Shown here: positions 1 to 56,088 of the stretch, piece after piece | Numbering within the stretch: the first letter of the stretch is position 1 | Layout of the letters: each line of letters opens with the position of its first letter | DNA from: a virus | Taxonomy: Duplodnaviria > Caudoviricetes | Strand: one strand, 5' to 3' | IMG/VR virus record: IMGVR_UViG_3300025387_000004 | Location: 1 to 56,088 of that record | Length of the DNA: 56,088 bases | The notes under the pieces: generated by a model | The model's input: the letters and a program-made list of their open reading frames with translations, nothing else | Databases searched by the model: none | Told to the model about the DNA's origin: nothing | Program-made: the position numbers and the translations under genes

Positions 1-93
1 CGGATAACCATCGATGTATTTGTTGTCGATGCAGATACACATCTGGGTTTGTGGTCACAATTCGCAATAGGTGCGCAAATTCCGTTAGGAGAG
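1..93. repeat. Terminal direct repeat, copy 1 (circular assembly overlap)
   Basis: Bases 1-93 are identical to 55996-56088. Confidence 0.95.
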
Positions 94-97
94 GGTA

Positions 98-442
98 ATG
101 TCTGACAACCTTAACCTTGTGAAGCGTCAGCGCGAAATATCACAAGCCTCACACAAAGTGCGTGATAGTATTTACTATCCAGTAAATGGAGCCGCCGACG
201 CATTAAAGGCGAAGGACGCGGAAATAGATTATTGGAAAAACCGCACCCGCGAGGCACTCGAAACAATAAAGGACAATGTCGCCCGCATCGCTGAACTAGA
301 GGCAGCGTTAAAGCCGTTTGCTGATAAGGCAACAGCTTGCGAACAAAGATACTCTGACTTCATCCCAGAGGATGACCGCACGTTTGCTTTTACGCTTGGC
401 GACCTACGCCAAGCCCGTAAGGTATTGGGAGAGGAGGAATGA
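98..442 (+). CDS. Hypothetical coiled-coil phage protein; C-terminus paralogous to 55525-55980
   Basis: RBS GGAGAGG; shares RIAELEAALKPFAD and DLRQARKxLGExE blocks with 55525-55980. Confidence 0.8.
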   Translation: MSDNLNLVKRQREISQASHKVRDSIYYPVNGAADALKAKDAEIDYWKNRTREALETIKDNVARIAELEAALKPFADKATACEQRYSDFIPEDDRTFAFTLGDLRQARKVLGEEE

Positions 443-642
443 CCAGACAAGAAAAAGAAGCCCTCATCCTGCGTCTCGCTACATTCTTCGACGACGCTCC
501 AACATATTTCACCATGAAAGACCTTGCGGAGATCGCCTTCGATTACATCGAGCCTCAGATCCGTGAGGAATGTGCCCGCTATGCGGAAGCCCTCGATCCC
601 ACCCACAACGTCGCGTCTGCAATCCGTCGAGCCCACCCATGA
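439..642 (+). CDS. Hypothetical protein
   Basis: ATGA overlap with the upstream stop; RBS GAGGAGG. Confidence 0.75.
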   Translation: MTRQEKEALILRLATFFDDAPTYFTMKDLAEIAFDYIEPQIREECARYAEALDPTHNVASAIRRAHP

Positions 643-893
643 CCCCAGAAGACATTGAGCGCGTTCCTGTCAACATCAAATGGACCCCCGAACTCGACGA
701 AGAGCTTGAGCGGAGCATACACAATGGACTCTCTTACACCCAAATCGCCATCAAATTCTCCATCTCCAGATGCGCCGTTGCAGGACGCATCCATAGACTC
801 CGCAAAGCAAAAAGAAGCGGAGCGCAAGTTGGCCGCAGCGGAAGGCCGTCGCTTGCGCCGAAACGCCTTGCACCGGGAGAGAATGGCGAATGA
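639..893 (+). CDS. GcrA-like HTH regulator (N-terminal domain); possibly frameshifted into 655-1110
   Basis: WTPELDEELERSIHNGLSYTQIA..FSISRCAVAGRIHRL matches the GcrA N-terminal pattern WT-x-E...G-x-S-xx-QIA...SR-x-AV-x-G-xx-HRL; ATGA overlap at 639. Confidence 0.7.
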   Translation: MTPEDIERVPVNIKWTPELDEELERSIHNGLSYTQIAIKFSISRCAVAGRIHRLRKAKRSGAQVGRSGRPSLAPKRLAPGENGE

Positions 894-1110
894 CCCAGAT
901 TACAGGGAATACCAACGGTCCAGACGAGAAGCGTATCGACGTAAGAAGAAAGACGAAAAGGCAGAAGCCCGGAAAGCCCAAGCACAAATCCAAAGGGAAA
1001 TTCCCCAAGGTGACAAAAAGCTCCCTCAAGACCATTCGCCGCTTGAGCGCCCTGCGCAGAAGAAAAAGCCGGGGAGAGTTTATATGATGTGTAAATGGTA
1101 TGGCCTGTGA
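883..1110 (+). CDS. Basic hypothetical protein, or the C-terminal part of a frameshifted GcrA-like gene
   Basis: GGAG upstream of ATG 883; helical charged sequence MANDPDYREYQRSRREAYRR. Confidence 0.45.
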   Translation: MANDPDYREYQRSRREAYRRKKKDEKAEARKAQAQIQREIPQGDKKLPQDHSPLERPAQKKKPGRVYMMCKWYGL

Positions 1111-1128
1111 CCTACGGTCACGCCTATC

Positions 1129-1164
1129 AGACCCACCTTATACTGAGTCTCGAGTGGGTTTAAC
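1129..1164 (+). promoter_or_regulatory. Dyad element copy A (ACCCA-N4-ATACTGAGT-N6-TGGG)
   Basis: 29/35 identical to 12200-12234; intergenic. Confidence 0.7.
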
Positions 1165-1191
1165 TTTTTCCCCCAGCGCGCGATTATTTTC

Positions 1192-1220
1192 TTGCAATGG
1201 GTTTAACTTTATGGCACTAT
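1192..1220 (+). promoter_or_regulatory. Putative sigma70 promoter with a TGGGTTTAAC site in the spacer
   Basis: TTGCAA-N17-CACTAT upstream of RBS AGGAG and ATG 1251. Confidence 0.5.
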
Positions 1221-1250
1221 ATCGAACGCACAAACAAAGGAGCCTTTTTG

Positions 1251-1736
1251 ATGCGCACACTTAATCTCCCCCATGAAATCTCAGTCACAGTCGCCCAGCC
1301 TTACAAAGAAGGCTACGTTCTAACCGCAGCCGAAGCTGAAAAGCTCAACCAAGTCTTCGCCGACAGCATCCGCACATCTCTAATGTCCAAGCTCAAAAAG
1401 CTCAAAAAGCTCGATAACGACAGCGTAGACCATGCAGAGGTCGAGCATCAGTTCCAGCAGTTCGCTAACAACTACGCTTTTTCAATCCGCACACCGAAGA
1501 ACGCAGCAGATCCCGTGGCGAAAGAGGCGCACAAAATCGCAAAGGAACAAGTGTTCGCATCGATCAGAAAGAAGGGCGGAAATCCTGCAGACTATTCTGC
1601 GGAACAAATCGCAGAATACGTCACGAAAGTTTTGCAGCACAAACCAGAAATCATGGAAGAAGCTGCAAGACGCATCGACTCAAGTCGTAAAATTGCCGGG
1701 GATCTTTTGGACGATCTTCTTGACGAGGCGGCATGA
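1251..1736 (+). CDS. Hypothetical helical protein with acidic C-terminus
   Basis: RBS AAGGAG; ATG 1251; ends DLLDDLLDEAA. Confidence 0.85.
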   Translation: MRTLNLPHEISVTVAQPYKEGYVLTAAEAEKLNQVFADSIRTSLMSKLKKLKKLDNDSVDHAEVEHQFQQFANNYAFSIRTPKNAADPVAKEAHKIAKEQVFASIRKKGGNPADYSAEQIAEYVTKVLQHKPEIMEEAARRIDSSRKIAGDLLDDLLDEAA

Positions 1737-1746
1737 TAAGAAACAC

Positions 1747-1883
1747 GGCCAGCACCGCTGATGCGAAAGCTCAAGTGTTGGTCTTCGTTCAAGGTTCGAC
1801 TCCTTGAAAACAGGGGCATATACCTCCCGCCCCTGCACTTGGGGGAGCAAGGCACTTCAATGTTCGACTTGCTCCCTCCTTTT
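1747..1883 (+). ncRNA. Candidate structured RNA: four consecutive hairpins ending in a terminator-like stem
   Basis: Stems at 1747-1783 (GAAA loop), 1788-1808 (TTCGACT loop), 1811-1835 (CCTCCC in loop) and 1843-1876 followed by TCCTTTT. Confidence 0.45.
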
Positions 1884-1903
1884 AGAAAACAGAGTGCCCT
1901 TAA

Positions 1904-2194
1904 ATGCGTGAAGCTGAACTCCTCTACGAAGCCTATCACTCCGACTTTGGAATAGAAGTCGAGCTTCTCGGCAATTACCAAGTATCACTGCAAAAACTAT
2001 ACGCAGCAAAACGTAAAGATCCTGACCTCGAAATCATCCAAATCTTCAAATCTCCCTCATCTCACAATCATATCTGGATAGTTAAAAACGACACTTTGCG
2101 CCATCCGAACGCGCCACAGGCGCAGACCATTAAACAAAACCCACAAGGCGACGGACCTCTTTACTCCCTAGCCGACCTTCTCGGAGATGACTAA
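1904..2194 (+). CDS. Hypothetical protein
   Basis: ORF in operon; protein-like composition. Confidence 0.75.
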   Translation: MREAELLYEAYHSDFGIEVELLGNYQVSLQKLYAAKRKDPDLEIIQIFKSPSSHNHIWIVKNDTLRHPNAPQAQTIKQNPQGDGPLYSLADLLGDD

Positions 2195-2417
2195 CATGGG
2201 CGCGAGGCTCGAAGACGAAACGACTAAAATTCACTTCCATATTTTCTCAAAGGATCTTGAACGAATTGACGCGCTTTTCTGCCGACAGGGGCACCGCACG
2301 GTCGGGCGCTCGAAAGCCCTTCGCCTCATAATCCATTCTTACCTTTCGCATCTGGAGAAGAAGTCAAATGCCAAACCAATCAAATTCGACCCCTCAATCG
2401 CAGACATCATTGCCTGA
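2187..2417 (+). CDS. Hypothetical protein, possibly ribbon-helix-helix DNA-binding
   Basis: Beta-strand then two helices (KIHFHI..DLERIDAL...RSKALRLII); overlaps its neighbours. Confidence 0.6.
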   Translation: MTNMGARLEDETTKIHFHIFSKDLERIDALFCRQGHRTVGRSKALRLIIHSYLSHLEKKSNAKPIKFDPSIADIIA

Positions 2418-2646
2418 CGGCGATCCGCTCGAGGAGGCCTCAACATTTTCCCTCGAAGAACTTATGAACCGCGCCCCGCAAATTTCTGACCTTGAGGCAG
2501 ATCAAATCATCGCCTACCTCCGAGCCCAACGCGAAAAGTTCGCACAGCAAGAGGCAACGCCGAAAGTCAAAAAGGAGCGTAAGGCTCCCGCAAAAGGCCC
2601 AAAACCAAAACTATCCGTTGATGAATTACTCTCAGGCCTAGACTAA
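2368..2646 (+). CDS. Hypothetical protein
   Basis: RBS GGAG; ends LSVDELLSGLD. Confidence 0.75.
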   Translation: MPNQSNSTPQSQTSLPDGDPLEEASTFSLEELMNRAPQISDLEADQIIAYLRAQREKFAQQEATPKVKKERKAPAKGPKPKLSVDELLSGLD

Positions 2647-2665
2647 AAATTGCAGGAGCCATGCA

Positions 2666-2869
2666 ATGACAACCGACGAATTAGAAGACCTCGTTATATC
2701 TCTGCGTCATCAAGCAGGGACGTGGATGGGAGACGAGGCGTGTGAGCAACTCGAGAGACTTATTCAATACACATTAAAAATCCACGAGCGCTCAACACTT
2801 ATCGACGCAAAATTAAAGCAAGGCTATCGGTTCATTCAGACCGGCAGCGGTCAACATTCCACCAACTAA
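2666..2869 (+). CDS. Hypothetical protein
   Basis: RBS AGGAG. Confidence 0.7.
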   Translation: MTTDELEDLVISLRHQAGTWMGDEACEQLERLIQYTLKIHERSTLIDAKLKQGYRFIQTGSGQHSTN

Positions 2870-2883
2870 GTCAGGGACGCCCC

Positions 2884-3822
2884 ATGACCACGAACAATTC
2901 ACTCTCCAAAATCTCCCCCAACTTTCAGATTGCTTGGGACTCGACCTCAATAGGCGCATTCAAGACATGCCCGAGGCTCTACCAGTTGTCCATCCTTGAG
3001 GGCTGGCAACCACGCGAGATCAGCGTTCATCTAACCTTCGGCCTACACTTCCACTCAGCCCTTGAGAAATACGATCACTTGCGCTTTGGAGGCATGGACT
3101 ATGACCAAGCACTTCGTGAAGTCGTGAAGTATGTGTTGACAATTACATGGGACGAGAAGAAAAATCGTCCGTGGATCTCAGACGATCCAAACAAAAATCG
3201 CCTCACGCTGCTCCGCTCGGTCATTTGGTATTTGCTGCAATTCGCAGATGACCCTATTGAAACGGTCCGTTTGGCTAATGGCAAACCAGCAGTTGAATTG
3301 TCCTTCCGCTTTGACAGTGGTTACACAACGTCCCACGGCGAAAGCATTTTGCTTTGCGGGCATTTGGACCGTTTAGCAATGCTGAACGGCAAGGCCTTCG
3401 TGCTTGACCGCAAGACTACAAAATCCACAATAAACTCGTCATTTTTTGACAAGTTTTCTCCCGACAACCAGATGACCCTTTACGCCATCGCCGGGAAGGT
3501 CGTTTACAACATCCAGATTGAAGGGATCATTGTTGACGGCGCGCAGATCGCACAATCATTCACACGCTTTCTGCGCGGCACAGTTCCAAGGTCCGAACCA
3601 GTCCTTGAAGAATGGTATTATGACCTCGGCCAATACCTTGCAACCGCAGAACTCTATGCCGCCAATGGCTACTGGCCGATGAACGACAAATCTTGTGGCC
3701 AGTATGGCGGTTGCCCGTTCCGCAAAATATGCAGCCTTCCGCCTTCTGTCCGACGCGAGTGGCTCCAAGCCGACTTCACCCGTCGCGTCTGGGACCCTCT
3801 CCAAGTCCGAGGTGACATTTGA
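2884..3822 (+). CDS. PD-(D/E)XK Cas4/RecB-like exonuclease with probable Fe-S cluster
   Basis: CPR...FG..FH; GHLDR...LDRKT; QMTLY; C-terminal CGQYGGCPFRKIC. Confidence 0.85.
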   Translation: MTTNNSLSKISPNFQIAWDSTSIGAFKTCPRLYQLSILEGWQPREISVHLTFGLHFHSALEKYDHLRFGGMDYDQALREVVKYVLTITWDEKKNRPWISDDPNKNRLTLLRSVIWYLLQFADDPIETVRLANGKPAVELSFRFDSGYTTSHGESILLCGHLDRLAMLNGKAFVLDRKTTKSTINSSFFDKFSPDNQMTLYAIAGKVVYNIQIEGIIVDGAQIAQSFTRFLRGTVPRSEPVLEEWYYDLGQYLATAELYAANGYWPMNDKSCGQYGGCPFRKICSLPPSVRREWLQADFTRRVWDPLQVRGDI

Positions 3823-3893
3823 CAGACTTAATCATCGTCCTTGTCGGCACCTTCGTCATCACCATCACCCTCGCAGCTTTATGGAACCAATAA
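3819..3893 (+). CDS. 24-aa single-TM micropeptide (MTDLIIVLVGTFVITITLAALWNQ)
   Basis: TTG start overlapping the upstream TGA, GAGGT RBS, fills the gap to ATG 3895; below the ORF-track size limit. Confidence 0.5.
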   Translation: MTDLIIVLVGTFVITITLAALWNQ

Positions 3894-3894
3894 C

Positions 3895-4698
3895 ATGCCT
3901 CCACTTTCACAACATCATTCATCCACAACCACAAAGCTGCTTTTCGTTGGCGATAGCGGAGCGGGAAAGACAGGCGCATTGGCCAGCCTTGCATCCGCTG
4001 GGTTCAAGGTTCGTATTCTTGACCTTGACAACGGAGTAGATGTCCTACGCGACCTCCTCACCAACGGGAAATATTCAAAAGACGCCATTGAGAACGTCGA
4101 GTATGTGACCATCACTGAGCCTATGAAGAACCAAGGCGGCAAGTTGGTCCCCGCCAAGGCATCTGTCTGGCAGCGTGTCGCCGGGATGCTAGGCGATTGG
4201 AAAGATGGCGAACGCAGCCTTGGCTCCATCACCACATGGGACGACAACACAGTTCTTGTCATCGACAGTCTCACCATGCTTTCTGATGCCGCTCTGTCCT
4301 ACATCCTCGCTATGAACGGACGCCTTGGTCAGCACCCGCACCAAGCCGATTGGGGCCTTGCGCAAGCATTGGTAGAGAACCTTTTGCGAATGCTCTACGA
4401 CGAGGGAGTCAAGTGCAATGTGATTATAAATTGCCACATCAAACCTATGGGCGACGATAGCGGTCCGGAGCGTTACTACCCCAACACCCTCGGCAAAGCA
4501 CTCCCACCAAAAGTCGGTCGTTATTTCAACACGGTTTTGCTTGCTCAAAGTTCTGGTCGTGGTGCAAATCTCAAACGCCAGATCTTCACGACATCACAAG
4601 GAACTATTGAATGCAAAAATACAGCGCCCTCGAAGGTAGCGCAGAGTTATCCGCTTGAGTCCGGCCTCGCCGATTACTTCAAGGCTGTGAGGGTATGA
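3895..4698 (+). CDS. AAA_24/Sak4-like P-loop ATPase (single-strand annealing/recombination)
   Basis: Walker A GDSGAGKT, Walker B VLVIDS; lies between exonuclease and SSB-like gene. Confidence 0.8.
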   Translation: MPPLSQHHSSTTTKLLFVGDSGAGKTGALASLASAGFKVRILDLDNGVDVLRDLLTNGKYSKDAIENVEYVTITEPMKNQGGKLVPAKASVWQRVAGMLGDWKDGERSLGSITTWDDNTVLVIDSLTMLSDAALSYILAMNGRLGQHPHQADWGLAQALVENLLRMLYDEGVKCNVIINCHIKPMGDDSGPERYYPNTLGKALPPKVGRYFNTVLLAQSSGRGANLKRQIFTTSQGTIECKNTAPSKVAQSYPLESGLADYFKAVRV

Positions 4699-4699
4699 C

Positions 4700-5179
4700 A
4701 TGTATAAGAAAATAAACCAACACTGTGGTGAAACGAAAATATGCTCAGTTGATGGATGTAACTCCCCTATCAGGGGAAAGGGTTTGTGTTTAGTTCATTA
4801 TTTCAGAGATAGGCGCAAACAAAAAGCCGCAGCTAAAAAAGCCAAAATGCCGAACATAGAAAAGCAACTTTATGAACAAGCTGTAAAAGAGGCTGTGCAA
4901 GAAGCTGTAAAGCGCGTTTTTCTTACGGAATATCCCGTCGGTAAATTAAGGAGTAGAATATCTACGGGAAAATACAAAATGATTTCAATTCCCGAACACA
5001 GACTTGTTGCTGAGAGAGCTTTGGGAAAAGCATTACCTCCGGGAAGCATTGTCCATCATATCAATCTGAATAAACAAGATAATAGACAGTGTAATTTGGT
5101 AGTTTGTCCAAATAACGAATACCACATGCTCATTCATAAACTGCAAGATCATTATAATTACTACGGAACACAACCGTAG
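4700..5179 (+). CDS. Free-standing HNH homing endonuclease
   Basis: CSVDGC...GLCLVHY zinc motif; EHRLVAE...VHHINLNKQDNRQCNL; AT-rich relative to flanks. Confidence 0.85.
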   Translation: MYKKINQHCGETKICSVDGCNSPIRGKGLCLVHYFRDRRKQKAAAKKAKMPNIEKQLYEQAVKEAVQEAVKRVFLTEYPVGKLRSRISTGKYKMISIPEHRLVAERALGKALPPGSIVHHINLNKQDNRQCNLVVCPNNEYHMLIHKLQDHYNYYGTQP

Positions 5180-5247
5180 TCACAAGTTTCCGCAGTCAAA
5201 TGCGGAAAACCGGCCCATCACTGGGTCTATTTTAATGGAGAAAATGT

Positions 5248-5685
5248 ATGTCAGTAAACTTCAAAGACCTCTTATCAACCAAACTCGATGACGTAAAAGC
5301 CCCTTCAGCATTACCCGAAGGCACTTATCATGGAACAATTTCATCCTTTGAATATGGAGACAACAATAAGAATAAGACGCCTTACGTTCGTTTCGCTCTT
5401 AAATTTCACTCAACCTCAGACGACGTAGATCCAAAGGACCTTGCAGACATCGACCTCGCGTCTCGCAAGCTCTCCACGGACTTCTACCTCACACCAGACG
5501 CCCGTTGGAGACTCAAGGAATTCCTTGTTTCTCTCGGCCTTAAAACCGACGGAGGTTCGTTCGACGAACTGATCCCAGAGGCAGTTGGACAGAGCGTGAT
5601 CGCGTATGTCACGCAGCGTTTCAATCCAGAGCGCCCTGACGATCCGCCACGCAACAACATCAAGTCGGTAAAAGGTGAGGCATAA
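5248..5685 (+). CDS. Putative single-stranded DNA-binding protein (DUF669-like)
   Basis: LPEGTYHGTI...KTPYV OB-fold-like pattern; follows Sak4-like ATPase; RBS GGAG. Confidence 0.65.
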   Translation: MSVNFKDLLSTKLDDVKAPSALPEGTYHGTISSFEYGDNNKNKTPYVRFALKFHSTSDDVDPKDLADIDLASRKLSTDFYLTPDARWRLKEFLVSLGLKTDGGSFDELIPEAVGQSVIAYVTQRFNPERPDDPPRNNIKSVKGEA

Positions 5686-5705
5686 GGCTTACGCCTATTA
5701 ATCAC

Positions 5706-5734
5706 AGAGGGGGCGAGGAGCCATTTGCCCCCTC
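5706..5734 (+). terminator. GC-rich hairpin after the SSB-like gene
   Basis: AGAGGGGGCGA/TTGCCCCCTCT stem; no U-tract. Confidence 0.4.
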
Positions 5735-5758
5735 TACCCACAAACTCAAAGGCCCAAC

Positions 5759-7192
5759 ATGACCAGCATTGCTCTCAAAGACATTTGGATTGATCGCGGC
5801 ACCCGCCAGCGCAAGGAAATCACCATTGATGATCTCCTCGAAAGCATCCCAAGACGTGGTGTGCTGGTCCCGATTATTGTGGTGGCCGAGCCCGGACCGG
5901 CAGAACAACCCTACAAACTAATCGCAGGTGAACGGCGCTACACGGCCAGCAGGAAGCTCGGCCTTCCCGACATCCCCGCAAGGCTCTTAACTGACCTCTC
6001 CCCCACAGAACAACGCATCGTGGAGCTTGAGGAAAATTTGCGCCGGAAGGATCTGGGTTGGCAGGACCAGTGTATCGCCATCGCCACGATCCACGATGTC
6101 CTTTCTCAGCAACATTCCGAGTCCGATTGGACCTACGCAAAGACTGCTGAAAACATCGGCTATGGTCAGGCATGGGTGCAAAGATGCTGCCGGATCGCAA
6201 AGGAACTCCACCGCGATAACGTCCGAACAATGGACACGGCAACGCGAGCCTACAATTTCCTGTCCCGTGAAGACGAGCGGGTGGCGGCTGATGCTGTTAG
6301 TAACATCCTGTCATCGGCGTCAAAAGCGGCCACCGACGCCTTCGACGGGGAAGGGGGGATCAATCCCCTTGACGATCTTTTGGACGCATCCACGGCCCCG
6401 GAAAAGCCCGCCAATGCGCCTTCAAAAAGCGCCCGCATTATCCCGCCCATCCTATCCCCGGAAACATCCATCCTTCAGCAATCTTTCCTCGACTGGGCCC
6501 CCTCTTATGACGGCGAACCCTTCAATCTAATCCACTGCGACTTCCCCTACGGCGTGAATGTTTTCGGGGGAAAGTGGTCAGGAAAACAAACGACATCTGG
6601 ATACCAGGATACAGCAGACATCTATGAAAAACTCATCACATGCTTATGCGAGAACCTCGATAACATCATGGCACATAGCGGGCATCTGGTGTTTTGGCTC
6701 TCAGGGGACATCACGATACAAGCTAAAACTTTACAGATGTTTGCCGACCTTGCCCCTCAACTGGCGTTCTGCAACTTCCCACTTGTCTGGGTCAAGAGTG
6801 ACAATGTTGGAATTGTGCCGGACCCCAAAAGGGAGCCCAGAAGGATTTACGAAACGGCACTGATCGCTTCCCGGGAAGACCGCCTTTTAGTCAAGCCCGT
6901 CAGCAACGCAATCTCTCACCCAACAAACAAGGAGCATCATCCACACACCAAACCAGAACCAGTGCTAAAACATTTCTTGTCAATGTTTGTGGACTCTAAC
7001 ACTCGCCTGTTAGACCCGACATGTGGTGGAGGCTCGGCCCTCCGCGTAGCTGAAGCCCTCGGAGCCGAACACGTTCTTGGCCTCGAGATCAACGACGAAT
7101 ACGTTGCGAACGCGAGAAGGGCGCTGCAGCATTTCCGTATTCACCAAAAAGCATCTTCAATTCAAAAGGAGCAAACAAATGAGCAATCCTAA
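5759..7192 (+). CDS. ParB N-terminal domain fused to a beta-class N4/N6 DNA methyltransferase
   Basis: LIAGERRY...EENLRRKDL (ParB); motif IV variant DFPY, HPHTKP, motif I variant LDPTCGGGS. Confidence 0.85.
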   Translation: MTSIALKDIWIDRGTRQRKEITIDDLLESIPRRGVLVPIIVVAEPGPAEQPYKLIAGERRYTASRKLGLPDIPARLLTDLSPTEQRIVELEENLRRKDLGWQDQCIAIATIHDVLSQQHSESDWTYAKTAENIGYGQAWVQRCCRIAKELHRDNVRTMDTATRAYNFLSREDERVAADAVSNILSSASKAATDAFDGEGGINPLDDLLDASTAPEKPANAPSKSARIIPPILSPETSILQQSFLDWAPSYDGEPFNLIHCDFPYGVNVFGGKWSGKQTTSGYQDTADIYEKLITCLCENLDNIMAHSGHLVFWLSGDITIQAKTLQMFADLAPQLAFCNFPLVWVKSDNVGIVPDPKREPRRIYETALIASREDRLLVKPVSNAISHPTNKEHHPHTKPEPVLKHFLSMFVDSNTRLLDPTCGGGSALRVAEALGAEHVLGLEINDEYVANARRALQHFRIHQKASSIQKEQTNEQS

Positions 7193-7622
7193 AATCGCAG
7201 ACAAACTCGATCTTGATCTTCTCGAAAACGCTTACATGAACATCAACGATACCGTCCCTCCACCATCTGCAAGGCCAAAGATTGTGACGACACAACAAGC
7301 ACCAGCAACCAACCCCCAACTCGAAATCATTGCTGAAGGCATGAAGCGCGCAGAGCAACTCTTTGCCTCAAAGAACTCGGAATACGGCGATAGCGGAGAC
7401 ATTCTAGGCAACTTCCGTCGCCTTGCAGAGCAGCAGGGTGTTCCGATGTCAACTGCATGGATGTTCCTTGCCGGAAAGCACATCGACTCAATCCAGCAAT
7501 ACGTGATCGACACTCGCAACAACACATCACGTCATCGCTCACAACCATTCTCCGAGCGCATCGATGATCTTGTTGTGTATAGCCTTTTGCTGTTGGTCAT
7601 CGCTGCTGAAGAAGGCGCATAA
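7179..7622 (+). CDS. DUF1599-like (nucleotide-modification-associated, MazG-like) protein
   Basis: KNSEYG...NF...KH...D.LVVY pattern; RBS AAGGAG. Confidence 0.6.
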   Translation: MSNPKIADKLDLDLLENAYMNINDTVPPPSARPKIVTTQQAPATNPQLEIIAEGMKRAEQLFASKNSEYGDSGDILGNFRRLAEQQGVPMSTAWMFLAGKHIDSIQQYVIDTRNNTSRHRSQPFSERIDDLVVYSLLLLVIAAEEGA

Positions 7623-8680
7623 TGTCATACTCCCCCACACTTCCATTCGCACATTCTTCTGGGCCCAAGGATGCAAAGATTGCAATTGTGGGGGAGGCAT
7701 GGGGCGAGCAAGAGGCACTAATCGGCAAGCCCTTCCAAGGTTATTCCGGGCAAGAGCTAACTCGCATGTTGCAAGAGGCAGGTCTTTCCAGACGTGACTG
7801 CTTTTTGACAAATGTTCTCGCCCTTCGCCCACCAAACAATGACCTTGCAGCATTATGTTGCAATAAAACTTCTTGCGGGGAGGGTTATGCCCTCCCCCAT
7901 CTGGGAAAAATCGGGCAATATCTAAAACCAGAATACCTTCCTGAGTTGGATCGGTTACGCGATGAACTTACCTCCGTGGCTCCAAACCTTATTATCGCTC
8001 TTGGTAGCACTGCTTGTTGGGCTTTGCTTTCTACTAATGGGATTGGCGCTTTACGAGGAACAGTTGCAACGTCAACTCTCGTTCCGCATAAGGTCCTCCC
8101 AACTTACCATCCCTCCGGGGTTTTACGGAACTGGGCATGGCGTCCTATCGCAATTGCCGATTTAATTAAGGCCAAGCGCGAAAGCGAATACCCTGAGATC
8201 AAACGCCCTTCCCGCAGAATTCTTGTCAACCCCACAATTGCTGAATGCCATGAGTGGATCGACCGCAACGTGCGCTCCGAATGTGCGTGTGACATCGAGA
8301 CAAAGTTCGGGATGATCGAGATGGTTGGCTTTAGCGCCAGCCCGACCGACGCCATGGTTGTGCCATTCTGGGACAAGAACAAGGGCGGAAACTACTGGCC
8401 GTCGGCGAACGTAGAAGGCGATGCTCGCAAGGTTGTCAAGCGCCTCCTGGAAAATCCGTCCATAACAAAAATCTTCCAAAACGGCCTTTATGACTTGCAG
8501 TATTTAATCAAAGAGGGTTATAGGCCAAGAGGCTGTCGTGAAGACACAATGCTTTATCACCACGCCCTCTACCCGGAAATGCAGAAAGGTCTAGGTTTTC
8601 TAGGCTCGATCTACACGTCAGAACCAGCATGGAAAACCATGCGGGGCAAGAAAATAACGGAGATGAAGAAGGATGATTAA
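7622..8680 (+). CDS. Uracil-DNA glycosylase-like domain plus N-terminal part of the PolA 3'-5' exonuclease (ExoI, ExoII)
   Basis: VGEAWG..E...GKPF.G.SG, TNV and YHPS (UDG family 4-like); DIET (ExoI); FQNGLYDL (ExoII); DTML. Confidence 0.85.
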   Translation: MSYSPTLPFAHSSGPKDAKIAIVGEAWGEQEALIGKPFQGYSGQELTRMLQEAGLSRRDCFLTNVLALRPPNNDLAALCCNKTSCGEGYALPHLGKIGQYLKPEYLPELDRLRDELTSVAPNLIIALGSTACWALLSTNGIGALRGTVATSTLVPHKVLPTYHPSGVLRNWAWRPIAIADLIKAKRESEYPEIKRPSRRILVNPTIAECHEWIDRNVRSECACDIETKFGMIEMVGFSASPTDAMVVPFWDKNKGGNYWPSANVEGDARKVVKRLLENPSITKIFQNGLYDLQYLIKEGYRPRGCREDTMLYHHALYPEMQKGLGFLGSIYTSEPAWKTMRGKKITEMKKDD

Positions 8681-8902
8681 ATGCAAAGCCGCAGACATTC
8701 TCTTTTCGAAGCCGTCATCAACACGGCCTCTGGTTTCGTAATTTCCCTTGTAGTTACAGAGTTCTTATTTCCCGTTTTCGACCTCCACCCATCCTTCGCA
8801 GCAAACTTTTACATCACCACAATCTTCACGATCATTAGCATAATCCGAAGTTACATCTGCCGAAGGATTTTCAATCACCTCCATATAAAAGGAGTTCTGT
8901 GA
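8681..8902 (+). CDS. Small two-TM membrane protein
   Basis: MQSRRHSLFEAVIN..G...IRSY..RRIFN pattern common in phages; hydrophobic segments. Confidence 0.8.
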   Translation: MQSRRHSLFEAVINTASGFVISLVVTEFLFPVFDLHPSFAANFYITTIFTIISIIRSYICRRIFNHLHIKGVL

Positions 8903-9018
8903 TGTTTGTTATTGCGACAATGGCCGCAGGGTCATTCATTTATTACATCTTGACAGGATATGAAGGCGCATTCATGGGCTGGCTTGCTCTCCTCTGCATC
9001 ATTTTAATGTTTGTATAA
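8902..9018 (+). CDS. 38-aa membrane peptide (MFVIATMAAGSFIYYILTGYEGAFMGWLALLCIILMFV)
   Basis: RBS AAGGAG; TGATG overlap; stops 2 nt before the pol ATG. Confidence 0.6.
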   Translation: MFVIATMAAGSFIYYILTGYEGAFMGWLALLCIILMFV

Positions 9019-9020
9019 TC

Positions 9021-10505
9021 ATGCCCATCATCGAAACCTCTATGCTGCAGGAAGGCGTGACCCTTCCAGAAAATGAACAAATCTATAACGGACTCGACTG
9101 TTGTATTACCCACGAAGTGCTTGAGGCCATACGTGGCCTTGGCGAAGCTCCAAAAATCTACAACTTCGCTCGTGCCTTACAGGCCCCTGTTCTCGACATG
9201 ATGCAGAGAGGATTTAAGATCGATGGATATGAAAGATCCAAAGGCATCGAAACACTCGAGAAAGAAATTGAGCGCCTTACGGGTTTGTTGGACCGTCTTG
9301 CAGATGCTGTTTGGGACAAGCCCCTTAAAGCAAACTCACCAAAGATGCTCCAAGAATTCTTCTTCACCCATATGCGAATTCCAGAAATCTGGACCTCAAA
9401 GAAAGGCGAGCGCAAGCTCTCAATGGACCGAGAGGCACTCGAAAAGCTCGACAACTACTATCATGCAAGGCCAATTGTTGCGACTATTCTGGCCATAAGA
9501 GACGCCGTTAAACAACTTTCAGTTCTTCGCACCGAGGTCGATCCAGATGGTAGAATGCGCACTTCATACAATGTTGCGGGCACAGAGACGGGGCGCTTTA
9601 GCAGTTCAACAAACGCTTTTGGCACTGGCACAAACCTACAAAACATCACCGCATCTCTCCGAAAAATGTTCATCGCAGATCCTGGGTATAAAATCTGCGG
9701 GATCGATCTGGAACAAGCTGAAAGCCGTGAAGTTGGATGGCTTTCTGGCATCATTTGCAATGACTGGTCTTACCTTGACGCCTGTTATAGTGGTGATCTC
9801 CATACCCTTGTTGCACAAACAGCTTGGCCTTCCCTCGGATGGGGCTCTGATCCGAAACGCAATCGCCAAATCGCTGACACACCGTTCTACCGAAACCTCA
9901 CCTACCGGGATATGGCAAAGAAACTCGGCCATGGAAGCAATTACCGAGGCCTTCCCCCGACCATGGCTCGACACGCAAAAATCCCCACCGCCACAGCCGA
10001 ACAATTCCAACGAGCCTATTTCGAGCGATTTGCGGGAATACCAAAGTGGCACCGATGGGTTGCTCAACAACTCCAAACAACCCACAGCATCACCACGCCC
10101 CTCGGACGCCAAAGAACATTCTTCGGCCGTGCGAACGACGACACGACGCTCCGGGAAGCGATTGCGTTCTCACCGCAGAGCGCGACGGCGGATAGGCTGA
10201 ACTTAGTCCTTTGGCGAATTTGGAATTACATGCCGCATGTCCAATTGTTAGCGCAGGTGCACGATGCAGCATATATCCAATTTCCAGAACATTTAGATGA
10301 ACAAGAAGTTGTAGCTGAAGCCCTTTCGCATTTCGATATTCCTATGGAAAGCTGTGGGCACAAATTAGTAGTTCCCGGCGAAGCTAAAATAGGCTGGAAT
10401 TGGGGCAATTATCATCCAGACACAAACCCAGATGGATTAAAGAAATGGAGCAAGGACAAGACAGACGCTCGCAAGAGAACTCCAATTTTGCAGCAAAAGT
10501 TGTGA
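9021..10505 (+). CDS. polA: Family A DNA polymerase (ExoIII plus polymerase domain)
   Basis: YNGLD (ExoIII), TETGRFSS, NLQN, motif A DLEQAESR, motif B RDMAKKLGHGSNY, motif C QVHDA. Confidence 0.92.
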   Translation: MPIIETSMLQEGVTLPENEQIYNGLDCCITHEVLEAIRGLGEAPKIYNFARALQAPVLDMMQRGFKIDGYERSKGIETLEKEIERLTGLLDRLADAVWDKPLKANSPKMLQEFFFTHMRIPEIWTSKKGERKLSMDREALEKLDNYYHARPIVATILAIRDAVKQLSVLRTEVDPDGRMRTSYNVAGTETGRFSSSTNAFGTGTNLQNITASLRKMFIADPGYKICGIDLEQAESREVGWLSGIICNDWSYLDACYSGDLHTLVAQTAWPSLGWGSDPKRNRQIADTPFYRNLTYRDMAKKLGHGSNYRGLPPTMARHAKIPTATAEQFQRAYFERFAGIPKWHRWVAQQLQTTHSITTPLGRQRTFFGRANDDTTLREAIAFSPQSATADRLNLVLWRIWNYMPHVQLLAQVHDAAYIQFPEHLDEQEVVAEALSHFDIPMESCGHKLVVPGEAKIGWNWGNYHPDTNPDGLKKWSKDKTDARKRTPILQQKL

Positions 10506-10984
10506 AGATAGATCAAGCCTATCTAAAGCATCACTTAATTTACAATCCAGAAACTGGCCAAGTCTTTAGAAAAAGATCTGGAAAATTAATCACGAGTATT
10601 CACAGTGGGGGGCATTTACAAATCAATTTGAATACAGGGGTTGTTAAATTATTGCACAGAGTGATCTGGTGCTACATGACAGGTAAGTGGCCTTCACAGC
10701 AAATAGATCATATAGATGGCAATCCAAAAAATAATAAGTGGAATAATTTAAGACTTGCTACAAATACTCAAAATTCTCGAAATAGTGCAAAGCCAATAAA
10801 CAACACATCTGGTTATAAAGGTGTGTCCTTTGTTGCTCGCTTAAACAAATACCGCGCAACAATAATGATTGATAGAAAAAGTCTCCATCTCGGATGTTTT
10901 TCTGATCCAAAAGACGCAGCGCAGGCATACAACGAAGCTGCCAAAAAATACTTCGGGGAATTTGCTCTCCTAAACAATATTTAA
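10502..10984 (+). CDS. HNH endonuclease with AP2 DNA-binding domain
   Basis: LHRVIW...IDHIDGNPKNNKWNNLR; NTSGYKGV...HLG.F...AA.AYN; GTGA overlap with the pol stop; AT-rich. Confidence 0.88.
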   Translation: MKIDQAYLKHHLIYNPETGQVFRKRSGKLITSIHSGGHLQINLNTGVVKLLHRVIWCYMTGKWPSQQIDHIDGNPKNNKWNNLRLATNTQNSRNSAKPINNTSGYKGVSFVARLNKYRATIMIDRKSLHLGCFSDPKDAAQAYNEAAKKYFGEFALLNNI

Positions 10985-10999
10985 GAGGGATCTGGGGCC

Positions 11000-12187
11000 G
11001 TGGATTTTGTAGATCAATTTGTAAAGTTTACTGAAGAACGCCCTTCCCCGGAAATTTTCCGTAAGTGGGCCGCAATCACAACGCTATCAGGTGCGCTCGA
11101 AAAGCGCGTCTGGACGATGACAAAAGCAGGTCCACAGTTCGCAAATCTCTACGTGATGCTTGTGGCCCCTCCGGGTGTGGGCAAATCACAGGCGATCAAT
11201 CCTGCAGAGCAGTTGCTGAAGTCCACAAAGAAATACAACATCGCACCAAACAGCGTGACCGCTGCAAGCTTCATTGATGCACTTGTCAAGGCGCATAGGA
11301 CTGTGCTTCTCCCTGACAACAAACTTCTACAATACCATCACATCTTTGTGTTCGCTGCAGAACTCGGAGTCTTTCTCAACACTCACGATCTAAACTTTCT
11401 TTCGATCATTAATGAATTGTTCGATCATAAAGACTCCTACCGGGAAGAACGCAGACATTCGCTCAAAGATCCCATCGACATTCCAAAGCCCATGACAACT
11501 CTCCTTGTGGGATCACAGCCGGGATTTCTTGCCACCTTGCTCCCCGACGCTGCATGGACGATGGGTTGGACCTCACGGATGTTAATGGTGTATTCGTCCA
11601 CTGCCCCCGATGTTCCGCTCTTTGGTGAATACAAAAACCAAGACAAGATCATGTCGGGACTTGTAAAGAAGCTCGATGAAGTCGCAGACTATTATGGTGA
11701 AATGAAATGGGATCAATCCGCGATTGCGGAGATGGAACGCTGGCGTAAAGACAAATGGGCCCCGGTTCCTGACCACCCAAAACTCGCAAACTATCTTCCA
11801 CGTCGCGGGACGATCTTCATGGTCAAGCTCGCAATGGTCGCCGCAATGTCAAGAGGTGAGACGCTTGCCATTAGGTTGCAGGATGTCGAGAGGGCAAGAG
11901 GTTGGTTGTTAGAAATTGAGAGTCTCATGCCTTGCATTTTCCGCGACATGATTATGCGCTCCGACGATCAAGTTATCGAAGAAGTCTTCCAGTATTCTTT
12001 CGAGATATATTTAAAGCACCGGACGCCGCTTGCATCCGCTCAGATCCTGCGCTTTTTAGCTCAACGCACTCCCGCCGAAAAGGCCGAACGGATTTTGTCT
12101 TTGATGGAAAAGTCTGGGATTTTTGAGCGTGTGGCGGGCACGGAAACTTACATTCCTCGCGCCCGCAATATGCACGGATTAGCATAA
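11000..12187 (+). CDS. AAA+ replicative helicase-like protein (DUF3987/YfjI-like), no primase domain
   Basis: NLYVMLVAPPGVGKS Walker A; FAAELG Walker B-like; GWTSR. Confidence 0.7.
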   Translation: MDFVDQFVKFTEERPSPEIFRKWAAITTLSGALEKRVWTMTKAGPQFANLYVMLVAPPGVGKSQAINPAEQLLKSTKKYNIAPNSVTAASFIDALVKAHRTVLLPDNKLLQYHHIFVFAAELGVFLNTHDLNFLSIINELFDHKDSYREERRHSLKDPIDIPKPMTTLLVGSQPGFLATLLPDAAWTMGWTSRMLMVYSSTAPDVPLFGEYKNQDKIMSGLVKKLDEVADYYGEMKWDQSAIAEMERWRKDKWAPVPDHPKLANYLPRRGTIFMVKLAMVAAMSRGETLAIRLQDVERARGWLLEIESLMPCIFRDMIMRSDDQVIEEVFQYSFEIYLKHRTPLASAQILRFLAQRTPAEKAERILSLMEKSGIFERVAGTETYIPRARNMHGLA

Positions 12188-12199
12188 CATTAAATTCTT

Positions 12200-12234
12200 A
12201 GACCCATTCTATACTGAGTCTAAAGTGGGCTTAA
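12200..12234 (+). promoter_or_regulatory. Dyad element copy B, at the convergence of the two transcription arms
   Basis: AGACCCATTCTATACTGAGTCTAAAGTGGGCTTAA. Confidence 0.7.
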
Positions 12235-13373
12235 TATTTTATGCAGTAAAGCAAAGATGCGTTTGCAGGAGCAGTTTCTGTTGCACCACCTGTTGTTGAC
12301 GTGTTCACGGAGATACCAGTTGTGTTTGAATAAGTATTTCCAGCAACATTTCCCGGAGAAGCTTGAGTTCCGAAAGACTCAAATCTACTTACAGAGCCCG
12401 CAGCTCCGGTAGCAAAACCAGTGCTGTTTGCAGAAAGAGAATGAGCATGACCCGGATCTGTTACGGTATGCGCGTGATTTAAATATGTATCACTTACATA
12501 AGAACCTAAAATACCAGTAGGGTATCCACCTGCAGTTAAATTAACAGCAGCGTTCGCCCCTGCACCTCTCACAAATACACCTCGCAAATCTGGTAACACA
12601 ACATATCCAGCACTTGTTCCCCAAGTTGTGCCGATTGCGTTATAAAGTGCAGAATAAATTGAGGCAGAAACCGGAGCTCCGTTTGCAGGAAGCCAGCCTG
12701 ACGGACATGTTCCCATCGCAAAAGTTCGAACTTCTCCACTATATGATTGAGTATTATTGGTCACAAGTTGAAGTTGGCCAGATGTAGAATAATAAGTCAC
12801 ACCAATGACATTGCCTGCAGCGACTTCACCTCCAGAAAGAAGTGAGGTGCCACCGGTTGTTGTCTTTACGACAGCAAGTAGAGTTCCAGCATTTACAGAA
12901 AGTGTGAGGTTTGATGTATTGGTGTAACCAGCAACAAAGTAAAAAGTCTGCCCATTAATTTTCGCAAACCCCGGAATAGTTACTGTTTGTGCATTAGCAG
13001 TTCCACCGGAAGTTCCACCCCACCCAATCGATGATGTGCTTGCAGTTTCACCCGTTTGTTTTGTCCAGATAGTATTGCCGTAGTAGTCTTTTAAAATCTG
13101 ACAATAAGAACCGGAGCCAAAAATTGTAGCACGACCAGCTGCATCCAAAACAACAGGATTAGTATTGAGCATTGTCTGTTCAGCATTCTGCCATGTATTT
13201 GACAAAACAGAGCAAGTTGGAAAGTCAGAATAAAATGTTACTGTTCCCGAAGCGTAAGGTTTTCCGTTCCCGTCAATGAATTGCTGCTGGCCATTAGGCA
13301 AAAGAGTAGCAGATTGCAGACTTGAACTTGAAAGTAAAAAGGCAAGAAGCCCTGCTGTTGTTCTTTTCATCAT
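12231..13373 (-). CDS. Tail fibre with N-terminal virion-attachment domain and C-terminal tail collar domain
   Basis: QFIDGNGKP...TNPVVLDAAGRA; GEVRTFA...PSGWL.ANG...LPDLRGVFVRG collar motif; signal-peptide-like N-terminus. Confidence 0.8.
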   Translation of the reverse strand: MMKRTTAGLLAFLLSSSSLQSATLLPNGQQQFIDGNGKPYASGTVTFYSDFPTCSVLSNTWQNAEQTMLNTNPVVLDAAGRATIFGSGSYCQILKDYYGNTIWTKQTGETASTSSIGWGGTSGGTANAQTVTIPGFAKINGQTFYFVAGYTNTSNLTLSVNAGTLLAVVKTTTGGTSLLSGGEVAAGNVIGVTYYSTSGQLQLVTNNTQSYSGEVRTFAMGTCPSGWLPANGAPVSASIYSALYNAIGTTWGTSAGYVVLPDLRGVFVRGAGANAAVNLTAGGYPTGILGSYVSDTYLNHAHTVTDPGHAHSLSANSTGFATGAAGSVSRFESFGTQASPGNVAGNTYSNTTGISVNTSTTGGATETAPANASLLYCIKY

Positions 13374-15787
13374 TCTTCCCCTGCCAATGGATTAAGTGAA
13401 ACCGCACCGCGAATTACAGGTCGCGCAGCTCTACGTTTCTCTTTTCCGAAAGTTTCTGCAAATACTTGCTTACGAACTGCAGGGCTTTTAAGGGCTCGTG
13501 CAGACATTAAGTCTTTCGCAAACCCTGTCGTCGCTAGTCCTGCAAGAGCGGTTGGAAGGGCGTATTGGAAAAGAGGCCCGCCAGCTGCCGCAATGTCGGA
13601 AATGCCCGGAGCAAAAATCGCGCCCGCAGGTGTGCCCATTGCAAGTGGTCGCCAATTTTGTTTCACCGTGCGCCAGATGTTGCTTGGGGTAAAATCAAAA
13701 CCTTGACTTGGGAATGGGGTGGCCGCGCCGGAAGGTTCAGTTCCGCGCATGAATTCACCTACAGGTGCAAGGTCTTTAAGACGTGATGTCGAGCCTTTTT
13801 TATCAACCGACTTTGCGATAGCTCTTGGATCAGCAATCCCGCTGGTTGTGGTATGCGGATCGACGTTGATAATGTCACGATACCTTGAACGAAGGCCCGC
13901 CCATTCCTTTGCAGCTTTTGGATTGTTATCCGCAAGCATTTCAAACATCACATTGCGAAGTTCGCCGCCATAATATTTCTTGATGGAGTTTGATGCAGCG
14001 GAAAGCTGGCGATCAATCAATCCACCTTTTTGTGTGTATTTCTGGAATACTTTGCCGTTTAATTGCCCAGAGGCAAGGTCCATTCCGATGTCATGGATGA
14101 TCCCTTGCACAATCTTTCGAATGTTATCGTCACGAAGGGTGAAGGAGTCTTGATAAATATTGTAAAGATCGTTTGCAGTTTTAGTGTTTGCACGAAGCGG
14201 GGCAACGCCTGCCGCGACAGCGCTCATTTTACTTCCAACATCTTGCGCAGCTTTTTCAACTTCCGCAGGTGTAAGGTCTTTCGCGCCGATGATCTTTGCG
14301 ACCTCTTCAGAAAACCTTTTGTTTTGTTCGTTGAGGAGTGATTGTGGGGCAGTTTTACGGAAGAATTCTTCCGCCTCACCTTTTGCAAATTGGCCGGGAT
14401 AAACAGGAATGTTGAATTCCTCAAGCGCCCGTTGTCCGACTTGACGTGGACCGGCTTCCCATTCCGGGGCTAACGCTCCGCCAGCCCGTGGTGAAACCAA
14501 CTTCGAAAGTGCAGGGCCAAGCGTTCCGCCTAAAAGAGCACTTGTTCCAAACTGTTCTGAAAGTGGGGTTTCTGTATCACCGAGTGATCCACCCATCGCA
14601 CGACTTGCAGCTTCAATCCCTGTTTGTGTCACACCTTGAAGTGCACCCTGCGCACCGGCAGACCCAATCCTTGTTGCTGTCCCCGCGAGTCCTGGCATTT
14701 GTTCAGCCACTTGCGGGATCGCTTGGCCAGCCTCACCACCTAAAAATCTCATTGCTTGTGGAACATAAGGTGCGACAGCGGGTGCAACCATCGGGGCAAC
14801 CCGTTCAGCGACCTGACCTAAAACCTGCCCGGCTCTTGCCAATGGGATCGTTGTTGTGGCAACAGAGCCCAAACCTTCCGCGCCATAGCCAGAAAGTGGA
14901 TTTTCTAAATTGTAAAGGCGACGTTGTTCTTGGAGTTCCGCGAGACGTTGTTGGTAACGCTCTTGGTTCATGGCATGTCTGCCGCCAACAAACGGATTAT
15001 AACCAGCCTCAAAAGCGGCTTGGATTTGTGGAGCAAAACCTAACGTCGCGCCGGTCGCAAGGGAATGACCAACTCCCCATTCTGGCGCAAGTTCACCACG
15101 GGGAATACGATCCTCTCCGCGAAGCCCTGCGAATTGGTTTAAGGTTGTAAGACGCCCTGCGAAGTTGTGCCCAGCGGTTGGATTTTCTGGACTGTAGCCT
15201 GCAGGCCGTTCGAAGTGCATCTGGGCAATTGCAAGATCACGGGCGTTTTTAGCATTTTGCACAAGGTTGTATTCTGGCCTTGAGCGCAACTCCTGTAAGG
15301 CGAAAGCATTTTGTTGTTGCCATGACGGATATTCCGCGCCAGCAAACTTCCGCATCGCATCAAGGCGCTCTAATCTATGCCCATACAAGCCATAGCCTGT
15401 GTTTTGGTCGTGCTTTGCAGCTGGATTTAATTCGCTTTCCGAAGCAGCGGCAGAAGTTAGTAAGTGCGCCTCGTTAGGAGAGGCCCCAATGCTCAAAAGG
15501 TGTTGGTATTGTTGAGCGGGGCTAAGATGCCCTGCGGCCTTTGGCCTACCGTATTCCCCTAAATACGAAATATTGACATTGCCAAGAGGTTCGCCCTTCG
15601 CCCTTGCCTGTTGGGCTTGGCGCTCTGTGGCCGTCGATCCCTCTGGCGCTCGCCCTTCATGCTTTTCAGCCCAATAAGCATCTAAGGCACTCATGGGGGC
15701 AGATGCAGAAGGAGCAGGGGCTGGTATTGAAGGAGTGTCCACCCCTTCCTCATGGTGTTTTTTCCAGTAGTCGTCGAGAGCTGACAT
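13370..15787 (-). CDS. Large ejection/internal virion protein with phage-tail-lysozyme-like domain
   Basis: ESELNP.A....GYGLYG...R...QQ..F..QEL...FERP; position after the other ejection genes. Confidence 0.75.
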   Translation of the reverse strand: MSALDDYWKKHHEEGVDTPSIPAPAPSASAPMSALDAYWAEKHEGRAPEGSTATERQAQQARAKGEPLGNVNISYLGEYGRPKAAGHLSPAQQYQHLLSIGASPNEAHLLTSAAASESELNPAAKHDQNTGYGLYGHRLERLDAMRKFAGAEYPSWQQQNAFALQELRSRPEYNLVQNAKNARDLAIAQMHFERPAGYSPENPTAGHNFAGRLTTLNQFAGLRGEDRIPRGELAPEWGVGHSLATGATLGFAPQIQAAFEAGYNPFVGGRHAMNQERYQQRLAELQEQRRLYNLENPLSGYGAEGLGSVATTTIPLARAGQVLGQVAERVAPMVAPAVAPYVPQAMRFLGGEAGQAIPQVAEQMPGLAGTATRIGSAGAQGALQGVTQTGIEAASRAMGGSLGDTETPLSEQFGTSALLGGTLGPALSKLVSPRAGGALAPEWEAGPRQVGQRALEEFNIPVYPGQFAKGEAEEFFRKTAPQSLLNEQNKRFSEEVAKIIGAKDLTPAEVEKAAQDVGSKMSAVAAGVAPLRANTKTANDLYNIYQDSFTLRDDNIRKIVQGIIHDIGMDLASGQLNGKVFQKYTQKGGLIDRQLSAASNSIKKYYGGELRNVMFEMLADNNPKAAKEWAGLRSRYRDIINVDPHTTTSGIADPRAIAKSVDKKGSTSRLKDLAPVGEFMRGTEPSGAATPFPSQGFDFTPSNIWRTVKQNWRPLAMGTPAGAIFAPGISDIAAAGGPLFQYALPTALAGLATTGFAKDLMSARALKSPAVRKQVFAETFGKEKRRAARPVIRGAVSLNPLAGEE

Positions 15788-17331
15788 TATTCTGGCTCCT
15801 CAAACTTTATCCTACCCGACTCTTTTAGATAATTATTCCAGTCTTCATTGAACTTATTCGCCACAAAACCTCTTTCACGATCAGTTCTGTATTTTTTATT
15901 CCAACGATTGAAATGTTCTTGGCGCTCAAGAGCAGATGTATTGACCTTTTCTACATAATCTAACATGCGCTTAATACCGCCGGGAGAAGAAGCTAACCCC
16001 GGAAATATATCCATAAACTTCAAAGTCTCCAATTGCCCAATTTTATTGGAAGCGCCTACTGCAGTTCGTAATCCAGCAATTGCCGAAACTGCCGCTAATT
16101 TTTCAAAGGCTTCTGCAGCGCCGACCCATTCTCTTGGATTATCTGATCCTGTGACGACTTCGCCAGCTTTTTCTAGCAACTTACTTGCATATTTCCGCAT
16201 AGGAGAGTCTTCAGCTTCTCCTCCGATAGCATTTTGAGCATCTATCAATAGTTTAGTTGCCGACTTTCGCATTGGAGCAGTTGGTCCTGTGCCTGACTGC
16301 CCAAGACCTTCAATGTCTTTCAACAAACTTCTTGTTTCTGAGATGGCTTGCTGACTTCCAGTTGCACTTTGTGCAGCCTCACCAATCTCTTGTCCGAGTT
16401 TTGCATAATCCCCTTCACCTTTTTGGAAGGCAATTTCTCGCTGTGCTGCAACTGGAGCTTCTTGAAGGTATTTGTATTGGGTGGCAGGAGCCCCAGAGGG
16501 TTGAGGCCCCTGCCGAGCCACGCCAGCAGCGGGAGGAGCCGACCCGCCCTGCGCAGCATTCATTGGTTCTCCCATAAGATCGGCAGCACCTTCTGGCAGC
16601 GCACCTTGAACCTTGTAGGCAGGAACCTTTATTTTCTGTCCGTATGTTGGAGAGTCAGGGTTGTCGTCAAAGGTTTCAACTGGAGCCGTAAGTTGGGCTA
16701 ATGTGGTCCCAGTTGCCCTAATCCCTTCAATTCCTTTTGGTGCTGAAAGTGCGTAAGTGCGGGCCATGTCATCAAACTTCTGCCCGCCGTCAATCGCTTG
16801 ATTGTAATGCAAGAGAGTCTTTGCTGCTTCATTACCTCGACCCACCGTGCCAGCTGCAATTTGTTGTGCTACAACATCAGCTGCTGCTTGTTTATCAGCC
16901 TCCTTACCTTTCAACCCTTTTCTCATTTTTTCAGCATAAACTGCTGAAAAAATCCCAGCATTTGTATCTAACTTTTTCTCAGCATTTGCTAATTGCTGTC
17001 CAAGAATTTGTTCTTCTATATGCTTGTTGTTCAGCATGAGTGTCATAATCTCGCCCATGATTGGGCGGATTTCTGGAACAGTTGATGCGTGGATGAGAAA
17101 ATCTTCGTTGTTAAGATCGCCAGTTTCTGGGTCCACATGATGCTGCATTAACTGGCCGAGCGCCTGCTTTGCAACAAATTGTTGTTGTTGAATAGCTGCC
17201 GCTTGTTCTGCACGGCGAGTTTCAGCATTCCGCAAAGCAATGCCTTGCATCTGCGACATCATTTCCAAAGGATTACTTTCTGTAAACCTTGGGCCTTCTG
17301 GAGCTTGTGGGTATGGAATTTCGCCAGCCAT
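15787..17331 (-). CDS. Putative DNA ejection protein
   Basis: Helical Ala/Gln-rich; synteny with P22 gp7-gp20-gp16. Confidence 0.65.
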   Translation of the reverse strand: MAGEIPYPQAPEGPRFTESNPLEMMSQMQGIALRNAETRRAEQAAAIQQQQFVAKQALGQLMQHHVDPETGDLNNEDFLIHASTVPEIRPIMGEIMTLMLNNKHIEEQILGQQLANAEKKLDTNAGIFSAVYAEKMRKGLKGKEADKQAAADVVAQQIAAGTVGRGNEAAKTLLHYNQAIDGGQKFDDMARTYALSAPKGIEGIRATGTTLAQLTAPVETFDDNPDSPTYGQKIKVPAYKVQGALPEGAADLMGEPMNAAQGGSAPPAAGVARQGPQPSGAPATQYKYLQEAPVAAQREIAFQKGEGDYAKLGQEIGEAAQSATGSQQAISETRSLLKDIEGLGQSGTGPTAPMRKSATKLLIDAQNAIGGEAEDSPMRKYASKLLEKAGEVVTGSDNPREWVGAAEAFEKLAAVSAIAGLRTAVGASNKIGQLETLKFMDIFPGLASSPGGIKRMLDYVEKVNTSALERQEHFNRWNKKYRTDRERGFVANKFNEDWNNYLKESGRIKFEEPE

Positions 17332-17343
17332 CTTAAAGTCCCT

Positions 17344-18276
17344 TTAGTAAACAGAGCCGCTTGCGGTCATCTGAGGCCCATAACCCATTCCGCTGCTACC
17401 AGAAAGTGCATTTCCAAACTCCAACGGCCCTTTGTAACCAGCTGCTCCAAAGATTGCCGCAGGTAATCCAAATGCTGCGCTACTATAATTGTTCGCGCCC
17501 GCACCTGTCCCGGCATTTTGGCCATACATCTGCGCCATTATTGGGAGAGATGCGGTAGAACTTAGGCCAGATGCAATCCCACCATAAAGCGCATTTGTTC
17601 CTTGGGCCTGTGCATTTGCTGCGCCCATCACACCTTGACCAAGTGCCGTGCCTGCACCCATCATCGCATTTCCAGTCAACTGGCCAGTTTGTAAAGCCGC
17701 TTGCCCCAACTGCCCTGCCGCCTGCGCGCCCAGCTGTGAAGGCTGGAATAGCATGTTATAGGCTTGAAGGTTTTGGTTCATATAGTTTTGGACTTGTTGC
17801 TGGAATGTTTGGGAAGCAAGACCTGTTGCAGTTTGGCCGATTTGCTGCACAAGATTTCCAGATGTGCCGAGGCCCTGTGCTGCTCCAGAATTTGTCATGG
17901 CACCAAGGGTTTGCTGTTTCGCCCATTGATAGCCCGGAGTTTGTTCCAGCTGGGCTTGAGTAGGCTGAAAGGTAGACATAAGCGTATCGCCGCCCCCGCC
18001 GATACCTGCAGTTTTTGCAGCATTCCCTGTCAAATAACTTTGCAGGGTGTTCATGGAAGTTTGGCCAGCTTGAACGTAAGGGTTCAAGGCCGCTTTTGCT
18101 TGATTAAAATACTGGGCGTAATTTTGTTGAGCTTGGCCTGCGGCAAGGGCCTGCCAAAGTGCGGCATTTTGCGCACCACCAGCTTGAATATTGGACGCTT
18201 GCTGTCCCCCAAATCCTTTTAGGAGATTTCCCGCCAGCAATCCGCCGCCCATCATGGCTATATTTACGGGGTCCAT
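17344..18276 (-). CDS. DNA transfer/pilot protein (P22 gp7-like)
   Basis: Gly/Ala/Gln-rich; LNPY..AG, TPGYQW, SGN motifs; synteny. Confidence 0.75.
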   Translation of the reverse strand: MDPVNIAMMGGGLLAGNLLKGFGGQQASNIQAGGAQNAALWQALAAGQAQQNYAQYFNQAKAALNPYVQAGQTSMNTLQSYLTGNAAKTAGIGGGGDTLMSTFQPTQAQLEQTPGYQWAKQQTLGAMTNSGAAQGLGTSGNLVQQIGQTATGLASQTFQQQVQNYMNQNLQAYNMLFQPSQLGAQAAGQLGQAALQTGQLTGNAMMGAGTALGQGVMGAANAQAQGTNALYGGIASGLSSTASLPIMAQMYGQNAGTGAGANNYSSAAFGLPAAIFGAAGYKGPLEFGNALSGSSGMGYGPQMTASGSVY

Positions 18277-18285
18277 ATTAATCTC

Positions 18286-18537
18286 CTAAACCTGAGTTAT
18301 CAGTTTATAAGTTTTCCCACCAATGACTGTTGTTCCGATTGATGTCCAATTGTTAGGAATAACAGCCTCATTTTGCAACAAAATCACCGCACCCATTATA
18401 GCTCCAGTAGACGAATTTGTCGTGGTCGGAACGCTATTTGCAGCCAAGGCGCTTAACAAAATCTGTAATTGCCGTGAAGGAAAACCATTTTCCTCCACAA
18501 TCCCCTTTTGAGATGTCGGCACGACTACTTTTTGCAT
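18286..18537 (-). CDS. Hypothetical virion-associated protein
   Basis: Tightly packed between gp10-like and gp7-like genes. Confidence 0.7.
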   Translation of the reverse strand: MQKVVVPTSQKGIVEENGFPSRQLQILLSALAANSVPTTTNSSTGAIMGAVILLQNEAVIPNNWTSIGTTVIGGKTYKLITQV

Positions 18538-18538
18538 G

Positions 18539-19954
18539 TCATGTCTCCATCTTTTCAGTTTGAATCCATGCCCCGTTCAATGCTGTTGCGGCAGGTGCAG
18601 TCCAAGAAAGTTCAAACACCCGATCTCTCGCAAAACCCAGTCTATTCCAAGACGGCACCGCACGGTATTCACCAGTTTTACCGAGGGATTGCTGAAGTCC
18701 GTTTCCAAAACTAACGCCACGATCATTACTCCAACGAAGGGTAACTTGTGAGTCAGCTTTTGGATCAAGATCAGTTCCAACTTCAATATCTGCCATAAAA
18801 CTTGAATAACTTACACGATCTCCATCCATGACAATATGCGGAAAGGAGCGTAAACGTAAAATTGGATCGCCGTTATCTGTGTAGTTTTGCAAGTCAAAAG
18901 AGTATAGTTTTCCGTTTTGCCAATCTCCGACAATTGTGCGGTTGTAAGCATGAGCAACGCAATTTGCTCTGTGTCGGACTAAATTACCATTGTTATCTAA
19001 ATATCCCCGTTCATGCCAAAGCTGGGTAGAAAGATCATAGCACCAAGTCGCATTCGCTGACGGAAAACTCAACATATAGAAAATATGGGAGCCTTGTTGA
19101 TAGCAGAATCCAACCGCATCTGAAATCTTGTCATACTTTCCAATTGCATCTGCAATCGCCGGAGTGGAAATAATATCAGCCTTATAAGCCGTGCCTTGCA
19201 TGATTAAGGCTTGACCATTGTTATCTTCTGAAAGCCAGAAAATGTTGAGGCCCCATTTCGCTAGCGAACGTAAAGCCGCGATCCCATGCTGCAAGAAAAC
19301 GCCGGGGATTGGCTGGAATGGAAACGGATAAGCCCCAACATTGCTCCAAACTTCAGTTGTGCGCTTACCAAAACTCCACATTTCTTTATGCACGACATCA
19401 ATAATCTGAAGTTTATCAGCATCTCCAGACATTGTGGCGACAGCTAAAGCGGTATAGGTTGTATCCGCAGAGTCACTGGATTGAATATTTGCGTTTTGAG
19501 TGCTGGATACTAAAAACGTATCGATATAACGAACTTGATTTCCGCCGACAAAATTTGTCGGAGCAAAGGTGTTGAAGGCGAGAGTGGTTAAATCCACGCT
19601 CCAGCCATTTGTTGAGCCATCTAAGATAATAAGCGTAAACTTATTATCATACATACTTACTAATCCAGATTGTGTTGCGATTGCACCTAAATTTTGCAAC
19701 ACAAAGTTATCTGGGACGTAGTAAACAATGTTCCCGATGATCGCAAACAAAAGCCCGTTAGATGCTGTGTAAAGCTGACGCACCTCGGCCACAATTCCTT
19801 GCGCGAGAAGCGTCAGCCCCGGAGTGCAGTAATGGGTGTAAGGAACTTCAGCATCCTTCGTATTTTGCTCAGGGTATAAGTTTATGCAGCGCTGGGCATT
19901 TGCGATAACCGAGCGCGCTTCATAAGCACCTTGAACAAGCTGGATCTGCGGCAC
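18539..19954 (-). CDS. Packaged-DNA stabilisation/tail hub protein (P22 gp10-like)
   Basis: RCINLYPE...TPGL; WS.D.G.SF...SLG..GEY...W.RLG..RDRVF; size and synteny. Confidence 0.85.
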   Translation of the reverse strand: MPQIQLVQGAYEARSVIANAQRCINLYPEQNTKDAEVPYTHYCTPGLTLLAQGIVAEVRQLYTASNGLLFAIIGNIVYYVPDNFVLQNLGAIATQSGLVSMYDNKFTLIILDGSTNGWSVDLTTLAFNTFAPTNFVGGNQVRYIDTFLVSSTQNANIQSSDSADTTYTALAVATMSGDADKLQIIDVVHKEMWSFGKRTTEVWSNVGAYPFPFQPIPGVFLQHGIAALRSLAKWGLNIFWLSEDNNGQALIMQGTAYKADIISTPAIADAIGKYDKISDAVGFCYQQGSHIFYMLSFPSANATWCYDLSTQLWHERGYLDNNGNLVRHRANCVAHAYNRTIVGDWQNGKLYSFDLQNYTDNGDPILRLRSFPHIVMDGDRVSYSSFMADIEVGTDLDPKADSQVTLRWSNDRGVSFGNGLQQSLGKTGEYRAVPSWNRLGFARDRVFELSWTAPAATALNGAWIQTEKMET

Positions 19955-19967
19955 GTTCCTACACCTA

Positions 19968-20366
19968 TTACGTAGCAGACATTACGTTAGCAATCCAAAC
20001 ATTATTCGTAACAGCAATGAAAAGCACACGTTTTCCTGCAGCATACGAAACGCCCGTTGCACCAGCCGTGCCATTGATCGTGTCGGACGCATTGCCAAAC
20101 ACGGTCACAGCATCGGCAGCATCAGCATTGTAAAAATACACAACGCTACCAGCCACAGCAGATGGCAAAACCACACCATAGTTAGAGCCGGTCGAAACCG
20201 CCACAACATTAGAACCAAGGGAAAGAACTGGAGTTGTTGATGCACGGGTCGTGCCGAGCGCGGTAATGCCGTAGTTTGTCTGCCACTGTGGAGTAGCAAG
20301 CAAGCCTTCAAGAATTGATCCATCTTGAAGCGCATAACCGTTTGGGAGACGATCAGGTATAGCCAT
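19968..20366 (-). CDS. Putative capsid decoration or anchor protein; paralog of the N-terminus of 31638-33533
   Basis: PD....GY.L.DG...PQW...LP.A..G...TING..G alignment visible by eye. Confidence 0.75.
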   Translation of the reverse strand: MAIPDRLPNGYALQDGSILEGLLATPQWQTNYGITALGTTRASTTPVLSLGSNVVAVSTGSNYGVVLPSAVAGSVVYFYNADAADAVTVFGNASDTINGTAGATGVSYAAGKRVLFIAVTNNVWIANVMSAT

Positions 20367-20371
20367 TTGAT

Positions 20372-21097
20372 TTACCTCGTTTGGTCGCTGTAAATGTTGT
20401 AGACACTCGGACGGACCAGATTATCCGGCATCACAAGAGAAGGAATTTGTGCGTTTGCGGAGCGCACTGTCTCCATCGAGTCTTTCGCCAAACCTTCATA
20501 AGTTGGATCTGGCGGAAGCCTATACGCAGCGCGAGTTCGAACTACAAGATTGTAGTGTAAGGCCGCGAGGTATTCGGGAGGGAAATTGAAAACCGTTGTC
20601 AGGTCTGTAAATTCTGCCAGTGTTTCTTTGAGAAGTATATGAACTTCGTAGAGATTTGCTTGCGGGAGAGGCCAAGGATAAATATAACCCATCGGCCAAT
20701 CGGAGTCGTAGAAAATGCACTGAGAAAACGACACCAATTGTTTGAGCGTAATTCGCGCATAATCCTCACGGGAGAAAAGCAATTGCAGCGGATAATCTAC
20801 CGCTTGTGTGCCGTTCGCATTCGGCAGCATTCGAAAATAAGCGCTTTCCAGTTTGTCAGGCCGGACGGGAACATCAATATCCCCGCCCGGGCCGACACTG
20901 TATTTAATCGCGCCCGTTGACACCACGCTTTTGTCAATCAAATGCCAGATCATCCAGCGTTTAACACGCCACTGGGCGATCATCATATTTAAACGAATAA
21001 GCGCGTCATTTACGTCTTCAGACAAAAGGGTCTGACCAACGCCCAACACACCAGCGTCTTTGTAAGCTAACGTGATAATGTCGAGCGCCGTGGTCAT
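20372..21097 (-). CDS. Head-tail adaptor (P22 gp4-like)
   Basis: TALDII..A..DAGVLGVG...DAL..LN.M..QW; PPEY..AL.YNL. Confidence 0.8.
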   Translation of the reverse strand: MTTALDIITLAYKDAGVLGVGQTLLSEDVNDALIRLNMMIAQWRVKRWMIWHLIDKSVVSTGAIKYSVGPGGDIDVPVRPDKLESAYFRMLPNANGTQAVDYPLQLLFSREDYARITLKQLVSFSQCIFYDSDWPMGYIYPWPLPQANLYEVHILLKETLAEFTDLTTVFNFPPEYLAALHYNLVVRTRAAYRLPPDPTYEGLAKDSMETVRSANAQIPSLVMPDNLVRPSVYNIYSDQTR

Positions 21098-21457
21098 TTA
21101 GATGTCCTTGACGTTAAGGGCTGGTTTGTTAGAGGGCACAGAATTCCCAGAAGAAGGTTTAGGCTTTGCAGTTTCCGCCAGTTCTTTCTGTGCCTTTATT
21201 TCAGCAAGCTGCGTCCGGGCAAGTTCAAGTTCTACTTTCTTACGATCCAACTCAGCCTGCAATTCATCTTCGCGGGTCTTGAATGACCCAGGCTCACCAG
21301 TGGTGATAAATTCCACTTCTTCTTTCGCATCCCCAACAACAATTGGGAATTCTTTCTTCTCATCCTTATACCCGACAACCTTCGGATATTCTTGAAATTT
21401 ATATTCTGGAAAATCCATACTTTCATATACACCAAGATATTGCCGAACTTTAGCCAT
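21098..21457 (-). CDS. Hypothetical protein following the coat gene
   Basis: RBS AAGGAG; FQEYPK motif plus coiled coil. Confidence 0.75.
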   Translation of the reverse strand: MAKVRQYLGVYESMDFPEYKFQEYPKVVGYKDEKKEFPIVVGDAKEEVEFITTGEPGSFKTREDELQAELDRKKVELELARTQLAEIKAQKELAETAKPKPSSGNSVPSNKPALNVKDI

Positions 21458-21480
21458 TTACTTGCTCCTTACGGGAAATA

Positions 21481-21503
21481 GGGGGGCACAATGCCCCCCT
21501 TTT
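21481..21503. terminator. Rho-independent terminator-like hairpin after the coat gene
   Basis: GGGGGGCA-CAA-TGCCCCCC with T/A-rich flanks on both sides. Confidence 0.7.
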
Positions 21504-21508
21504 AGTGA

Positions 21509-22723
21509 TTAGATGATGTCTGCGACAACAACGGCCCACTCAGGACGAACCCAAACGTAACCGTAAAGCACGTCCAGACGGGTGATGAACTGGTCTGACT
21601 TAATGTCAAAACCTGTCACCATACGCATCGAAACCCCGTCCATACGTTCTCTTGCCGTTTCCTGCATGTTCTTTGGCAGTTCAAGATCGGCTGTTGCCAT
21701 CGTGACTGCATCTGGAATGAATGCAAGGTTCTTGCGGTAAACGCTGGAAGCAAGCGTCAGTGGGATGATCGCTGCGCCGTTTGCAGGGCTGCTATCAACT
21801 GTCTGATACTGCACGTTTGAACCGCCTTGTGGTGGAACAATCGCTGGGTAGATGCTGATTGACGTTGCACCCGTGGCAGCTGCCGCCGTTACAACGAACT
21901 GCTGCAACTGACCGATTGACACTTTGGTGATACGGTTGACTGCGTTCACGCCAGCAAACGTGATGATGTCGCCTTGTGCAAGCGGGCCACCAAGAGCGTT
22001 TGTCGTGATCGTCGTGCCGGTCTGGTTTGCACCAGAAACCGTCAACGTGCCAGTGTATGCACCAGTCGTGTGTTTGATAACCGTCTGGTCTTCGAACCAG
22101 TCGAAGCCAATCGCGTTATAAACTTCACCCTTGCGATACTGCTCAGAAATCTCTGTCGCTGGGTTCAACAGGCCAGAAAGGTTCTGGACCGTGCGAGCCA
22201 TGGTGACAGGATCAAGGATGAACTTACGGGAGTCGGTAGGAGCCGAACGTAAGCTCAAGAGTGCTTTCGCATTCAAGAATGTTTCCAGCGTCGGACGGAG
22301 CAAGTTGCCAGCAGCGTCAAAGTTACCAACAAGGTTGGAAACGCCGCCTTCAACACCAGACATCACGTCTGCAGCGACAGCGCCGACGAGGTTGTTTACA
22401 GCTGGCGCAAGAATTCGCTTGGAATAGTCGTCCAAGCTCATCGTGCGTTCAACGCTGTTAAACGAAACGTCAACGCCTTTTTGGGTGGCGAGGGTCAGCG
22501 TGGTGCTGGTTTCCGCCGTATCTTGGATCTGCGCTACAGGGCCGGTTCGGACCGTGTAATCGTTAGGCAGACGGATGCGCAGGCTCTGACCGATTTTCGC
22601 GCCGGTCACAGCAAACTGATCGTCATACTGCGTATCGATGTGCTGCAGGAAAGAGTTGGTGTTTACCCAGAGGCGCACGGCCTCACGGGTAATCATGTTG
22701 ATTGTTAAAATTGTATTTGACAT
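21509..22723 (-). CDS. Major capsid protein (P22 gp5 family)
   Basis: N.ILT..MITREA...KIG..LRIRLP; RLDVLYG....RPEWA C-terminus. Confidence 0.92.
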   Translation of the reverse strand: MSNTILTINMITREAVRLWVNTNSFLQHIDTQYDDQFAVTGAKIGQSLRIRLPNDYTVRTGPVAQIQDTAETSTTLTLATQKGVDVSFNSVERTMSLDDYSKRILAPAVNNLVGAVAADVMSGVEGGVSNLVGNFDAAGNLLRPTLETFLNAKALLSLRSAPTDSRKFILDPVTMARTVQNLSGLLNPATEISEQYRKGEVYNAIGFDWFEDQTVIKHTTGAYTGTLTVSGANQTGTTITTNALGGPLAQGDIITFAGVNAVNRITKVSIGQLQQFVVTAAAATGATSISIYPAIVPPQGGSNVQYQTVDSSPANGAAIIPLTLASSVYRKNLAFIPDAVTMATADLELPKNMQETARERMDGVSMRMVTGFDIKSDQFITRLDVLYGYVWVRPEWAVVVADII

Positions 22724-22883
22724 CTCTAAGTCCTCTGGGTTACGCGCTCACGGCGCAGTGGTATTGTCAAAATACAAAGGGAGTCCTTTGTTCATCTGAC
22801 GGAGCCTGCGACCGTCTCTTGACAGGCAACCCAGATCGCTTACCCTGCGATCAGCAAGGGGAGGACGTTGAAGGTGTCCTCGC
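22724..22883 (-). promoter_or_regulatory. Highly structured leader between scaffold and coat genes
   Basis: Six hairpins plus a long-range 8-bp stem 22734-22741/22828-22835 adjoining the coat RBS. Confidence 0.5.
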
Positions 22884-23642
22884 CTACCTTTTGCGACGAG
22901 CCATAGCTTGCTCATTGCGAAGTCTTGCCCATTCTTCCATTGAAATGTTCGGGTCGTCAAGTGTCGCCGGGGCACTTCCAATCCCTTGAACCTTCGGAGA
23001 AATCGGGGGTGGAGCCGATGTCACTCTTTTCGGCGCTGTGACGGCTGATGCGAGTTTAGCAACTGCCACAGCCTGTCTGGCGGTTGGCAAGAGTGCAATT
23101 CGGGCAGCTTCGTCAGGATTTTTAGCCAGATGGTAGAGGACTTCGTGTGGATTTCCGGTTTCAATCGCTGCTTCCGTGAGGGAAGTCGGAATGCCACCAA
23201 GGATCTGAGCCATGTTGTTAAGCTGCGGAGCCCAATCGCCATATTTAGCCAGCCCTTCATTCCAGATTTTATCAGTCGTGGTCTTCCACTCGTTTTGTTT
23301 CGCCAGTTCTTGCGCCTGACGGTAAATCTCCATCTGGACTTGGCGGGGGTCCACATTTCCAGCGGGCGCTTGCTGGGCCTCATAATACTGCTGCTGTGGA
23401 GCCTCCATTGACGCGAGACGTTCTTCAAGCTCACGCTTTTGACGGGTCAGTTGGCCAATACGATCCAGCAATCCCTGCGGTGGTTTGTTCTCAGTCTCAA
23501 GTGTGACTGGAGCTTCTGCAGGTGCCTCGGCAACTGGTGCCTCAACAGGCGCTTCAACTGGGGGCGTAGCCGGTGCTTCGACAGGTGCAGCCCCCGCCTC
23601 GCCCTCGGCCTGACGGTTTATCGTATTGTAAAATGTTTTCAT
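22884..23642 (-). CDS. Capsid scaffolding protein
   Basis: RIGQLTRQKRE coiled coil; LYHLAKNP.EA.RI; APPPI; SMEEW..R; directly upstream of coat. Confidence 0.82.
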   Translation of the reverse strand: MKTFYNTINRQAEGEAGAAPVEAPATPPVEAPVEAPVAEAPAEAPVTLETENKPPQGLLDRIGQLTRQKRELEERLASMEAPQQQYYEAQQAPAGNVDPRQVQMEIYRQAQELAKQNEWKTTTDKIWNEGLAKYGDWAPQLNNMAQILGGIPTSLTEAAIETGNPHEVLYHLAKNPDEAARIALLPTARQAVAVAKLASAVTAPKRVTSAPPPISPKVQGIGSAPATLDDPNISMEEWARLRNEQAMARRKR

Positions 23643-23643
23643 G

Positions 23644-23973
23644 TTAGGCTCCTTTACCTTTCTTCATCTGTAAGACGCCCTCACGCCCTCGACGTAACGT
23701 CGCATCCTTGACCAACGCATCATGGATTTCATCTTTTAACACATCATCCATGTTTGTAGTTAATAATTGTGCAAGTGTAGCTCTTGCGGCATCCAGATAA
23801 AGAGGCCAACAAGACGACACGTAGGTTTTAAGATCCCGATGTTCTTCGTAAAATTGATTGCTGCGTGAGGCCCAACTTTCGTAGACTTCCTCTGCCATTT
23901 TCTTAGCAGTTTCCGCAACCATCTTATGCGCGTGTGCCCCTTTACCGGGGAGTTTTACAAGCGGCTCTCTCAT
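23644..23973 (-). CDS. Hypothetical protein
   Basis: RBS AGGAG; packed in the late operon. Confidence 0.75.
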   Translation of the reverse strand: MREPLVKLPGKGAHAHKMVAETAKKMAEEVYESWASRSNQFYEEHRDLKTYVSSCWPLYLDAARATLAQLLTTNMDDVLKDEIHDALVKDATLRRGREGVLQMKKGKGA

Positions 23974-23982
23974 TTTGGCTCC

Positions 23983-24477
23983 TTAATACGGCAATAACAC
24001 ATTTACGTCTCGAGATACATCATCATTTCCGCTATAAACATATTCATTTCTCAGCCGAACCCCCTCCGGCATATAGTCATAATACGCACCCTGCATAAAC
24101 GGCGCGAGGCGTGTTTGCGGATCTGTGTATGATTTCCAGATAAATTGCGGCATTTCATACCAAGCTGGCCACTCTTGGTTTGGCGGGCGCAAAGCATTTT
24201 GTTGTCGATAGTCTTCAAACGATTGCCCGGACAACGGATGCTCTTGGTATTCCTTTTTCTGCATTTCATAACCATGGCGCATATACGCCAAGTCTTCGGG
24301 TGTAAATCTTTGGTTTGTGATGTCGTAGTTTTGACCAAGAGTTGATGCCACCAACTGACGCAAATTTACCGGATATAAAACATTCAACATGCTTTCTTCC
24401 GGCGTCTGCGTTTGATACAGAGCATTCACCTCTGGATCTCCGATTGACGGCATAAACTCAAGGCTGAACTGGTCCAT
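23983..24477 (-). CDS. Hypothetical protein
   Basis: ATG 24477 one base after the upstream stop. Confidence 0.7.
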   Translation of the reverse strand: MDQFSLEFMPSIGDPEVNALYQTQTPEESMLNVLYPVNLRQLVASTLGQNYDITNQRFTPEDLAYMRHGYEMQKKEYQEHPLSGQSFEDYRQQNALRPPNQEWPAWYEMPQFIWKSYTDPQTRLAPFMQGAYYDYMPEGVRLRNEYVYSGNDDVSRDVNVLLPY

Positions 24478-24478
24478 C

Positions 24479-25981
24479 TTACCGCCCGTATTGCTCGTAA
24501 TATTGCTGCGTTCTGCGACCGCGTTCCGCTTCGTCCTGCCCAAACAATTTGTCGAACATTTGAGTGATTTTGTAGTTTAAGTTGCCTTCCCATTCATCTG
24601 CCGGAGCAACCTCTGCGGGACGTTTGGCTGGCATAGGCGCGGTCTTACCACCCTTCCCACCTTTAGCCTTTTGTCCCGCTGCCCCGCCCATTGACTCAGC
24701 CATCGCTGATCCTACAGGACGTTGTTGCGAGCGACCGTAAACATCTATCGGCGGAAGTTGTTGCGTTCCTCTTGCCGTTGGAACAGCCATAGCCCGACCA
24801 GCATCCATAGGAGTAGAAACGCCACCGTCGCGTCCGTAATAAGCCGCCATAAAGGGCAGACCCACACCCGCAGCACCTGCCGCAATTTTACCAAAAGGAA
24901 TTCCACCGGCACGTAGCGCATTTGCGGCCTCCCCGTAAGGAACCATCGCAGTTCCTTGTTGTGGGCCGGAAAGCACATTCCCAGTCACATCACGAAACTC
25001 GCCATACGCTCCATTTGGTGCTTGATATTCGCCCCGAGGATAACGGTCTGCCTCAGACCCAACATAGCGGTAGGAAGGCACTTGCCCACCTTGGCGAGCG
25101 GGAAGCCCTCCGGGCGGAATTCCAGCAGTTTCTGTTTGCGTCATAACAGGCATCGTCGAGCCTCTGGGCGCTAACGTGCCGAAACGAGGCGGTTCGCCCG
25201 GAATACCTTCTGGCACAAAGTCCATATTGGAATACCGATACATTTCATTTCCGGGCCGACCATATGTCATGCCATATGTGTTGGACTGAAATCTATTCAT
25301 GTCCCTCGGCACAGCATTTGGCCAATAAGGAGCGCCCATTTCAATCGGCCCACCCGGAGGTGATGGAGCGCGACCTCTTGGTGTAAAGCCTAATTCCCCA
25401 CCATAATTTGACCGACGGTAAATATCTTCGCCCGGAATACCGTGAGTGAAATAATATTGGTTCGCCTCAAACCTATTCATGCCTCTTGGCACGTCAAAAC
25501 CAGCATTAATGGTTGGACCTTCCGGCCCAGGACCACGGCCTCTTGGCGCCCTTGGCGTAAAACCTAATTCTGGACTTCTAAAAATCCCTTCCGGCATCTC
25601 GCCCCCGAGCATTTCCATTGCCCCACGGGGCTGTGAAAGCGGAGACATTGCAGTTCGTCCGTAAGGGGCCATGCCTCCAGCCGTCCCAAGACCAAGACCC
25701 AACATGTAAGGATCTTCTTGTTCTTGTGCTGCGGCTTGACCACGACCAAATTCTTCTGGATGTTTTGCGCGGAGTTCTTGAAGGCGTTTGATTTCAGCCT
25801 TTGTTTGCGCTTGTTTTGCCTTGAACTTTGTGCCGACAGGAGTGCCCATATCACTCCCGCTCAATTCCTCGCCAATAGCGCCCAACGTGCCATAGATCCG
25901 CTGTAACGGGTCGATGTCGCCAAGATAAGGATTTTCTTGCCCAGCTAAAAAGGCTTCCTCTTGTGAAGTGCGCTTCGCCAT
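24479..25981 (-). CDS. Gly/Pro/Arg-rich, probably disordered protein with an internal repeat of about 60 aa
   Basis: ELGFTPR...VPR.MNRF occurs twice; ATG 25981 with AAGGGA upstream. Confidence 0.75.
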   Translation of the reverse strand: MAKRTSQEEAFLAGQENPYLGDIDPLQRIYGTLGAIGEELSGSDMGTPVGTKFKAKQAQTKAEIKRLQELRAKHPEEFGRGQAAAQEQEDPYMLGLGLGTAGGMAPYGRTAMSPLSQPRGAMEMLGGEMPEGIFRSPELGFTPRAPRGRGPGPEGPTINAGFDVPRGMNRFEANQYYFTHGIPGEDIYRRSNYGGELGFTPRGRAPSPPGGPIEMGAPYWPNAVPRDMNRFQSNTYGMTYGRPGNEMYRYSNMDFVPEGIPGEPPRFGTLAPRGSTMPVMTQTETAGIPPGGLPARQGGQVPSYRYVGSEADRYPRGEYQAPNGAYGEFRDVTGNVLSGPQQGTAMVPYGEAANALRAGGIPFGKIAAGAAGVGLPFMAAYYGRDGGVSTPMDAGRAMAVPTARGTQQLPPIDVYGRSQQRPVGSAMAESMGGAAGQKAKGGKGGKTAPMPAKRPAEVAPADEWEGNLNYKITQMFDKLFGQDEAERGRRTQQYYEQYGR

Positions 25982-25992
25982 CTCAAATCCCC

Positions 25993-26136
25993 TTAAACCA
26001 CAATTGTAACAATGCACGAAAGAACAAGCACAATCAAATGTTCTTTCTTGATTTCTTTGAGCTTTTCCAAACGCACAACTGCTGGAACACGTTGTCGAAA
26101 ACGGTGCAGCATCTTTTTCGTGCGCTTAAAAGCCAT
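25993..26136 (-). CDS. 47-aa basic peptide with C-terminal TM segment
   Basis: MAFKRTKK...HLIVLVLSCIVTIVV; RBS GGAGAGG; abuts the portal stop. Confidence 0.55.
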   Translation of the reverse strand: MAFKRTKKMLHRFRQRVPAVVRLEKLKEIKKEHLIVLVLSCIVTIVV

Positions 26137-28368
26137 TTAACCTCTCCGTGTAATCCGCGCCATTACTCCGGGCATTTCCGGGTGCGGGCCGTAAGCGTGA
26201 CCATCCGGGCCTCTAAAAGCCCCTTCCGGCATTTCATGATCCTCAAGGGGAGCGAGCATTTGTTGATCGCGTTCTGCCCCGTATTCCGCCCCCGGAGTTG
26301 ACCCTTGCTCCTTGTGACCTTCGTATGTATCGCTGATCGGAACGTCTTCGCTTTCCCGAACAACATCGTCTTGCAATTTTGCCAATTGTAGCGCAGAAAG
26401 CCCTTGCTTGCCAACCACATCGATACGTTTTGTGATCGCGTCGTAGACATCGACTTCGCGCTTTTCGAGACGTGCTTGCGTCTTGCCTTTTTCCTTCGCC
26501 AACTCGTCCATCGTGGCCTTGAGCGCATCCTGCAATTGCTGCACTTGCATTCCAAGCATTTGCTCGTTTTGCGTCGGACCCTGACCAAGCGCCTGCGGCG
26601 GGACCATGCGCTTCAGTCTCTCGGCTGCTTCCTCTGCCATCGGGAAGTCGCCAGCTCTAAACATGATGTCACCAATGATATTGGTGAGCGCTGGGGACTG
26701 CGTGAGGATGAGGGTTAGAGCGTTAAATGCCTCCTCACGGCGTGTCGCATATCCCGGCCCGACATCTGCCTGCACTTCATACTGCCCAATCGCCGGGTTC
26801 AAAAGGCGAGTAATAACCTCATTGTTCTCATTAAGTTCAAGCATGTGAGCTTGTTTGAGTTGTGGATCGAGCTTGACCTCTAAACTTTCCCCGTTTTCAG
26901 CCAAGATCATCACAATTCTATTCGTGTCGTAAAGTTTCGGCACCAGATCCAGAATGATCTTGCCCACCTGCCGGATCGCAATCGCAAGGTTATCAATGAA
27001 ATGGTAAGTAGCACGATCACCTTGACGCTGACGTTCAGCAATCGCCTTTCCAGTTCGTTCATTCCCTTGTTGCCCCATCTGATTTTCGTATTGCCCGGAA
27101 ACCATCTGCATTTCCATTGCAGCGACTTCCATTCCCTTCAAGGCAACAGGCGAAGGAACGGGGGGCTCAACTCTTGCGGGAGGAGGCAAAGGTTTGCCAT
27201 CATCACCAACAGATTTATACGGCAAATAAGCATGGTTCTGCCTATTCGCTGTAGCCCAATATTCTTCAAAGCCCTCGACCGTTTCGACCCCAACAATCCA
27301 AGGAGTCTTTGACTGCAAGGCACCATATTCCACCGCACTCGAGGCCCAGTAGTTATACATCCGCTGTGGATCTTTCATGGCCCGTGTGTGGCCTTTACGA
27401 TCCATTCTTCCTTCAATGATGATTTCTTCCCCAACCACTGGAATGATCGGGATGGTCTTTCCAATCCACTCTTTTTCCTCAGACTCAACAATATGTGTGC
27501 CGATGATGAAATGGTAATGGATGACTCGCTTTTGAACGATGCGTTTGCGTGTCATTGGGTCAGTAAAAACTGCGCTTTTTGGATCAACCTTGCGCAAATC
27601 TGACGCAAGAATTGTAGCCGGTTGTCCGTCCGGGCCGTCAAACATCAGCAATTCATCTTCAACATCTTCGGCTTCAAAATATTCCGCGACCCTCACATGG
27701 TCATCATCTCGCCAGCCCCTGTCACCAACAAGACCTTCCGTCCCCATGTATTTCACATACTGCGGATATTTCTTCTCAAAAACATCCTTCGGCATGTCTT
27801 CAAAGATAAACGCGAAGCGCATGTCTTCTTTTGCCGGAGCCCTTGCATCCGGGTCGATGTAGACCGTCATCGGATCTGGAATTGACGTGATGTAAATGTC
27901 TTGGTCGAAACTATCTTCAGACACATAGTCTGTAATCACACGCAAAAATCCAAGCCCCGCTTGCACTTGAAAAGTGGTCGCAACATCATAATGCGCCGGG
28001 GCGTTTGACTGATACTCAATATGCCTTGCTATTCCGTCCCAAATTCTTGCAGCCTCTGCGGTCGCACCATTTCCCGCAGCTCTATACTTAATCCCCGGCT
28101 TATTCATCTTGGCATCATTAATGATGTTCAAGTTGTGCTGACGGGTTTTATTAATCGTAAGCGCGGGGCGCTCGTCCCTTTGCCTATCGTTCCACATCCT
28201 TGTCGGCCATTGGTATTTGTTGTCTGCGTCAGCATTAGCAAACTTCAAATCATCCAAAAACATGCGCCTTGCATAGCTCTCCCAATCCTCACAACGCCGA
28301 AAACGATCTTGCGCTCTTTTGAAGATTTTCTGAAACTTCTCGATGTTTTCGTTTGTAGGATTTGACAT
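26137..28368 (-). CDS. Portal protein (P22-like)
   Basis: DD.KF....QW...RP.LTINK; KDPQR.YNYW.S; follows TerL. Confidence 0.92.
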   Translation of the reverse strand: MSNPTNENIEKFQKIFKRAQDRFRRCEDWESYARRMFLDDLKFANADADNKYQWPTRMWNDRQRDERPALTINKTRQHNLNIINDAKMNKPGIKYRAAGNGATAEAARIWDGIARHIEYQSNAPAHYDVATTFQVQAGLGFLRVITDYVSEDSFDQDIYITSIPDPMTVYIDPDARAPAKEDMRFAFIFEDMPKDVFEKKYPQYVKYMGTEGLVGDRGWRDDDHVRVAEYFEAEDVEDELLMFDGPDGQPATILASDLRKVDPKSAVFTDPMTRKRIVQKRVIHYHFIIGTHIVESEEKEWIGKTIPIIPVVGEEIIIEGRMDRKGHTRAMKDPQRMYNYWASSAVEYGALQSKTPWIVGVETVEGFEEYWATANRQNHAYLPYKSVGDDGKPLPPPARVEPPVPSPVALKGMEVAAMEMQMVSGQYENQMGQQGNERTGKAIAERQRQGDRATYHFIDNLAIAIRQVGKIILDLVPKLYDTNRIVMILAENGESLEVKLDPQLKQAHMLELNENNEVITRLLNPAIGQYEVQADVGPGYATRREEAFNALTLILTQSPALTNIIGDIMFRAGDFPMAEEAAERLKRMVPPQALGQGPTQNEQMLGMQVQQLQDALKATMDELAKEKGKTQARLEKREVDVYDAITKRIDVVGKQGLSALQLAKLQDDVVRESEDVPISDTYEGHKEQGSTPGAEYGAERDQQMLAPLEDHEMPEGAFRGPDGHAYGPHPEMPGVMARITRRG

Positions 28369-28371
28369 GTT

Positions 28372-29736
28372 TTATCCCAACCATCCAAGGCTTTCGCCAA
28401 ATTGCTGCACTTTGCCCATCAGACCGTGTTTCTTCAAAGCACTTGTAACATGCCGATGTTTCGTTGTCTCGCCCCCTTGCGAGGCAATCGCCATATACCG
28501 AAAAGCGTCAGCTGCGTGTGATGACCAGTCATGCACAGGTTCTGACGATAAAACTTCTGTCACAGGGTTTTCTTCATAGTGATAATGGCGAAGAGCATGA
28601 AGAAGTTCTTTTTCACATCTTGCGGCATCAAACCAGCAAGTGGGGAATATGCTCCTTGCAGCGACAATGCCGTCGAATTTAGAAAGACGCGGGACAATTC
28701 TGACCCTAAACCCTGCGTCTCGCATTTGTTCTTCGATGGACTTTTTTGATCCGAGCGTTTTAGCTCTTGCATCGTGGGGCAACCAACACGTCCCGTATTC
28801 ATAAAGTTCTCCTGTGCCCGACCGGCGTGTGCGCAGCACATGAATATAATGGTCAAGGCCTTTTAATCTATTCTGGTAATAATCCACGACCCGTCTTTGC
28901 ATTCCTACATATTGTTCAAAAATGATAGCTGTATGGTCACTCCTACCCAAGTCCCAATACAAATTGACAGCAGAAGAAGCATGATGTGGAACATGCGTGA
29001 TCCGGCCTTCTTCCGCACAATCTCGAAGTTCTTCGGCATAAACCGCCCCTTCCAAAGTCTTTCTGCATTCCCCCTCCCAGACATGCAGATACGCATCGCG
29101 GTCTTTGGATTTCAAATCCAGCATTTCTTGTTTGAGAACCCCCGGAAACCACGGGTTATCTCGCCAAGAAATCTTCTGCACTATCGCATTTTTAGGAGGA
29201 GATAGAACAAAACGCTGGTAAGTATCATCGGACTCAAGCTCAGGGTTAAACGAAACCCATATCTCAGAGCCCTCCTTACGGATCGTCGGTATGAGGACTT
29301 CCCACGAGTTTTTCGTGACCTTATTCGCCTCCTCAACCCAGCATATGTCCACACCTTCATATGACTTAATCTTCGTGACATTGTTGCGAATTCCTTCGAA
29401 AGAAAACTCGCTCCCTGTCGATGGACAAAAAATCCTCGCTTGTTCAATCTGGTAATATGGCAAAAGGCCCAAGGACTCGATTTGGTCTGAAAGGACTTTA
29501 TGCACGGAGTCACGAATGGAGTTCTGCAACTCACGGGCGCACAATATCCTAAGTTCCTTCTTTGCGGCCAGCACTACAAGCGCCCTCGCCATACCCCATG
29601 ACTTTGAGCCACCTCGACCGCCGTAAAGCACCCGATACCTCACAGGCAGATCATTGACCTTTGGCCAGAACAAGCATTGGAGCTTTTCCGGCCATTCAAC
29701 AACTTTAGCCTGTGAGGTCGTAGGTGTTAGGTCCAT
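28372..29736 (-). CDS. terL: Terminase large subunit (PBSX/Terminase_3 type)
   Basis: YGGRGGSKS Walker A; WVEEA Walker B; SFNP; WDLG; LPHDA; HDWSSHAADAFRY. Confidence 0.95.
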   Translation of the reverse strand: MDLTPTTSQAKVVEWPEKLQCLFWPKVNDLPVRYRVLYGGRGGSKSWGMARALVVLAAKKELRILCARELQNSIRDSVHKVLSDQIESLGLLPYYQIEQARIFCPSTGSEFSFEGIRNNVTKIKSYEGVDICWVEEANKVTKNSWEVLIPTIRKEGSEIWVSFNPELESDDTYQRFVLSPPKNAIVQKISWRDNPWFPGVLKQEMLDLKSKDRDAYLHVWEGECRKTLEGAVYAEELRDCAEEGRITHVPHHASSAVNLYWDLGRSDHTAIIFEQYVGMQRRVVDYYQNRLKGLDHYIHVLRTRRSGTGELYEYGTCWLPHDARAKTLGSKKSIEEQMRDAGFRVRIVPRLSKFDGIVAARSIFPTCWFDAARCEKELLHALRHYHYEENPVTEVLSSEPVHDWSSHAADAFRYMAIASQGGETTKHRHVTSALKKHGLMGKVQQFGESLGWLG

Positions 29737-29763
29737 TCTATATTCAATCCAAAATGGGGCTAA

Positions 29764-29925
29764 CTATTTCTTTTTCTCATACTTTTTCATTGCTGCGCGG
29801 TCCATGGCTTGCTCCTTTTTCGAGCCTTCCTTAATCCCTTTTGCGGCAAGTTTCTTGTCCATCTTTTTGTCCATTGGGGATTTCTCCCACTCTTTCATGG
29901 ACATCTTTTTTGGAGCTTTTGCCAT
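29764..29925 (-). CDS. 53-aa Lys/Met-rich basic protein
   Basis: MAKAPKKMSMKEWEKSPMDKKMD...EGSKKE; TAATG overlap. Confidence 0.7.
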   Translation of the reverse strand: MAKAPKKMSMKEWEKSPMDKKMDKKLAAKGIKEGSKKEQAMDRAAMKKYEKKK

Positions 29926-30182
29926 TACTTACCACCTAACTTTTTAGAAGTCTTCATGCCATACATTGCAGACTCTTTTTTGTCAGCTGCAAGCTGCTTG
30001 TCTTTCGTCGCCATTTCTTTGGCTTCTGATCTTTTGACCGTCTTCATCTCAGCCTTATTCATGCCCGAAGACTTCGTGAGTTTCTTCATGTCATGATGAT
30101 CGCTCATACGATGGCAACCTTCACCACCATGCTGAGATTTGAAATAAGCCGCACCACCTGCACCTGACATTTTTTCCATCAC
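29925..30182 (-). CDS. Lys/Met-rich small protein
   Basis: Overlapping start/stop couplings; RBS AAGGGG. Confidence 0.7.
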   Translation of the reverse strand: MMEKMSGAGGAAYFKSQHGGEGCHRMSDHHDMKKLTKSSGMNKAEMKTVKRSEAKEMATKDKQLAADKKESAMYGMKTSKKLGGK

Positions 30183-30409
30183 AATCCCCTTTTAATAAAC
30201 CTGTCCCAAACCTTAAACCCGATCTGCATGGACAGGTATGTGCAGCCGAGAATTGGAGCGAAAACCGCTGCCACATCCGACACCGGTTGAATAGACTGTA
30301 ACCACAGAGGTGAAGAAATCATGCTTGCCGCCACTAACGCCCCTGCTTTTTCGCTTGGTGTTGAAAAGAGGATGTTCAAAAATTCATGCAAAGAGTCATG
30401 GTGTGTCAT
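30179..30409 (-). CDS. Small membrane protein (holin/antiholin-like)
   Basis: Two hydrophobic segments and a basic C-terminus; end of the lysis cassette. Confidence 0.6.
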   Translation of the reverse strand: MTHHDSLHEFLNILFSTPSEKAGALVAASMISSPLWLQSIQPVSDVAAVFAPILGCTYLSMQIGFKVWDRFIKRGL

Positions 30410-30633
30410 TTTATCCATCCGCATTTCAAGGCCACGCCGACCGCATTGTGTTCCCTAATCTGCGCAATTGTAGGCGCAGTATCATGTTTTGAATAGTAAA
30501 TAGCTCTCGCGGCCTGACAAAAAGTCGCGGTATTAGTCACGTCTAAAGGGGTCGTTGACTGGCAGGCTGTCAGGGCGAGCGGCAACATCAGCCCGAACAG
30601 CCTCCCTCGCAGCAATCGCAATTTGAACATCAT
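30406..30633 (-). CDS. o-spanin (Rz1-like lipoprotein)
   Basis: Lipobox LALTAC; overlaps the 3' end of the i-spanin. Confidence 0.75.
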   Translation of the reverse strand: MMFKLRLLRGRLFGLMLPLALTACQSTTPLDVTNTATFCQAARAIYYSKHDTAPTIAQIREHNAVGVALKCGWIK

Positions 30634-30772
30634 GGATTTGCCCTTTCAAATCATCCAATTGCTGCTGTGCGACCCCTGACTGCACAAGTTGTTGTTCGTG
30701 CAGCCAATTCATAAAACTCACAATCGCAGAGACAATGCCCGAAAGCAGTCCTATGATTGTGGTGATGCTCAT
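30533..30772 (-). CDS. i-spanin (Rz-like)
   Basis: N-terminal TM, coiled coil, DPFRRD C-terminus. Confidence 0.7.
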   Translation of the reverse strand: MSITTIIGLLSGIVSAIVSFMNWLHEQQLVQSGVAQQQLDDLKGQIHDVQIAIAAREAVRADVAARPDSLPVNDPFRRD

Positions 30773-30981
30773 TTCGCCACGCCCGTCGTGCTACCGTCTT
30801 TAGCAGCAATCAAACCCAGCGCTGAAAGGATCATGGCGATCTGGGAACCGGAGTCTGAAGGGATCGCAAGACCGGGAATATTGATCCCAGCGTAATGCAA
30901 TCCAACAAGGATCGCCAGCAACACACCAGACGCCGTCGTACGCCAGTTATTTACGAAGTAGTTCTGAATAATCGCGTTCAT
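30769..30981 (-). CDS. Holin
   Basis: NWRTT.SG, two TM segments, LGLIAAKD; RBS AGGAG; downstream of endolysin. Confidence 0.75.
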   Translation of the reverse strand: MNAIIQNYFVNNWRTTASGVLLAILVGLHYAGINIPGLAIPSDSGSQIAMILSALGLIAAKDGSTTGVAK

Positions 30982-30990
30982 TTTGAACTC

Positions 30991-31131
30991 CTAATTGCAG
31001 TCTTTTGGATGTGTCACGCAGTCGAACGCTGCCTTTTCGACCGAGCAACTCGTTAAAAGTGAAGATATGGCACACAATGCAAGGATAAAAAACAGTGTTG
31101 CCATTAGACTTTGCCAAGTGTCTCGTGTCAT
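30991..31131 (-). CDS. Small lipoprotein
   Basis: Hydrophobic leader plus LTSC lipobox; ATGA overlap with endolysin. Confidence 0.55.
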   Translation of the reverse strand: MTRDTWQSLMATLFFILALCAISSLLTSCSVEKAAFDCVTHPKDCN

Positions 31132-31625
31132 GACACCCTCGCAGCTTGAAAGTGCATTCCGTCCTTTGATCTTCCCGCCCAATCGCCGCCCCAAACCCAG
31201 CCTTCATCTTTGAAAGCCTTCACAACTTGCGGGACATGTGCGAAGTGCGGATCTTGGTCGTGGAAACCATTTCGTGGCGCGTCCAGATCAATCGCTGCGC
31301 CGTAAGAGTGCATTGATAGCGCCGATCCGCCTCGCATCACACGGTAATAATATGAACCAGAAAACACCGATACGCCCCAAATATCGATCATTTTCTGGTC
31401 ATGACCGGAAGCATCCCAGATCGCCTTGAAAACCCGACCCAAGCTATCGGCACACTTTTTGTTCATGCTTACAGCCGTGACAGGTCGGCCTAAAAACTGC
31501 ATCTTAAAAGGAACAGGAACTTTGACTAAGTTCGCCTTTTCCCATGCAGCCGAAGCTCGTCCGTTTCGCCCTCTTGGGTTTCCGTAAAACGTGTCACATT
31601 GAGATTGTAACGGCCACATCATCAT
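31128..31625 (-). CDS. Endolysin, M15-family Zn peptidase
   Basis: SMHSYGAAIDL; WGGDW...D.MHFQ. Confidence 0.88.
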   Translation of the reverse strand: MMMWPLQSQCDTFYGNPRGRNGRASAAWEKANLVKVPVPFKMQFLGRPVTAVSMNKKCADSLGRVFKAIWDASGHDQKMIDIWGVSVFSGSYYYRVMRGGSALSMHSYGAAIDLDAPRNGFHDQDPHFAHVPQVVKAFKDEGWVWGGDWAGRSKDGMHFQAARVS

Positions 31626-31637
31626 ACCCTTTCCATT

Positions 31638-33533
31638 TTACGGACTTGGAGAAATGATATTTTTCTGACACTGAGCTAAATACGTTCCGCTCGGTAAATT
31701 TACAGTTGAGCCTGTGGTGTTTGTGGCGACAACTGTTACAATATCTGTTGCACTAACATACCCATTAAAAATAATCCCAGATTGATTTCCTGAATAAGAT
31801 ATGCTTACAAGATCGCCAATTGTTGCGCTGCGAACAGAAAAACTGAATGTAATGGATGAATTTGCTGCTACTGAAATTGGCCCAGTTGTAGTTCCATAAA
31901 AAGTCATTCCTGTATAATTGATTAAATTTGAAGTGAAGCTAACTGGCCCAAGAGCATTGCCATCAAGATTGTTATTAGAAACGAATATTGCATTAGAAAA
32001 TATTCCGGCACCCGCGTCGGCTATACCGTATTTTTGTGTTCCAAATGTAGCGTTAGTATTAAAACAGCAGTTATTTGAAATGATACTGCTGCCAGCATTA
32101 TAAGTTGCATCAATTGACCTAATAGTAATTGCAGGAGAGTTCCATACGGGATTTACATTAACATACTGATTGTTGTCGTAACATTCATTGCTTATAACAA
32201 TACAATTTTGACCGCATATTTGAATACCAGTGTCTGCACAGTTATAAACAACATTGTTGGATATAATAGAATTTCTGCAATATAATTCCATGCCACTTTG
32301 CACAGTGAAATCACTATCCATTGTAGTATAATCAGAATGAATAACATTATTAGCAATAACATGCCCCACCGATTCTGGAACATTTTGCAGAACAATACCA
32401 CCTCCATATTTATAACTATAAATATGATTATTAGTTATAATATGTTTGCCTCCATTTAAGTTCATACCAGCGCCGCTGATTTCATTATTATGAATAATGC
32501 AATTATCTCCGGCAGTAACATTAATAGCTTGATTTAATGTTTGAATAGGAGTGCCCTGTATATAGCAATCTTCTACTACACCATAACTGCCAGATCCTAA
32601 TGCAATCGCTATATATCTATTATTCAAAAGCCTGCAATTTCTTACTGTATTTCTTGGCTGATCAGCAAATCCAATAATAGAGTAAGGAAAAACAGAGGCT
32701 GGACCGGGATCAAATCCTAAATTTTCAATAAAACCTCCAGCGCCAAAATCATAATGGATCATTTCTCCGGTAAATGTTGATCCAGATTTTGCTTGTATCA
32801 CACAAGTAAGAGGATCTTCTCCAATAAAATTCCGACTTACATTACAATATATATAATTTGAAATTAAATATGTTCCCGAAGGAAAATATATAGTTCCTCC
32901 AACGGGAGTTGCAAAAACACATGCTTGGATTGCCGCTAAATCATCCGTTACACCATCACCCTTCGCACCATAATCTTTAACATTATAGGCATCAGCAAAT
33001 CTATTTGCTAAAGATCGTGCAGTTGTAGATCCAGTAGCAGTTGCAGTAATATTACTCATTGGAATAAATTGCGCTGGACCTGTAGTTCCAGTTATTGGTT
33101 GACCAAGCACATCTCCCGGAGGAACATTGTTAATAAATGCTCCGGGAGAAAGGTTCAAAAGTTGCCATTGATTTGTCGCAACCGCTGTAAATAATCCAGC
33201 TATATTTTTAGGTAAAAGAGCGCCTACAACTCCAGCAATACCATTTATAGTTGAACCGCCATCAGCAAAAATTCGTGCGTCATTCACGCCATTGTTTACA
33301 ACAATAAAAATTTTACCCGGAAGTGCTTGTGGAAGTGTCAATCCCGCACCAGCTGCCGCAACGGTAGCAACATTCGTAACCGCAAAAGTTATTTTTGTTG
33401 AAGTATTTAAGGTTCCCCCAACAGTCGCGGAAACAGGATCAGATACTGACCACTGAGGGTTAGCCATTCGGTCATTCAACTGATTTCCGTCCGTCAGGCG
33501 ATAACCGGGGGCAAATGGATCTGGTGTCGTCAT
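31638..33533 (-). CDS. Right-handed beta-helix (pectate-lyase-like) spike protein
   Basis: RSL..RFAD..NVKDYGAKGDGVTDD.AAIQ...IYFPSGTY; Asn/Ile-rich beta-helix repeats; AT-rich. Confidence 0.85.
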   Translation of the reverse strand: MTTPDPFAPGYRLTDGNQLNDRMANPQWSVSDPVSATVGGTLNTSTKITFAVTNVATVAAAGAGLTLPQALPGKIFIVVNNGVNDARIFADGGSTINGIAGVVGALLPKNIAGLFTAVATNQWQLLNLSPGAFINNVPPGDVLGQPITGTTGPAQFIPMSNITATATGSTTARSLANRFADAYNVKDYGAKGDGVTDDLAAIQACVFATPVGGTIYFPSGTYLISNYIYCNVSRNFIGEDPLTCVIQAKSGSTFTGEMIHYDFGAGGFIENLGFDPGPASVFPYSIIGFADQPRNTVRNCRLLNNRYIAIALGSGSYGVVEDCYIQGTPIQTLNQAINVTAGDNCIIHNNEISGAGMNLNGGKHIITNNHIYSYKYGGGIVLQNVPESVGHVIANNVIHSDYTTMDSDFTVQSGMELYCRNSIISNNVVYNCADTGIQICGQNCIVISNECYDNNQYVNVNPVWNSPAITIRSIDATYNAGSSIISNNCCFNTNATFGTQKYGIADAGAGIFSNAIFVSNNNLDGNALGPVSFTSNLINYTGMTFYGTTTGPISVAANSSITFSFSVRSATIGDLVSISYSGNQSGIIFNGYVSATDIVTVVATNTTGSTVNLPSGTYLAQCQKNIISPSP

Positions 33534-33589
33534 GTAAACAATCCTCTAAACGTCAAAACCCTATCACAACAGTTTCCATTTTGCACCTG

Positions 33590-35848
33590 TCAAGCTGCTT
33601 CCATCGCTTTAAGGTTCCCTTGCAACCGCCCGTCTTCTGGCGCAAGGGCAATGGCATTTTTAACATGCTTCACAGCTTCTGCATTTAGACCCATGTTAAA
33701 GGCTGCAATACTTGCCAAATCATGCGGAAGCGCCCCCCAGCAAACCGGATCACAAGTGTAAACAGGCTCCCGATATGTAATCGCCAAGGCTCGAAGCGCC
33801 GCCGCATAACAATCTGCCCAGCGTCCCTGCCGATAGAACATGTTCGCCAATTCCACCCAAGGCTCACGGGTTGTCGGAGCTTCTGCACATGCCCGATGGA
33901 AATAACCTTCGGCCTCGACAATTTGCCCTTTCGCTTCATAACATTTTGCCATCACCCGGAAAGCATAGCAGCGTTCATGGTGCCAAACGGAATTCGGAAG
34001 GGCTAAATACCGATTGCACTCGGTAATGCTTTCGTCGTGTCGGCCATGAAAGTGCAGTTCACGGGCATAGTAAAACGCATTTCTTGTGCAATGGGGGTCT
34101 TCCTTAACCGAAAGCGCCAAGAGGTCCAAATACTGCCCGCGAGATTTGTGCGGATCTGCATGATGGGAGACAAGAAGTTTGTCCGTGTGCGCCCAGACCT
34201 CCGGCACTCTCGCATCCGGCATAGGGTATTCATGGCACGGGTGGTGCCAATGGTAGCCATGGCGAGCATGGATCTTTTCATAAAGGAATTGATGCCCTCC
34301 GCCCCAATCATACATATATCGCAAGCGCGTGGTGTTTGGCTCCCAAACTCTCTCAATTTCCTCTCGCCATCCGGGCTCTAAAACCTCATCCAGATCCAGA
34401 CTTACACAAATGTCCACATCCTTCGGAACAAGCGCCAACGCCGCATCTCTTGCATGGTCAAAGCGCCATGGGGTGATACAAATCTCATGCACATCTGCAC
34501 CACAATCCCATGCAGTTTCAACCGTTTCATCTGTGCTTCCGGTATCTGCGATCAGCACTAAATCCGCATCTCGCGCACTTTCGCAGAACCTTTGGACAAA
34601 TTGTTCTTCATTCTTACTAATCGCATACACGCAGATTTTGGGTTTCTTTTTAGGCAGGGGCTCAGCCGGATGTTCCGGCCCAAACCATCTTTCAGCGTAA
34701 TCTGGGCGATTTGCCCTCAACCACCCGACAGCCTCTCCATTTAGTGTGGCGAACTCCTGCCCGACCGTCTGCGAGCCCACATGGTGAATATAGGACTTTG
34801 AAATAAAATGCTTAAAGCCCTTTTTACCCATATCCAGACAAATCACATCATCTGAATACCAATTTAGAGGCGGAAACTGGGCTTCTTGAAAAGCGTCTTT
34901 ATGCAGCCAAGCAAACAACGGAGCCACAATATCTGACTCCCTCGCCTGCAACTCCCAATCCCACTTATTATAATACGGGCTTAAAGTGTTGTGGGCACCA
35001 TTTTGATACCGCACGTTCTGTCTATGCGCTGCGGAGTCCGAATGTGCCGCCACAAATCCAACCTTTCGGCCATGCTCTGTGCGCTGAACTTCCACATCTT
35101 CAAGGAGATTTTTATAAGACCACGGAGTTAAAACAATATCATCATTCGCAACAATCACTTCATCATATTCTTCGAAAACTTTTTGAAGCGCAGCATTATA
35201 GGCTTGCCCGAAAGTCGATTTTTCGCCCTCAAACACAATTAGTTTTGTGTCCGGGACATAGCGATCAACACTTGCTTTCAGCACTGGCACACACTTACCA
35301 TTCACTGTGCAGACCACAATCGGCACAGCCTTTGGCTTGAACCAATACCAAACGTCATTGTTAGTTTGTAGGATCGTCGCACCGACTGACGACGCAAATT
35401 CATTAACCGCTCTATTCACCCCTTCAATCACGTTGTAATCGTGACCAGCAAAAAGGCCCCCATCTTTAATTTTTGGGTAAAAGTTTTGGCAGTCCTTTAG
35501 AACTTGTTCGTAAGTGTGCAGCCCATCGATAAAAATAAAATCACAAGAGGCATCTTCGATTTTGCCCGCAGCTTCATCTGAAAACATTCTGTGATGTGTG
35601 ATTTTCTTTTGAAAATCTGCAGTATTCTGCAGAAATTCCTTATAAGTTCCGCCTTGTGCATTTGAAGTAAGTTCGTGCCCGTTCCAATCCACATAATCTG
35701 GATAAGGATCGATGCCGTGAAGTGTCAGCCCTTCAACATTTTCAAACAAATGTTTTGTGGTATGACCAGCACTTAGCCCAATTTCAATACCCGTAGGCTT
35801 ATTAAATCGTTGCAGTAATTTTGGTAGTCCGGCTCCAGATATAAACAT
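33590..35848 (-). CDS. Multidomain enzyme: SAM-dependent methyltransferase (Methyltransf_24-like) + GT2 + GT2 + TPR
   Basis: IEIG..G, GIDPY, FIFIDGLHTY, GHDY (MTase); AYN...ANDDI, YSDD, HHVGS (GT2); ICVYAISKNEE...DTGSTD...RFD.AR...LDLDE (GT2); C-terminal TPR-like helices. Confidence 0.85.
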   Translation of the reverse strand: MFISGAGLPKLLQRFNKPTGIEIGLSAGHTTKHLFENVEGLTLHGIDPYPDYVDWNGHELTSNAQGGTYKEFLQNTADFQKKITHHRMFSDEAAGKIEDASCDFIFIDGLHTYEQVLKDCQNFYPKIKDGGLFAGHDYNVIEGVNRAVNEFASSVGATILQTNNDVWYWFKPKAVPIVVCTVNGKCVPVLKASVDRYVPDTKLIVFEGEKSTFGQAYNAALQKVFEEYDEVIVANDDIVLTPWSYKNLLEDVEVQRTEHGRKVGFVAAHSDSAAHRQNVRYQNGAHNTLSPYYNKWDWELQARESDIVAPLFAWLHKDAFQEAQFPPLNWYSDDVICLDMGKKGFKHFISKSYIHHVGSQTVGQEFATLNGEAVGWLRANRPDYAERWFGPEHPAEPLPKKKPKICVYAISKNEEQFVQRFCESARDADLVLIADTGSTDETVETAWDCGADVHEICITPWRFDHARDAALALVPKDVDICVSLDLDEVLEPGWREEIERVWEPNTTRLRYMYDWGGGHQFLYEKIHARHGYHWHHPCHEYPMPDARVPEVWAHTDKLLVSHHADPHKSRGQYLDLLALSVKEDPHCTRNAFYYARELHFHGRHDESITECNRYLALPNSVWHHERCYAFRVMAKCYEAKGQIVEAEGYFHRACAEAPTTREPWVELANMFYRQGRWADCYAAALRALAITYREPVYTCDPVCWGALPHDLASIAAFNMGLNAEAVKHVKNAIALAPEDGRLQGNLKAMEAA

Positions 35849-35904
35849 ATGAGTTCCCTCTCCTCATATTAAATTTTCAATTCACCTCAAGTTATGCTTT
35901 CTAT

Positions 35905-36252
35905 TCAATCAACTGGCGTTGCTACAGTGTTCCAAGGAATAGGCATACGCAGCACAGGCGGGTTAATTTGGTCTGCAATTTGTTTATCGAGAGCAGTGTT
36001 CAGCTCACTTACTTTCTCTGCACCCATAGCAGCCTCTAGCCAACCTTCAACTTCAGCTTGCGTTAGTTGAGCGTATGGCGTGAATGGTTCAGCTGGATTA
36101 AACTCGATAGTTTGTGAGCCGTAGACATCAGCGTTGTGTGTGCCGTCAGTTGCTTGACGACGCCAATGCACAGTGAACACAACATCAGTTTCGTTTTCGT
36201 GTTGTGGGTAACATTCGAGCTGAGAGATTACCCACGAATAGGTGTTAGCCAT
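35905..36252 (-). CDS. Fibre-associated protein (putative chaperone or tip partner)
   Basis: Directly downstream of the fibre gene; DVV..VHW...FTPY..LT...V.GW pattern. Confidence 0.7.
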   Translation of the reverse strand: MANTYSWVISQLECYPQHENETDVVFTVHWRRQATDGTHNADVYGSQTIEFNPAEPFTPYAQLTQAEVEGWLEAAMGAEKVSELNTALDKQIADQINPPVLRMPIPWNTVATPVD

Positions 36253-36261
36253 TGTTGTTTC

Positions 36262-39387
<3,126 letters not shown>

Positions 39388-39388
39388 T

Positions 39389-39676
39389 TTAGCTCCGTGT
39401 CACGGAAATCAGATTGTTCGATCCATCATACGCGAGGGTCAAAGTCGCTTGCAGCGTTCCACCCGAACCATTCAAATAATATCTCACAGTTGTAAGATTT
39501 GAGCCAGTATAACTCAAAGACAAGTAATCATATTCAACTGGCGCAAGCGGCGTGAGTGCGACAAGCCCCGGCGCGAACTGCGTAGTGGACGTTGGTGTCG
39601 CTACTGGCCCGACTTGAACAAGCGGCCTCGGCTGACCTTGATAAATCGGGACAAGAGTTGCATTTGGATTAGACAT
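39389..39676 (-). CDS. Hypothetical fibre-module protein
   Basis: [14 protein letters not shown]...[15 protein letters not shown]; abuts the fibre gene. Confidence 0.75.
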
Positions 39677-39692
39677 CTTAAAACACCCTACA

Positions 39693-40088
39693 TTAGTATT
39701 CCAAAGTGCCTATCACAGCCGTGCTGCTTGCAGTAGCACAATACAACGCCGCAGTTAATTTTGTCACGTCCAAAGTCGTTCCGGTCGGCAACGGAAAACC
39801 TGTCGTGCTACTTACACCATTCGCTCCAAGATAAACAGTCGCGCCGCTGGTGTTGGAAATGAAACGTCTTGACTTCGAGGTTGTCAGGCTTTCAAGAGCC
39901 TGCACCGTTCCCGCAGTTGTGCAGGTGATTTGTGTAGAGGTAACAATCGTGCCCGCGAAGGCTTCACAATAACTTGCATTATTCGGATCACATATGGCCA
40001 CATCACTTTGAATGCTGCCATTTGGCGCTGCGAAAGCCCCGGAAAAAGTTGCCAGCAAGAACGCTAAACTTTGCCAAAACTTTTTCAC
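39693..40088 (-). CDS. Hypothetical beta-rich protein with Sec-type signal peptide
   Basis: GTG start with RBS GGAGAG; MKKFWQSLAFLLATFSGAFA|A. Confidence 0.75.
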   Translation of the reverse strand: MKKFWQSLAFLLATFSGAFAAPNGSIQSDVAICDPNNASYCEAFAGTIVTSTQITCTTAGTVQALESLTTSKSRRFISNTSGATVYLGANGVSSTTGFPLPTGTTLDVTKLTAALYCATASSTAVIGTLEY

Positions 40089-40114
40089 AGTTCTCTCCAA
40101 AATTTCCAGCAAGG

Positions 40115-40137
40115 TGAAGGGGGCTAGGCCCCCTTCA
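40115..40137. terminator. Perfect 10-bp hairpin between late genes
   Basis: TGAAGGGGGC-TAG-GCCCCCTTCA. Confidence 0.55.
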
Positions 40138-40148
40138 TTTCGCAGAAC

Positions 40149-40649
40149 TTAGTTATAAACCCACGCAAACGTGGACTGATCTGTCGAGCCACACAGAACA
40201 ACACGGGTAACTGTGCCGGTCGAAGAACCAACTGCCGTGCCGGTAGCACCTGCAGCTGCAAGCGTCAGGCTGTAAGCAACACCATTCGTGATCGTAGAAC
40301 GAGCGCCGTTAAGTGCTGACGTGCAGGAAGGCAACGTCGCAATCGTAACAGGCGTTGACAACACATACGTCGAAACGCTTGAACCAGAAAGCACATACGC
40401 ACGAAGCTGTGAGGTCTGGATAAGTTCGGTCTGTGGCTGAATGCTGCCAACCGTCAGACCAGAATAACTCTGCGTCAAATTCGTATCAGCTGGGATCGTT
40501 TCATTACCCGTCAGCGGCAGGGTCGTAGCATTACCCGTGATTGGGCTCGAGGTAGCAAGCGGATAGCCAGGAAACTGGCCAGCAGCAAAAGCAGCCGTTG
40601 CGCCGAAAAGCGCAAGCAAACTGCCATAAAGAGCAACTTTCTTCATCAT
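40149..40649 (-). CDS. Hypothetical Thr-rich protein with Sec-type signal peptide
   Basis: MKKVALYGSLLALFGATAAFA|A; LTGNETIPADT; TIATLP.C...GAR motif. Confidence 0.78.
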   Translation of the reverse strand: MMKKVALYGSLLALFGATAAFAAGQFPGYPLATSSPITGNATTLPLTGNETIPADTNLTQSYSGLTVGSIQPQTELIQTSQLRAYVLSGSSVSTYVLSTPVTIATLPSCTSALNGARSTITNGVAYSLTLAAAGATGTAVGSSTGTVTRVVLCGSTDQSTFAWVYN

Positions 40650-40915
40650 TTGCCTCTTATGTGCGAGATCGCATTGCGCAAACCGTCACCTTGCGCGGGA
40701 GTTCCAACATTCTGTGTGACGCCAGATTGGTAATCGGGATTTTCCGAAGGAATACGGTCTTCTGCTTCATAAACCGCATTACCCTTCCGAGCAACCTTCG
40801 AAATCATCCCATCTTCACTCATTTCATATCCGAAAGAGTGGTGAATTGTGCCCGCTCTTGATCCGCGCACTGGCCGTGCTGCCAAAATCTTCGCGCTATC
40901 ATTACCTTTTGCCAT
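40646..40915 (-). CDS. Hypothetical protein
   Basis: ATG 40915 preceded by GAGG; ATGA overlap with the next gene. Confidence 0.65.
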   Translation of the reverse strand: MAKGNDSAKILAARPVRGSRAGTIHHSFGYEMSEDGMISKVARKGNAVYEAEDRIPSENPDYQSGVTQNVGTPAQGDGLRNAISHIRGK

Positions 40916-41006
40916 GGGCCTCGCCCCTTTCGCATTCAGCGCACAATATTCAACATTTTCGACCATTTAGTCAACCCTACGGGGCCAAAAACATCCAGAA
41001 TTCCGC

Positions 41007-41477
41007 TTAAATCGGCCCTCTTTCAATCCAATGCAGGGTCGGGATCACGTTTTGTGTCTCTGCCCTCAAAATTGCCCCTTTCAAGGTGTCTTCGACGAGT
41101 TCTAACTGGTTTTCTTTGCTCAAATGTCTTGCAGCCACGATGCCAAGGGGCTTTTTATCAGGCCACACTTTGCGAGCAATCGGGAAATATAAGTCTTCAA
41201 TTTGCGCTCTTCCCGCCTGCACGTCCGTCAGCTTACACTCAATAACCACAACTCTCTTATTCCCGACAATCAGCAGATCCATCTGGCAATGCCCGGGCCC
41301 GTTCATGTCGGTAAACTCAAACCACTGCCCATGTTCTGCCCGTGGGATCGCCGCTGCAAGGGCTTTTTCATACCTTAAACCTGCAGCCTTCGCTCCTTTT
41401 GGTCGGGACTTTGGCAAATTCGCGGGGCGCAAACACATCGCTGCGTAATGAAGCCCCACGATATGGCGAAAGGTCAC
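41007..41477 (-). CDS. PD-(D/E)XK family nuclease
   Basis: YE...QMDLLIV...VVIECKL. Confidence 0.65.
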   Translation of the reverse strand: MTFRHIVGLHYAAMCLRPANLPKSRPKGAKAAGLRYEKALAAAIPRAEHGQWFEFTDMNGPGHCQMDLLIVGNKRVVVIECKLTDVQAGRAQIEDLYFPIARKVWPDKKPLGIVAARHLSKENQLELVEDTLKGAILRAETQNVIPTLHWIERGPI

Positions 41478-41491
41478 GGGCGAAGCCCCTT

Positions 41492-41716
41492 TTAGAGAGA
41501 AGTCTTGTCTTTGAGCTTGCTTACTGACGCACTTTTCGGTTCCACAACTGGAATAGAACAGATCAATCTGTCAATAGCCCGCATCAACGCAGCTTTTCCT
41601 TCCTCCGTCTGCAATTCCTCATAAGTAAGGATTAGTTGACGGACTACTTCACACCGCTGTGCGTAAGGATCTGCGTAGATGATTTCAGTGTCAGGGATCA
41701 TTTCAACTTCACTCAT
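41492..41716 (-). CDS. Hypothetical protein
   Basis: ATGA overlap; RBS AAGGGGG. Confidence 0.7.
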   Translation of the reverse strand: MSEVEMIPDTEIIYADPYAQRCEVVRQLILTYEELQTEEGKAALMRAIDRLICSIPVVEPKSASVSKLKDKTSL

Positions 41717-42807
41717 TTCCGCCCCCTTCGACCTACGGGTGAAACCTTCTGGTCATAGTCGGCTCGAATAGCATTAAGCATCTTCACGCCGATTTCAACT
41801 GTCGGAGCGCACCACGCACGTCCACGGGAATTATCTGGTTCTCGCGGGTCCACAATCACCAAGGCCGCTGGGTGAATAGGCATTTTCTTCAACCCCAACG
41901 TCCGGGCGTATGTGTCTGCCAACTTATACCCGGAAACCCTGACCAACTGCGCACATATCCCGTCTGGACTTATGGTGCCCTCATCTCCACCAATATGCCT
42001 GTGTCCTGCGACAAGAATGTGATCTCGAAAGCCGGTAATAAGTTCCCTTTTGGGTCCGTGCATGGAGTTCCAGATCGAATGCCCCGGAAAGTCATGGCGA
42101 GCATGGATGCGTGTCACAACTCCGCAAGGCTGTTTGAGAGCCAGCCTGACACCATGATCTTCGTAGAGCGAGCCCACTTGCTTCGTGAACCATGCGACAG
42201 GATCACCCGACCCTGCCCAGAGATCATGATTTCCAGCAATAATAAACAACCAGTTGACGCTCTTGACCATCCATTCAACAAGCGTCCAGCTTTCCCGTGC
42301 CGTCACGCTCTGGTCTGCGTAGAGCCTTGCAAGTCGCCCGACCCAGTTGTTTGCAAGATCCCCGATGTTGCAGGCAAGGATGTGGGGGTGTTGCTGGGCT
42401 AGTTCGATGTGGGATTTCAAAAGGTGGAACGCGCAGCCGGGGTCGTCTATGTGTGGATCACCAAAGATCAGCAGCCCATAGGGCCCCTCAATATTCACAT
42501 TGATGTCTATAAGTTCCCGCGCCTCATCTGCGGCGATCACCCTTTGGCTTTCCACCAAGCGATCTTGAATTAATTCCTCGATCTGTCTCGATCTGTGCGG
42601 GAGCGACGGGGCGCTAAATCGTCTTAAACTTTCCCGGTCTTTCATTTTATTCGTAAGAAAATGCACCCGTCGATGGGCTGTAACTTTATGAATTCCAAGT
42701 GCATCTGCGATTTTATAGAAGTCATAGCTCCCATCTGCCTTTTTGAACTTCCTCATCGCTTCTAGTGTTTTTTGTTGCTCCGCTTCTGAAATTGCTTTTT
42801 GTGCCAC
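41713..42807 (-). CDS. N-terminal HTH plus calcineurin-like metallophosphoesterase
   Basis: IADALGIHKVT (HTH); GDPH, GDL.NN, GNHD, H, GHRH motifs; GTG start after GGAGG. Confidence 0.82.
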   Translation of the reverse strand: MAQKAISEAEQQKTLEAMRKFKKADGSYDFYKIADALGIHKVTAHRRVHFLTNKMKDRESLRRFSAPSLPHRSRQIEELIQDRLVESQRVIAADEARELIDINVNIEGPYGLLIFGDPHIDDPGCAFHLLKSHIELAQQHPHILACNIGDLANNWVGRLARLYADQSVTARESWTLVEWMVKSVNWLFIIAGNHDLWAGSGDPVAWFTKQVGSLYEDHGVRLALKQPCGVVTRIHARHDFPGHSIWNSMHGPKRELITGFRDHILVAGHRHIGGDEGTISPDGICAQLVRVSGYKLADTYARTLGLKKMPIHPAALVIVDPREPDNSRGRAWCAPTVEIGVKMLNAIRADYDQKVSPVGRRGRK

Positions 42808-42840
42808 AATAACCTCCAACCCTTCCGGGCGGTTTGAGCG

Positions 42841-43005
42841 TCACTTCTTTTTCTTCACCTTTTCCGGGAGCTTTTTGGTCTTACCCTTGTCTGCGGCCTC
42901 AAATTCTTTCCCGACAGACTGTGGGATTTTCAATCGCTTGGCAGCTTTCGGGTCATGCGCCACCATCGCCATTAAATTGTGTTCGGCTTTGCTTTTTGAC
43001 GGCAT
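42841..43005 (-). CDS. 54-aa basic protein
   Basis: MPSKSKAEHNLMAMVAHDP...IPQSVGKEF..AD; RBS AAGGA. Confidence 0.7.
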   Translation of the reverse strand: MPSKSKAEHNLMAMVAHDPKAAKRLKIPQSVGKEFEAADKGKTKKLPEKVKKKK

Positions 43006-43080
43006 TGTGACAGTCCTTTCTGCAAGGTCCTGTATTTACACACAAAACCCGTGTCAAGTCAATTTTATATGTAATAACCT

Positions 43081-43440
43081 TCAAATTATCTTACACGGGA
43101 TCTTCATATCTTCATCATGCTCATACACAGCACACAACCGGTGATAGCCATCTGCAATGATTAAAGCATTCGAAGAACGCACCAGAAGGAGGGGCGAGAG
43201 CTTTTTGTCATGTCTGATCTTGTCAAGGGTGTGTTCGACTTGATCGTTTGAAATGCCGAGGGGTGAAAGCCCGGAGGCCCGCAGAATGTCCTTCGCCTTG
43301 AAATGCGAGATCGGAGCAGACCGCAATCGGTCTATCATCACCTTTGCAGCTGCAGGCGTGATCAGCAACGACAAATATTCCGCCCCCGCCGGATAGTTGT
43401 GTTCTTCCGGTTCATCAAACCAATAAATCGCTCTTGTCAT
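43081..43440 (-). CDS. ParB/Srx-like small protein
   Basis: PLLLV....LIIADGYHRL. Confidence 0.6.
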   Translation of the reverse strand: MTRAIYWFDEPEEHNYPAGAEYLSLLITPAAAKVMIDRLRSAPISHFKAKDILRASGLSPLGISNDQVEHTLDKIRHDKKLSPLLLVRSSNALIIADGYHRLCAVYEHDEDMKIPCKII

Positions 43441-43625
43441 TTCTTCTTGCCTTTTGCCGTCCCCTTTGCAGCTCGCATGTTGTCTACAAGGTTCGGGTAA
43501 GGGCGTCCGGCAGCTTTCGCCGCAGCTTTTGCAGACGCCTTTTTAGCTGGTGACAGGGGCTTGGATTTGCCGAGGTCTTTCGGCCGGGGCTTTTCCCAGA
43601 CGGGCTTAGATTTTGATGACATCAC
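43437..43625 (-). CDS. Small basic protein
   Basis: AK..A..AGRPYPNLVDNM; overlapping couplings. Confidence 0.75.
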   Translation of the reverse strand: MMSSKSKPVWEKPRPKDLGKSKPLSPAKKASAKAAAKAAGRPYPNLVDNMRAAKGTAKGKKK

Positions 43626-44050
43626 TCACATTCCTCTGCAAGAAATCGTTCCAGATACGTAGTAGCTTCAGATTTTCCTTCAGCTTCTAATAAATAGACT
43701 TTGGCAAATTCCAGCACTAATGGATCATCTCTAAAATGGCCGAGCCCTCGATTACAATGATTACACAGAATTCCTCTAATTTTGCCCGAATGGTGATCGT
43801 GATCTACCATTTTTTCGGAATTTGATTGAAAGACATATCCGCAAATCACGCAATCTGCAGTAGTTTCAATCAAATGTGCAAGTTGGTCATCATCCATTAC
43901 CGCCCGAAAACGCCCACGACGATTTGCACTGCGATAACTTCCTCGGCAAGCACGACACCAACTGTCAAAGCCATCTTTTGTTCGATTATGCGGCGGAAAA
44001 TCTTCAAGCGTCAACGCTTTCAGTTCTCCACAACGGGTGCAGACTTTCAT
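43622..44050 (-). CDS. T4 endonuclease VII-like endonuclease with N-terminal Zn finger
   Basis: CTRC...CRAC; CVIC...VDHDH.SGKIRGILCNHCN.GLG.F.DD. Confidence 0.85.
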   Translation of the reverse strand: MKVCTRCGELKALTLEDFPPHNRTKDGFDSWCRACRGSYRSANRRGRFRAVMDDDQLAHLIETTADCVICGYVFQSNSEKMVDHDHHSGKIRGILCNHCNRGLGHFRDDPLVLEFAKVYLLEAEGKSEATTYLERFLAEECE

Positions 44051-44304
44051 TTACATTTCCATACCTTTAGGCTTTTATTAAGTCTCGACTCAGGATCTTT
44101 TGCTGCTTCCGGAAACTTTTTAGCCATCCCGCCCATTCTACTGCAAAAGGACTTTTTCCGTCCTGCGTCTTTTTCATTTTTAGGATTTGGGGCGGGCGGT
44201 TTAAGGTTGTGTCCTTCGGCCTTTGCGCTTGCGCGACCTTTCGCATTTAAGCCCCCTTTCGGATTTTTGCCTTCCGCTCTCTGCCATGCTGGTGTCTTCG
44301 CCAT
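44047..44304 (-). CDS. Small basic protein (DUF6321-like)
   Basis: WQR.EGKNP.GGLN.KGR...RKKSFC.RM.G...SL..WKC. Confidence 0.7.
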   Translation of the reverse strand: MAKTPAWQRAEGKNPKGGLNAKGRASAKAEGHNLKPPAPNPKNEKDAGRKKSFCSRMGGMAKKFPEAAKDPESRLNKSLKVWKCK

Positions 44305-44306
44305 GT

Positions 44307-45119
44307 CTACCACCCTTCTCTTTTCGCCTGCGTTTGCGCAAGCCATTCCGCAGCTTCCGCTTCTCGATCTGCAATTTGTTTATCAATCATCGCCCCTTTT
44401 GTCTCCGCTATCTCCAAAGGAGATGGATAGTATGTAGGCTCGCGGGGCGGGTCGATTTCGCCGGCGAGGCCGGGACCTTCGGCCCCCAGCAACGTCTGCC
44501 CATTGTCCTCTCCTCTAACGCCTTCGGCGGGGAGAATATTCACACTTTGCGCATCGATGGTTTGCGGGGTTTCGCCGGTTGGGGAGACAAAGTTGATCTG
44601 GAGTGCTAGGCCCGCGCCGCCGGGACCTGCGACTTGGAGGGCCTGTTGTGGGGTCGGCCCGCCTTTCGCAGTTGCAATGCTGCGGTCGGCCATGGTTGTA
44701 AAGAGATCCATGAGTTCGCGTTTGGTGAACTTGTCCGGGTCAGCCTCAAAGCGTTCGGTCAATTCCTCAAGAACGCTGGTGCCAAGCGCTGCCATGCGTT
44801 GATGAACGTCGATGTAAACCTCGTTCAATTCTTCTGCGTAATAGGACACCAATTCCTGAAAGGCTGGGTCGTTTTTGAGATCAGAAATGCGGGGGGCTGT
44901 GAGGCCTGTTAGGTTCGAGCATTCGATGAGCGACTTCCCCGCCGCGACCGCTTTTGCCAGAAGATGGTGATTGTAGCGGAGCGTTTTGAGCTTCGGCGTA
45001 GCCCCGTCCTTCCGGGCTTCCCATAAAGACGCGATGTCGGTTTCCGCGAGATGCCTTGTGACGTTGTAGAGGATCGGGGCGGGGCGTCGGCCTCTGCCGG
45101 GGGGAACGATGACTTGCAT
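44307..45119 (-). CDS. Possible terminase small subunit (HTH plus helical domain)
   Basis: HTH-like segment followed by DPAFQE; LQINFV; first large gene of the late arm. The ORF is solid, the function is inferred. Confidence 0.5.
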   Translation of the reverse strand: MQVIVPPGRGRRPAPILYNVTRHLAETDIASLWEARKDGATPKLKTLRYNHHLLAKAVAAGKSLIECSNLTGLTAPRISDLKNDPAFQELVSYYAEELNEVYIDVHQRMAALGTSVLEELTERFEADPDKFTKRELMDLFTTMADRSIATAKGGPTPQQALQVAGPGGAGLALQINFVSPTGETPQTIDAQSVNILPAEGVRGEDNGQTLLGAEGPGLAGEIDPPREPTYYPSPLEIAETKGAMIDKQIADREAEAAEWLAQTQAKREGW

Positions 45120-45159
45120 GAACGGGGCTCCAGAGTTGCGTTAGCACCATCTGGGATTG

Positions 45160-45187
45160 AGTATAACATGGGCCTGTTATTATGCAA
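45160..45187 (-). promoter_or_regulatory. Putative sigma70 promoter for 44307-45119
   Basis: TTGCAT-N16-TATACT on the - strand. Confidence 0.5.
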
Positions 45188-45362
45188 AGCGCCCGTCAGG
45201 GCGGGCACTAACGCTCACGCAAGGAGTCCATTAGGTCCATCACCTTTTTCTCGACTCCTATCATTTTGGGTGGGGCTAAGCATTACAACAATCCCTTCAA
45301 AGGCCAGTCCCCGGGGGGTAAATGCTGGGATCGAAAACGCTGAAAAAAGTAGGGGAACTCCC

Positions 45363-45587
45363 CTACTCTTCCTGATATACTGCGGATGACTCGTCACGGA
45401 ACTTGAACCGAAAGATAACTGGTAATCCAAATTGTTCCCCAGTATCATCAAAATCAACCCTAACCGTCCCGTCGAGTGCCGTTGCCAAATCAACTACGTC
45501 AAATTGAACTTGGGCTATCGTCGCGGCATGTAATAACGAGTCGAAACTCGCCGCTAATGTGCGTGAATTCATGATCTTATTCCCCAT
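45363..45587 (-). CDS. Hypothetical protein
   Basis: ORF downstream of the 45650 promoter; start uncertain. Confidence 0.45.
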   Translation of the reverse strand: MGNKIMNSRTLAASFDSLLHAATIAQVQFDVVDLATALDGTVRVDFDDTGEQFGLPVIFRFKFRDESSAVYQEE

Positions 45588-45621
45588 GTCAAACAACAAA
45601 TCACCAACTGGTGACAATAGG

Positions 45622-45650
45622 ATAATGACAGGTTAGGCCCATCATGTCAA
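45622..45650 (-). promoter_or_regulatory. Leftward sigma70 promoter with operator-like half-site in the spacer
   Basis: TTGACA-N17-CATTAT; spacer contains TGGGCCTAAC. Confidence 0.65.
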
Positions 45651-45750
45651 TAGGGTAGGGCAACAATTATCACCAATATTCACCCATCATGCACATGGGT
45701 ATCATTTTTATAGGCCTTGCGCTTTTCTGTCCATAATGGGCCTAACCTAC

Positions 45751-45781
45751 AACCCATTATATATTCAGTATATAATGGGTT
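45751..45781 (-). promoter_or_regulatory. Dyad element copy C: perfect 13-bp inverted arms with 5-nt spacer in the divergent control region
   Basis: AACCCATTATATA-TTCAG-TATATAATGGGTT. Confidence 0.75.
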
Positions 45782-45940
45782 TAACCTTCTATTCTCTATA
45801 TTTTTTTTTCACACTAGGATACATCCAAAGCACCAAGCACAAGGTTAAACCCATTACAACCCCAAAGCACACATAGCGACCAAAAATAATACCCATAAAC
45901 ATCACCCCAAAATAAATGTGACTTTTATTGCCCTACCATA

Positions 45941-45976
45941 TTGACACGCCTTTCCCATATCTATAAGTTAAACCCA
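45941..45976 (+). promoter_or_regulatory. Rightward early promoter overlapped by GTTAAACCCA
   Basis: TTGACA at 45941, -10-like TATAAG/TAAGTT, half-site at 45967-45976. Confidence 0.55.
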
Positions 45977-46056
45977 TCAAATCGATGCGAGTCGTTTTGA
46001 CATGGGCAACCCGCCCAAGCTATTTGACAATCTAATCAACAACATAGGAGTCGAAA

Positions 46057-46614
46057 ATGACTAATCTTAACGCGCGCCTACAATTTCAATCCTTCGCCGT
46101 TAATGCCGATGAATTGCCTCAACAATCCATCGACGCGCTATTGCAATTAGGGTTTTCTACCAAAATCAAAAACGCAATAGCGGGTGTTCGGGCGGGTGTA
46201 TTAGGCACGGGCGCAACGCCTTGGTCGCAAGATGATATACACGACGCGGCAGTTGACGCGGGCCTTTCGACATGGGGGCCGAACGAAGAAACGGCGCAAG
46301 CCATTTGCGACCATTTCCAACGTGAAATGTTCGAAGCAATTCGGACAGGTATCTCAAAATCTTCCCGCGCAACCAAGCCAAGGCAATCGCCCGATGAGGC
46401 AATGCGCGAAGCAATCGGGATTGAGGAATTGGTCAAATGGTCAAAAGAAACTAATCGCGCACTACCAAAACGTAGCACCCCTGAGGGCAAGAAAGCATTT
46501 TTCGAATTGCTTGCTAAAGCCCTCACCAAGCCAAAATTCGCGGCACGAGTAGAACAAGAATTTTCGCGCCGTAATGCAATCAAATCACTCGATCTTGACG
46601 ACTTGATCGACTAA
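46057..46614 (+). CDS. First early gene, hypothetical helical protein
   Basis: RBS TAGGAG; followed by a terminator; ends LDLDDLID. Confidence 0.85.
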   Translation: MTNLNARLQFQSFAVNADELPQQSIDALLQLGFSTKIKNAIAGVRAGVLGTGATPWSQDDIHDAAVDAGLSTWGPNEETAQAICDHFQREMFEAIRTGISKSSRATKPRQSPDEAMREAIGIEELVKWSKETNRALPKRSTPEGKKAFFELLAKALTKPKFAARVEQEFSRRNAIKSLDLDDLID

Positions 46615-46623
46615 CCAACAAGC

Positions 46624-46654
46624 GCCGGGGTTGTTACACCCCGGCCTTTTCTTT
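46624..46654 (+). terminator. Rho-independent terminator
   Basis: GCCGGGGT...ACCCCGGC followed by CTTTTCTTT. Confidence 0.75.
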
Positions 46655-46675
46655 CCCCACAAATGGAGTCACCAA

Positions 46676-46825
46676 ATGACCGTGTTCGAACTTGTAGAAA
46701 TGCTAAAAGAATTCAACCCCGACGCTGAAATCTACATTCAAGGCGAAAACTATCAAGATGAAGGCTTAACATCCCCAAGCCTCGTGGTGAATAAAGTAGC
46801 AGATGAATTCGTCGTGATTTACTAA
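46676..46825 (+). CDS. Small hypothetical protein
   Basis: MTVFELVEMLKEFNPDAEI, a common phage N-terminus; RBS GGAG. Confidence 0.75.
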   Translation: MTVFELVEMLKEFNPDAEIYIQGENYQDEGLTSPSLVVNKVADEFVVIY

Positions 46826-46840
46826 AAACTGGCGGCAATC

Positions 46841-46877
46841 AAATGGCGGCGGCAATCAACTGCCGCCATTTCCTTTT
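46841..46877 (+). terminator. Terminator-like hairpin containing a 12-bp direct repeat
   Basis: AAATGGCGGC...GCCGCCATTT then CCTTTT; GGCGGCAATCAA occurs twice. Confidence 0.6.
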
Positions 46878-46894
46878 CACCCACGGAGCCAAAC

Positions 46895-47074
46895 ATGCAA
46901 CACGCGCAGCAATTGGAAACATTCATAACAACCTATCCCGGCAAGCCAGCCTTTTACGAGGTTATACGGCTGGCTCAGGAACTCGACCAAGCCGTCACAA
47001 TGGTGGCAGATAATGGTGGCTTAATGGTTTTTGACTTCGCAGATAATTCCACGACTTCAGTTGAATACAAATAA
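46895..47074 (+). CDS. 59-aa hypothetical protein
   Basis: RBS GGAG; ORF fills the gap. Confidence 0.6.
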   Translation: MQHAQQLETFITTYPGKPAFYEVIRLAQELDQAVTMVADNGGLMVFDFADNSTTSVEYK

Positions 47075-47140
47075 CATTCACGCCCCCGCCAGAAATGGTT
47101 GGGGGCAATTCCTACTGGCAACCACAAAAGGAGTCCACAA

Positions 47141-47746
47141 ATGGCAATAACTCAAGAGCGCATGATAGCACTCATCACGGCGGCAAGGCAGTGCAAAGAT
47201 TGCGCCCTAACCTACCAGCGTTTCATAACAACCGAGATCAAAAATCTCCCAACAAACCCAGAACTCGCTGACGTAATGGTGACGCTCCGCGCAATCCAGA
47301 CGCTCGCCCTCACCAACTCTATCCCGATGGAGGCTGCGGAAATCCTTGCGAGAGAGGAGGAGCATTTCCGACTCATGGCGGCAAAGAACAAGCGGGCGGC
47401 GGCATATGCAAAGCGCAAGCGAGGCGTTCCCGCCAACAATCTCGCAGATGTCCCCGAACTATCTGGCCTCAAATCCCCCACAGCACCAAAAACACTCGAC
47501 AGATTTAAATACGCCTCCCTACAGGAGATTGTAAAACCTCATCCCTCTCACCCAAATCAACCTCCTGCCACCAACTGGAGCCCAGACGACGATCTCATCC
47601 AGCACAAAATCAAAATCAACGAGGCGCACAAAAAGGCCAACATGCCGGAGCCATACCCCGACGTTTACGACTCCAACACACCTCTCCGCGACGACGACTG
47701 CCGCGCATTAGGCATACCAGTTCTATCTGACGACGAACTATTCTAG
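47141..47746 (+). CDS. Hypothetical protein
   Basis: RBS AAGGAG; ATG 47141. Confidence 0.8.
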   Translation: MAITQERMIALITAARQCKDCALTYQRFITTEIKNLPTNPELADVMVTLRAIQTLALTNSIPMEAAEILAREEEHFRLMAAKNKRAAAYAKRKRGVPANNLADVPELSGLKSPTAPKTLDRFKYASLQEIVKPHPSHPNQPPATNWSPDDDLIQHKIKINEAHKKANMPEPYPDVYDSNTPLRDDDCRALGIPVLSDDELF

Positions 47747-47783
47747 CGCATAAAATAATGGGCCCAGCGTAAGGTTAAACCCC

Positions 47784-47812
47784 TTGACGTTAGGCCCATT
47801 ATATGCCATAAA
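47784..47812 (+). promoter_or_regulatory. Sigma70 promoter overlapped by GTTAGGCCCA
   Basis: TTGACG-N17-CATAAA inside an imperfect inverted repeat (47755-47802). Confidence 0.6.
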
Positions 47813-47865
47813 AAGATAGCGCATAAAAAGCGCACAGCGACCCTTCAGCAGTTGGACTATCGCAG

Positions 47866-48183
47866 ATGGCAACAAACAACTCCTACAACAAACACTTCAG
47901 CAGAATGCGTAAAGGCAAGCAGGAAATCTTCGCCTATTACGAGGCGCAACCTGCCCACGTTCGCGCATGGTTTCAGCAGTTCCCCGCCAACGTCTGGCCC
48001 GACGGCTTCGGCAGCATCGAGCGCCTCATCCCCGACAGCGAAGCTCGCCACCTTGCGGGCCTCGAAGCAGTCTGGGGCCCTGACCATCCAGCAGTTCAAG
48101 ACGCGAGACAAAAAATCCATGTCAAGCGTGGGAAGGTGCAGCGCGTGGCAGACCTTAACGACCTCGACGACTTCGACTTCTAA
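47866..48183 (+). CDS. Hypothetical protein
   Basis: Downstream of promoter; ends DLDDFDF. Confidence 0.75.
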   Translation: MATNNSYNKHFSRMRKGKQEIFAYYEAQPAHVRAWFQQFPANVWPDGFGSIERLIPDSEARHLAGLEAVWGPDHPAVQDARQKIHVKRGKVQRVADLNDLDDFDF

Positions 48184-48195
48184 CAGGAGCCCAAC

Positions 48196-48399
48196 ATGAC
48201 CCTACAAGAACAACTGACCGAAATCTGGAACCGCCGGGGAGTCGAAAACCCCGGCAACATCAACATCTGGGCTCTTGAAGGCGAACGCCTTTCAGTCAAG
48301 CCTGGTGCAAAGCGCCGCCCCGCTTGGGACAAAGCACTGCTCAAACGTGCCAAGCGCGACCTTCCCAACTGGTATGCAAACAAGTCCAAACCCTACTGA
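48196..48399 (+). CDS. Hypothetical protein
   Basis: RBS AGGAG. Confidence 0.75.
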   Translation: MTLQEQLTEIWNRRGVENPGNINIWALEGERLSVKPGAKRRPAWDKALLKRAKRDLPNWYANKSKPY

Positions 48400-48411
48400 C
48401 AGGAGATCCCA

Positions 48412-48630
48412 ATGTTCTGGTTCAAACACAAATCTCAAATCGCAGCACTTCAAGAGGAAGTCTGGACGCTCACCAAAAAGCTCGAAGAGCTTGAGTCCTT
48501 CATCCACTCCGACGCTTTCCATGAGCTGATCGAGAGCCGCTTTGATGAGTCCAAGTTTGATGATCTCGCACAAGAGGCTGTCGAGCGCTGCGTCGAAAAC
48601 GCTGATCTCCACATCTCAGTGAGGTTCTAA
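48412..48630 (+). CDS. Hypothetical protein
   Basis: RBS AGGAG. Confidence 0.75.
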   Translation: MFWFKHKSQIAALQEEVWTLTKKLEELESFIHSDAFHELIESRFDESKFDDLAQEAVERCVENADLHISVRF

Positions 48631-48920
48631 TGGACTCCTTCATCCAACACACAGCCGGAGGTGTGCTATTCTCCGGCCCCGACGCCGTTCGCCTTCAGCA
48701 AGCCATCACTCTCCGCTCTGCCATAAAAATGTATGTGCGGAGCGGCGGGCAGATCATTCCAACTCGCGGGATGGGCATCACCAAAATGCTCGCCCTGACC
48801 ACCAACATCACTGGCAAAAAATACAAACGCACTCAGACTGAGGACGCCATGCGCGACCTCCACATCTGGATTGAAACCATGAAATCAGCCCTGCCAATCT
48901 TCGAGGAGCATCTACAATGA
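48630..48920 (+). CDS. Hypothetical protein
   Basis: TAATG overlap; RBS GAGG. Confidence 0.75.
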   Translation: MDSFIQHTAGGVLFSGPDAVRLQQAITLRSAIKMYVRSGGQIIPTRGMGITKMLALTTNITGKKYKRTQTEDAMRDLHIWIETMKSALPIFEEHLQ

Positions 48921-49189
48921 GCAAATACAACGGCTGGACAAACTACGCCACATGGCGAGTCAACTTAGAGTGCTTTAGCGACGGCGATCTTTCTGACTTC
49001 GGCGGGGAAGCTGCAGCCCTGTCCCCATCCGACCTTGCTGAAGAACTTAAAAGCTATGTGGAGTATCATGTTGAAGAAACCAGCGAAGGCCTTGGACAGT
49101 CTTACGCTTTCGCATTCCTCATGGATGTGAACTGGATTGAAATCGCCCAGCACCTGATCGACGATTACAAAGAGGAGACTGCGGCATGA
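48917..49189 (+). CDS. Conserved phage early protein (YNGWTNYATW motif)
   Basis: YNGWTNYATW.V.L...VNW.EIA; RBS GAGGAG. Confidence 0.8.
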   Translation: MSKYNGWTNYATWRVNLECFSDGDLSDFGGEAAALSPSDLAEELKSYVEYHVEETSEGLGQSYAFAFLMDVNWIEIAQHLIDDYKEETAA

Positions 49190-49362
49190 TCGAGATCGAG
49201 ATCGACCCTCACGCCTTACAGGAGGTTACAAGGCTCATGGGCTTCTACATGGAAGACTGCCACCAACTCGACGCAGCCCTCCTCAAAGAAGCTCTGTCCG
49301 AATTCCAATCTGCGCTCGACGATTATGCCGAGCGTCAATACATCCTACGCACAACATACTAG
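49186..49362 (+). CDS. 58-aa hypothetical protein
   Basis: ATGA overlap; RBS GAGGAG. Confidence 0.65.
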   Translation: MIEIEIDPHALQEVTRLMGFYMEDCHQLDAALLKEALSEFQSALDDYAERQYILRTTY

Positions 49363-49370
49363 GAGCCCCA

Positions 49371-49787
49371 ATGCAAACCTTCTTACCCTACGCAGACTTC
49401 GCAGCATCTGCCCGTTGCCTCGACCGCCAGAGGTTAGGCAAACAACGTGTAGAGACTCTCCAAATACTTAATGCCCTGACAAACCCGCGCTACGGCTGGC
49501 AGTCACACCCCGCCGTCAACATGTGGCGTGGCTGCACACAACTCCTTTGCACCTACGGGATCGAAATGTGCCGTGAGTGGCTCCGTCGTGGCTACGAGGA
49601 CAACACCGGCCCCAAAATCGCAGCCTTCTTCGACTCTTCCGACTCAAACCCCGCCAAACCCTATTGGCTCGGCCTTGAGGCAGTCCACGCCTCACATAGA
49701 AGCAATTTGTTGCGGAAAGACCGCGCCCACTACGCTCAATTCAATTGGACAGAGCGTGATGACCTTCCTTACTTCTGGCCGGTCTAA
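49371..49787 (+). CDS. Pyrimidine-dimer DNA glycosylase (T4 endonuclease V-like, MSMEG_6728 type)
   Basis: MQTFLPY.DF..SA..LD..RLGKQRVE..QI; HPAV.MW; H.SH.SNLLRK. Confidence 0.8.
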   Translation: MQTFLPYADFAASARCLDRQRLGKQRVETLQILNALTNPRYGWQSHPAVNMWRGCTQLLCTYGIEMCREWLRRGYEDNTGPKIAAFFDSSDSNPAKPYWLGLEAVHASHRSNLLRKDRAHYAQFNWTERDDLPYFWPV

Positions 49788-49825
49788 CGACCCCCTGTCA
49801 CCTTCGCACTACATAGGAGCCAAAT

Positions 49826-50209
49826 ATGTCTACTACACACGCCAATATCTCCCTCATGGGCTTTGACTTCGAACTCGAAATTGAAATCCAAGTTCGCTCT
49901 TTCGGCACCGCCCCGTCCGGCCAGTTCAACGGGCCCCCTGAGAACTACGACCCCGGCTCCGAGCCTGACTTCGACATTGTAACTCTCGTCCTGCGACTCG
50001 ACGGCCTCGGCCCAGCCTTCGAAGCAACAGGCGAACTTTTCTACACCCTCTCATCTCTCCGTTCCGTAGACGACGCTATCCTCGACCACATCGTTGAACT
50101 CGAAGAAAACTACTCAGACGAGTGGGACGACATCGCCTACTCCCGCGAAGACTATCGTGAACGCGACGAGATGCGCCAGCGCGCACATGACGCTTGCTGG
50201 GAGGACTAA
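49826..50209 (+). CDS. Acidic hypothetical protein
   Basis: RBS TAGGAG; GPPEN.DP motif. Confidence 0.75.
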   Translation: MSTTHANISLMGFDFELEIEIQVRSFGTAPSGQFNGPPENYDPGSEPDFDIVTLVLRLDGLGPAFEATGELFYTLSSLRSVDDAILDHIVELEENYSDEWDDIAYSREDYRERDEMRQRAHDACWED

Positions 50210-50212
50210 TCC

Positions 50213-50395
50213 ATGCACTTCCTTGCGCTCCTCTTTTTCCTCTCTGCCACGGTATCTTGGCTCCTCTTTTGGGGCCTCTTTTACTTCTTCTTCAACTTCT
50301 CCCTCATCCTCTCCTACACATGTTTTTGGAGCCCCGACGAACGCAAACGCTACTGCCCTAACGGGCTCCTTTCTGCCATACTCCACAACAAATAG
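50213..50395 (+). CDS. Small membrane protein
   Basis: RBS GGAGG; long hydrophobic N-terminus. Confidence 0.6.
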   Translation: MHFLALLFFLSATVSWLLFWGLFYFFFNFSLILSYTCFWSPDERKRYCPNGLLSAILHNK

Positions 50396-50421
50396 GCCGC
50401 ATCCAGCGCACAACTTTGTGA

Positions 50422-50450
50422 TTGACTTAGACCCACCGATATGCTATTAT
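50422..50450 (+). promoter_or_regulatory. Sigma70 promoter overlapped by TTAGACCCA
   Basis: TTGACT-N17-TATTAT upstream of RBS AGGAG. Confidence 0.7.
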
Positions 50451-50475
50451 ACCTTATTAATCAGGAGCTTAACCA

Positions 50476-50835
50476 ATGCCACGTATTCCAGCACATTCCG
50501 CCACAGTCTACACCTCCGGCGACAAAATCCATCTCCACCTTCCAGCCCCCAAAGGCTACACTTCCGAGCTAACCTTCCCCGCTACCACCGAAGGCGCTGA
50601 GTCCCTCTTGCGTGTCCTGCGCCAGCGCGAGGTCTACTCCTACACCCACCCAGTCGCTATCGCGCAGCCGTCCATGCCAATTCAATACGTCGTGGACGCT
50701 TGGCAGCGCTCAACCCCCGACGCCGCCACCAAACTCGAGCGCGCAAAGCAACGCGCCGATGCCGAACGCTTCAAACATAAAAGCAAACAGGAGCAACTCG
50801 ATGAACTAGACGCGCTTCTCGATCTAACATTCTGA
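50476..50835 (+). CDS. Hypothetical protein
   Basis: RBS AGGAG; own promoter. Confidence 0.8.
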   Translation: MPRIPAHSATVYTSGDKIHLHLPAPKGYTSELTFPATTEGAESLLRVLRQREVYSYTHPVAIAQPSMPIQYVVDAWQRSTPDAATKLERAKQRADAERFKHKSKQEQLDELDALLDLTF

Positions 50836-50869
50836 CCCATCACCTACTCAGTATCTAATGTGTCTAACC
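50833..50869 (-). promoter_or_regulatory. Dyad element copy D
   Basis: Minus strand reads GGTTAGACACA-TTAG-ATACTGAGT-AGGTGA-TGGGT. Confidence 0.6.
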
Positions 50870-50903
50870 TGCGCACAGCGCACCTTACAAAACGGAGCCT
50901 ATC

Positions 50904-51203
50904 ATGTCATTTGCCCAGATCATCGCACGTCTCGAGTCCATGAACGCAGAGATCTCTCTGTTCCGCACGAACTACCAATACGCTGATGACGACCGATGGA
51001 CAGCCTCCATCGAGATCAAACACGAAGCCAAAGACCTCCAGCTCAAAGCGCGTGGAACAGGCGGGGACGTTGAGGACGCCCTCCAAGCCGCTTGGGGCAA
51101 GGTCGAGGCCATCGTCAACACCCTCACCTTCTCCAAAGGTTTCGAGATCCCTCTCCTGTCAATCGAGGCCACCGCCACCCCAGAACGCGAGATCACGTTT
51201 TGA
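50904..51203 (+). CDS. Hypothetical protein
   Basis: RBS GGAG. Confidence 0.75.
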   Translation: MSFAQIIARLESMNAEISLFRTNYQYADDDRWTASIEIKHEAKDLQLKARGTGGDVEDALQAAWGKVEAIVNTLTFSKGFEIPLLSIEATATPEREITF

Positions 51204-51448
51204 TGTCCCCTATCGTCTCCCAATACCTTGCAGCCGTGGACGCTCTATGCGTCCACCCCACCAACTCCAGCCCTGACGCAAAGCTCGCACTCTACCGCCG
51301 CCTCATCGCACAGTGGACTCGTTCTCTCAACGACGTTGAAAAACGTGGGAAAGCTGGGCGCTTTTCTAAACTCGAAATCGCCGAAATCATCGACGAGATG
51401 ATGGAGCGCATCCGTGAACTCAAAGGTTACAACCATGTCAACTCCTGA
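51203..51448 (+). CDS. Hypothetical protein
   Basis: TGATG overlap. Confidence 0.65.
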   Translation: MSPIVSQYLAAVDALCVHPTNSSPDAKLALYRRLIAQWTRSLNDVEKRGKAGRFSKLEIAEIIDEMMERIRELKGYNHVNS

Positions 51449-51743
51449 CCACATCCTCAAAGACGTTGGAGTCTTTGCCTACCAAAAAACAGAGTCGTTT
51501 TTGAGAGATCAATTTGATCTCCACGACTACAATCCCGACGTTCTTGCGGTCGCGTCCATCAACACGATCCAAGCTGGCTTTTTAATGCTTTGCATCGCGT
51601 CTTATGCTGCGACAAAGCACAAACACCCCGTGGACATCACGCTCGCCATGGCCACGGAGGTTCTCAAGAAAGGAGGCCCCAACATCGAAAAGGCCCTTGA
51701 AGCCGCCGAGATCTTCAACAACACCTACCCAACCCCCCAATAG
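51435..51743 (+). CDS. Hypothetical protein
   Basis: AAAGGT upstream of ATG 51435. Confidence 0.7.
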   Translation: MSTPDHILKDVGVFAYQKTESFLRDQFDLHDYNPDVLAVASINTIQAGFLMLCIASYAATKHKHPVDITLAMATEVLKKGGPNIEKALEAAEIFNNTYPTPQ

Positions 51744-51779
51744 GCGCAACACGCCCACAACCTCACAGGAGCCACCAAC

Positions 51780-52202
51780 ATGCCATTACATCATGCACCT
51801 TTAGTTGGGGCATTTTTCCGCCCACCAGCCAAGGCCTTGCTCGCATCCTTACCCGCCGGACATCCTCTTGAACTCCGTCCCGAGCCTGAGAACCCATACG
51901 ATCCCAACGCCGTCGCGGTCTGGCTCGACACCAAGACCTTACCATCCGAGGCCCGTGAGGAACTAGTCGAAACCCTCGAAGGCACCGGCTTTGACCTTGA
52001 AAGCATGGACGAGCAACGTGACTTCCACGTTGGCTATATGGCAAAGGAACAAGCGGCCCTACATATCGAGGCCCTTGGCCTTCTGCTCGAGTCCCTCAAA
52101 GTTGACTCCATGATCTCCGGCAACGGCCCCTTCATCGACGGGCTTGAGGCCAAGCTATCCTTCACCCACTCCGGCACCTACCAAGTCACCTTCTTCCTGT
52201 AA
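51780..52202 (+). CDS. HIRAN domain protein
   Basis: LVG..FR...L.L.PEPENPYDPNAV.V...HVGY. Confidence 0.8.
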   Translation: MPLHHAPLVGAFFRPPAKALLASLPAGHPLELRPEPENPYDPNAVAVWLDTKTLPSEAREELVETLEGTGFDLESMDEQRDFHVGYMAKEQAALHIEALGLLLESLKVDSMISGNGPFIDGLEAKLSFTHSGTYQVTFFL

Positions 52203-52229
52203 CCAGTTATGTATTCGAAAGGTATTCCC

Positions 52230-53720
52230 ATGTTATCTCCAACCCCAGAACAGCAATACATCATCGCAGCGGCCAAAAGCCCTTCGTCCATTATGATTAA
52301 TGCCCTCGCGGGCACCGGCAAGACCACAACGCTCCAGATGCTCGCATCCGTCCTGCCGTCCGAGCCCATCCTCGCGCTCGCGTTCAACAAGAAAATCAAA
52401 GAGGAACTCGAAAAGCGGTTCCCTTCCAACTTCACAGTCATGACCATGAACGGCCTCGGCCATCGCGCTTGGGGCAAAACCATCAACAAGCCGCGAATGC
52501 TCATCGACGACAAGAAACTGGGACGCCTCACGACCGAGGCACTCAAAGCCTTTCCATCCAGCAAAGGTTCATGGAACGAGATCAGACAACTTGTCATCTA
52601 TGCAATGCAGAGAGGCGTAGTTCCCACCCAATTCCAAAACGCAAAAGGGCTCTTGCCGGATACCCCCGATACGTGGCAGGAGATCGCATCTGACTACGAC
52701 CTTTTGCTCACCGCAGACGAGTGCAAATTGTCCCGTCGCATCTTATGCGAGTCGATAGAAGAAGGCCTAAAAGGAGTCATAACCTATGATGACCAGATCT
52801 ACCTCCCCGTGGTTTTCACAGGCGACTTTCCTCGCTTCAACACAGTCCTTGTCGATGAAGCCCAAGACCTTTCCCCACTCAACCACCAGATGCTACGTAA
52901 ATGCGCCGCCGGACGCCTCATTGTGGTTGGCGACCCTCGACAAGCCATCTACGCTTTCCGAGGAGCAGACAGTTCGAGCATGGACACCATCAAAGCCCTG
53001 CGATCCGAGTGGATTGAACTCCCTCTCAACACCACATTCAGGTGCCCGCTCTCTGTAGTCGAACGCCAGCACAATCACGCCCCGCAATACCGCGCCGCCG
53101 AAAGCAATCCTCGCGGCGAGATCTACGACCTGACAAATGAAAAATGGACATGGGAAGCCATACCCGCAGGCGACACCGCAGTGCTTTGCCGCAACAACGC
53201 CCCGCTCATTTCTATGGCCTTCAAGCTGATCCGTCAGGGTATTGGCGTGAACATGTTAGGACGCGAGATCGGACGTGGCCTTTCAACAATCGTCAAAAAG
53301 CTCTGCCCTGACTTAACAACCAAGGTCGATCAGTTCCTACCACTTCTCACAAACTGGCACGAAACCGAAAAGTCCAAGGCCGAGGCAAACGGCGATAGCA
53401 CCAAAGCTGCCAATACGACTGACAAATATGAAAGCATCATCGCAGTCATCTCCGCAAAAAAGCCCCGCACTGTCGCAGAGCTTATTGAGGAGCTTAACTC
53501 GTTATTTGCGAAAAACAATGGGCAGGTCATTTTGGCAACTGGGCACAAAGCGAAGGGGCTCGAATGGGACAACGTAGTTCACCTCGACCCTTGGCGCATT
53601 CCATCCAAATACGCCAAATCTCCTTCGGAGATGAAACAGGAAAACAATCTCCGTTACGTCCTTGAGACTCGCACAAAACACACCCTCATCCTCGCCAACC
53701 TGTCAGACTTTGAGGCCTAA
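52230..53720 (+). CDS. UvrD/Rep-like SF1 helicase
   Basis: ALAGTGKTT, LAFN, VDEAQD, VGDPRQAIYAFRGA, FRCP, LCRNNAPL, T.HKAKGLEW, YV..TR. Confidence 0.92.
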   Translation: MLSPTPEQQYIIAAAKSPSSIMINALAGTGKTTTLQMLASVLPSEPILALAFNKKIKEELEKRFPSNFTVMTMNGLGHRAWGKTINKPRMLIDDKKLGRLTTEALKAFPSSKGSWNEIRQLVIYAMQRGVVPTQFQNAKGLLPDTPDTWQEIASDYDLLLTADECKLSRRILCESIEEGLKGVITYDDQIYLPVVFTGDFPRFNTVLVDEAQDLSPLNHQMLRKCAAGRLIVVGDPRQAIYAFRGADSSSMDTIKALRSEWIELPLNTTFRCPLSVVERQHNHAPQYRAAESNPRGEIYDLTNEKWTWEAIPAGDTAVLCRNNAPLISMAFKLIRQGIGVNMLGREIGRGLSTIVKKLCPDLTTKVDQFLPLLTNWHETEKSKAEANGDSTKAANTTDKYESIIAVISAKKPRTVAELIEELNSLFAKNNGQVILATGHKAKGLEWDNVVHLDPWRIPSKYAKSPSEMKQENNLRYVLETRTKHTLILANLSDFEA

Positions 53721-53721
53721 A

Positions 53722-54390
53722 ATGCGCTACACAATCGGAACACTTGTCACCAACTGGGACCAATACGACGAGATGCAGAAATCTTTCATTCGTGCAGGAT
53801 TTTCTCAACGCGACTGCCAATACCTCCCCCTCAACAACGTGGGGAAGAACAACTTTGACCTTTATTCTGGAGGCAACACAATCCTGTCCCAAGCCTTGGG
53901 CGACTACGTGATCCTTGTCCATCAAGACGTTCGCTGCGCACCGGACGGCATCGACAAACTAAATACATGTATTGATGGGCTTGAAGCTGTGGACCGTTGC
54001 TGGGCTGTGGCCGGAAATGCAGGAGAGTGGGACAGGCAATGGTTTGTGCGCATCACCGATCCTTACGGGCCGAATCAAAACTCAGCGCCTTACTATCCAC
54101 ACGAAGTCAACATGCTCGACGGAAACTTTCTTGTAGTAAAGCGCAGCACAAACGTCGCATTTTCCCACGACCTGACAGGTTTCCACTACTACGGCTGGGA
54201 TCTATGCCTCAACGCCGACATCCGAGGCTACAACTCCTACATCATCGACTTTCACATCACGCACAACTGCAAAGGAACATACGATCCGAACTTCGAAGTC
54301 TGCAAGGCAGCATTCATTTCCAAATGGAAAGAGGCCCTTCGATCACGAACAATCGGAGCCTTTCCAAACGATATAGTCACAATCCCATAA
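53722..54390 (+). CDS. GT-A fold (GT2-like) glycosyltransferase-like protein
   Basis: GN.IL.QA.GDYVILVHQDV; AG.AG; LDG; GFHYYG.DLC; H. Confidence 0.7.
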   Translation: MRYTIGTLVTNWDQYDEMQKSFIRAGFSQRDCQYLPLNNVGKNNFDLYSGGNTILSQALGDYVILVHQDVRCAPDGIDKLNTCIDGLEAVDRCWAVAGNAGEWDRQWFVRITDPYGPNQNSAPYYPHEVNMLDGNFLVVKRSTNVAFSHDLTGFHYYGWDLCLNADIRGYNSYIIDFHITHNCKGTYDPNFEVCKAAFISKWKEALRSRTIGAFPNDIVTIP

Positions 54391-54409
54391 CAACAAGGAG
54401 CCTTTCGCC

Positions 54410-54781
54410 GTGGATTTCTTCGACCCTTCACGCCCGCGCATATCGGGCCTACCAGCATTCGCACCCGGACAGGGTGTAGGACTTTCAGTCATCCCTGCGC
54501 TTTACTTCGCCCCTCGTTCTGGGGGCGATACCATCGAGATCTCAGGGTTCTTCTCGGTCGGCGCAAATCGTTCATCACGTTTTGTGACCGAGATCCCCGC
54601 AAGCGACTTCCCAGAATTCTGGCAACATTGGCTTTCTGATCCAGAGGATTGCGCCCGCAAAGCCTTTCAATGGAAACCCGCAGACGCAGCACAACCAAGC
54701 GCCCCTGTGCGCACCCTTGCGCCACCACCTACACCGCTCAGCCCGTTAGACTTCGACGAACTTTTGGAGGGACTAGAATGA
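54410..54781 (+). CDS. Hypothetical protein
   Basis: GTG start with RBS AAGGAG; ends LDFDELLEGLE. Confidence 0.75.
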   Translation: MDFFDPSRPRISGLPAFAPGQGVGLSVIPALYFAPRSGGDTIEISGFFSVGANRSSRFVTEIPASDFPEFWQHWLSDPEDCARKAFQWKPADAAQPSAPVRTLAPPPTPLSPLDFDELLEGLE

Positions 54782-55032
54782 AAACGCTTTACACCATTGC
54801 AGCACTTTTGCTATCCAACTCAGCAATCGCACAGGAAACAAACTTTTACGGGCCGTCTGGCGCATACGAAGGCAGTGCTTACAGCAACAGCGGATCGACA
54901 AATTACTACGGCCCGTCAGGTGCATACCTTGGGAACTCCTATTCCGCAAATGGTGCCACGAACTATTACGGCTCGACAGGAGAATATCAAGGTTCTTCAT
55001 ACGGACCAGCGGTAGGAGGGTATTATGAATGA
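54778..55032 (+). CDS. Small exported protein with three TN(F/Y)YG-x-x-G-x-Y-x-G repeats
   Basis: Signal peptide MKTLYTIAALLLSNSAIA|Q; ATGA overlap; RBS GGAGG. Confidence 0.75.
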   Translation: MKTLYTIAALLLSNSAIAQETNFYGPSGAYEGSAYSNSGSTNYYGPSGAYLGNSYSANGATNYYGSTGEYQGSSYGPAVGGYYE

Positions 55033-55129
55033 TGAACTCTTAAACGAAATTGCGATTTACGCTGCGATTGTGTTCTTTGCTGGGGGTGTGTCTTACATTG
55101 TTCACCTGCTTTTGAGCGGAGATTATTGA
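55025..55129 (+). CDS. 34-aa single-TM peptide
   Basis: RBS AGGAGG; MNDELLNEIAIYAAIVFFAGGVSYIVHLLLSGDY. Confidence 0.6.
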   Translation: MNDELLNEIAIYAAIVFFAGGVSYIVHLLLSGDY

Positions 55130-55320
55130 TGTCAAACTCCGCAACATCCAAGGGCACACTTCTCAAAATCTTTTACGAGGCGGGTTACAACGATGCCCTT
55201 CATGCTGTGGCGAAGATCATCGCAGATTTTGATCCGTATGACCCTTACATTGTGGGCAAGATGAAGATTGAGGAACGCAAAGCGGCGCTTATCGCCGCCA
55301 TCAAGGAGCTTCACAAATGA
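55129..55320 (+). CDS. Hypothetical protein
   Basis: TGATG overlap; YEAGYNDAL motif. Confidence 0.65.
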   Translation: MSNSATSKGTLLKIFYEAGYNDALHAVAKIIADFDPYDPYIVGKMKIEERKAALIAAIKELHK

Positions 55321-55532
55321 ACAACGTCCGAACCGACACACAATCTCGGCGCTACAAAGACCCCGCCGAACTTACCAAATACGAGCAAGCCCTTCTCGAC
55401 CTCAAACGCGACGGCTTAACGCACAAACAAATCGCTTCCCACTACAAGGCCAGCATCAACACGATCTCGAACAAATTCACCATCATAAACCACAAACTTA
55501 GACTTGCGGCATGGAGCAGGTGCAATGACTGA
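55317..55532 (+). CDS. LuxR/sigma-region-4-like HTH protein
   Basis: LT..E..LL.L...GLT.KQIA.....S..TI. Confidence 0.7.
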   Translation: MNNVRTDTQSRRYKDPAELTKYEQALLDLKRDGLTHKQIASHYKASINTISNKFTIINHKLRLAAWSRCND

Positions 55533-55980
55533 CTATTCAGACCTTGTTGAGAGATTGCGTCGTGACGGTATTGCTGCCCGAGACACATTGAAATGTGTGG
55601 AAATGGCGCCTACGGTTGACCCAGAAGATGCGCTTAAAGCCGCCGACGCTATTGAGCTTTTACAGCGCGAACTAAAGTGCGCGAATGAATTATGGGAGCA
55701 GCAAAAGGAACTGGCTTTGGAATATTTGGCTGACATAGAAAAGGCTCATGTGCGTATTGAGGAATTGAAAGAACTATTAAGGAAAGCGAATAATGATTTT
55801 TTCAATATTGAAGCGAACGCATTTGACATGAAAAATCGCATTGCTGAATTAGAGGCAGCATTAAAGCCGTTTGCTGACGCTAGCGATTTACACCTTGGCA
55901 GCGAGGATATGTCGATAGCGTTTGGCATAACTATTAAAGACCTACGCCAAGCCCGTAAGGCATTGGGAGAGAAGGAATGA
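55525..55980 (+). CDS. Modular coiled-coil phage protein
   Basis: DLVERLR...AADAIE.L...RIAELEAALKPFAD; paralogous C-terminus to 98-442. Confidence 0.8.
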   Translation: MTDYSDLVERLRRDGIAARDTLKCVEMAPTVDPEDALKAADAIELLQRELKCANELWEQQKELALEYLADIEKAHVRIEELKELLRKANNDFFNIEANAFDMKNRIAELEAALKPFADASDLHLGSEDMSIAFGITIKDLRQARKALGEKE

Positions 55981-55995
55981 GTGACCGCCGCCCAA

Positions 55996-56088
55996 CGGAT
56001 AACCATCGATGTATTTGTTGTCGATGCAGATACACATCTGGGTTTGTGGTCACAATTCGCAATAGGTGCGCAAATTCCGTTAGGAGAG
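55996..56088. repeat. Terminal direct repeat, copy 2
   Basis: Identical to 1-93. Confidence 0.95.

Follow-up and report, generated by a model that had tools for sequence, protein, structure and literature searches.

How can a phage obtain a proofreading DNA polymerase from a gene that lies in two pieces, cut inside the proofreading domain itself? The question is raised by the caudovirus record IMGVR_UViG_3300025387_000004, which we analysed over its whole stretch of 56,088 nucleotides (hereafter, the window); it represents a complete 56-kb freshwater phage genome (CheckV estimate 100% complete, terminal repeats present). A sequence-only reading had placed a uracil-DNA glycosylase (UDG)-like domain with the ExoI and ExoII motifs at 7622-8680, and ExoIII with polymerase motifs A, B and C at 9021-10505; the open reading frames, Pfam matches and motifs bear out this layout and its coordinates. 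The features of the locus are:

7622..8680, + strand: proposed polymerase subunit 1 (N-half), 352 aa, a UDG-like domain and, after it, the portion of the 3'-5' exonuclease domain that contains ExoI and ExoII (ORF; Pfam UDG, DNA_pol_A_exo1)
7622..8197, + strand: UDG-like domain, aa 1-192, family-4-derived (structural alignment to 1UI1; phmmer to 1L9G)
7691..7705, + strand: UDG motif A, G24-E25-A-W-G28, catalytic Glu retained, Trp where Pro is usual (alignment)
8108..8116, + strand: UDG motif B, H163-P-S (alignment)
8291..8299, + strand: ExoI, D-I-E-T (D224, E226; translation, alignment)
8480..8494, + strand: ExoII, Q-N-G-L-Y-D (N287 to D291; translation, alignment)
8681..8902, + strand: cargo gene 1, a DUF7220 small membrane protein of 73 aa with two hydrophobic segments (Pfam PF23858, phrog_4276, hydropathy)
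8899..9018, + strand: cargo gene 2, a conserved hydrophobic micropeptide, 39 aa from GTG 8899 (ORF; homologues in relatives)
9021..10505, + strand: proposed polymerase subunit 2 (C-half), 494 aa, the ExoIII helix with thumb, palm and fingers (Pfam DNA_pol_A; phmmer to Taq large fragment)
9084..9098, + strand: ExoIII of the C-half, Y-N-G-L-D (Y22 to D26; translation, alignment)
9705..9707, + strand: polymerase motif A aspartate D229 (invariant alignment column)
10172..10505, + strand: replaced 3' tract of the polymerase gene, adjoining the HNH insertion (nucleotide identity in bins)
10260..10265, + strand: polymerase motif C, H414 and D415 (invariant alignment columns)
10502..10984, + strand: HNH-AP2 homing-endonuclease gene, likely start GTG 10502, overlapping the polymerase stop (Pfam HNH_3, phrog_99, PADLOC HEase)
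11000..12187, + strand: DUF3987 primase/helicase-like gene, syntenic downstream neighbour of the polymerase (Pfam DUF3987, phrog_14296)

The two halves match adjacent parts of a single PHROG profile (phrog_17, positions 475-798 for the N-half and 809-1254 for the C-half, of 1445) and align end to end with fused polymerases of 779-810 aa. The exonuclease is recognized by Pfam DNA_pol_A_exo1 at aa 267-329 of the N-half with 24.0 bits, barely above the cut-off of 23.6. On sequence, it is of the DnaQ-like (DEDDy) Pol I type, with its five residues distributed over both chains: D224, E226 and D291 on the N-half, and Y22 and D26 on the C-half. D224 and E226 are present in all 149 split and all 56 fused rows of the alignment, D291 in all 149 split rows, and Y22, G24 and D26 of ExoIII are invariant in 39 of 39 C-halves spanning 38-93% identity. 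This invariance on both sides of the cut speaks for a two-subunit enzyme and a proofreading site composed from both chains, and the paired halves are predicted to possess 3'-5' exonuclease activity.

The remainder of the C-half is a family A DNA polymerase (Pfam PF00476), with DNA_pol_A matched above cut-off at aa 78-462 (E 3.3e-35) and the Taq large fragment recovered by phmmer (E 2.1e-17). The motif A aspartate, the motif B residues R296 and K300, and both motif C residues are invariant among the 39 C-halves. The score against the NCBIfam DNA polymerase I equivalog PRK05755 falls below its cut-off (114.1 vs 720 bits). In the relative L086, motif B of the C-half is interrupted by an intein-like insert.

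The N-terminal module of the N-half is matched by Pfam UDG at aa 13-172 (E 1.5e-23) and by phmmer to 1L9G (E 3.2e-18), and its structural model (range 1-192) superposes on the Thermus thermophilus UDG 1UI1 with VIA-align Z 20.8 and an rmsd of 2.2 A over 162 aa. Motif A retains E25 in 143 of the 149 split N-halves, with Trp in 111 and Phe in 22 at the position occupied by Pro in 48 of 56 fused forms and, likewise, in the canonical family 4 enzymes. Motif B retains H163 in 146 of 149; it is the counterpart of H178 in the phiLo enzyme, described as experimentally active in the passages concerned (PMC13697223), so that the catalytic Glu and His here match those of an active enzyme. The fold, the motif A Glu and the motif B His-Pro-Ser are all those of family 4 UDGs. 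In that family, four cysteines bind a 4Fe-4S cluster. Among 70 N-halves, only C60 and C79 are nearly invariant, and no Cys lies in residues 1-12, the part that matches the beginning of the solved enzymes. With this four-cysteine set incomplete, we regard the domain as family-4-derived rather than as a canonical member; its score against NCBIfam UDG_fam4 (TIGR00758) is below the curated cut-off (94.5 vs 125.3 bits). UDG activity of the N-half may be predicted from two or three conserved residues, with Trp/Phe for Pro in motif A, and its most likely role would be to scan the template for uracil ahead of synthesis, a function shown for the phiLo and YerA41 polymerases.

The sequence-only reading had asked whether relatives show the same split point or a fused gene. 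The same point was found in all 71 IMG/VR loci holding both halves (49 distinct junctions; N-half identity 38-98%), always with the halves adjacent and in unchanged order; 7 more of the 78 IMG/VR loci end too near a contig edge to show the C-half. It recurs in 7 of 7 closer GTDB contigs (46-57% identity) and in genes 029 and 026 of the cultured Caulobacter phage Kuura. UDG and DNA_pol_A occur on one chain in 53 of 54 longer homologues, all at no more than 42% identity. Being common to IMG/VR, GTDB and Kuura relatives, the split is thus neither an artefact nor a private oddity of this genome. The loci were sought with peptide patterns taken from this protein, and of 2626 near-length matches the best 120 were covered; the sampling is thereby biased, and fused close relatives could exist outside it. 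In a 205-row tree, the split forms fall on one side of a branch with support 98, and IQ-TREE recovers a main split clade of 20 rows with support 100. One further form (L094), split at the same loop, groups with the fused forms at 96; a single origin is not rejected (p-AU 0.29). The new termini are themselves conserved, with K349 in 70 of 70 and D351 in 68 of 70 N-halves, and T6 in 38 of 39 C-halves.

Structural models place the cut in a loop. In the AlphaFold2 (AF2) model of a fused relative (P0127; pLDDT 94.0), the split point maps to a 19-residue coil (aa 302-320) directly preceding the ExoIII helix (aa 321-348), and the block 311-320 has a pLDDT of 70, the lowest besides the last residue. 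Residues 160-775 of the same model align as one unit to the Klenow fragment 1KFD (Z 31.3, rmsd 3.3 A, 525 aa). The N-half modelled alone (AF2, pLDDT 88.7) is confident to about aa 320, with a low-confidence tail from about aa 321, a result equally compatible with an independent protein. Its alignment with the phiLo polymerase 9QHS keeps the sequence order (Z 13.8, 254 aa), with the rmsd of 17.1 A indicating that the domains are placed differently.

The 340-nt gap had been proposed to hold two small transmembrane ORFs rather than intron-like sequence, and this holds up. It is wholly coding, with 0 nt from the N-half stop to the DUF7220 ATG, an overlap of 4 nt or 1 nt between DUF7220 and micropeptide genes, and 2 nt from the latter to the C-half ATG. 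The products are hydrophobic (GRAVY 0.75 for the 73-aa and 1.79 for the 39-aa protein), and no Rfam family matches within 7000-11500 at E up to 1. A single TAA stands between the N-half and DUF7220, whose reading frames coincide; the C-half frame differs from that of the N-half. The DUF7220 profile is matched with E 2.5e-26 (92.3 bits vs cut-off 28, profile positions 1-68 of 70). Pfam, PHROGs, NCBIfam and PADLOC assign the micropeptide to no family; homologues of 36-45 aa with a Y-Y-(I/V)-L-T-G motif follow DUF7220 in 11 of 12 relatives checked (L043 being without one). A start at ATG 8902, yielding 38 aa, agrees with the ATG starts of relatives and is more likely than GTG 8899.

Among the relatives, the gap varies between an overlap of stop and start codons and a length of 2762 nt, and accommodates DUF7220 (18 of 43 relatives with distinct gaps), HNH endonucleases or nucleotide-metabolism genes; in 12 loci, it measures 37 nt or less and the membrane peptides are absent. 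Since they are missing where the halves abut and the cargo is varied, we take the membrane peptides to be interchangeable cargo and not parts of the polymerase. The start codon of the following gene falls between -4 and +5 nt of the N-half stop in 38 of the 49 distinct junctions, and coupled translation from a single operon is the probable mode of expression of the two polymerase genes. At the DNA level, contigs from 4 public runs (4 studies) span both junctions without a listed indel from 8400 to 9200, and reveal no continuous gene; the best-holding of these runs may be the window's own assembly sample and thus not independent.

These observations favor, with a probability of roughly 0.8, a UDG-bearing family A replicase that was split by an old gene fission before the ExoIII helix and whose two chains reassemble, the junction having become a cargo slot. 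The ancestor would have been a single gene for a phage replicase, a family A polymerase with an N-terminal UDG domain, and the fission would have struck the proofreading domain in the loop that leads into its ExoIII helix. Subunit 1 would thereby comprise the UDG and the exonuclease core with ExoI and ExoII, and subunit 2 the ExoIII helix and the polymerase domain. Synthesized individually from a single operon, probably by coupled translation, they would associate physically as a heterodimer, regaining a Klenow-like enzyme with a 3'-5' exonuclease site contributed by both chains. The junction would then have served as a slot for selfish and accessory genes, here the DUF7220 protein and the micropeptide. 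We consider it rather doubtful, though conceivable, that the loop is a selectively maintained site of fission and cargo, with the two-subunit form useful in its own right and L094 split independently. In that case, the operon would offer a protected expression slot through which homing endonucleases shuttle membrane and nucleotide-metabolism genes between phages, and the subunit ratio could set the share of polymerase equipped with proofreading and uracil scanning.

Against the two-subunit enzyme stands the improbable alternative that the halves no longer cooperate, subunit 1 being a free-standing UDG with a relic exonuclease and subunit 2 a proofreading-deficient polymerase. The N-half does fold confidently alone to about aa 320, and exonuclease-truncated family A polymerases exist, with CCPol described as retaining three exonuclease helices (PMC10201439). 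A relic would, however, be expected to drift, yet ExoI and ExoII persist in every one of the 149 N-halves and ExoIII in every C-half despite their divergence, and the genes have stayed adjacent in constant order throughout the 71 loci. Assembly error or a decaying pseudogene is barely credible: a single stop codon could arise from sequencing error, but 49 distinct junction sequences from 71 contigs are all split alike, contigs from four studies bridge the junction, the genome is complete with terminal repeats, and the catalytic residues are intact.

Phage polymerase genes often contain introns and inteins, the motif B insert of L086 resembles an intein, and the N-half is one TAA away from DUF7220 in the same frame, all of which would suit restoration of a single polypeptide by a self-splicing intron, split intein, frameshift, stop-codon readthrough or ribosome bypass. 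Nevertheless, we deem such restoration very improbable: Rfam detects no group I or II intron in the region, Pfam finds no intein or Hint domain in either half, and the stretches outside the homologous regions, a tail of 14 aa and a head of 21 aa, fall short of the length of intein halves. Further, the gap is filled by conserved protein genes, with cargo up to 2762 nt that includes enzymes; the C-half frame of the window differs from that of the N-half; where the halves abut, the frame of the C-half is closed by a stop 3-6 nt upstream of its ATG; and the 12 loci with the shortest gaps, some with overlapping stop/start codons, leave no room for splicing. A working partnership between the membrane peptides and the polymerase, such as anchoring of the replisome at the membrane, would explain why they lie between the halves and is in keeping with the DUF7220-micropeptide cassette in 17 of the 18 gaps holding DUF7220, and with DUF7220 homologues lying just upstream of a fused polymerase gene in MW202489 (L003) and about 0.7 kb upstream of another (L093). 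We nonetheless think this quite unlikely, as the cassette is missing from 25 of 43 relatives with distinct gaps and from all 12 near-abutting loci, unrelated genes occupy the slot elsewhere, and no annotated polymerase gene lies within 3.5 kb, in either direction, of the DUF7220 homologues of Polaribacter phage Freya and Xanthomonas phage Mallos. Thus, the common split point, fused forms found only at a distance, the lack of an intron or intein signal and the invariant Exo residues on both sides jointly support the two-polypeptide polymerase put forward by the sequence-only reading.

Both split family A polymerases and UDG-polymerase fusions are already published; we did not find in print a split between ExoII and ExoIII, or the cargo slot. 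In the S-SBP1-like T7-like cyanophages, as described by Czernecki et al. (2023, PMC10201439), gene fission has likewise yielded two adjacent genes for one family A polymerase, and the authors' AlphaFold2 model has the parts reassembling with solvent-exposed new termini. By that description, the whole exonuclease domain is cut from the polymerase domain, with no UDG and with genes overlapping without cargo, whereas the phage studied here is cut between ExoII and ExoIII, has a UDG and carries variable junction cargo. The LUZ24-like phages encode a "DNA polymerase exonuclease subunit" (gp25) and a "DNA polymerase part II" (gp34) with some 2.3 kb of small genes between them, membrane proteins and an endonuclease among these (NC_010325; PMC3890496); the UFV-P2 paper terms the two parts exons, with no evidence given in the passages concerned (PMC3890496). 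LUZ24 gp25 (169 aa) contains ExoI, ExoII and ExoIII together and lacks a UDG domain, so its cut lies at a domain boundary. A split of this exonuclease/polymerase boundary type, S-SBP1-like or LUZ24-like, does not apply here, as ExoIII is on the polymerase chain.

The UDG-fused PolA enzymes of N4-like (cluster 17), SPO1-like and SP15-like (phiLo/YerA41) phages share the order of N-terminal family-4-type UDG, exonuclease and polymerase, but are described as single chains (PMC10201439; PMC13697223). The catalytic Glu and His are retained here as in the SPO1-like and SP15-like enzymes, and the latter reach 1100-1300 aa with extra inserts, vs 846 aa for both halves here (PMC10201439; PMC13697223). 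The N4-like type, in which the UDG catalytic residues are lost, was rejected on the retained Glu/His and on BLASTP against N4 gp39 (N-half not significant; C-half 22% identity, E 5e-12). The relevant passages of a review (PMC2988022) describe comparable genes in pieces that homing endonucleases have created or occupy: nrdA of Aeh1, with mobE, and the 43A/43B gene of Aeromonas phages 25 and 44RR. There, an essential replication enzyme consists of two reassembling polypeptides, and some relatives carry an HNH or seg endonuclease gene at the split while others lack it. Those are a ribonucleotide reductase and a family B polymerase, whereas here a family A enzyme is split and the slot also takes non-nuclease cargo. 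The MEP401-type OM43 phages (PMC10580990) and Vibrio phage vB_VspS_VS-ABTNL-3, the latter with a UDG-like N-terminus, also have two polymerase ORFs with a small ORF between, but are cut within the DNA_pol_A domain rather than before ExoIII. A cultured parallel is Kuura (OQ067476), in the same split clade, with genes 029, 028, 027 and 026 forming the halves (44% and 42% identity) and two small gap genes. Its gap genes are unrelated to DUF7220, and Asp replaces Glu in its UDG motif A. Gene 029 carries the label "hypothetical protein", and the Kuura paper, in the passages concerned, speaks only of a DNA polymerase (PMC9959647).

This layout would constitute a natural and widespread case of a family A polymerase whose proofreading active site is shared by two polypeptides; the same two genes and gap slot occur across a large group of uncultured phages. 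For enzymologists, the split point before ExoIII is a ready-made engineering site, and it lets one ask whether proofreading and uracil scanning can be dosed apart from synthesis; with Kuura in culture, the two-subunit idea is directly testable. One defined loop of an essential gene is, moreover, a hot spot gathering homing endonucleases and accessory genes, and such a slot informs gene flow among phages. The annotation is also corrected, as the N-half is labelled "uracil-DNA glycosylase" or "hypothetical protein" in source names.

A homing-endonuclease gene also adjoins the 3' end of the polymerase gene. The HNH gene (ORF open from 10400) matches HNH_3 with E 1.1e-17 (63.9 bits vs cut-off 24.8) and phrog_99 with E 6e-63, its AP2 domain being under cut-off (23.3 vs 33.3); as with homing endonucleases, it is absent at the site in 4 of 4 close relatives aligned (L004, L007, L008, L036). 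The tract 10172..10505 has 61-67% nucleotide identity to L008 and L036, vs 83-100% in the other aligned 150-nt bins. The DUF3987 gene beyond it is found downstream of the C-half in relatives as well.

The division of the UDG-fused family A polymerase of this phage into two genes is real, and the arrangement is not peculiar to this genome, being widespread in uncultured phages of freshwater and soil. At 56,088 bp, the window is a complete virus record; it has direct terminal repeats, and CheckV puts its completeness at 100%. Its plus strand bears a replication module, with genes for a helicase, an exonuclease, a Sak4-like protein, an HNH protein, a DUF669 protein, a ParB-methylase, the polymerase, a second HNH protein and a DUF3987 primase-like protein, and its minus strand a structural module featuring the terminase, portal, major head protein and tail fibres. 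We found no nucleotide similarity of the window to GenBank phages, and among the 24 sequencing runs listed as containing its sequence, none was an RNA run. The ORF translations match exactly the coordinates proposed for the polymerase locus in the sequence-only reading:

Open reading frames of the polymerase locus (window positions)
7622-8680, plus strand: N-half of the polymerase, 352 aa, with the Pfam domains UDG and DNA_pol_A_exo1
8681-8902, plus strand: DUF7220 protein, 73 aa, with the Pfam domain DUF7220
8899-9018, plus strand: micropeptide, 39 aa, with no Pfam family
9021-10505, plus strand: C-half of the polymerase, 494 aa, with the Pfam domain DNA_pol_A

The exonuclease and polymerase motifs assigned in that reading are likewise visible in the translations, with ExoI and ExoII on the N-half and ExoIII at residues 22-26 of the C-half. 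The two halves match neighbouring stretches of one PHROG profile (phrog_17, positions 475-798 and 809-1254, respectively). Neither the N-half nor the small proteins matched a defence family in PADLOC, and all NCBIfam matches score under their cut-offs.

A comparison with relatives, proposed earlier as a means of distinguishing a shared split point from a fused gene, came out in favor of the former. Of 78 IMG/VR loci recovered via the N-half, 71 contain both halves, and all 71 are split at the same point as the window, with none fused; the remaining seven end within about 0.9 kb past the N-half. The split is also seen in 7/7 contigs of the GTDB collection at 46-57% identity and in Caulobacter phage Kuura, the nearest cultured phage, where the break falls at the identical alignment position. 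Here, the order is a 369-aa "hypothetical protein" (44% to the N-half), two small unrelated genes and a 560-aa "DNA polymerase" (42% to the C-half). Near-length matches in the protein database number 2626, and the best 120 of them span 260-373 aa in length and 54-90% identity to the N-half. The longer matches, all at 42% identity or less, combine UDG and DNA_pol_A on one chain in 53 of 54 cases. Single fused genes are found in Microcystis phage Mel-JY34 (810 aa) and the uncultured phage MW202489 (779 aa), both with a linker of ~20 residues between a conserved Trp-Lys and the ExoIII Tyr. With respect to annotation, the "hypothetical protein" Kuura_029 is a UDG + ExoI/II polymerase subunit, and several protein-database source names call the N-half a "uracil-DNA glycosylase". 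Two further loci depart from the usual form. One of them, a split-type polymerase locus close to the end of a 4.7-Mb Actinomycetota MAG contig (L092), has an N-half broken by frame changes; possible explanations are a prophage, a mis-join or long-read errors. Vibrio phage vB_VspS_VS-ABTNL-3 (MF497422) codes for a member of the broad UDG-polymerase family cut inside the polymerase domain, with the parts separated by a 184-aa hypothetical gene.

In the split forms, every residue of the DEDDy exonuclease is retained, spread over both chains: D224, E226 and D291 are kept in 149/149 N-halves, and Y22, G24 and D26 in 39/39 C-halves, over a range of 38-93% identity. The invariance of ExoIII on a polymerase-only chain would be expected if the chains meet; otherwise, there is no reason for it. 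This comparative evidence supports the principal proposal of the sequence-only reading, namely a two-part PolA whose proofreading site would be assembled from both halves. In an AF2 model of the fused relative P0127 (pLDDT 94.0, pTM 0.91), the split point falls in a 19-residue coil (aa 302-320), with the block 311-320 showing the lowest pLDDT (70) apart from the last residue, and a long ExoIII helix (aa 321-348) is predicted directly after this coil. Residues 160-775 of the model superpose as a single unit on Klenow-type large fragments (1KFD: Z 31.3, rmsd 3.3 Å, 525 aa), and the fused-family profile matches Klenow with E 1e-83, aligning the linker opposite the stretch preceding Tyr497. The N-half modelled alone (pLDDT 88.7) is confident to about residue 320, with the last 30 residues loose. 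The new termini feature conserved residues, with Lys349 present in 70/70, Asp351 in 68/70 and Thr6 of the C-half in 38/39 sequences.

We considered several ways in which the halves might instead be rejoined or the break be spurious. An intron was discounted, as had been suggested earlier from the character of the gap: no Rfam family matches the region and the gap is coding. For an intein, no intein domain was found and the termini are too short. Frameshifting, readthrough or bypass is excluded by the frames and stop codons, with the C-half of the window lying in a different frame and the abutting junctions displaying a stop in the C-half frame just before the C-half ATG. Taken together, these observations make splicing, trans-splicing or recoding very unlikely. 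An assembly artefact is contradicted by the 49 distinct junction sequences among the 71 two-half loci and by DNA reads, which had been named as a place where a continuous gene might surface: contigs from four public freshwater or lake DNA runs span both window junctions without indels, keeping the split intact.

The next gene starts -4 to +5 nt from the N-half stop in 38 of the 49 distinct junctions. Between 5000 and 12400, we detected no signal of promoters (6 sites against 7.3 expected from shuffles) or terminators (7 against 9.2). The close gene starts and the lack of any such excess fit a single operon, from which both halves would be expressed with translational coupling. The conserved last codons contain a Shine-Dalgarno-like match in 44/49 junctions; since this pattern is lenient and lacks a control, such a role for them is only suggestive.

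A FastTree built from the N-terminal regions of 149 split and 56 fused forms placed the split forms on one side of a branch, implying a single change (support 98), and in IQ-TREE the main split clade, represented by 20 sampled rows including Kuura, had a support of 100. A complication comes from L094 (locus 4947-7887 of a 44.5-kb contig binned as Pseudomonadota), which at 34% identity is split at the same loop and has two small ORFs in its gap. It groups with fused forms (IQ-TREE support 96), giving two changes on the trees, and hence may represent a second, independent fission; under an AU test, a tree uniting it with all other split forms in one clade was not rejected (p 0.293). Thus, the loop was broken by at least one old fission and perhaps by another.

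The interval between the halves is highly variable, ranging across the 71 IMG/VR loci from overlapping codons up to 2762 nt (median 344 nt), with 12 loci having a gap of 37 nt or less, overlaps included. Repeats around it in the window amount to short matches such as chance alone would produce. A Pfam search with 146 gap ORFs, taken from 43 loci whose gaps are distinct, recovered DUF7220 in 18 of these loci, DUF7768 in 8, an HNH_3 endonuclease in 7 (one weak), DUF1937/DUF4406 in 5, and MazG, a dCMP deaminase, an AAA ATPase and an FkbM methyltransferase in one each; many of the ORFs matched no Pfam family. Even among close relatives, an HNH-type gene lies between the N-half and DUF7220 in L004, L006, L007 and L035 and is absent in L008 and L036. 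Similarly, a single contig of one public DNA sequencing run (X1) departs from the window at 8662 and returns at 8711, skipping 48 nt at the first junction of the gap, and one of another (X2) skips 83 nt (9018-9102) at the second, which suggests co-existing variants differing in junction DNA.

Judging from its conservation, the micropeptide is a genuine gene: in 11 of 12 relatives examined, DUF7220 is followed by a homolog of 36-45 aa with a Tyr-Tyr-(Ile/Val)-Leu-Thr-Gly motif, with none in L043. DUF7220 homologs occur also in Polaribacter phages Freya and Danklef and Xanthomonas phage Mallos; in Freya and Mallos no polymerase-annotated gene lies within 3.5 kb on either side, and our literature search found no papers on this family. 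We therefore regard both membrane peptides as accessory, incidental cargo and not as parts of the polymerase. A link of these peptides to replication is a minor alternative, favored by the DUF7220 homologs that precede the fused polymerase gene, immediately in MW202489 and at a distance of about 0.7 kb in L093.

Mobile elements also lie beside or inside the polymerase. In the window region 10172-10984, an HNH-AP2 endonuclease gene is inserted after the polymerase stop, ahead of the DUF3987 gene; it is missing at this site in 4/4 close relatives aligned, and the adjacent last ~330 nt of the polymerase gene show 61-67% identity to these relatives, compared with 83-100% in the remaining 150-nt bins of the alignment, a pattern resembling a recombination or co-conversion tract linked to homing. 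Another HNH endonuclease gene (159 aa, window 4700-5179) lies between the Sak4-like and DUF669 genes. In L086 (7529-9889 of a 63.9-kb contig binned as Holophagaceae), the 786-aa C-half carries an intein-like insert of ~290 aa in polymerase motif B, pointing to a third kind of mobile element targeting the polymerase; the C-half span of L091 is similarly long.

Both split family A polymerases and UDG-polymerase fusions are known, the latter from N4-like, SPO1-like and SP15-like phages. A fission between exonuclease and polymerase was described in T7-like S-SBP1-type cyanophages as the first such case (PMC10201439), a split family A polymerase in an uncultured cyanophage lineage (bioRxiv 10.1101/325100), and a cut inside the polymerase domain in MEP401-type OM43 phages (PMC10580990). 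In LUZ24-like phages, small genes spanning about 2.3 kb separate an "exonuclease subunit" from a "part II", but LUZ24 gp25 carries all three Exo motifs on one protein; hence, its cut is at a domain border. Genes in pieces associated with homing endonucleases include nrdA and the family B gene 43 (PMC2988022). The passages of the Kuura paper naming the polymerase refer only to a DNA polymerase, and Nasko 2018 (PMC6302109) mentions neither split nor UDG. In a search covering few subscription journals, we found in print neither a UDG polymerase whose cut separates ExoII from ExoIII nor this pattern of a cargo slot. The cultured Kuura offers a system for testing heterodimer formation directly.

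Residues 1-192 of the N-half resemble family 4 UDGs (1UI1: Z 20.8, rmsd 2.2 Å, 162 aa; phmmer E 3e-18). Canonical members of that family have four Fe-S cysteines, which are absent from the N-half. Aligned as a whole, the N-half matches the N-terminal part of the phiLo polymerase in order (9QHS: Z 13.8, 254 aa), with an rmsd of 17.1 Å indicating that the domain orientation differs. The phiLo catalytic Glu and His, E53 and H178 (Missoury et al., PMC13697223), have counterparts in E25 and H163, which are kept in 143/149 and 146/149 split N-halves. The catalytic UDG residues are reported to be lost in the N4-like cluster (Czernecki et al., PMC10201439), and N4 gp39 has only remote similarity to the polymerase halves of the window. 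By analogy with phiLo and YerA41, the UDG domain probably reads ahead of synthesis for uracil in the template strand. UDG motif A (window 7691-7705) reads Gly-Glu-Ala-Trp/Phe-Gly in 133/149 split forms, whereas 48/56 fused forms, like family 4 UDGs, have Pro at the Trp/Phe position; this clade-specific change could alter base specificity. Elsewhere in the genome, a 752-aa protein (33590-35848, minus strand) pairs an N-terminal match to a DNA methyltransferase PHROG with a C-terminal match to a beta-1,4-glycosyltransferase PHROG (E 1e-103), and is of possible interest because thymidine is hypermodified in some UDG-polymerase phages.
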